Source: an uncultured Candidatus Saccharibacteria bacterium
GTDB lineage: Bacteria; Patescibacteriota; Minisyncoccia; Phycocordibacterales; UBA9973
Direction of reading: 5' to 3'
DNA: 31,548 nucleotides
NCBI GenBank assembly: GCA_964403005.1
Contig: CAYOEB010000002.1
Span: 8,423-39,970 of the forward strand
The notes under the pieces are model-generated. The model worked only from the letters and a program-made list of their open reading frames with translations. It was not told where the DNA came from and did not search any database. Both the position numbers and the translations under genes were made by a program. Positions 1 to 31,548 of the stretch are shown here, piece after piece. Positions within the stretch are counted from its first letter, which is position 1; each line of letters starts with the position of its first letter.

Positions 1-1157
1 GCAAGTTTAGCAGCAATTTGGTCTTGCGGAACTACCCAGAGCACATGACCTTTACCAGAGATTGAAAATGATGCGGTAGATGTTGTGTCTGTGATTGACT
101 CTTCGTTCTTCAGGTCGATAGTAAATGTGCTTAATTCTGGAATGGTGACATCCGCACCATCAAACTGACTTACTGCAACACCTGCGATCTTTTTTGAGAA
201 CTCAGCTTCTGTAAATAAAACACCATAGAGTGAACCTTTGACGACCATTACATTTTTGTCGGCAACGGTTTGACCAGAATCAGCATCTTCTTTGATTACA
301 TATGCTCCAGGGAGGAGAATTGAACCATCCGGGAGGCTAGCCTTGGCTTCAGAAACAAGCTTTTCGCGGAGAATACCAAGGGCGGCTTCGTGAGCAACCT
401 TGGCATCTGCTTCAGAGAGGGCGATTCCCATTCCCGAAGCTCCACCCGTCATGGCTGTTTTTGAACGAGCATATATTTTGGTGTACTTTGGAGAGCCTTT
501 AAAACCAACAATGGTGAAATCGACAAGACCGATGTTGTATGAAGGACCAGCTTGGTCAGAGTGAACACCGACTTCTACTGAGCCTGGTGTCACCTTGCCG
601 TTTTCGGTCTTGGAGCCAGGCACGGTTGTCGCGACATCGGTTTTGTAAATCTTTCCATCTGGAGTTGAAAGGCGGGTTTCAATATCGAGCTTCTGTGGAG
701 CACTACTAAATGAATTGTAGATCACTACACGCCCTGTTGCTTTCGTCGTTACAGTTGTTGGAGTGCCGCCTGTAACTACTTTTTCCGCACTACCGCTCAA
801 TTTGACGAGCTTAAATGATACAGCCTTGTCATCACCGTTGAGTGTGGCGTTGAATGTGCTGTTATCGAGAGAGATATCTTGGCTTTTTTGAACAATTGTT
901 ACTTTTGCTGAAGAATAGTGAGAGAGGATTGAAATAGCAGCAATGAGGATGGCGAGTACGGCAATAATCCAAATGATCTTTTTTGAGCGGCGCTGTGGAG
1001 ATGGCTGAAAACTACGCTCTCGAAAGCGTGGTGGGAGCTGGACCGGACGACGAGAAACCTCAATTTCGTCATCATCTTCCATTCGACGTGCTGCCCTCTC
1101 TTCTTTTCGGTCATCTTTTGATGCCGGACGTATATCATTCAAAAAATTTTTCGCCAT
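1..1157 (-). CDS. Bitopic membrane protein of unknown function (from memory, CPR homologs are often auto-annotated 'baseplate J/gp47-like'); 3' end outside window
   Basis: Hand translation from ATG 1157 is open to the window edge: MAKNFLNDIRPASKDD...SKKIIWIIAVLAILIAAISILS (TM about aa 61-78), then a beta-rich region (KATGRVVIYN, TRLSTPDGKIYK, VPG, DFTIVGF, MTGG). It is absent from the ORF track because no stop lies in the window. Confidence 0.8.
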   Translation of the reverse strand, partial: MAKNFLNDIRPASKDDRKEERAARRMEDDDEIEVSRRPVQLPPRFRERSFQPSPQRRSKKIIWIIAVLAILIAAISILSHYSSAKVTIVQKSQDISLDNSTFNATLNGDDKAVSFKLVKLSGSAEKVVTGGTPTTVTTKATGRVVIYNSFSSAPQKLDIETRLSTPDGKIYKTDVATTVPGSKTENGKVTPGSVEVGVHSDQAGPSYNIGLVDFTIVGFKGSPKYTKIYARSKTAMTGGASGMGIALSEADAKVAHEAALGILREKLVSEAKASLPDGSILLPGAYVIKEDADSGQTVADKNVMVVKGSLYGVLFTEAEFSKKIAGVAVSQFDGADVTIPELSTFTIDLKNEESITDTTSTASFSISGKGHVLWVVPQDQIAAKL

Positions 1158-1168
1158 ATTACCTTCAA

Positions 1169-2338
1169 TTATACATTAATCCCGTAAATGTACAGACAAT
1201 CCGCGAGGACAAGCGGTGGAATAGTTGAAGCTTCATTTTTGTGCATAAAAAAGTCTGTAGCTATGATGCCACCCCACTCTTTTGAGGTAATTGCGGTTTC
1301 AGCCGCTCCTCTCGTGAGGTGTTCATTGTTTACCATTTTCTTAAACCATGACAATGTATCTGGTGCGCCGATAGTGAGAACAGGAATATCCTTATGGACT
1401 GGACCGACAGTATCGTGTACAGCCTTGCGGAGCTCTTTGCGCCACTCATTTTCCACACCTTCGACTATACGTGTAACTTTTTTGGCAATAGTGTCATGCG
1501 CTCGCCCTGCCGCACACATATTAAGGAGAGAGAAAATTTCGAGTGGATTTTGTTTGAGCTCATTACCAAGCGTACGAATGAGAAAATTTCTACCTGAGGG
1601 GAATGTTCCAGTATTAACGAGCATGCCGTTTTCAATATAGAGAAGTTCGGTGACTTCGCCACCGATTGAAACGACGAGCAGTTTCTTGTAGTGTTCTAGT
1701 GTCATATAGAGCGCGCCGGAAAGTGCTGCCGGTGATGAGAAAAAGCGGATTTTGCCTCGTACGACCCGCTCAAGATCGTCACACAGGTCATCAATAAAGC
1801 TTTTCGGCGCAAGGCTCGCAAAGTAGGAGATTGAAACTTCGCGAACTCGCTTGCCATATGGGTTTTCGACTGAGTAGCCATTAAGCTTTGTGCCAATAAC
1901 AGACTTATCAAGCATTTGGAGCGGCTCACCAAATGCGTCCTCAGCGCTTAATTTGTAAGCTCTAAAATCCTCGTCAATAAGCGTATGGGCCATATTCTCA
2001 GAAAAAAGAAAAGTATCTTTTTTCGAATAGTAGACAGTGCGAGTTTGCCCAACAAACCATGGTGATTCAAGCGAAACATAGACATATTCTGGTATAAAGT
2101 GACCGCCACGAACGAGACTATCAGCGACATCGGCAATAGCCTTACGAAAAAGACTCGTGAATTCCCTTTCACTTTCATGTGACGTGAGCCGAATCTCTTT
2201 TTCCACCATTTCAACAATGTGCGGGCGATCAAATTCAGAAAAAAGTGCAAGTGTACCAGTGACACGGTCGGAACCAATATGAAGAATCAGACTCTTTTTA
2301 ACTGCTGGTCTCTTTTTACTTTTCCTTAAAAGCGACAT
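1169..2338 (-). CDS. FtsA/PilM-like actin-fold protein with degenerate ATPase motifs
   Basis: LILHIGSDRV resembles the phosphate-1 motif (DIGS). LLVVSIGGEVTELLYIENG...FPSGRNFLIRTL resembles phosphate-2 (DIGGxxT...PxGG). Both catalytic Asp positions are substituted. Confidence 0.65.
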   Translation of the reverse strand: MSLLRKSKKRPAVKKSLILHIGSDRVTGTLALFSEFDRPHIVEMVEKEIRLTSHESEREFTSLFRKAIADVADSLVRGGHFIPEYVYVSLESPWFVGQTRTVYYSKKDTFLFSENMAHTLIDEDFRAYKLSAEDAFGEPLQMLDKSVIGTKLNGYSVENPYGKRVREVSISYFASLAPKSFIDDLCDDLERVVRGKIRFFSSPAALSGALYMTLEHYKKLLVVSIGGEVTELLYIENGMLVNTGTFPSGRNFLIRTLGNELKQNPLEIFSLLNMCAAGRAHDTIAKKVTRIVEGVENEWRKELRKAVHDTVGPVHKDIPVLTIGAPDTLSWFKKMVNNEHLTRGAAETAITSKEWGGIIATDFFMHKNEASTIPPLVLADCLYIYGINV

Positions 2339-2392
2339 TATGAAGAAAGTATACTATATGATCGTTCTTGGTGTTTGAATCTCAGTGGAAAT

Positions 2393-2425
2393 AAAAAAAA
2401 GACCTGGATACCATGTTCAGGTCTT
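2393..2425 (-). terminator. Intrinsic terminator of the 2453..2887 gene
   Basis: Inverted repeat AAGACCTGGA (2399-2408) / TTCAGGTCTT (2416-2425), with an A-run at 2393-2400 that gives a U-tail on the minus strand. Confidence 0.75.
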
Positions 2426-2452
2426 CATAATATAAGATTGCTGCAATTAGCA

Positions 2453-2887
2453 TTAAAGATTTCTCGCGGCCAACTTAAGGGAATCGAATTCAATATCAAG
2501 TTGGCAATTAAGGTTTTTTCGAATACTATCCTGCATATCTAGGATTTTCTCAAGAGCAATAACACTATCAGCCTTTACCTTAAGATCAATCAGCTTAGCG
2601 GTGGTTAAATGAATTTTACCAGTCTTTTGATCATTAAAGGTCTTAATAGCATTAGCTAAAAATTGGGTATGCGTAAGCAATTGCAGATATCTCTTCGTAC
2701 TGATTATATCAAGAGAATCAGTTTGGGCATTAATTTCCAAAATACGATTTTTTATTTTAAGTAAAATTGCCTGTTTGTGTTGCAATTTGGCAAGTTCAGC
2801 CTCCTCATTTTTAAATGCTTTTTCTTGTGTATTTTCGCAGGAGGATAGCGCCACAACTAGACTAAGGATTGTGAGTAGTGTTTTCAT
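2453..2887 (-). CDS. Hypothetical lipoprotein-like protein, AT-rich
   Basis: 144-aa ORF with signal and lipobox MKTLLTILSLVVALSS-C; helical, Lys/Leu-rich; has its own predicted promoter and terminator. Confidence 0.7.
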   Translation of the reverse strand: MKTLLTILSLVVALSSCENTQEKAFKNEEAELAKLQHKQAILLKIKNRILEINAQTDSLDIISTKRYLQLLTHTQFLANAIKTFNDQKTGKIHLTTAKLIDLKVKADSVIALEKILDMQDSIRKNLNCQLDIEFDSLKLAARNL

Positions 2888-2911
2888 TTTTAGGTTGTTA
2901 GAATTTATACT

Positions 2912-2940
2912 AAATTACAATATTCAGCACAAATTGTCAA
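2912..2940 (-). promoter_or_regulatory. sigma70-type promoter for 2453..2887
   Basis: TTGACA (2940-2935) - 17 nt - TAATTT (2917-2912). Confidence 0.5.
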
Positions 2941-2951
2941 TAAAGGAAAAT

Positions 2952-4697
2952 TTATTCTAAAATACCCTTTATACGTCTGACCCCCTGTGAACTCGCCTCT
3001 TCTTTCTGAATTTTGAAGTGACCGAGCACTCCAGTGTGGTCTACATGCGGACCACCACAGAATTCTTTTGAAATAGGTTCACCATTATCTTTCTCAATAA
3101 AGTAAACAGACACGGTATCACCATACTTGGCGCCAAATTCCATTTCGGCGCCGATTTTTTGTGCTTCAGCGAGCGGCATTTCCCGACGAACCACTTTGTG
3201 GTCAGCAAGAATTGCCTGGTTTACAAGGTCTTCAACCTGCTTCTTTTCATCATCGGTCATTTTACGATCGAATGAAAAGTCGATGCGGAGACGCTCTTCG
3301 GTAATATTTGAGCCACGCTGTTTGACGCTCGGTCCAAGTACTTTTTGGAGTGCAGCGAGAAGCAAGTGGTGTGCAGTATGGAGCTTTATCGTAGCTTCAT
3401 TATGATTTGCTAGGCCGCCTTTGAACATACCAGCCGAAGCAGACTGAGAAAGCTTTTGGTGCTCTTTCATTTTTTCATCAAATGCGACGCGGTCAACTGA
3501 CTGACCTCGTTCATGGGCCAACTCCTCAGTAAGTTCTATCGGAAATCCGTACGTAGTAAACAACACAAATGGATCCGTGCCTTTTTCGAATTCCTTCATT
3601 CCGTCATGTAATGTCTTTGCAAATTTGTCTTCTTCTTCAGAAATAATCTTAATTATTTCTGGGTTTTGAAGTTCAGGATAAATATTTTTATACAAATCAA
3701 CAAAAGCGAGCATTGTATTTGAAATAAAATGATTACTTAGTGCAATTCCTAGATTATTACCCTGCATGACTGCTCTTCGAATAAGACGACGCAGTACATA
3801 ACCACGATCCTTATTGCCTGGATGGACACCGTCTGCAACCATAAACATTGCAGTTCTGGTATGATCGGCAACTATTCTAGCTGATCGTTCTGAATACTTT
3901 ACAGCCATGTATTTAATACTGTTTATAATAGGCAAAAACAAATCCGTCTCATAGGCCGTACGGACACCTTGCATGACGGCAGTGATTCGCTCCAGACCGG
4001 CGCCTGTGTCGACGTTTTTACTTGCAAGCTTGCCAACAACTTTGCCATCCTTCTTTTCATACTCCATGAACACATCATTCCAGATTTCAATAATGTCTTC
4101 ACGCTGCACTGCGGCAATGTAGTCTTCCTTGCTGAGGTCACCCATGGTACCGGTCATGTCGTAGAACATTTCAGTATCTGGACCACATGGACCATTATCA
4201 CCTGGGCTCCACCAGTTGTCATCTGCACCGAGGAAATAGATGCGATTTTCAGGCACACCGAGCGACATCCAGATTGCTGCAGTTTCTGTGTCCTTTGGTG
4301 CATTTTCATCGCCTTCGAAACAAGTAAAGTATAGCCGGTTGATATCGAGACCAAGCCCCTCTTCTTTTGAAGTCAGGAATTCGAAGCTCCATTTAATGGC
4401 ATCTTCTTTAAAGTAGTCACCGAGGGACCAGTTGCCCATCATTTCGAAAAATGACAAATGACGGTTGTCACCAACGTCTTCAAGGTCGCCTGTGCGAACG
4501 CACTTTTGAATGTCAGCTATGCGTTTACCAGCTGGGTGAGGCTGACCGAGGAGGTATGGTACAAGCGGCTGCATGCCGGCTGTGTTGAAAAGCACAGAAG
4601 GGTCATTCTGTGGCACAAGCGAAGCAGACGGAATAATCGCGTGCCCGCGTTTTTCAAAAAATTGGAGAAATCGTTTTCGTATTTCGTGTGATTGCAT
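2952..4697 (-). CDS. alaS: Alanine--tRNA ligase, short form without C-Ala domain
   Basis: EIRKRFLQFF, DPSVLFNTAGMQ, QKCVRTGD, HLSFFEMMGNWSLGDYFK, IEIWNDVFM, VDTGAGLER; editing motifs HTAHH and CGGPH. Confidence 0.97.
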   Translation of the reverse strand: MQSHEIRKRFLQFFEKRGHAIIPSASLVPQNDPSVLFNTAGMQPLVPYLLGQPHPAGKRIADIQKCVRTGDLEDVGDNRHLSFFEMMGNWSLGDYFKEDAIKWSFEFLTSKEEGLGLDINRLYFTCFEGDENAPKDTETAAIWMSLGVPENRIYFLGADDNWWSPGDNGPCGPDTEMFYDMTGTMGDLSKEDYIAAVQREDIIEIWNDVFMEYEKKDGKVVGKLASKNVDTGAGLERITAVMQGVRTAYETDLFLPIINSIKYMAVKYSERSARIVADHTRTAMFMVADGVHPGNKDRGYVLRRLIRRAVMQGNNLGIALSNHFISNTMLAFVDLYKNIYPELQNPEIIKIISEEEDKFAKTLHDGMKEFEKGTDPFVLFTTYGFPIELTEELAHERGQSVDRVAFDEKMKEHQKLSQSASAGMFKGGLANHNEATIKLHTAHHLLLAALQKVLGPSVKQRGSNITEERLRIDFSFDRKMTDDEKKQVEDLVNQAILADHKVVRREMPLAEAQKIGAEMEFGAKYGDTVSVYFIEKDNGEPISKEFCGGPHVDHTGVLGHFKIQKEEASSQGVRRIKGILE

Positions 4698-4700
4698 ATA

Positions 4701-6461
4701 CTACTTTTTTTGCTTCTTGAGCATAGTCTCAAGCCTCTTAATATCATCTTCAATACTCATGAGACCAGCTTCAAAGAATCCTGGCTTTGTCGTGTCGATT
4801 CCGGCGCTCTTGAAAATATCTTCAGGACTCATAGATTCACCAGCATAGAGAAATTGTTCTATTTTACTCAAATATGATGGATCTTCCTGGTACTTTTTGT
4901 AGAGCGCTTTTGAAATGAGTTGACCGTACGCATATGAGTAGACATAGAAGAAGCTGCGGATGTGTGACCACGTCACAAAGAAGTAACCATCTTCATCCTT
5001 GAGATCAAATGCTGGACCTAGGTAGGCTTTCATATGCTTATTCATGAGTTTGGCAATGTCTTCTTTTGACATTGAGCCTTTGTTACGAATTGTGGCATGA
5101 AGTTCAGTCTCAAAATTAAAGCAGGCTATCTGACGGAAAATAGTACTGATATCGTCTGAAATTTTATCGTGAAGCGCAACAATTTTCTCCTTATCTGAAA
5201 GTGTTTTAAGTACTTCCTCAAAAGCAAAATTTTCAAAAAGTGTGCTTGCAACCTCAGCTACAGCAGTTGAGTGGCCTTGGTACATTGGGCGCTGAGACTT
5301 TGAAAATTCACAATGAATTGCATGGCCCATTTCGTGCGCCAATATCATCACAGAGTTCAGATTGTCTATGTGATTAAGCAGAACATAGGTTGGACGATTA
5401 ATATTTGTCCAACAGTACGCACCAGATTTCTTACCAACTTTTGGAAAAACGTCGATTTGTCCATTTTCAAGGTAACGCATGAAAACATCCTCATACTTCT
5501 GACCCAGGCTTGCAAAAGCTTTTTGTACAAGAACACGTGCCTCATCATATGAAATCTTTTTTACTGTTCCGCCAACTGAGGCTGCGCGATCAGCATAGCG
5601 CAATTTTGGAAGGCCGAGCATTTTTGCTTTTATTTTGTGAAAACGATGCGCAATATGAAAATACTTTGTTGTGGTTGCAACAAGTGACTCAACAGCTTTC
5701 TCGTCGTTTTGGTAGTGAAAGATAGTGGCGCTGTATGGCATTTTGTAACCACGGAGTTCGTCATTGATTTTTTTATCTATTACAACTGCATTTATTTCAC
5801 TTTCGGCAAAATCACTAATAGCCATATACTTTTGCATGACAAGACTGTGTAGTTCATAACGCTGCTTGGTAGGAAGTTCTTTAATTTTGCCTTGTGCCTC
5901 AGCAATTGGCATAGTTTTTCCCTGCCAAGAAATTGTCTGCTTGCCGAGCAACTTTTCTTGACCCTCAATCCACTTCTCACGAGCCACAATACTCTTGAGG
6001 TTGAGTATTTTTTCCTCAGCTTCGCTGAGGTTGTATTTGCTTGAATCAAAAATCCGCTTGAGGAAGTATCGCACATCCTTAAGTTTTGGGTCAACCAAAA
6101 AAGCTTTTTGCTGCTTCGCTGGAATCGCTGCAAGACTAAGATGAAAAAATAGAATATGATTTGAAGCTTTTGTAAGACGTTGTAGCGTACTACTTTTATT
6201 AGCTTCAGCTACTTTGTGACCTCCGTTAATATCAAGAAAAAGATAAAAGTAGATGATTGGATTTGGGAGTGCTTCTAGTGCTTCGTACTCTGTAATAGCC
6301 TTGAGTAATTGGCCTGCGCTTGTCGTATAGTTTTTGTTCTTTGCATACTTTCTCGCAAAGGATTCACAGGCTTTTTCATAAGCCTTTGTGTCGCGTTCTA
6401 TTTTGGGATCGCTCGGCGAGGCATACATGAGGCCAAGGTTCCATTCAGTCCTTAATTTCAT
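4701..6461 (-). CDS. pepF: Oligoendopeptidase F (peptidase M3B)
   Basis: N-terminal WNLGLMY, GKKSGAYC, zinc motif LAHEMGHAIH, AEVAST, YVYSYAYG. Start placed at ATG 6461 (MKLRTEW), 6 nt after TGG-TATAGT. Confidence 0.9.
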   Translation of the reverse strand: MKLRTEWNLGLMYASPSDPKIERDTKAYEKACESFARKYAKNKNYTTSAGQLLKAITEYEALEALPNPIIYFYLFLDINGGHKVAEANKSSTLQRLTKASNHILFFHLSLAAIPAKQQKAFLVDPKLKDVRYFLKRIFDSSKYNLSEAEEKILNLKSIVAREKWIEGQEKLLGKQTISWQGKTMPIAEAQGKIKELPTKQRYELHSLVMQKYMAISDFAESEINAVVIDKKINDELRGYKMPYSATIFHYQNDEKAVESLVATTTKYFHIAHRFHKIKAKMLGLPKLRYADRAASVGGTVKKISYDEARVLVQKAFASLGQKYEDVFMRYLENGQIDVFPKVGKKSGAYCWTNINRPTYVLLNHIDNLNSVMILAHEMGHAIHCEFSKSQRPMYQGHSTAVAEVASTLFENFAFEEVLKTLSDKEKIVALHDKISDDISTIFRQIACFNFETELHATIRNKGSMSKEDIAKLMNKHMKAYLGPAFDLKDEDGYFFVTWSHIRSFFYVYSYAYGQLISKALYKKYQEDPSYLSKIEQFLYAGESMSPEDIFKSAGIDTTKPGFFEAGLMSIEDDIKRLETMLKKQKK

Positions 6462-6529
6462 AAAAAGACTATACCACACAAGGCATTTTCAGAAAAATAC
6501 CGCGATGATAATGTTGTATTCACGATAGA

Positions 6530-7039
6530 TTATAGCTTTTTATTGCTACGTTTTTCAGTTTTAACTTGATCAGTTTTAACTTGATCTGTCTTATCAAAAA
6601 CCTCCTTGAAACGCTGTTCGATAATCCAGACAACAATGAAAATAAAGAGAGTAATGAGAGTAGTCATGATAGCTAGACCGAAGAGTCCAAAGCCACATGC
6701 CATGCCAATACCAGCCACAACCCAGAGACTGCTAGCTGTTGTCACGCCTGAAAGTTTGTCGTCCTTAAAAATGATGAGGCCTGAACCGAGAAAACCAACG
6801 CCGACAATAATCTGACTTGCCATGCGGAGTGGATCAAAGCTACCACTCGTGAGGTAGGCTGCTGCAATAATTTGCGAAATAACAATGAAGAGTGCCGCAC
6901 CCATTGAAACCATGGCGTACGTGCGCATTCCTGCAGCCTTGTGTGCGTAAATGCGTTCAGCGCCAATTGCAAGACCGAGGAGCACAGCTACAGTGAGACG
7001 GAGAAAAATATCGTATGAAAACGTTGACATAAGATCCAT
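6530..7039 (-). CDS. MgtC/SapB family membrane protein
   Basis: LGLAIGAER, AAGMRTYAMVSMGAALF, DPLRMASQIIVGVGFLGSGLI, GVTTASSLW. Start is 7039 or 7030. Confidence 0.88.
   Translation of the reverse strand: MDLMSTFSYDIFLRLTVAVLLGLAIGAERIYAHKAAGMRTYAMVSMGAALFIVISQIIAAAYLTSGSFDPLRMASQIIVGVGFLGSGLIIFKDDKLSGVTTASSLWVVAGIGMACGFGLFGLAIMTTLITLFIFIVVWIIEQRFKEVFDKTDQVKTDQVKTEKRSNKKL
6555..6584. repeat. 15-bp perfect tandem duplication in the MgtC tail
   Basis: TCAGTTTTAACTTGA x2, encoding KTDQVKTDQVKT. Confidence 0.9.
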
Positions 7040-7117
7040 ATAGAACAATTGTAGCGTGTATTACAAAAGAGAGAAGAGAAAAATTGTGAATTAGAATGCG
7101 GAATAAAAGCCTCGTGT

Positions 7118-7753
7118 TCACGATGTCGTTTTTACTTGCACACTTCCCTGTCGCAGCACAACAATTTCACCTTTTTCGATTTTCACAAGTGTGGAGGGTA
7201 GACCATTTCTTTTGCCTCCTGAAATGTACAAAGATACACCCTTACTATCTTCTTTACCAAAATACTTTTTTGCCTCAGTAATCGTTTTTGCAGGAGGCAA
7301 ACCCTGAGGATTTGCGCTTGGTGCAATGAGCGGACCGACTTTTTTTAGTAGACGATACAATGCTATATGCTGCTTCCCCACCATTCGTAGTGCGAGTGTG
7401 CCGTGACGACCCAGATAAGCATATTTTTTTGTCTTCTGAGGTAGCACAACACTTACCTTTCCAGGCCAAACGTCTTGGAGAAATAGACGCTCAACATCAC
7501 TAAGTACGACGCCAAGCTCTTTTACTTCTTTAAATGATGTTATGAGAATAATACATGACTTATCTGCGTCACGACCTTTGGCGTGAAATACTTTTGACAC
7601 TGCTTTTTTAGAATATGCACGAGCAACAATACCATAGAGTTTTGTGTCTACCGGGAGCACAACTACACCTTCTCCTAGAAGCACTTTTGCTGCTCTAGAA
7701 TAATGACTTTTTGGGCTTGTTATTTTCTTGGTTGAAATACTTCTATTTTGCAT
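7118..7753 (-). CDS. tsaC: L-threonylcarbamoyladenylate synthase (TsaC/Sua5/YrdC)
   Basis: GVVVLPVDTKLYG (variant of PTxTxYG), AKGRDADK (KxR), WPGKVSVVL, ALRM, APSANPQG, PSTLV. Start placed at ATG 7753, overlapping the mnmA stop. Confidence 0.85.
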   Translation of the reverse strand: MQNRSISTKKITSPKSHYSRAAKVLLGEGVVVLPVDTKLYGIVARAYSKKAVSKVFHAKGRDADKSCIILITSFKEVKELGVVLSDVERLFLQDVWPGKVSVVLPQKTKKYAYLGRHGTLALRMVGKQHIALYRLLKKVGPLIAPSANPQGLPPAKTITEAKKYFGKEDSKGVSLYISGGKRNGLPSTLVKIEKGEIVVLRQGSVQVKTTS

Positions 7754-8864
7754 CGCTAATGACACCACCACCAACACAGACATTTTTGTCGTAGACCACA
7801 AAAGACTGGCCAGAAACAATTGGCCCTGGAGACGTCGCCAATTTTACTTCAGCAGTATTGCCAGCCATTTGTCGGACCATTGCCGTACCTCTTTCACCGT
7901 GATAACGAGACTCAACTGTGTACATTTTTTTGGGATCAATGAATGTTCGGAAATTGGTATCAGTAAGGTAAAACGTATTCGTTTTTACTGAAATCTCTCT
8001 ATTTTTTGTAAATGGATTATCATGCGAAACCATGATTGTATTTTTCTCCGCATTCTTCGATACGACATAGTAGGGAGCGTCTGTTGGCGTATGATTAAAA
8101 ATCGTAAAACCATGACGTTCACCAATTGTATAAAATGGTGCGCCAATGTGTTCACCAATAACCTCGCCAGAACTATTCACTACTGAGCCCTTTTTTGGCT
8201 CGATGTAGTTGAGGAGGAAATCTTTCATGTTGATATCGCCAATAAAGCAAATGCCTTGGCTATCTTTCTTGGTTGCTGTTGGAAGTCCAATTTTAGCAGC
8301 AAGTGTGCGGACCTCTGTCTTTTTCATCTTGCCGAGCGGAAAGAGTGTCCGAGAAAGCTCATCCTCCGAGAGCATCCAAAGGAAGTACGCTTGATCCTTG
8401 GCGGGATCTTTACCACGACTAAGTTCATGAAGTGTCGCAGTTCGGGCTTTCTTGATTTGCTTCACATTGGCGTAGTGGCCTGTCGCAATAAAATCTGCAC
8501 CGTGGCGAAGTGCATGTTTGAGAAATACTCCAAACTTGATGTCGCGATTGCAAAGTACGTCTGGGTTTGGCGTGCGACCGGCTTTGTAGTCAGCAATCAT
8601 TCTGCTTGCAACAAGCGCCTCATACTCACGCGAAACATCCATAAAAACAAATGGGATATCGAGATGCGCAGCAACACGCATTGCATCACGCTTTTCATCA
8701 CGCCAGGTACATTCGATAAAATCAGGCTGCCACGTGCGCATATAGACACCGACCACGTTGTAGCCAGCTTGTTTGAGCAAATAGGCCGCAACCGACGAAT
8801 CAACGCCGCCTGATAGGCCGACAAATACAGTCTCTTTTACCTTGTTTTGCTTCTTTTTTTGCAT
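7743..8864 (-). CDS. mnmA: tRNA-specific 2-thiouridylase
   Basis: GLSGGVDSSV PP-loop, TPNPDVLCNRDIKF, ATGHYA, KDQAYFL, DSQGICFIG, GERHG, GQSFVVY. Start is probably ATG 8864. Confidence 0.97.
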   Translation of the reverse strand: MQKKKQNKVKETVFVGLSGGVDSSVAAYLLKQAGYNVVGVYMRTWQPDFIECTWRDEKRDAMRVAAHLDIPFVFMDVSREYEALVASRMIADYKAGRTPNPDVLCNRDIKFGVFLKHALRHGADFIATGHYANVKQIKKARTATLHELSRGKDPAKDQAYFLWMLSEDELSRTLFPLGKMKKTEVRTLAAKIGLPTATKKDSQGICFIGDINMKDFLLNYIEPKKGSVVNSSGEVIGEHIGAPFYTIGERHGFTIFNHTPTDAPYYVVSKNAEKNTIMVSHDNPFTKNREISVKTNTFYLTDTNFRTFIDPKKMYTVESRYHGERGTAMVRQMAGNTAEVKLATSPGPIVSGQSFVVYDKNVCVGGGVISDAK

Positions 8865-8930
8865 GTATGCGCCAAGCAAAAATCCACTACATGAGCGGAT
8901 TTGTGCTACTAGAATACCAAGTATTTGACT

Positions 8931-9941
8931 TTATTTCAAATATTTAGCGATATTGGCCTGGTGCTCTCCATACGTCTTGGCATAGTGTGGAGTACCGCTA
9001 CGATCATGAATGTAGAAGAGGTAGTTACTCTTGGTTGGGCGAAGCGCAGCAAGAATGGCTTTTATTCCGGGATTGCCAATAGGGCCTGGTGGCAAACCTT
9101 TATTTTTGTAAGTGTTATACGGAGATTCATCCTTCTTTATGTCCTCAGTTGTGAGATTATTTCGGTCTCGCTTCTCCAATGTATACAAATATGTGGCATC
9201 AACTTGGAGCGCCATACCTTTATTAATGCGGTTCCACAAAATACCCGAAATCATACGCAAGTCGTCATCTTTACCGTTTGATTCTTTTTCTAGGATTGAA
9301 GCCATGGTGACGACATCTTTTTCGCTATGACCAGATTTCGCAATATCTTCCAGGTAGGGCTCAATACGCGTATTGAATTCATTACGCAGTGTGAGAATAA
9401 TTTTGTCCGGTGTCGCAGTTTCGAAGAAGTAGTAGGTTTCTGGGAAAAGGTGGCCTTCGTATTCCATTCCCTGTTCTATGAAATCACTTTTATTGAGGAG
9501 CGGCATTGCGTCACCAAGAATTTTTGCCATCTCCATCGAACTCGCTCCTTCGGGTAAGGTAATTTTGACACGATCAATACCATAGCGACCAAATGAAAGC
9601 TTATCTGCAATCGCAATGACCGACTGAGGATCATCAAAGATATAGAAGCCAGCGCGAATACCTTTGTCACCAGAAAGAATAATGACAAGCGTTTGGAAAA
9701 CGACTGCTGAACGCACAACGTGCATTTCCTCGAGCATTTGTCCGGCCTTGATTACGCTTGTCCCTTCGGGAATTTCAATGAGCTGACCTTTTGGAAAGTC
9801 TTGTGGCGCGCGCGAGAAAAAGAGAATTGCCCCGCCAGCAAGAAGTAACAAAATGAGGAGCGTTAAGAAAAAACGAAAAAGTCGCTTACTAAAACGAATT
9901 TTTCGAGCTTCTTGTTCAAAAATTGGAGCTGCGAGTGGCAT
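8931..9941 (-). CDS. mltG: Endolytic transglycosylase MltG (YceG)
   Basis: N-terminal TM, EGHLFPETYYF, MASILEKE (catalytic Glu), LQVDAT, SPYNTYKNKGLPPGPIGNPG, YLFY. Confidence 0.93.
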   Translation of the reverse strand: MPLAAPIFEQEARKIRFSKRLFRFFLTLLILLLLAGGAILFFSRAPQDFPKGQLIEIPEGTSVIKAGQMLEEMHVVRSAVVFQTLVIILSGDKGIRAGFYIFDDPQSVIAIADKLSFGRYGIDRVKITLPEGASSMEMAKILGDAMPLLNKSDFIEQGMEYEGHLFPETYYFFETATPDKIILTLRNEFNTRIEPYLEDIAKSGHSEKDVVTMASILEKESNGKDDDLRMISGILWNRINKGMALQVDATYLYTLEKRDRNNLTTEDIKKDESPYNTYKNKGLPPGPIGNPGIKAILAALRPTKSNYLFYIHDRSGTPHYAKTYGEHQANIAKYLK

Positions 9942-9959
9942 AACAATTATAGTAGCACG

Positions 9960-11219
9960 TTACATTGGCAAATTTGAAGGCGGCTCTGATTTCTTTGATT
10001 CAATACGCTTGAATGTTGGTGTTTCCTGAGCTCTTCCTGGGAAGTGGAATATCGTTGCGAGTTCTTCGGTTGTGAGTACAAACGGTTTGCGTTCAACTTT
10101 ATTGCCAGCAACTCTATCTGAACTACCAGGACCATGAAAGTAGCCACGAGCTCGGTATGCCTCAAGCATTTCAGCTTTGAGTTTTGCGGCCCGATTTCCT
10201 GAGAAATCCTGCCATGGATAGTCAAATGACGTGGTATTCACAGGTTTGAAACCATTCATATTCCCAGAATTAAATTGCCTAAACAATCCAAGGAGACCAG
10301 TAATGTGAATTGCCTTGAACATGTCTTTGTGCGCCAAATAAATTGCGCGAATACCGCTATCAAAACCATACTTTGTTATGCTACGTTCAATTGCCGCAAT
10401 AATATCCTGCTCGCCCTTGGTTGGTCGCGAAGGAGATGTTGTGCCTTCAAGTGGTTTTTGTTGATCTACTTTAAGTTTCTTGATAATTTCCTTACCGACA
10501 TCCTGCCATTTTCTTTTTTTATACCAATGTTCAGGATCGTTGTAGCGAGGCCAGTGTGCTGCCTGGACAATAATCTGCAGCCACATTTGCTCACCCACGC
10601 CAAGCGAGCCCATATACTCAATAGTCGGTGCAATTGGGTCAATTTTTTCTTCTTCTTCAACACCACTCGTTCGATCAAGCCCAAAATCAACATATGTCTT
10701 AATTGGATATGGATCATCTTTAGTTAGCACGAATTCAGAGCCAAACAAGTTCCAGTCAGCACTTTTGTTGTATGGAGGAATCATGTCCGTATAATCTTCA
10801 CTCTCCACAACCTCCACACCAGGAAATTGTGCATAAAGTTGGGCTTCAATTAGCGGGCGGAACCTTTCCTGTGCATAAATAAAGAAGTAGAGACGACCTT
10901 CGATTGAGACAATCTCGAGCGAAAACCATACAGGTACATTACCGAACCAATATTTTTTATGCCACTCTGCCATACCACCACTTTGATAGAGTGCATTCGA
11001 TAAAAATATTTCCATAGCCGCAGGAGATTTAAAAATGTCTTGTGGAATGCGAATGTGGAGCAATTTCCACTTGAGCCCACGAATGTGCTGCGTGCGAATG
11101 TAGCCAAGCCAGCTTTTCCAGGCAATACCTGCTAAAACAATCGGAAGGAGGTATGGCAAAATCGCACCGAGTGTTGTAAATCCATCTCCTAGCGCGCCAT
11201 TGATAAGATCAGTGAGCAT
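9960..11219 (-). CDS. Conserved CPR-type hypothetical protein with N-terminal membrane anchor
   Basis: 419-aa ORF with TM at about aa 17-40 and motifs WFSLEI, FFIY, EAQLYAQFPGVEV, EDY, EQMWLQI, LTTEELATIFHFP. Family resemblance is recalled, not computed. Confidence 0.7.
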   Translation of the reverse strand: MLTDLINGALGDGFTTLGAILPYLLPIVLAGIAWKSWLGYIRTQHIRGLKWKLLHIRIPQDIFKSPAAMEIFLSNALYQSGGMAEWHKKYWFGNVPVWFSLEIVSIEGRLYFFIYAQERFRPLIEAQLYAQFPGVEVVESEDYTDMIPPYNKSADWNLFGSEFVLTKDDPYPIKTYVDFGLDRTSGVEEEEKIDPIAPTIEYMGSLGVGEQMWLQIIVQAAHWPRYNDPEHWYKKRKWQDVGKEIIKKLKVDQQKPLEGTTSPSRPTKGEQDIIAAIERSITKYGFDSGIRAIYLAHKDMFKAIHITGLLGLFRQFNSGNMNGFKPVNTTSFDYPWQDFSGNRAAKLKAEMLEAYRARGYFHGPGSSDRVAGNKVERKPFVLTTEELATIFHFPGRAQETPTFKRIESKKSEPPSNLPM

Positions 11220-11284
11220 AGTATGGAAGAATTATACCATTAGTACATAAAATAAAAACACCCTACTGGGTGTTTTTATTTGCT

Positions 11285-12313
11285 TTAGGCAATCGTGTAG
11301 AGGCCTTGCTTGTTCTTCTTGAAATACTTTGCGTTCTGAAGGTTGACGAGGATGGTGTTTTTCTTGAGAAAACGTTCTTTGAGGACTTTATCAACGATAT
11401 CTTCTTTGCTCATTGGACCATTTTTCTTAAGAATTTCTTTAATGACATCCTTGACAACACCTGGCTTGTAACCCCATTCTGAGAGACCATATGTACCACG
11501 ACCAACGAGGACAAAACGAGCATCCTTGATGAGTTCATTGTGTGTCGTTGCAATGTGCGTCTTCTTACCAAATGTTTTTTCAATCTCTTTAGCAACTTCG
11601 CGGAAGTGCATCGGGTTACCGTGCTTACGCATGATGAGGTACGCATAGTCTTTGATACCGCGAGTCTTTACGTTTGGTGACTCAGCAACACCCCACTCAT
11701 TGAGCGGATTAGACTTGATGGCCTTTGACATACCGAGCCAGCGGCGTGCAATTTCTTCATTGCGGTAGTCATTGCTGATATTTTTGAGTTCTTCAAGGAA
11801 ACGAGTGATGATTTCTGATTCTGGAACGAGCTCATCGTTTGCTAGTGACGAATAGAGTTTTTTGAGTGCACCGTGAACTTCGTTTGAAATAGCTTCGTCA
11901 ATTGTCCAGCGAGCGTGGAACTCATCATCTTCAGCATGCTTTCTAAATTCATCACCGAGAACGAGATAAAAGTGGAAGTGGTTCTTGGTTTCTTCATCCT
12001 TTGCAAGAGTTGAAAGGAGCTCGTCTTCAGCAACAACAGAGCCAAGTGAGAGGAGAGCTTTTTTAAGCTCTTCAAAAGCTTCTTTTTCAGCAGCGTAGAC
12101 ATCTGACTTTCGAATTGTTGCAAGCGCAGCATTTTCGATCTGACGGACACGTTCACGGGTAATACCATACTTCTTACCAATAGCTTCGAGTGTCTTTCGT
12201 TCAGCGTCAGGGGTAAGACCAAAACGAGAAACAACCACGTCATGCGCGCGGTCTTGGAGGACTGAGAGAATCTTTTTGCTCACCTGTTTTGGTTTAATGT
12301 TTACGGTTGCCAT
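11285..12313 (-). CDS. Sigma70 region-4 HTH plus C-terminal HARE-HTH (RNAP delta N-terminal-like) protein
   Basis: SRFGL...KTLEAIGKKYGITRERVRQIE (sigma 4.2); AYLIMRKHGNPMHFREV...THNEL...FVLVGRGTYGLSEW (HARE-HTH); a second winged-HTH-like block at the C-terminus. Confidence 0.82.
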   Translation of the reverse strand: MATVNIKPKQVSKKILSVLQDRAHDVVVSRFGLTPDAERKTLEAIGKKYGITRERVRQIENAALATIRKSDVYAAEKEAFEELKKALLSLGSVVAEDELLSTLAKDEETKNHFHFYLVLGDEFRKHAEDDEFHARWTIDEAISNEVHGALKKLYSSLANDELVPESEIITRFLEELKNISNDYRNEEIARRWLGMSKAIKSNPLNEWGVAESPNVKTRGIKDYAYLIMRKHGNPMHFREVAKEIEKTFGKKTHIATTHNELIKDARFVLVGRGTYGLSEWGYKPGVVKDVIKEILKKNGPMSKEDIVDKVLKERFLKKNTILVNLQNAKYFKKNKQGLYTIA

Positions 12314-12410
12314 AGATTAAATATTATTGATTAATTTGTTTTGCACACCCAATATATCATTCTTATAAATAAAGTCAACAACCCCTTGACTTGTGGTCTA
12401 ATGGGTGTTT

Positions 12411-14255
12411 TTACCCCCTACCACGCAGCGCTCGGGTTCGATCAAGCTCAGTCAAATACTTCTTGCGGAGGCGAACTGACTTTGGGGTAATTTCCAAGTA
12501 TTCATCATCTGCCATGACTTCCAAGCCACGCTCAATGCTCAAAATAAAGGCTGGTTTAAGGACAATTGCTTCATCCGAGCCAGAGGCACGCATGTTGGTG
12601 AGCTGCTTACCCTTGATTGGGTTTACTGACATTTCCTCACCCTTTGTGACGTTTCCAACCACCATACCTTCGTAGACATCGGCACCGTGCTCAATATAGA
12701 GTACGCCACGCTCCTGGAGATTGCCGAGGGCAAAGGCCACAGCTTTACCTGAAATCATAGACGTCATTGAGCCGACTTCGCGCTGCTTGATTTCGCCGGC
12801 ATATGGCTTAAAGCCGATAACACGAGACGACATAATGCCCTCGCCTTTTGTATCGACGACAAACTGATTTCGGTAGCCAAGGAGGCCGCGAGTTGGAATT
12901 TCAAATGAGAGGCGGGTAATACCATGCTTTTCTTCCATGTGGGTCATCAAGCCTCGTCGGCGTGTGATTTTTTCAACAACAGCGCCAGATGAAACTGTCG
13001 GTACATCAATAATCAGTTCTTCAAATGGCTCAGTTTTTTCACCATTATTTTCATGAAAAATAACTCGAGGCTGTGAGACCTGAAGTTCATAGCCTTCGCG
13101 GCGCATATTCTCAAGAAGAACAGCGATGTGGAGCTCACCACGACCGTACACCTTGTAGCTCGCTGGGCCACCGAGCCCCTGACTTGCTGCATTGGCTTCA
13201 GTATTATCAAAATCAACGCGGAGACCGACATTGACTTCAAGCTCCTTTTCGAGACGCTCGCGAATTTGCCGACCAGTAACAAATTTACCTTCACGTCCAG
13301 CAAATGGAGAGTCATTCACCAAGAAGTCGAGGGAAATAGTTGGCTCATCGATTGCAATAGCTGGAAGTGGTGCAGCATTTTCGTCGAGTGTAATTGTTTC
13401 ACCAATGTAAATGTCAGGAATACCCGCGATGATTGCAATGTCACCTGCACTTATATTTTGCACATCCTTACGAGCAATTCCTTCAAATGAAAAGAGTTTT
13501 GTAATCTTGGCCTTACGTGTCTCACCACTGGCCTTCTTCACAAATATAGTGTCGTTATTGTTTACTTTCCCACCATACACACGGACAATAGCGAGACGAC
13601 CAAGAAAGTTGTCATAGCCAAGGTTAAATACCTGAGAAATAAATGGTGAATTGCTGTGCTCACCATTGAGAAATGAGGCCACAGGAACTTCTTCCAAAAT
13701 AAGATCGAGAAGCGGTTCAAGATTTTTGCGTTCGTCATTGATATTGCGCATAGCCACACCTTCACGACCAATCGCGTAAATAGTTTTAAAATTGATCTGC
13801 GCATCAGTCGCGCCAAGTTCAATAAAGAGCTCGAGCACTTCATCATGAACGCGATTTGCGTCAGCGGCTGGCTTATCAATTTTATTAATAACAACAATCG
13901 GAATGAGACCAAGCTCAAGTGACTTTTTGAGAACAAATCGAGTTTGTGGCATTGGGCCTTCCTGTGCATCAACGAGAAGAAGCACTGAGTCAATTGCACG
14001 GAGCACTCGCTCAACTTCTGATCCAAAGTCAGCGTGACCAGGTGTATCAACGATATTTATTTTTGTACCTTTGTAAGAAACTGATGTATTTTTTGAGTAG
14101 ATAGTAATGCCTCGTTCTTGTTCGAGTGCGTTTGAGTCCATGGTGACACCTTCGCCGACCATGCCACATTCGCGCATGAGTGCATCGGTGAGCGTCGTTT
14201 TACCGTGGTCAACGTGAGCGATAATCGCAATATTCCTGATTTCTGTTGGTTGCAT
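12411..14255 (-). CDS. typA: Ribosome-associated GTPase TypA/BipA
   Basis: [76 protein letters not shown]. Start is probably ATG 14255. Confidence 0.97.
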
Positions 14256-14299
14256 GAGTGCTGATAGTACCATCAATTTTGCTTTTTTACAATAGTAGG

Positions 14300-14328
14300 T
14301 TGACGCCAGAACAAAGGCTGAGTATAAA
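14300..14328 (+). promoter_or_regulatory. sigma70-type promoter for 14356..14730
   Basis: TTGACG (14300-14305) - 17 nt - TATAAA (14323-14328). Confidence 0.55.
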
Positions 14329-14355
14329 TGCTACAACTCTCATTAAAACAGAAAC

Positions 14356-14730
14356 ATGGAAACAAAAGCTGATTATAGTCACAAGGTTGAAGTAATTGAA
14401 CGATACCTCAAAGAAAATGTTCATGTGGACTTCCACCCTGCCCACTTAAGCAAGAGATACGCAGTAAAACATAGACTCCTTGCCGTATACGAGTGCACTT
14501 ACAATGGACATGCCATCGAAGTAAGAATCGGAAGTGAAGCCCACATTTCAATTGTCCTAAATGACATGAAAACGGAGGATACATTTACTATCAAATTGTA
14601 TGATGGAACAGATGAAGACAATCATCGCTGGATTACATTTGACACACTGAGAAGAAATGTGGACGATCTCAGAGATTTTTTATACTCAGGAATTGTAAAC
14701 GACGATCACTACTATAAATATCAATCGTAG
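14356..14730 (+). CDS. Hypothetical protein (124 aa)
   Basis: Only ORF filling the typA-rseP gap; bracketed by a predicted promoter and terminator; no recognised motif. Confidence 0.7.
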   Translation: METKADYSHKVEVIERYLKENVHVDFHPAHLSKRYAVKHRLLAVYECTYNGHAIEVRIGSEAHISIVLNDMKTEDTFTIKLYDGTDEDNHRWITFDTLRRNVDDLRDFLYSGIVNDDHYYKYQS

Positions 14731-14745
14731 TAGCAACATCAATAC

Positions 14746-14780
14746 AAAAGCGCACCTTGGCAAGTGCGCTTTTATTTTTT
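14746..14780. terminator. Bidirectional intrinsic terminator between 14356..14730 and rseP
   Basis: AAAAGCGCAC (14746-14755) / GTGCGCTTTT (14764-14773), followed by a T-rich run. Confidence 0.8.
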
Positions 14781-14793
14781 ATTTACCAAAGCA

Positions 14794-15894
14794 TTAGAAT
14801 AACTTTACAATATCTTTATACGTCACAAAAAGCATGAGGAGAATGAGGAGACCAAATCCGATCGTGTTTACCCAGCCCACCACTTTTTCATTTAGTTTTT
14901 TGCGAGTTATTGCTTCGATACCAAGGAAAAGTAAGCGTCCACCATCAAGCGCTGGAAATGGAATGAGATTGAGCACAGCAAGGTTTGCAGAAATAATCGC
15001 AACAAAAGTAATGAGGTACACCCAACCAAGCTTGAGTGCTTGTGCTGCAAGTCCCGCAATACCTACTGGACCAGTCACATCATCACCGGAAACACCGGTG
15101 GAGGCTGCACCAAATAGGCTACCAATAAATTTAACAAAAAATACGAAAATATTCGCGACCATTCGTCCCGCAGTTGCAAAACCTTCTTTCACGGCCTTAA
15201 AGAAAGGTAAACGAATTTCACCAGTAAAATCGAGTGTCACACCAATACCGGCCCTTCCTTGTGCCGCAAGATTCTCTTTTGGCGTAATTGTAGTCGTGTG
15301 TAGGGCTTTGCCATCTTCTGTGTAGCCAACAACAACAGGCGTTCCAACATGTGCGCTGATGTAAGATTGCGTTGTTGAAATAGTTGAGGCAGGTAGCTCG
15401 TCTCCATCAAGCGATACAAGGCGTACACCAGCTGGCAGCCCAGCAAGTTGTGCAGGAGAATCTTTTTGTACCGAGCTAATGATGACGTGACGGTTTGTTG
15501 CTGTCGTATTATTTTGATCAATTGAAACCGGCAAGCCTGACATAAAACCAATTGAAAACAGCACACCTGCGAGCAGGAAGTTCATAAAGACACCGGCAAC
15601 TAGAATGAGCGCCTGTTGGTAACGAGGCTTGTGATTCATGTTGCGAGTTTGATCCTCGTCGAGACGTTGTGCGTCGTCAGGATTTTCACCGAGTAGTTTA
15701 ACGAACCCACCAAACGGAATCCAGTTGAGTGTAAAAAGTGTCTCACCGCGTTTAAAAAGTTTTTTTGCACGCGGTGGAAAGCCAAAACCAAATTCCTCGA
15801 CTTTAACGCCGAAGATTTTTGCGGTGATGTAGTGACCATACTCGTGCACTACCACGACGACACCCAATATAATAATGAGGAGGAGGAAGCCCAT
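14794..15894 (-). CDS. rseP: Site-2 intramembrane zinc metalloprotease RseP
   Basis: VVVHEYGH, FGFGFPP, LNWIPFGGFV, AGVFMN, a PDZ-like block (SPAQLAGL), TGPVGI, NLIPFPALDGG. Confidence 0.93.
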   Translation of the reverse strand: MGFLLLIIILGVVVVVHEYGHYITAKIFGVKVEEFGFGFPPRAKKLFKRGETLFTLNWIPFGGFVKLLGENPDDAQRLDEDQTRNMNHKPRYQQALILVAGVFMNFLLAGVLFSIGFMSGLPVSIDQNNTTATNRHVIISSVQKDSPAQLAGLPAGVRLVSLDGDELPASTISTTQSYISAHVGTPVVVGYTEDGKALHTTTITPKENLAAQGRAGIGVTLDFTGEIRLPFFKAVKEGFATAGRMVANIFVFFVKFIGSLFGAASTGVSGDDVTGPVGIAGLAAQALKLGWVYLITFVAIISANLAVLNLIPFPALDGGRLLFLGIEAITRKKLNEKVVGWVNTIGFGLLILLMLFVTYKDIVKLF

Positions 15895-15895
15895 A

Positions 15896-16450
15896 CTAGC
15901 CTTCTAAGACTTCCTTTTCCTTCTTTTCATACAGCGTTTCTAGCGCTTTGTTTGCAGCATCAACCTTTTTCTGCAATTCATCTTTGGCACGGAACTTATC
16001 ATCTTCGCTCATTTTACCATCACGCTCTTTGGCCTGAATATCGTCCCAGACTGTCTCGCGAACTTTACGGACGGCAATACGCGCTTCTTCAAGGCGTTCT
16101 TTGAGCGTTTTGACATGACGCTGACGAGATTCAGTTGTGAGCTGAGGAAAAATGACTCGGAGTCCAGAATCATCACTCGCAAGAGAGAGTCCAAGATTTG
16201 CGGCCTGTATAGCTCGTTCAATTTCTTTTACCAATGTTCTGTCCCATGGCGTCACACGGAGTGTTTTTGGATCTTCAATAGAAACCGAAGCCACATTTTT
16301 GATTGGCATGCGAGAGCCGTAGCTTTCAACTTGAACCATATCAAGTACAAGCGGGCTTGCGCGACCAGTATTGAGCGACGCAAATTCACGAGAGAGTCGT
16401 TCCTCAACTGCTTTAGTATCTTTTTCAAAATCGGTAAATTGGTATGCCAT
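15896..16450 (-). CDS. frr: Ribosome recycling factor
   Basis: LNTGRASP, VESYGS, LRVTPWD, IERAIQAANLGL, PQLTTESR, ARIAVRKVR, KDELQK. Start is probably ATG 16450. Confidence 0.97.
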   Translation of the reverse strand: MAYQFTDFEKDTKAVEERLSREFASLNTGRASPLVLDMVQVESYGSRMPIKNVASVSIEDPKTLRVTPWDRTLVKEIERAIQAANLGLSLASDDSGLRVIFPQLTTESRQRHVKTLKERLEEARIAVRKVRETVWDDIQAKERDGKMSEDDKFRAKDELQKKVDAANKALETLYEKKEKEVLEG

Positions 16451-16488
16451 ATAGAAAAAAGTATAGCAAATGGGGCTTTTTTCGTTTA

Positions 16489-16518
16489 TTGACAAGACTC
16501 TATTTATAGTGTAGAAAT
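16489..16518 (+). promoter_or_regulatory. sigma70-type promoter for 16538..17569
   Basis: TTGACA (16489-16494) - 17 nt - TAGAAA(T). Confidence 0.5.
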
Positions 16519-16537
16519 TGCTTAAACGAACCTCACA

Positions 16538-17569
16538 ATGAAAAAAACGACACCACAGACTAAACGCCGAACTGTCGGCACTGTATCCATAGATACATTA
16601 AAACGGATCTTTGGATTTAAGGAAAATCGAACTGCGTATGCCTTTCTAAAAAAGGCGAATATTACTATAGGGAGAGACAAGTATATGAGCATGGTTGATG
16701 TTGCTGCAATTCTCAAGTATATGAAAGTAAAAGAGCTGCCTGAGAGATTTCTTCACATTGACGAAGCGGCAAAGTTACTTGGAACAACCGAGAAAAAACT
16801 GACACTCATTATGAGAAGCGGTGTTGTCCCCTTCTATAAAACAAATGCAGAGCGTGGCTCGAAATATTTCTTCGTTAAAGAAGAACTTGAGCAGTTCAAG
16901 GTGAATGCGGCGTTGCATAGTATTGATCTCTCTATACCAAATGGCTACATGCGTCACATGTACAAGCTCGAACAGTATGACAGTATCTTTGGCAGTGTCC
17001 TCCGCTACCTTGAAGCCTCAGAGAAACTTTTCTCAAAAAAAGAACTCCGCATCATCAGATCGATTTGGATAGAGGGGAAAAGTAATGCTGCGATTGAACC
17101 TGAAATTGGAATCGCTCGTGGCCAAATTGCCATAATCTATAAGCAGGCAATGCAGAAGCTTCGTGATAAAATCGGAGAACTGTGGCAAGCGTTTGATGAA
17201 CGCGACGCACTTCTAAACGAGGCCGCAATACTAAAAGCGAAACTCAAACAAAGAGATGCGAGAATTGAAGAGCTTACGTTACGTCTTGGTAGTGCTTCGC
17301 TTGCTGAGACCAAGGAACCTGTTCCTGAAAATGTAGCTGAGATACAAATGCTCCTCGTAACACCTGTTAGTAAACTACCGTTTTCAAACAGAGCCATCAA
17401 ATGCTTTATCGGTAATGGTATTAGCCAGCTTGGAGATCTCGTCAGTTTAACTGAAAATGATCTTCGGAAACTTAGGAACCTTGGCGATAAGACTTTAACT
17501 GAAATCACAGATATTGTGCGTCAGAAAAATCTTAACCTTGGCATGAAAGTCGGTGCGTACTTTAAGTAA
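16538..17569 (+). CDS. Multidomain DNA-binding protein: excisionase-like HTH, sigma4-like HTH, coiled coil, RNA polymerase alpha C-terminal domain
   Basis: aa 71-120 FLHIDEAAKLLG...GVVPFYK...KYFF; aa 164-210 FSKKELRII...GKSNAAI...IGI..QIAIIYKQAMQKLR; aa 216-250 heptad-like; aa 272-337 LPFSNRAIKC...GDLVSLTENDL..RNLGDKTLTEI..NLNLGM. Confidence 0.8.
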   Translation: MKKTTPQTKRRTVGTVSIDTLKRIFGFKENRTAYAFLKKANITIGRDKYMSMVDVAAILKYMKVKELPERFLHIDEAAKLLGTTEKKLTLIMRSGVVPFYKTNAERGSKYFFVKEELEQFKVNAALHSIDLSIPNGYMRHMYKLEQYDSIFGSVLRYLEASEKLFSKKELRIIRSIWIEGKSNAAIEPEIGIARGQIAIIYKQAMQKLRDKIGELWQAFDERDALLNEAAILKAKLKQRDARIEELTLRLGSASLAETKEPVPENVAEIQMLLVTPVSKLPFSNRAIKCFIGNGISQLGDLVSLTENDLRKLRNLGDKTLTEITDIVRQKNLNLGMKVGAYFK

Positions 17570-17573
17570 GCAC

Positions 17574-17600
17574 AAAAGGAGCAGACAGCTCCTTTTTTTA
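17574..17600. terminator. Intrinsic terminator between 16538..17569 and holB
   Basis: AAAAGGAGC (17574-17582) / GCTCCTTTT (17588-17596), plus T-run. Confidence 0.8.
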
Positions 17601-17634
17601 TTTGTCTAACAATCGAACATCAATAAAACGAGTT

Positions 17635-18303
17635 CTAGATTTGCATTGCCATGGCTTCAAGTAATTGCTTCGGTGACGAACCACGGTCATTTATATACTT
17701 CCGCAATTCCATAATTCGTTCAAGTTTTTCAGCATCAGCATTTCCTTTTTTTAAATACAGCTCGTTTTGCAATTGATTGATGACAATATCAAATAGCTGA
17801 TGCGCTGCATCACGAAATGCATTTTGATCATCCTTATTTTTAGAAAGTTTTTCAATGTGCGCAAAACGTTCCTTGAGCGACATGGTGAGAAAGTTTGGCT
17901 GCGAGTTTTTTTTAGATTCGTGAGTAAGCCCACGCGCGACCATAATCGCACGTGAACGAAGTGTTGGCAGGAGTAACTCAGGATTTTCAACAAAAAGCAG
18001 GTAGTGCACGCCAGCTCGAGGCTCTTCAAATGTTTTGAGAAGTGCATGCTGCGCTTCGGGAGTAAGATTTCTCGCAACAATTGCGATAAATGTCTCACCT
18101 TCTGTTTGGAGTGAAGCGAGTTCGGAAACCGTTCGACTGTCTTATATGCCAAATTGCTCAACATCGTAGAGGAGCGCACGTTCATGTGCACCAAATTTCT
18201 TTCCTTGTTTCTCCTCAAAAAAAACGAGTACTCCAGGAGCCGCACTCCTATCAAAAATGTATGCGTGGGCAATTGATGATGAAAAAAGATCTGAGAGTTG
18301 CAT
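17635..18303 (-). pseudogene. holB: DNA polymerase III delta-prime (HolB)-like gene interrupted by an in-frame TAA at codon 54
   Basis: Hand translation from ATG 18303: MQLSDLFSSSIAHAYIF...VEQFGI*DSRTV...EAQHALLKTFEEP...LLLPTLRSR. The stop lies at 18144-18142. AQxALLKxxEEP and LPTLRSR are clamp-loader motifs. Confidence 0.8.
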
Positions 18304-18340
18304 GTAGTAATCTTATTTGAGTAAAAGATTTTTCGCTATT

Positions 18341-19354
18341 TTATCGCTTACTAATAATACTCTTCTTATACGTTTCAAGGTGTTCGAGCGCGATGCCTGT
18401 TCCTTTTGCAACACAGAGAAGCGCTTCGTCGGCGAGTTGCGCTTTGACACCGGTTTTACGATAGACAAGATCAGGAAAGCCACGTAGTTGCGATGTCCCG
18501 CCAGTCATTGTGATTCCTGTTTCAATGATGTCTGAAGCGAGCTCTGGTGGTGTCTCTTGGAGCACATCCTTGATTGCTTTAATCATGAGACGAAGCTCTG
18601 GTTCAATCGCGCGCACGATTTCATTTGTAGAAATGTTTGCAGTGCGCGGCAAACCCTGTACGTAGTCGCGACCTTTTATTGTCACTGTAAGTTCTTCATC
18701 AAGCGGAACTGCCGCACCAATTTTTACTTTGACCATTTCGGCAGTCTTGTCACCAATAGCGAGGTTAAATGTTTTTCTAATGTAGTCAGCAATTGCAGCG
18801 TCAATTTTGTTGCCAGCGCACTTTACTGATGTTGCCGCAACAATACCGCCAAGAGAAATAACAGCAACATCTGTTGTGCCACCGCCAATGTCGACAATCA
18901 TGTGACCACGAGATTCATAGATCGGAATACCGGCGCCTATTGCGGCAAGAATTGGTTCTTTAACAATGTACGCATTTTTTGCGCCAGCGCGAATGGTCGC
19001 TTCAATCACAGCACGACGCTCAGTCGATGTAATACCTGCCGGCACGGAAACCATGACATCAGGTTTAAAAATTGAAAATGGCCCAAGCGCTTTTCTAATG
19101 AAGTAGCGCAGCATTGCTTCGGTTACGCGATAGTCTGCAATCACGCCATCTTTGAGTGGTCGGTACGCGACAATTGATTCCGGTGTGCGACCAATCATTT
19201 CTTTGGCATCTTTACCGATAGCAAGAATTTTATTGTCTTGCTCAGTAATAGCAACAACTGACGGCTCGGAGAGCACAATGCCTTTACCAGGAACAAAGAC
19301 AAGTGTGTTTGCCGTTCCCAAATCTATACCGATTTTCCGAGAAAAAATGCTCAT
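18341..19354 (-). CDS. mreB: Rod shape-determining protein MreB
   Basis: IGIDLGTANTLV, EPSVVA, RPLKDGVIAD, VPAGITSTERRAV, EPILAAIGAG, DIGGGTTDVAVISLGG, TPPELASDI, TGG. Confidence 0.95.
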   Translation of the reverse strand: MSIFSRKIGIDLGTANTLVFVPGKGIVLSEPSVVAITEQDNKILAIGKDAKEMIGRTPESIVAYRPLKDGVIADYRVTEAMLRYFIRKALGPFSIFKPDVMVSVPAGITSTERRAVIEATIRAGAKNAYIVKEPILAAIGAGIPIYESRGHMIVDIGGGTTDVAVISLGGIVAATSVKCAGNKIDAAIADYIRKTFNLAIGDKTAEMVKVKIGAAVPLDEELTVTIKGRDYVQGLPRTANISTNEIVRAIEPELRLMIKAIKDVLQETPPELASDIIETGITMTGGTSQLRGFPDLVYRKTGVKAQLADEALLCVAKGTGIALEHLETYKKSIISKR

Positions 19355-19386
19355 ATGTGGCGGAAGTATACCACAATTTGTTGTTA

Positions 19387-19416
19387 TTGACTATTCTTTT
19401 TAAATGTTGTACTATC
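19387..19416 (+). promoter_or_regulatory. sigma70-type promoter for 19468..19899
   Basis: TTGACT (19387-19392) - 18 nt - TACTAT (19411-19416); a GGAGG lies 8 nt before ATG 19468. Confidence 0.5.
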
Positions 19417-19467
19417 GAAAAAGTATAACCTTGAAAAACAAGTCCCCCTTTCGTGGAGGCAATACGC

Positions 19468-19899
19468 ATGAAAAGACTGTCGATTATTGTATTTCTATCA
19501 ATTGCTATTGCAGTTGGCCTAAGTGCCTGCAATAAGCATAATGACGAGAAAGTAGTTGAAGGCAAAGTAACCGGATTTGCACTATCAGTAAACACTGAAA
19601 GTGGCCAGATTAGCGCAACAGCTATTATTGAAAAAAGTGATGGCACCAGCCGTTCGTATAAAATAGCGAATGACAACATCGAGAAAATGCTTCCGACCCT
19701 CGCATTCTCAAATTATTCGCTCATTGAACCAAACATGTATGTTCGACTGATTTACAAGAGAGGTTCAAACCAGGAAGCAGAATATTCATTACAGGAACGC
19801 GCAGTCATGAGCTATGATCACGGTACGCCACCGGTCTTTCTGTTTACGAGCGACAGTAAAATTGTCGGATTTTATCGGGATAATCGGAGTAAAAACTAA
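19468..19899 (+). CDS. Hypothetical lipoprotein-like protein
   Basis: MKRLSIIVFLSIAIAVGLSA-C lipobox and a beta-rich mature part. Start 19468 is supported by the upstream GGAGG. Confidence 0.72.
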   Translation: MKRLSIIVFLSIAIAVGLSACNKHNDEKVVEGKVTGFALSVNTESGQISATAIIEKSDGTSRSYKIANDNIEKMLPTLAFSNYSLIEPNMYVRLIYKRGSNQEAEYSLQERAVMSYDHGTPPVFLFTSDSKIVGFYRDNRSKN

Positions 19900-19918
19900 T
19901 TAAAGAAATAGAAAAATG

Positions 19919-19946
19919 AAAAGCCACGGAATTCGTGGCTTTTTTT
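19919..19946. terminator. Bidirectional intrinsic terminator between convergent accessory genes
   Basis: AAAAGCCACG (19919-19928) / CGTGGCTTTT (19934-19943). Confidence 0.8.
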
Positions 19947-19956
19947 GATGCAATTT

Positions 19957-20436
19957 TTATTTTTTGAAGTTTAAACCTGCTCGCTCCAATTCAGCTGGAC
20001 TCGGCAACAATCCACTACTCCTCCCAACATTTGGCATTACCCACTGATAGCTTGTGTCAATGATCTGAATTGTTGGGACACCGTTAGTGCCAACCACACA
20101 CTGTAATGTTAAGTATTGGTTACTAGTCTGCTTCCGAAATACTTTCGAGACTTCATCGAGAGTGTGTGCACCAGGAAGATTTGAATACTCATCAATATAC
20201 TTAGCGGGCAAAAGAAGAAATCGCAAGCCGAGGCGCATCGTTATGTCACGAATTTTTTGAGGAGGTCTACCCTGACTGAGATCATAAATGTACCAACATT
20301 CATTTTTTGGTCGGAAGTTCGCGACAGCTGTTTCTTCAGCCTCGTCCCAAGCTGCATAGAGACATTGTATGTTGTTCATAGTTTGAGCTTTTTTGACATA
20401 GTACATTTCCATTTGCAAAAAGCAATGATTGAGCAA
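19957..20436 (-). CDS. Hypothetical protein (start uncertain: 20436, 20406 or 20379)
   Basis: Longest ORF in the gap, ending at the shared terminator; no recognised motif. Confidence 0.6.
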   Translation of the reverse strand: MLNHCFLQMEMYYVKKAQTMNNIQCLYAAWDEAEETAVANFRPKNECWYIYDLSQGRPPQKIRDITMRLGLRFLLLPAKYIDEYSNLPGAHTLDEVSKVFRKQTSNQYLTLQCVVGTNGVPTIQIIDTSYQWVMPNVGRSSGLLPSPAELERAGLNFKK

Positions 20437-20467
20437 AATATCTCTAGCAAAATGGTAATCTTGGTAT

Positions 20468-22375
20468 ATGAGCGACCAAATGAAAACCGTTCACATCTAC
20501 CCCATCGGGGCAGGCCCGGACAAAGGGTCACTTTCATATTTCACCATGAAGGATGTAGCTATTGGTGATACTGTCCAAATTGCTATTCGTGGCAAAAAGG
20601 TACTTGGTATCGTCGATGGTATTGATACTATCGCTGAGGACAAAAGCTCGATTAAATCTCTCGATTTCAAAATGAAGAAAATTGAGCAAGTCCTTGGTCA
20701 AACACTCCATGGTGGACCACTCTACACTTCAGCCAAGCTACTCGCCCGCTACTACATTTCTCATCCTGGACTCGTACTCTCGGCAATTCGTCCAGCAATT
20801 TTTGACGATCCCGCACTCAAAGACATCAAACCGCCAACACCAATGGTTGTACCCGTGCACATTCGACCAATTCTTATTCAGACATCAAAAAACGATCGCA
20901 TTGTCTATTTCAAAAAACTTATTCGTGAGTACTTTGCCAAAAAAGAGTCTGTTGCAATCATTTTACCAACTGTCCAAGAGGCCAAGCTTTGGCGTGACAC
21001 ACTTTCAAAAGGTATTACCGAACATACTATTTTTTTTACTGGCGAAGAAAATAAAAAGGCGCAAAGAAACATGATTCGAAAAGCCGCTACCACACATCAT
21101 CCGCTCCTCCTTGTCGGCACTTTTTTTGCCGCCGTGCTTCCGGTGCCAAAACTCGGAGCTATTATTGTCGAACATGAATCATCAAGTCTCTATGAAACTC
21201 GCCGTCGCCCGATTATTGATAGACGCCTCGCGGCTGAAGCCTATGCATATACTATTGGTGCGACGCTCTACTTTTCTGATGCGATGCTCGAAATCAAAAT
21301 GAGCGGACGAGTTCGGCTAGAAACTGCGAACACGGTTGAAAAGCTCAGTTTCAGAATGCCGCACAAATCTCCGGACATTGTCGACCTCACAGAAAAGCGT
21401 TCTGACAAAACTAGCTTCCGAGCACTCTCGGCCGTTGCACTCAGTGCAATAAAAGAAAAAGTAGACAATAGTGAACATGTGCTCATCTTTGCACTTCGTA
21501 AGAACTATGCCTCAACGACGGTGTGTAAGGACTGTGGCGAAGGTGTTGTCTGTCCGACATGCGGCCATGCACTGGCGCTGATGTCAGACAGTGAAAGAGT
21601 CTTTTATTGTGCACACTGCGATGAAAAGAAAAGTCCGAGTATTGTCTGTACTCGTTGTGGCAGCTGGAATCTCGTACCGCTCGGCATTGGTATAGATAGA
21701 GTCAAAGAAGAACTTGTTGAAGCTGGTTTTGGCGACACAATTGCTCGCATTGATGGCAGACAAAAGGACACGGAAATGGACATGGCGGCCCGAGATTTTG
21801 CTGATCGAAAAAAGAAAATCTTACTTGGCACTGAAGCTGCATTTAGCCGCCTACCGGAAACCGGTCCTGCTGGTTTACCAATTGACCTCACTATTGTGGC
21901 TTCGCTTGATAGCCTCTTTGCCATGCCACTTTGGAGCGCACCAGAACGGGCCACACAACTCCTCATGCGCATTGCCGAATTTAGTAAAAGGACAATTGTC
22001 CAAACTCGCTACCCAGAAGAAACCGTACTCGAGGGCGCAAAGCGTGGTACATTTAGCGATTTTGCCGAAAGTGAATACATGCTTCGCCAAAGCCTAGGTT
22101 ACCCGCCATTTCGTAGACTCATCAATTTGTCTTTTTCTGGCACCAACGACGCTGCCGAAAAAGCGACAAAAAAACTTGAGACACTCTTTGCTGATTTTGC
22201 GCCTGAATTTTTTGAAATGCCTGAAGGACGTGATCGAACAACAGTTCGCATGCAAATGAAAATTGACCCTGAACTTTGGCCACTCATTCCAAGAGATGAA
22301 AACGATGTGCCTGACGAAGAGCTCTATCTCAAACTTGCTGGATTACCACGAGCTATAAAGGTTGATATTGAATAG
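20468..22375 (+). CDS. priA: Primosomal protein N' (PriA)-like, helicase motifs degenerate
   Basis: N-terminal LSYF...GDTVQIAIRGKKVLGIV; four CxxC (CKDC, CPTC, CAHC, CTRC) then GIGIDRVKEEL; C-terminal RQSLGYPPF. No Walker A or DExH. Confidence 0.85.
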   Translation: MSDQMKTVHIYPIGAGPDKGSLSYFTMKDVAIGDTVQIAIRGKKVLGIVDGIDTIAEDKSSIKSLDFKMKKIEQVLGQTLHGGPLYTSAKLLARYYISHPGLVLSAIRPAIFDDPALKDIKPPTPMVVPVHIRPILIQTSKNDRIVYFKKLIREYFAKKESVAIILPTVQEAKLWRDTLSKGITEHTIFFTGEENKKAQRNMIRKAATTHHPLLLVGTFFAAVLPVPKLGAIIVEHESSSLYETRRRPIIDRRLAAEAYAYTIGATLYFSDAMLEIKMSGRVRLETANTVEKLSFRMPHKSPDIVDLTEKRSDKTSFRALSAVALSAIKEKVDNSEHVLIFALRKNYASTTVCKDCGEGVVCPTCGHALALMSDSERVFYCAHCDEKKSPSIVCTRCGSWNLVPLGIGIDRVKEELVEAGFGDTIARIDGRQKDTEMDMAARDFADRKKKILLGTEAAFSRLPETGPAGLPIDLTIVASLDSLFAMPLWSAPERATQLLMRIAEFSKRTIVQTRYPEETVLEGAKRGTFSDFAESEYMLRQSLGYPPFRRLINLSFSGTNDAAEKATKKLETLFADFAPEFFEMPEGRDRTTVRMQMKIDPELWPLIPRDENDVPDEELYLKLAGLPRAIKVDIE

Positions 22376-22419
22376 CGAATTTATAGATAACAATTTTTAG
22401 CCACTATTTATCAAGAAAA

Positions 22420-22458
22420 AATAAAGCGCCGGATACACATAGTGTACATTCGGCGCTT
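22420..22458 (-). terminator. Intrinsic terminator of 22480..22878
   Basis: AAGCGCCGGA (22424-22433) / TTCGGCGCTT (22449-22458), with an upstream A-rich run giving a U-tail on the minus strand. Confidence 0.7.
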
Positions 22459-22479
22459 CTTAGAATACTTCAAATTGTT

Positions 22480-22878
22480 CTAGATTCCATATGCTTTTTC
22501 ATAGCAATTTTCCCAGTCAGTACGATACTCTACCAACACTTTTTTTACATACTGATTAATATGATTGAAAAGTTTTTTGGTATCATTCGCCATGCTTTTA
22601 TTTTCACCTTCTACTTTAAAGATGAGACAAGCATCCATCATGGACTGGCGGATGTGGTTAAAAAAATTGTCCCCATCATGCCACGCAACAAACATTTTTT
22701 CATAACTTGGGGAGAACTCTCTTCGAAGGTCCTCGTGAATACTCAGCTCATCTAACACGCTGTAGTGAACTATTTCAAAGCATCTGTATTTTTTTGCGAG
22801 GCTTTGGGCACGGTAGAATGCATCTCTGTTCGGCTTAGATTTTGGTTTTCTAGACTTTTGGGTTGTTTTTTTAGCCAT
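22480..22878 (-). CDS. Hypothetical protein (132 aa, basic N-terminus)
   Basis: ORF with upstream TTGACT (22924-22919) and a downstream terminator; no recognised family. Confidence 0.65.
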   Translation of the reverse strand: MAKKTTQKSRKPKSKPNRDAFYRAQSLAKKYRCFEIVHYSVLDELSIHEDLRREFSPSYEKMFVAWHDGDNFFNHIRQSMMDACLIFKVEGENKSMANDTKKLFNHINQYVKKVLVEYRTDWENCYEKAYGI

Positions 22879-22930
22879 GGTGTAAGGTTTTATATATTAA
22901 AGCACGCAAATTATAATAAGTCAATATAAT

Positions 22931-22955
22931 AAAAACCTCACTTGGGTGAGGTTTC
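22931..22955 (-). terminator. Hairpin overlapping the stop of the DnaA-IV-like gene
   Basis: AAACCTCAC-TTGG-GTGAGGTTT, with an A-run on the left giving a U-tail on the minus strand. Confidence 0.6.
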
Positions 22956-23525
22956 AGGTATTTGTTTGAGGACATCATTGACTTCATTAGCATCAAATAG
23001 GTATCGAGCGACAGCTCTTTGATAGAAAATTTCAAGAATGTGGTTGTGGGTATGTCCGTCAACGTTACGAAGTGTCAACAACTTTGATATCTCAGCAATG
23101 GTCATTGGACCATGAACATTTTGAGTGTATGCGGCAAGTGCACCGCATAAATTCAATACCATCACCTTGAAAGCATTGCAGTACTGCGCCTCCTGTTTGC
23201 AACGGTTGTAATGAACTCGAAGCGAGCTATGGACAGTTGCATGGTTTTGGCCAAATAGATTGCCCATTTTTTCATACGAGCACTCCGAAAACATGGCAAG
23301 AAATACGTAGACAAGACGGCGTGCGCTGACACATTTGAACAATTGGCTCGCCGATTGCATTTCTACCCTCGAAACACCTGTGGCTTTTGTAACATGAGAT
23401 AAGATTAGGTTTTCAAGATCTTTCTCCTTGATATCCAGCTTGTGCGGTGCACAATTGGCTAATGTTTTGAAGTAGGAAACCATCGTTTCCCGATCTTCTT
23501 TTTGAGTGGGAGTTATGGTTTCCAT
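22938..23525 (-). CDS. Protein containing a DnaA C-terminal (domain IV)-like HTH, with no AAA+ domain
   Basis: ILSHVTKATGVSRVEMQS...SARRLVYVFL...SYEKMGNLFGQNHATVHSSLR aligns by eye to VAEYY.I...DL.S...ARQIAMYL...SL.EIG..FGGRDHTTVLHA. Start is probably ATG 23525. Confidence 0.7.
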   Translation of the reverse strand: METITPTQKEDRETMVSYFKTLANCAPHKLDIKEKDLENLILSHVTKATGVSRVEMQSASQLFKCVSARRLVYVFLAMFSECSYEKMGNLFGQNHATVHSSLRVHYNRCKQEAQYCNAFKVMVLNLCGALAAYTQNVHGPMTIAEISKLLTLRNVDGHTHNHILEIFYQRAVARYLFDANEVNDVLKQIPETSPK

Positions 23526-23608
23526 AGATTGTTTTTTAGACTTTTTACTTTTATACCACAAACATATCCCCCTTGCCTACCCCAAAAATCCGTGCTATCT
23601 TATAGTCC

Positions 23609-23836
23609 ATGTCAGCATACCAAGTTGAAGTCAAGCGAAATACCAACGAAAACAACGCAAGCATCTTGCGCCGCTTTTCTCGTAAGGTCCAAGATACGAA
23701 CATTGTCCGCATCGTCAAAAATGGCCGTTATAGCGAACGCAAACCTTCTAAGCTCGCCGTCAAAAACAGCGCCGTTCGCCGCATCAAGCGAAAGACTGAG
23801 TACGACCGCCTCAAAAAGCTCGGCAAAGTCTCATAA
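23609..23836 (+). CDS. rpsU: 30S ribosomal protein S21
   Basis: Small basic protein: VEVKRNTNENNASILRRFSRKV...RYSERKPSK. Confidence 0.8.
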   Translation: MSAYQVEVKRNTNENNASILRRFSRKVQDTNIVRIVKNGRYSERKPSKLAVKNSAVRRIKRKTEYDRLKKLGKVS

Positions 23837-23838
23837 CA

Positions 23839-24222
23839 ATGTCAGGTGATTCGCTCACAATCAAGAATGAAACAAAAGGCAAGCTTCCACGCTTGCCTTT
23901 TCTTGAGCTCAAAGAAGCTATCCTCGGTAAAAGCTACGAACTTTCGATTGTCTACGTCTCTCCAGCAAAAATGAAGAAATTAAACATGCAGCACCGCGGC
24001 ATGGACTATGCGACTGATATTTTGTCATTCCCACTCGGGAAAAAGAGCGGTGAAATGATTCTCTGCTCGTCAGCGATCGCAAAAAAGGCACCCAAATTTG
24101 GCATGACCGAGAAAAAGTATAATGTTTTCATAGTTATTCACGGTTTGCTCCATTTGAAAGGATACGATCATGGTAGTAGAATGGAACGAGCGGAAACAGT
24201 ATACTTGCGCCGTTTTTCTTAA
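23839..24222 (+). CDS. ybeY: rRNA maturation endoribonuclease YbeY
   Basis: MKKLNMQHRGMDYATDILSF, GEMIL, IHGLLHLKGYDH. Confidence 0.92.
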   Translation: MSGDSLTIKNETKGKLPRLPFLELKEAILGKSYELSIVYVSPAKMKKLNMQHRGMDYATDILSFPLGKKSGEMILCSSAIAKKAPKFGMTEKKYNVFIVIHGLLHLKGYDHGSRMERAETVYLRRFS

Positions 24223-24270
24223 GTCGTTTTTTATAACGACGCGCGGTTCGATTCACGCATACCTTTAATT

Positions 24271-25434
24271 ATGATGAGAAACATCACCGTGGGAATTGAT
24301 GTCGGTACATACGCAACTCGTGTTGCGGTGGCTGAACACGTAAAAGGCGAACGAATTCCACGCATCATTGGAACAGGGACAACACCGACTCGTGGCTTAC
24401 GTCACGGCTACATCACAAATATAGAGCAAGCCACCAAGACGATTGAAAAAGCCTTGCGTGAGGCTTCCAAAAACGCTGGTGTAGAAATTAAGCGCGTTTT
24501 TGCGACAGTTGGAGGTATTGGTCTTGAGTCAATCACCACTGTCGGTAGCACCGTCATTTCCAAAGCAGATGGTGAGGTCACACAGCTCGATATTCAAAAG
24601 GCCATGCAGGCCGCTGAGGAAAATCTTGAGATCAAAAATCGTAGGATTCTCCACCGCTTGCCTGTCGGCTTCAAGCTCGATGGCAAAACGCTTCAGGGCC
24701 GCCCAACTGGCGTTAAGGGTATGAAGCTCGAAATCAAAGTACTCTTTATCACCTGTTTTGAACAGCACCTCGAGGATCTTCTCACAGCTATTTCTGATGC
24801 TGGTGTCGAAGTCATTGATGTTGTGGCAAGTCCAATTGCAGCTGGTGAGGTCGCACTCACTGACCGTGACCGCAACATGGGCTGTCTCCTTGTTGATGTC
24901 GGCGCAGAAACTGTGACAATGGCCGTTTTTGAGGAAGGTGCTGTTGTCGCGCTCCGTGTTTTTGCGACAGGTTCGACATACATCACCAACGACATTGCGC
25001 TTGGTATGAAAGTTTCACTCGAAGAAGCTGAAGGGCTCAAAATTGGTGCTGTGCTTGGAACGTATTCAAAAAAGAAACTTGATGAAATCATTGAAGCGCG
25101 TATTAAAGATATCTATTGGATCATTGATTCATATTTGAAAAAAATTAAACGTAGTGGTCTCTTGCCTGCCGGTGTCATTATTCTTGGCGGCGGCTCACAT
25201 CTAAATGTTATAGAGGAGCTTGGCAAAGATGAACTACGCCTACCATGTCGCATTGGCCTACCTGAGGCATTTGGTAATACCAAGAACAAAATTCGTGATA
25301 CCTCATGGTTTCCAGTCCTGGGGCTTTGTCTCATCGGTAAAAATACACCATTTGAAAGTAGTGGTTCAATCGGCGAATTCTTCACTCGTCTCAAAAAATC
25401 AATGAGCAATTTACTCAAGCAGTTGATGCCATAA
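24271..25434 (+). CDS. ftsA: Cell division protein FtsA
   Basis: VGIDVGT, GLRHGYITNIE, P.GVKGMKLE, LLVDVGAETVTMA, G...ITNDIA, IIEARI, LPAGVIILGGGS, C-terminal amphipathic helix (FFTRLKKSMSNLLKQLMP). Confidence 0.94.
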   Translation: MMRNITVGIDVGTYATRVAVAEHVKGERIPRIIGTGTTPTRGLRHGYITNIEQATKTIEKALREASKNAGVEIKRVFATVGGIGLESITTVGSTVISKADGEVTQLDIQKAMQAAEENLEIKNRRILHRLPVGFKLDGKTLQGRPTGVKGMKLEIKVLFITCFEQHLEDLLTAISDAGVEVIDVVASPIAAGEVALTDRDRNMGCLLVDVGAETVTMAVFEEGAVVALRVFATGSTYITNDIALGMKVSLEEAEGLKIGAVLGTYSKKKLDEIIEARIKDIYWIIDSYLKKIKRSGLLPAGVIILGGGSHLNVIEELGKDELRLPCRIGLPEAFGNTKNKIRDTSWFPVLGLCLIGKNTPFESSGSIGEFFTRLKKSMSNLLKQLMP

Positions 25435-26348
25435 TGCGTGTGTTAGAAATTCCAAACTTACAGAAAAATATATTACTTGCGCCTTTTACGACGTATAAAA
25501 TCGGGGGTCCGGCCGATTACTTTATTGTTGCAAAATCAAAAGCAGAATTAGTAAATGCTGTTACAGTTGCAAGAAAAAATAAGATTCCATATTTTATACT
25601 TGGAACAGGTGCGAATATACTTATTGGAGACAAAGGTTATCGCGGATTAGTAATCAAAAATGAGGCAAATAAAGTGGACTTCTTAGAGTCTACCCATGAT
25701 TCGACTATCACTGCTGATAGCGGCATGCAGATATCTGAACTTATTAAAATAACTGCAGAAAAAAACTTATCAGGACTTGAGCATTTTGCTGGTATACCTA
25801 GTACAGTTGGGGGAGCTATTTGGCAAAATTTACACTTTCTTACACCTGACAGGAACAGCACCTTCTTCATTGAATCGATTTTTCAAAGTGCAGAAATAAT
25901 GGATGAAAATAATAAAATTTTTACAGCTGAAAAGGATTTTTTCAAATTTGGATATGATTACAGCCTGCTTCATGATAGAAATTTACTAGTTCTTTCAGCC
26001 ACACTTAAACTTAAGTACAAAGATCATTCACTCATTGAAGAACAGATTAATGAAAATATAAAATGGAGAAATGAGAGACAACCACAACTACAAGAATTTC
26101 CTTCTTGCGGATCTGTATTTAAAAAAATAGAAAGCGTAGGTGCGGGACGATTGATAGATAAAGTTGGATTAAAGGGCTTTAGAGTAGGCGGTGCTCAGAT
26201 ATCAGAAAAACATGCCAACTTTATTGTAAACACAGGAGGAGCAACTGCTTATGATATCATTACCATCATAAAAGCTGTAACGGAAAAAGTGCTGAACGAA
26301 ACAGGATATAAGATGGAGACTGAAATAAGTTTTATTGGGGAATTTTAA
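25434..26348 (+). CDS. murB: UDP-N-acetylenolpyruvoylglucosamine reductase
   Basis: LAPFTTYKIGGPAD, LGTGANILIGD, GLEHFAGIPSTVGGA, FGYDYS, QP...PSCGSVFK, AGRLIDKVGLKG, SEKHANF, ETE. ATG overlaps the ftsA stop (TAATG). Confidence 0.95.
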   Translation: MRVLEIPNLQKNILLAPFTTYKIGGPADYFIVAKSKAELVNAVTVARKNKIPYFILGTGANILIGDKGYRGLVIKNEANKVDFLESTHDSTITADSGMQISELIKITAEKNLSGLEHFAGIPSTVGGAIWQNLHFLTPDRNSTFFIESIFQSAEIMDENNKIFTAEKDFFKFGYDYSLLHDRNLLVLSATLKLKYKDHSLIEEQINENIKWRNERQPQLQEFPSCGSVFKKIESVGAGRLIDKVGLKGFRVGGAQISEKHANFIVNTGGATAYDIITIIKAVTEKVLNETGYKMETEISFIGEF

Positions 26349-26404
26349 TAGCCTATCCTTCATAATTTCATCAAGAATACAAGGCTTCCCTTTTATTTTC
26401 CATC

Positions 26405-26413
26405 TGCTATGAT
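26405..26413 (+). promoter_or_regulatory. Extended -10 promoter not followed by a start codon
   Basis: TGC-TATGAT, the same form as the extended -10 elements before rpsU, frr and mltG. Confidence 0.55.
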
Positions 26414-26419
26414 ACCTCT

Positions 26420-26516
26420 ATACGCTCGCTCCGGGAGCATTTAACAGCCAGAATACATCCTTTATTTGCAAGCCTTTTCAGAAGGTAATGCGACGGTCGC
26501 GTCTGCATTATTTTTT
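26420..26516 (+). ncRNA. Candidate small RNA or structured leader upstream of ftsZ
   Basis: Follows the extended -10; no ATG at the expected start; three hairpins, the last (26486-26510) followed by T6. Not assignable to a known family by eye. Confidence 0.3.
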
Positions 26517-26575
26517 AGCCTACGCTCTTGAAATATACTTAGCAAAATTGGAACATATTTTTAACAAACAGCAAT

Positions 26576-27826
26576 ATGCCAAAAGTAAATCCAGAAATTG
26601 AATCATTCGCACGCATCAAGGTTATTGGTGTTGGCGGTTCAGGTAAAAACGCCATCAACCACATGATCAACAGCAAGGTCAAAGGCGTTGAGTTCATCGT
26701 CATGAACACTGATACCCAAGATCTCCACAACTCTTTGGCGGAGAAAAAGATTCACATTGGTAAAAACCTCACCAAGGGTCTCGGTGCGGGTATGAATCCT
26801 GATGTTGGCAAACGCGCAGCCGAAGAAACCAAGTCTGAAATTCAAGACGTCATCAAAGGAGCTGATATGGTTTTCATTGCCTGTGGCATGGGCGGCGGTA
26901 CTGGCACCGGCGCTGCACCAATTGTTGCTCGCGCAGCAAAGGAGCAAGGCGTTCTCACTATCGGTGTTGTTACTAAACCTTTCTTCTTTGAAGGTGCACA
27001 ACGCATGCGTCTCGCTGAACTCGGTCTCGCTGAACTCGAAAAGGAAGTTGATGCAATTATCGTCATTCCAAATGACCGACTCCTTGCTATTGCTGGTAAA
27101 GATATGGGCTTTAAGGATGCCTTTATGCTCTGCGATGATATTCTCCGACAAGCTGTCGAAGGTATTTCTGAACTCATCACTCGCCCTGGAGAAGTCAACG
27201 TCGACTTTGCCGATATCAAGACAATCATGCATGACACTGGCACCGCGCTCATGGGTATTGGTAAGGCCTCAGGCGACAACCGCGCAGAACAAGCTGCAAT
27301 GCAGGCTATCAACTCTCCACTCCTCGATGTTTCTATAAACGGTGCGAAAGGTGTCCTCTTTGCAATCTCTGGTGCAGACGATATTACCTTCAACGAAGTC
27401 CAGCGTGCTGCAACAATCGTCACCGAATCAATCGACAAAGAAGCTCGTGTTATCTGGGGTATGGTTCCAGACGAACGCCTCAAGAAGGGCGAAATGCAGG
27501 TTACCGTCATTGCGACTGGTTTTCCAGTTTCAGAAGGCGCAACCAAGAAATCACTCTTTATGCAGCAAGCCGCAATGCCACAGCAGTCACAACCAGCCGC
27601 TACAAGTAATACATCAAACGATAAGCGCAACTCCGATGACAGTCGCGAAGAAAAGCGCGAAGAGAAAAGAGAAATCAATCACGCTCCGCTCACAGCAAAC
27701 AGCGGTGAATACGTCAAAAAGATCGATCGTTCAAGCGAAAAGCCAGAAGTTATCGACGATGAAAACTTTGACGATGATCTCGATGAATGGAATGCCATTC
27801 CGGCTTTCCTCCGAAGAAAGAAGTAG
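26576..27826 (+). CDS. ftsZ: Cell division protein FtsZ
   Basis: IKVIGVGGSGKNA, NTDTQDL, GLGAGMNP, GMGGGTGTGAAP, VVTKPFFFEG, NVDFAD, C-terminal IPAFLRRKK. Confidence 0.98.
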   Translation: MPKVNPEIESFARIKVIGVGGSGKNAINHMINSKVKGVEFIVMNTDTQDLHNSLAEKKIHIGKNLTKGLGAGMNPDVGKRAAEETKSEIQDVIKGADMVFIACGMGGGTGTGAAPIVARAAKEQGVLTIGVVTKPFFFEGAQRMRLAELGLAELEKEVDAIIVIPNDRLLAIAGKDMGFKDAFMLCDDILRQAVEGISELITRPGEVNVDFADIKTIMHDTGTALMGIGKASGDNRAEQAAMQAINSPLLDVSINGAKGVLFAISGADDITFNEVQRAATIVTESIDKEARVIWGMVPDERLKKGEMQVTVIATGFPVSEGATKKSLFMQQAAMPQQSQPAATSNTSNDKRNSDDSREEKREEKREINHAPLTANSGEYVKKIDRSSEKPEVIDDENFDDDLDEWNAIPAFLRRKK

Positions 27827-27841
27827 GCAAATACCTTTTAT

Positions 27842-27870
27842 AAAAAACCCTTAATAAATAAGGGTTTTTT
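27842..27870 (+). terminator. Intrinsic terminator after ftsZ
   Basis: AAAAAACCCTTA / TAAGGGTTTTTT. Confidence 0.8.
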
Positions 27871-27873
27871 ATA

Positions 27874-27903
27874 TTGACAAATAGCTATATTTTATGATAT
27901 AAT
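27874..27903 (+). promoter_or_regulatory. sigma70-type promoter for 27931..28428
   Basis: TTGACA (27874-27879) - 18 nt - TATAAT (27898-27903), with TGA immediately before the -10. Confidence 0.65.
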
Positions 27904-27930
27904 ATATTGGAACCAAAAAATAAATATACA

Positions 27931-28428
27931 ATGAAGAGAATCGCCATCATGCTTTTGCTCGCATATGCAACTACGGCATCTGCAAGAACAATTACTGTCT
28001 CAAGAACAGCGACAGACAATAGTGGAGACTACCTCCACCAAATCGCAAATGTATTTGTAGATAGTGTGGGAAATGCCCTCAAAAAGGAATTCCCCTCTGC
28101 AATAGTTTCTGGGAGCATGTCTGTCACGCTCACACGTAGTCAGAATGGATTAACGCTCAGCTATAGCTGCGAAATAGAAACTGTATCGCCAGATGAGGCA
28201 CAATACTATTTCGAACATGCGGGTGCACTTTCTGTAAGCAGAACAGCCAGTGCTGCCAGAAGCGATGCGAGTAATCGCGCCAACCGTCAATTTGACGAAA
28301 GAGTCACAAAATTCCGAGTCGCTTATGGTGAGCAAATAACCTGCTACCTTGAAAACAAAAGTTCTTGCAATGACCCCAATTTCGTTTGGGCCATACACGA
28401 AAACTTTATTGCGGCTGCAAAAAATTAA
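27931..28428 (+). CDS. Hypothetical secreted protein
   Basis: Sec-type signal MKRIAIMLLLAYATTASA-R; three Cys in the mature part. Confidence 0.72.
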   Translation: MKRIAIMLLLAYATTASARTITVSRTATDNSGDYLHQIANVFVDSVGNALKKEFPSAIVSGSMSVTLTRSQNGLTLSYSCEIETVSPDEAQYYFEHAGALSVSRTASAARSDASNRANRQFDERVTKFRVAYGEQITCYLENKSSCNDPNFVWAIHENFIAAAKN

Positions 28429-28451
28429 TTGACGCCTTCAGTAAAAAATCG

Positions 28452-28484
28452 TACCTCGCTTTCACAAGCGGGGTATATTTTTTT
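28452..28484 (+). terminator. Intrinsic terminator after 27931..28428
   Basis: TACCTCGCTT-TCAC-AAGCGGGGTA followed by a T-run. Confidence 0.7.
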
Positions 28485-28513
28485 GTAAAACTATCTATGA
28501 TAAAATAGACCTT

Positions 28514-29443
28514 ATGTACGACCTCATCATCATTGGCGGTGGGCCAGCAGGTGTTGCTGCCGCGGTTTATGCAGCCCGCAAAAAATTGAATACGCTTATC
28601 ATTGCCAAGGAATTTGGTGGCCAATCAACTGTCTCTGAAAATATCGAGAACTGGATTGGTACGCCTTCTATTTCTGGCATAAAGCTCGCTGAAGATCTCC
28701 GTGCACATGCATACGCCTACAATGGAAAGTCGCTCACTATTCTCGAAGGCAGCAAGGTGAAGCATATCGAACGCAAAGGTTCTGATTTCGCGGTGAGTAT
28801 CGAAGATAGTGATACTGTCCACAACGGTCGCGCTATTCTCGTTTCCGCAGGCTCATACCGTCGCAAACTCGAGGCCAAAGGCGCTGACATTTTTGAAAAT
28901 AAAGGTATCACCTACTGCGCTTCGTGCGATGGACCACTCTTTAGTGACCAAGATGTTGTTGTGATTGGTGGTGGCAATGCAGCTTTTGAAACCGCGGCAC
29001 AACTCCTCGCATACTGCAAATCTGTGACACTCCTCCATCGCAGCACGCAATTTCGTGCTGACGAGGTTACTGTAGAAAAAGTTCTTGCTAATCCAAAAAT
29101 GAAAAGCTTTACCAATGTCAGCATTGAAGAAGTTAAAGGTGACAAATTTGTTACTGGTATTGTCTTTAAGAATGCTGCGTCTGGAGAAATCACGGAACTA
29201 CCAGTAAGTGGCGTATTTGTTGAAATCGGCCAATTACCAAATACTGATTTCGTCAAAGACTTCCTCCCACTCAATGACCATAAGCAAATAATTGTTGATC
29301 CAAAAACCCAACGTGCTGGCGTACCAGGAGCTTGGGCTGCTGGTGATTGTACTGACGGACTTTACCATCAGAACAACATTGCCGTAGGTGATGCAGTCAA
29401 AGCAGTTGAGGATCTCTATATATATCTCCACAAAAACGCATAA
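28514..29443 (+). CDS. trxB: Thioredoxin reductase family NAD(P)H-dependent flavoprotein
   Basis: DLIIIGGGPAG, YCASCDG redox motif, VVVIGGGNAA, GVFVEIG..PNT, AAGD. Confidence 0.87.
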   Translation: MYDLIIIGGGPAGVAAAVYAARKKLNTLIIAKEFGGQSTVSENIENWIGTPSISGIKLAEDLRAHAYAYNGKSLTILEGSKVKHIERKGSDFAVSIEDSDTVHNGRAILVSAGSYRRKLEAKGADIFENKGITYCASCDGPLFSDQDVVVIGGGNAAFETAAQLLAYCKSVTLLHRSTQFRADEVTVEKVLANPKMKSFTNVSIEEVKGDKFVTGIVFKNAASGEITELPVSGVFVEIGQLPNTDFVKDFLPLNDHKQIIVDPKTQRAGVPGAWAAGDCTDGLYHQNNIAVGDAVKAVEDLYIYLHKNA

Positions 29444-29448
29444 ATCAT

Positions 29449-29477
29449 AAATTACCCTTATATTATAAGGGTAATTT
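29449..29477 (+). terminator. Palindromic hairpin after trxB
   Basis: AAATTACCCTTATA-T-TATAAGGGTAATTT. Confidence 0.7.
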
Positions 29478-29481
29478 TAAT

Positions 29482-29510
29482 TTGACCCCATGTGGAAGAG
29501 AGAGTAATAT
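29482..29510 (+). promoter_or_regulatory. sigma70-type promoter for 29559..>31548
   Basis: TTGACC (29482-29487) - 17 nt - TAATAT (29505-29510). Confidence 0.5.
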
Positions 29511-29558
29511 CATAATGAAATCAAGATTCTTTTAAAACAACCTAAACCTAAAAAAACC

Positions 29559-31548
29559 ATGACTCAAGCTACACAAAAAGTAACGAGTCATACCCCATTT
29601 AGGTCATGGCTCAACTGGGCTCATGCCCAAAATCAACTTGAAATACTAATCAAAGCAATCATTACATCAGGCAATGCGACTACCGAAAATGAAGCAATGG
29701 CGTATTTAGAAAAAATGTACAATGAGAACAATCTTGCCGATCGCAAGAAAATTCATTGGAGTGATTTTTCTAATGCTCCCATTAGTCAGAAAAAAATGAC
29801 AGAGCTGAAACGTCTATTGAATGAAGAGCAAAAGAGTAAATCAAAGTATGATCATTCTCGCTACCATGGAATCGTTGGTCATAGCGCTATCCCCGATCTG
29901 TTTTCAGGTAAATTAATCTCAATCACATCAGCCAAGAAGAAGGGTTTACAAGGAGAGCAACTCGCTCTATTCCCAAATGGCTTTGCCTACGAACTCCTTG
30001 GCCAAAATGGTCACCTTAAAAAGCCCAATGCCAAGAGCAGCGCAATCATTCAAAGACTCGTTGCCGACATCGAAGAAAAGCGTTCGTACTTAGCAGAGCA
30101 TGCCTCAACGATCAATGTGTATTTCACACCTGAATATAAGAAACTTAAGCAAAAGCTAAAACTTATTTTCAAGGAGCACTTTGACCACATTCTCTATCGT
30201 GACACACCAAACTTTTTTGAGGACGAACGACTCTCCTTCCTGACATTTATGTCGTGGGCTGGAGCACTCGCTCACTATAAAAAAATTGGGTCACGACCTC
30301 TCTTTCGAGAGGTTTCTGTTTTGCCATACAGAGAAGATGTTGGCACAGGCAGAATTGACGCCTTTGAAGTTCTTGAGATTGATGGCCACGAGCCTTCGCA
30401 AAAGCAAGTCAATCAAATTGCTTCTCTTGCTGAACAGAAATTCGATTCTATTGGCCACGTCATCAAGGCTTTGCGGCAAAACTTCAGGTCTCACCTCAAG
30501 CTCAAGATTAGCGACTGGAAATTTGCTGTGGGCGATAGCCCAAAGCAGTCAAACGGACATGCCAATGTCATTCAATCGAAAGAGGTTCTTGCTGAGGCAC
30601 TGACAGATCATGTTAAGCAAATCAAGCGTTACTTATCGACCACTGTCCTCTCGCACGTACTCGCTGAAAAGAGAAACTTACAGGACATTGAGCATTTATG
30701 GGAATCACAAGCCATTACGCTCACAGGTGAAATTGTATACTTCTTGCCCGACAAACTGCCACAGTGCTACCAATTTGACCTTAGCGCCGAAGAAATGGAG
30801 CAAGTATTCCATGAACAAATCGTGTCAAACTTCAGAAGTGCAACATTTAAATCACACTTCCGCCACGCAAGCCATGCGATACTTGATCACACGATTAAAC
30901 TCTTCGAGGGTAAGCAGGTGCACCGAGCAAAACCAGGAGCTACATCTCAGCTCGTGATTGAAGGCTTTGAAACCACGTACCGTCCACATTCACGAAATAG
31001 CCAAGTTCGTAACCTGATTGAACGCTATAGTGCGCCTGTATTTCTTGATCAAACTAAAATCATTGAAATAGTAGGGCGAAAGAAGAAGACCGATGAGCCA
31101 GTTTACAAAATGCATCTCGATAGACTTATTGCTGCACTCAAAGATGAAACGAGCGATGTGAGAGCGGCACGTGGGTTCAATTTTGTGACCGGAGGCAAAA
31201 TCCTCTGTCTCAACCACAGTGAGAAATCCGGTTCTATGCACATTAACATTCGTGGTGGCTACTTCAAATGTTTTGGGTGTGGGGTTGGCGGTCATTTTGC
31301 CGAATACTCTATTCCAGATGATTTGCAATCAGTTGTTCTTTCAGAAAAACGATCACAGAAAGAACATCGACAAACACTCGGATTCACGATTGATTCTCGA
31401 CACCAAGCAATCATGACTATTGCACAAGATGTGCTCGTACGTTCAGTTGAGCGGAGCAAAGCAGTAGATTACATGACGTTTGAGCGCGGACTAAGTACTG
31501 GTGCCTCGAAGAAAGTTGGCATGGGTTACGCTGACGAAAGACTTATTG
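29559..31548 (+). CDS. PD-(D/E)xK nuclease-like domain fused to a DnaG-type CHC2 zinc finger and primase-like region; 3' end outside window
   Basis: Hand translation is open for 663 codons. Nuclease-like motifs: HGIVGH108, E251, GRID267, D319-W-K321, Q354xxxY358. Zinc finger C550-x2-H553-x17-C571-x2-C574. Then AVDYMTFERGL...GMGYA, resembling the start of the DnaG catalytic core. Confidence 0.8.
   Translation, partial: MTQATQKVTSHTPFRSWLNWAHAQNQLEILIKAIITSGNATTENEAMAYLEKMYNENNLADRKKIHWSDFSNAPISQKKMTELKRLLNEEQKSKSKYDHSRYHGIVGHSAIPDLFSGKLISITSAKKKGLQGEQLALFPNGFAYELLGQNGHLKKPNAKSSAIIQRLVADIEEKRSYLAEHASTINVYFTPEYKKLKQKLKLIFKEHFDHILYRDTPNFFEDERLSFLTFMSWAGALAHYKKIGSRPLFREVSVLPYREDVGTGRIDAFEVLEIDGHEPSQKQVNQIASLAEQKFDSIGHVIKALRQNFRSHLKLKISDWKFAVGDSPKQSNGHANVIQSKEVLAEALTDHVKQIKRYLSTTVLSHVLAEKRNLQDIEHLWESQAITLTGEIVYFLPDKLPQCYQFDLSAEEMEQVFHEQIVSNFRSATFKSHFRHASHAILDHTIKLFEGKQVHRAKPGATSQLVIEGFETTYRPHSRNSQVRNLIERYSAPVFLDQTKIIEIVGRKKKTDEPVYKMHLDRLIAALKDETSDVRAARGFNFVTGGKILCLNHSEKSGSMHINIRGGYFKCFGCGVGGHFAEYSIPDDLQSVVLSEKRSQKEHRQTLGFTIDSRHQAIMTIAQDVLVRSVERSKAVDYMTFERGLSTGASKKVGMGYADERLI

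Follow-up and report, generated by a model that had tools for sequence, protein, structure and literature searches.

In bacterial RNA polymerase (RNAP), DNA upstream of the −10 element is read by two parts, sigma region 4 and the C-terminal domain of the alpha subunit (alpha-CTD), both of which are also where activators chiefly dock. In MerR-family regulators, a winged helix-turn-helix (wHTH) leads straight into an antiparallel coiled-coil dimerization helix, with an effector domain at the C terminus. Ultra-small bacteria have very few recognizable regulators. In terms of DNA recognition, the alpha-CTD binds A/T-rich UP DNA via R265 (PMC2988021), and E261 of Escherichia coli alpha contacts sigma region 4 (role quoted in PMC10243135). 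Phage T4 targets both alpha R265 and sigma region 4 (PMC2988021). In addition, WhiA, although not a sigma factor, is a transcription factor whose DNA-reading HTH resembles region 4 of sigma-A (PMC10243135).

The window analyzed here is a DNA stretch of 31,548 nucleotides from an ultra-small wastewater bacterium. It contains a coding sequence of 343 amino acids plus stop (16538..17569; this and all features below lie on the + strand), whose reading frame is backed by co-linear homologs and an AF2 model. On balance, the gene product is probably a stand-alone, multiheaded DNA-binding transcription regulator that is neither an RNAP subunit nor a sigma factor. The protein starts with a basic N-terminal tail (amino acids [aa] 1 to 14; 16538..16579) with a counted net charge of +5, which is predicted to be disordered (pLDDT of <50 for residues 1 to 9). 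The AF2 model computed from an alignment has a mean pLDDT of 90.6, with all five modules at high confidence; it was used instead of a single-sequence prediction, which was unusable (pLDDT of 48). Every folded module is basic (pI of 9.2 to 9.9), and the whole protein carries a net charge of +18. A previous sequence-only reading had listed four parts, namely, an excisionase-like HTH, a sigma4-like HTH, a coiled coil, and an alpha-CTD. All four are recovered in the homologs and the confident model, with approximately 44 homologs and the pLDDT 90.6 model bearing out the two HTHs. However, the list was incomplete, as a second, more N-terminal wHTH had been missed.

The C terminus of the protein (aa 264 to 343; 17327..17566) is a genuine alpha-CTD. 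Pfam PF03118 matches residues 269 to 327 with an E value of 1.2e-13 (51 bits versus a cutoff of 23.8), and VIA-align returns Z scores of 13.0 and 12.8. Foldseek superimposes the domain on the E. coli alpha-CTD structures 3N4M, 1LB2, 3K4G, and 3N97 with an rmsd of 0.6 to 0.9 Å over 65 to 67 residues, at approximately 42% identity. The bit score, rmsd, and Z scores exclude the possibility, raised with the sequence-only reading, that the C-terminal fold is not that of an alpha-CTD. The residue map given there is exact as well: relative to E. coli K-12 RpoA, positions R265, N268, C269, N294, G296, K298, and S299 correspond to R285, K288, C289, N314, G316, K318, and T319. The changes in the protein are N268K, K297D, and the conservative S299T, and the acidic 259/261 patch that most family members keep is absent (K279 and P281).

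The proposal that the gene is not rpoA also stands. The alpha-NTD (RNA_pol_L plus RNA_pol_A_bac) dimerizes and builds core RNAP; no PF01193 or PF01000 match indicative of it was found in the protein, and the NCBIfam rpoA models match it via C-terminal parts only (52 to 56 bits versus cutoffs of 228 to 302). The true rpoA, encoding a 341-aa protein with both NTD and CTD (L002 1474..2499), lies elsewhere on the contig in an rpsD-rpoA-rplQ operon, between rpsD and rplQ. Similarly, sigma region 2, which binds the core and recognizes the −10 element, occurs genome-wide only in sigma factors of 423 and 210 aa, and the host genome carries two complete sigma factors. Lacking both an alpha-NTD and sigma region 2, the protein has no known route into core RNAP.

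The sigma region 4-like domain spans aa 133 to 205 (16934..17152). On the protein alone, the match to Pfam Sigma70_r4 is subthreshold (E value of 0.023; KORA, 0.0065), and NCBIfam sigma70-ECF matches with an E value of 2e-4. At the family and structure levels, however, the region 4 HTH of sigma-70 factors is recognized: Sigma70_r4 (PF04545) matches 23 of 35 homologs (best E value, 3.5e-13), and the family profile finds 1TTY and 1KU3, both structures of SigA region 4, with E values of approximately 1e-7 (7e-8 for 1TTY). Model residues 133 to 212 align with domain 4 of SigF, sigma28, SigL, sigmaH, and others (VIA-align Z scores of 7.4 to 8.9). The recognition helix was previously described as noncanonical, and it indeed reads A-R-G-Q-I-A-I (residues 193 to 199) versus T-R-E-R-V-R-Q in the family consensus, with four of the five −35-reading residues replaced. 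This helix is canonical (at least four of five of R-E-R-x-R-Q) in 19 of 44 family members and variable in the others.

Upstream of this domain lie two winged HTH modules. The first, a diverged excisionase-type wHTH1 (aa 15 to 62; 16580..16723), is modeled as strand-helix-helix-strand-strand-helix with a pLDDT of 93 to 96, and hhalign relates it to wHTH2 (aa 68 to 128; 16739..16921) with a probability of 96.4% (E value, 1e-9). For wHTH2 itself, the Pfam HTH_17 match over residues 72 to 120 is below threshold on the protein (E value of 4.3e-4; 20.9 bits versus a cutoff of 27), and NCBIfam "excise" matches with an E value of 1.6e-4. HTH_17 is matched by 34 of 35 co-linear homologs (best E value, 1.5e-11), and model residues 69 to 132 align with the MerR-type wHTH domains of 6XL5, 3D6Y, 7XN2, and 2VZ4 (VIA-align Z scores of 7.0 to 7.5). 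Based on the homologs and the model, an HTH_17-type winged HTH is present in the family.

Since HTH_17 is an excisionase-type HTH, the protein might be an accessory for recombination directionality or DNA packaging, of the excisionase or small-terminase type. PHROGs yielded domain-level matches only, to excisionases and one small terminase, and VIA-align related the model to the G20C small terminase and a TerS-like protein with Z scores of 7.2 to 7.4, although a value of about 7 for a helical domain falls into the noise range that VIA-align states. However, no integrase, attachment site, or terminase was found near any bacterial locus examined, and neither sigma4 nor the alpha-CTD has a known role in recombination or packaging. 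We consider such an accessory role very improbable.

The coiled-coil-type helix (aa 206 to 250; 17153..17287) runs on from the sigma4 recognition helix, and in the model residues 194 to 249 form one unbroken helix. Its heptad periodicity is significant compared to that of shuffled sequences (P = 0.005), as is that of 23 of the 44 family members (P ≤ 0.05). Homodimer prediction with two copies of residues 160 to 262 reached a score of 0.35, against a mark of 0.42. The heptad pattern and the long predicted helix make the protein a candidate dimer. A flexible linker (aa 251 to 263; 17288..17326), with a block pLDDT of 56 and no secondary structure, precedes the alpha-CTD, which sits at the far end of an approximately 65-Å helix and a 14-residue linker rather than adjoining sigma4. 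This arrangement bears on the earlier idea that the protein carries its own copies of the two promoter-upstream modules of the holoenzyme. Homologs of both are indeed present, but this copy has lost most of its −35-reading residues and the acidic patch. The concept of a portable sigma4/alpha-CTD promoter reader is tempered for this protein by these two losses and by the distant alpha-CTD.

An exhaustive HMMER search among 1.84 billion representative proteins revealed approximately 44 co-linear homologs of 305 to 350 aa; a word-indexed homolog search with the protein returned no match. The tally by phylum takes in one unpublished genome (G194), on which no particular statement here depends. HTH_17, sigma region 4, and alpha-CTD occur in the same order in one chain of approximately 280 to 350 aa, which alignments A1 and A2 cover over its full length. 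The near-invariant family positions F71, P98, G107, R285, and G316 are kept in the protein. We found no curated family model for this architecture, and a full-text literature search retrieved no paper on the combination of HTH_17, sigma4, and alpha-CTD, so the caveat that it might already be a characterized family received no support from these searches. Relatives bear automatic names such as "putative DNA-directed RNA polymerase subunit alpha" and "excisionase family DNA-binding protein."

A survey of the taxonomic and neighborhood spread, as proposed with the sequence-only reading, shows the architecture to be patchy and phage-borne. Within the taxonomic family, 5 of 41 genera have it, as do three of the eight genomes of the genus; the five other genomes gave no match with the protein as query. 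No conserved neighbors were found outside the genus. The same-genus orthologs are 27 to 28% identical, versus 50 to 94% for flanking genes; the gene evolves far faster than its surroundings. One of these orthologs (in genome G004) lacks the coiled coil and the alpha-CTD, indicating that at least one lineage can do without them. In addition, the genome under study encodes a second sigma4/coiled-coil/alpha-CTD paralog of 448 aa.

The family alignment matches approximately 35 viral contigs over query residues 47 to 308, and the phage homologs have all three Pfam domains above threshold. BLASTP links the protein to the IMG/VR protein L054 with an E value of 7e-10 from sigma4 to alpha-CTD. ESM Atlas clusters with the same three Pfam domains comprise 50 to 573 members, mostly from Uroviricota and Bacteroidota where taxa are known. 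Against GenBank phages, tblastn picked up nothing beyond alpha-CTDs of the rpoA type, in records that were contaminating or host-like. The related-locus search of genome contigs with P0001 retrieved only a Sphaerochaetaceae rpoA, and that of viral contigs with P0054 had no match. The protein belongs to an unstudied family that it shares with phages, within which it is diverged and evolves fast.

In a tree of alpha-CTDs, the phage and bacterial fusions interleave (L082 with P0065, support of 99/89; L078 with P0124, 90/94) and fall outside the group of the phylum's own RpoA CTDs. The alpha-CTD of the protein is 41 to 42% identical to that of E. coli and only 23% identical to the RpoA CTD of its own genome. 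Combined with the patchy distribution and the low ortholog identity relative to flanking genes, these placements would fit a domesticated phage regulator involved in phage-host conflict, which binds promoters of incoming related phages and confers repressor-like superinfection immunity, or which is retained as the inheritance of an old insertion. However, the main split of the tree is weakly supported (60/52), and the locus lies amid the core genes rseP, frr, holB-like, and mreB with synteny kept in three genomes. No integrase or phage genes were seen near the locus, its GC content is unremarkable, and PADLOC gave weak, domain-level matches only (PglW 782 to 859, E value of 4.7e-4; mad1 HTH, 1.7e-3). 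This scenario therefore seems unlikely to us.

The RpoA CTD of the lineage has an altered second hairpin (N294G and S299G) that is found order-wide. A role for the fusion as a replacement for a lost RpoA tail was rejected, since the genome's RpoA keeps a 61-bit alpha-CTD and since the hairpin variant is order-wide, whereas the fusion is patchy.

Across the 44 family members, the alpha-CTD DNA contacts are widely conserved, with R265 present in 42 members, N268 in 34, N294 in 36, G296 in all 44, K298 in 33, and S/T299 in 34. The acidic pair is kept as D/E at position 259 in 38 and at position 261 in 32 of the 44. Members with a canonical and those with a variable sigma4 helix both have an alpha-CTD contact score of approximately 5/6. 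Conserved alpha-CTD contacts next to a variable sigma4 helix are the pattern expected of a constant anchor with diversified specificity.

Alternatively, the sigma4 and alpha-CTD copies could work mainly through protein contacts, as an RNAP-directed mimic or decoy that competes with sigma region 4 for the beta-flap, titrates activators or phage factors whose usual docking sites are the alpha-CTD or sigma4, or bridges RNAP to sites chosen by the wHTH units. Both modules are major protein-contact hubs in the holoenzyme, and the T4 precedent mentioned above is in line with this view, as are the phage-borne relatives, the fast evolution of the family, and the retention in most members of the acidic pair, whose contact in E. 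coli is sigma region 4. However, the strongest alpha-CTD conservation concerns the DNA-contact set and not a protein-contact patch, the acidic patch is gone from the protein studied here, and an RNAP-docking domain is absent. Moreover, a canonical sigma4 helix shows no association with the acidic patch across the family (Fisher P = 0.52). Taken together, we see a rather small chance that the protein acts in this way.

We return to the stand-alone regulator, for which the analysis shows the identity of the domains, the family with its distribution, and the pattern of conservation, whereas DNA binding, oligomerization, and the regulatory outcome are what we infer. The core of the family consists of the excisionase-type HTH, sigma region 4, the coiled-coil helix, and the alpha-CTD, as also carried by tailed-phage genomes, and the bacterial branch seen here has gained a second N-terminal wHTH. 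With its family-wide conserved contact residues, the alpha-CTD may serve as a generic minor-groove anchor on A/T-rich DNA, while sequence specificity would come from the wHTH pair and the sigma4-type HTH, the recognition helices of which differ among members. The long helix following the sigma4 recognition helix would oligomerize the protein, probably into a dimer, allowing several weak DNA contacts to act in sum. From a position at promoters or immediately upstream of them, the protein would most simply occlude or reshape promoter-upstream DNA, acting as a repressor or an architectural factor. In its own genome, it would represent an accessory, fast-diverging copy whose specificity has moved off −35-like DNA.

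The gene is flanked by frr and a holB-like gene, the latter having an in-frame stop (TAA) in the assembled sequence. Sequence reading suggests a putative promoter (16489..16510) with a −35-like TTGACA (16489 to 16494), a −10-like TATAGT (16505 to 16510), and a spacer of 10 nucleotides (nt); a consensus scan called no sigma-70-type promoter near the gene. The orthologous regions of genomes G006 and G004 retain "ATTGAC" and "TATAGTG"; they read canonical TTGAC(T/G)-17-TATAGT, and relative to these, the spacer has undergone a 7-nt deletion from 17 to 10 nt. Starting 5 nt past the stop codon, an intrinsic-terminator-like element (17574..17606) comprises a hairpin (17574 to 17596) with a 9-bp stem containing four G-C pairs, followed by a T run (TTTATTT). 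Framed by a promoter-like element and a terminator of its own, the gene forms a monocistronic unit. No candidate operator for the protein was identified. The stretch is present in four DNA sequencing runs, all from one wastewater study, and no RNA sequencing runs containing it are listed.

The rewritten sigma4 helix, N268K, K297D, the lost acidic patch, and the 10-nt spacer imply that this copy may work differently from its relatives or be decaying. An intact-looking relic in functional decay would also agree with the truncation of one same-genus ortholog, with the five genomes of the genus that lack a match to the query, and with the interrupted holB-like neighbor. However, no stop interrupts the 343 codons, which align co-linearly with the family over their whole length, all five modules are modeled with high confidence, the near-invariant residues listed above are retained, and the terminator is intact. 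We regard decay as quite unlikely.

The family is widespread and unstudied, occurring in phages, Bacteroidota mobile DNA, and ultra-small bacteria, and it joins both RNAP modules and excisionase-type HTHs in one chain. If promoter-upstream binding proves true, it would constitute a new, simple way to occlude, mark, or rewire promoters, might serve phages as a takeover tool, and would give access to the control of transcription in ultra-small bacteria. There is also a slim chance of a broader role for the family, as a detachable protein that reads upstream promoter DNA in trans, sitting on −35/UP-like sites with its own sigma4 and alpha-CTD copies. Phages would use it to seize or silence host promoters, and some ultra-small bacteria would have domesticated it as a global regulator or as an immunity factor against those phages. 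Canonical reading of UP-type DNA, in part lost from the altered RpoA CTD of this lineage, could then come from the fusions. The value of the gene described here lies mainly in its being a well-documented, diverged five-module member that defines the bacterial branch of the family.

Among the systems compared, the protein shares its co-linear core with the phage/Bacteroidota family combining HTH_17, Sigma70_r4, and RNA_pol_A_CTD (IMG/VR L052 and L054). The phage proteins differ in that HTH_17 is located right at the start, so that wHTH1 is missing, and in having a shorter sigma4-to-alpha-CTD helix and an extra C-terminal tail of approximately 70 residues. Similar to RpoA, the protein has the alpha-CTD fold, a flexible linker preceding it, and the equivalents of R265, C269, N294, G296, and K298, but it lacks an attached alpha-NTD and has lost the acidic 259/261 patch. 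Both N-terminal modules share the fold of excisionase/MerR-type winged HTH proteins (HTH_17 PF12728; 6XL5, 3D6Y, and 2VZ4). However, in contrast to MerR-family regulators, the protein has no antiparallel dimerization helix right after the wHTH and no effector-binding domain, and in the model its long helix comes after the sigma4 unit. Unlike excisionases, it has no integrase partner, with housekeeping neighbors at every bacterial locus examined.

With region 4 of sigma-70 factors (PF04545; 1TTY, 1KU3, and 2H27), the protein shares the helical fold, including the region 4.1 helix, and its family consensus T-R-E-R-V-R-Q is the canonical −35-reading helix. It differs from sigma-70 factors in lacking regions 2 and 3 (no PF04542 match) and in a recognition helix that continues unbroken into a coiled-coil helix of approximately 45 residues, which sigma factors do not have. 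At its N terminus, WhiA carries a homing-endonuclease-like domain, and it has no built-in alpha-CTD (PMC10243135). It has a sigma4-like HTH on a long helix and acts beside an upstream-bound alpha-CTD, which provides a precedent for sigma4 as an ordinary DNA-binding domain of a transcription factor (PMC10243135).

The target gene (positions 16538 to 17569 of the window, forward strand) is a real open reading frame (ORF) of 343 residues, in which the alpha-CTD is the sole domain above curated thresholds (PF03118, residues 269 to 327; E value, 1.2e-13; 51 bits against a cut-off of 23.8). On the target alone, HTH_17 scores 20.9 bits, under its cut-off of 27, and Sigma70_r4 is sub-threshold (E value, 0.023). 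When 1.84 billion representative proteins were searched exhaustively with HMMER, 2035 matched the target, the majority covering the alpha-CTD only and including proteins with many tandem alpha-CTDs. Approximately 44 homologs are full-length and co-linear (305 to 350 aa; identity, 21 to 29%). In individual Pfam scans of 35 co-linear homologs, the alpha-CTD and HTH_17 were each found in 34 (best E value for HTH_17, 1.5e-11) and Sigma70_r4 in 23 (best E value, 3.5e-13). Compared to solved structures, the family profile matches alpha-CTDs (E value, 2e-32) and region 4 of SigA (1TTY and 1KU3; E value, approximately 1e-7). Heptad periodicity in the target helix (P = 0.005), also present at P ≤ 0.05 in 23 of the 44 family members, supports the coiled-coil label. 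In addition, residues 12 to 64 are a diverged duplicate of the target's HTH_17 unit (hhalign probability, 96.4%; E value, 1e-9), giving the protein five modules rather than four. All four parts described by the sequence-only reading are borne out by the homologs or the model, but this second N-terminal winged HTH had been missed.

An AlphaFold2 model of the target was built from the 44-sequence alignment, with a mean pLDDT of 90.6 and uncertain interdomain geometry (pTM, 0.47). The model contains two winged-HTH units (beta-alpha-alpha-beta; residues 15 to 62 and 71 to 126) and a helical sigma4-type unit (residues 133 to 205), the recognition helix of which runs on as one long, continuous helix to residue 249, in line with the proposed coiled coil. 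A low-confidence linker (residues 251 to 263) leads to the alpha-CTD. Using Foldseek, the modelled alpha-CTD superposes on E. coli alpha-CTD structures, including the DNA-bound 3N4M, 1LB2, and 3N97, with an rmsd of 0.6 to 0.9 Å and 42% identity, confirming the original assignment of this domain. VIA-align gives a Z score of 13 for the alpha-CTD, 7.4 to 8.9 for residues 133 to 212 against domain 4 of many sigma factors, and 7.0 to 7.5 for residues 69 to 132 against MerR-type winged-HTH domains.

The target has no alpha-NTD and lies outside the rpoA operon, in agreement with the earlier statement that it is not RpoA. Likewise, it has no sigma region 2, and no linkage expected of an excisionase was found around it. 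The protein would be classed as a modular HTH regulator made of borrowed RNA polymerase modules. No Pfam, NCBIfam, PHROGs, or PADLOC model spans the whole architecture, no study of it was found in the literature, and the fusion family carries automatic names only in the databases. With its five modules, the bacterial branch adds a new set of members to this uncharacterized family. The window encodes another orphan fusion of RNA polymerase modules, a 341-aa protein (11285 to 12313, reverse strand) that combines sigma-70 region 4 at its N terminus (47 bits) with a HARE-HTH domain (54 bits) and lacks sigma region 2. Unlike the target, it appears conserved, as most of the taxonomic family's genomes have ORFs of 343 to 356 aa with sigma4 matches. 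A 206-aa protein (22938 to 23561, reverse strand) matches Bac_DnaA_C, the C-terminal HTH of DnaA, over residues 51 to 114 (32.3 bits; cut-off, 31.5) and lacks an AAA+ domain.

The window's genome (634 kb in 58 contigs, 85% complete) derives from wastewater metagenomes, and genomes sampled from its phylum range from 0.4 to 2 Mb; the organism is probably of the Patescibacteria/CPR type. It encodes two complete sigma factors (423 and 210 aa) and three alpha-CTD-bearing genes, namely, the target, the true rpoA (locus L002, 1474 to 2499, reverse strand; NTD and CTD, flanked by rpsD and rplQ), and a 448-aa paralog on another contig (locus L001 on contig C1 of genome G000, 466 to 1812, forward strand; alpha-CTD, 66 bits). 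In the paralog, an N terminus unlike that of the target precedes a sigma4-like helix, a coiled coil, and the alpha-CTD. As RpoA retains its CTD, the idea that the fusion substitutes for a missing RpoA tail does not hold for this genome. The target gene is a monocistronic unit divergent from frr, with a good terminator hairpin 5 nt downstream. It is surrounded by core genes, and two further genomes of the genus share the order rseP-like/frr/target/holB-like/mreB. Within 16445 to 16545, the intergenic region between frr and the target is conserved in the three genomes, except for a 7-nt deletion in the target's putative promoter; the TTGACA and TATAGT boxes are conserved, and the spacer is reduced from 17 to 10 nt relative to both orthologs. 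The frr start is most likely the ATG at 16450 (MAYQF..., as in orthologs) rather than the TTG at 16495. The holB-like gene (DNA polymerase III delta'; 17635 to 18303, reverse strand) is broken by one in-frame TAA (18142 to 18144), where the uninterrupted same-genus orthologs (226 and 241 aa) carry Asp or Glu. The change is of the nonsense type rather than a frameshift; the gene could be a pseudogene, or the TAA could reflect an assembly error or be read through.

In same-genus genome pairs, target orthologs are 27 to 28% identical, compared to 50 to 94% for the flanking proteins. The ortholog in genome G004 (locus L006, 1432 to 2211, reverse strand; 259 aa by ORF, 244 aa as protein P0010) ends past the sigma4 unit; holB ends only approximately 30 nt away, with no remnant of the coiled coil or alpha-CTD, indicating that both were cleanly lost there. 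The target query had no match in five other genomes of the genus. Full-length members occur in five of the 41 genera of the taxonomic family, plus one partial copy, and those in other genera lie in surroundings unrelated to one another, for example dnaJ/dnaK or TspO with Dam methylases; more distant members likewise lie among varying housekeeping genes. Across approximately 400 genomes sampled from the phylum, including one unpublished genome (G194) that supports none of the conclusions, the full-length profile matched the window's genome only; three others matched over the sigma4 unit, coiled coil, and alpha-CTD, and the remaining matches were rpoA.

The same three Pfam domains also occur in several ESM Atlas clusters of 50 to 573 members, mostly from Uroviricota and Bacteroidota where taxa are recorded. 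A search with a sub-alignment of canonical family members showed that approximately 35 viral contigs, mostly of 55 to 130 kb, encode co-linear HTH_17, sigma4, helix, and alpha-CTD proteins; the genes around them are typical of phages, with functions that are mixed or unknown. All three domains exceed Pfam thresholds in both phage proteins examined, and the target aligns with one phage protein from sigma4 to alpha-CTD (E value, 7e-10). In contrast to the target, the phage proteins lack the first winged HTH and have an extra C-terminal tail.

The target alpha-CTD is 41% identical to that of E. coli, versus 23% to that of its own genome's RpoA. In RpoA CTDs of the phylum (the comparison covers L002 and loci L009 to L045), R265, N268, and G296 (E. 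coli numbering) are always present, K298 nearly always, and N294G is found in about half of those sampled. Those of the window's order retain R265, N268, G296, and K298, carry C269A, and have EGIGEKG as second hairpin (N294G, S299G, and K297E). The fusion family has RN(F/L)GxK(S/T), the form common elsewhere. In an alpha-CTD tree (97 rows, 67 columns), one side holds all RpoA CTDs of the phylum, the window's RpoA lying inside a well-supported clade of its order. The other holds all fusion CTDs, including the phage proteins and the group of the 448-aa paralog, together with E. coli and Sphaerochaetaceae RpoA CTDs. Phage and bacterial fusion CTDs interleave, with good support in places, and 466- to 469-aa orthologs in two other genomes (G014 and G018) cluster with the 448-aa paralog (96/91). 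The deep split is weakly supported (60/52) on 67 columns. The tree thus speaks against the host rpoA tail having been duplicated recently, but falls short of proving phage origin. Metagenomic proteins of up to 1000 to 1800 aa with three to eight tandem alpha-CTD-like repeats (e.g., P0004, 1030 aa; P0146, 1031 aa) suggest that free-standing alpha-CTD modules are in use far beyond RpoA.

The DNA contacts proposed for the target alpha-CTD, equating E. coli residues from R265 to S299 with R285 to T319, map exactly onto the E. coli K-12 RpoA sequence. Among the 44 family members, R265 is present in 42, N268 in 34, C269 in 29, N294 in 36, G296 in all, K298 in 33, and S/T299 in 34. Most members also have the acidic 259/261 pair; both residues are absent in three members, including the target (K279 and P281). 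For the sigma4 recognition helix, 19 members have a near-canonical version (R-E-R-x-R-Q), whereas the others vary freely, and its canonicity is not associated with the alpha-CTD contact score (approximately 5/6 for both groups). Constant alpha-CTD contacts alongside a variable sigma4 helix are the pattern expected of a DNA-binding regulator family, and the folded modules of the target are all basic. The target could nonetheless be a relic, given that its sigma4 helix is rewritten (A-R-G-Q-I-A-I, one of five canonical -35-contact residues left, matching its earlier description as non-canonical), the acidic pair is gone, N268 and K297 are replaced by K and D, and the promoter spacer is 10 nt. 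However, its frame, fold, and nearly invariant family positions are intact, which makes a working regulator with shifted specificity the more likely reading.

For such a regulator, the alpha-CTD would serve as a constant generic anchor on the A/T-rich minor groove while the specificity domains diversify. Binding of the RpoA alpha-CTD to the A/T-rich minor groove is established (PMC2988021). By simple geometry, the long helix (approximately 45 residues, spanning approximately 65 Å) and the subsequent 14-residue linker would keep the alpha-CTD away from its own sigma4 unit. This differs from 3N97, where sigma4 and alpha-CTD are arranged on (UP, -35) DNA, and suggests that the target is not a rigid copy of that arrangement. 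A precedent for a sigma4-like HTH reading DNA outside sigma factors is WhiA, an ordinary transcription factor that recognizes its sequence through such a domain (PMC10243135).
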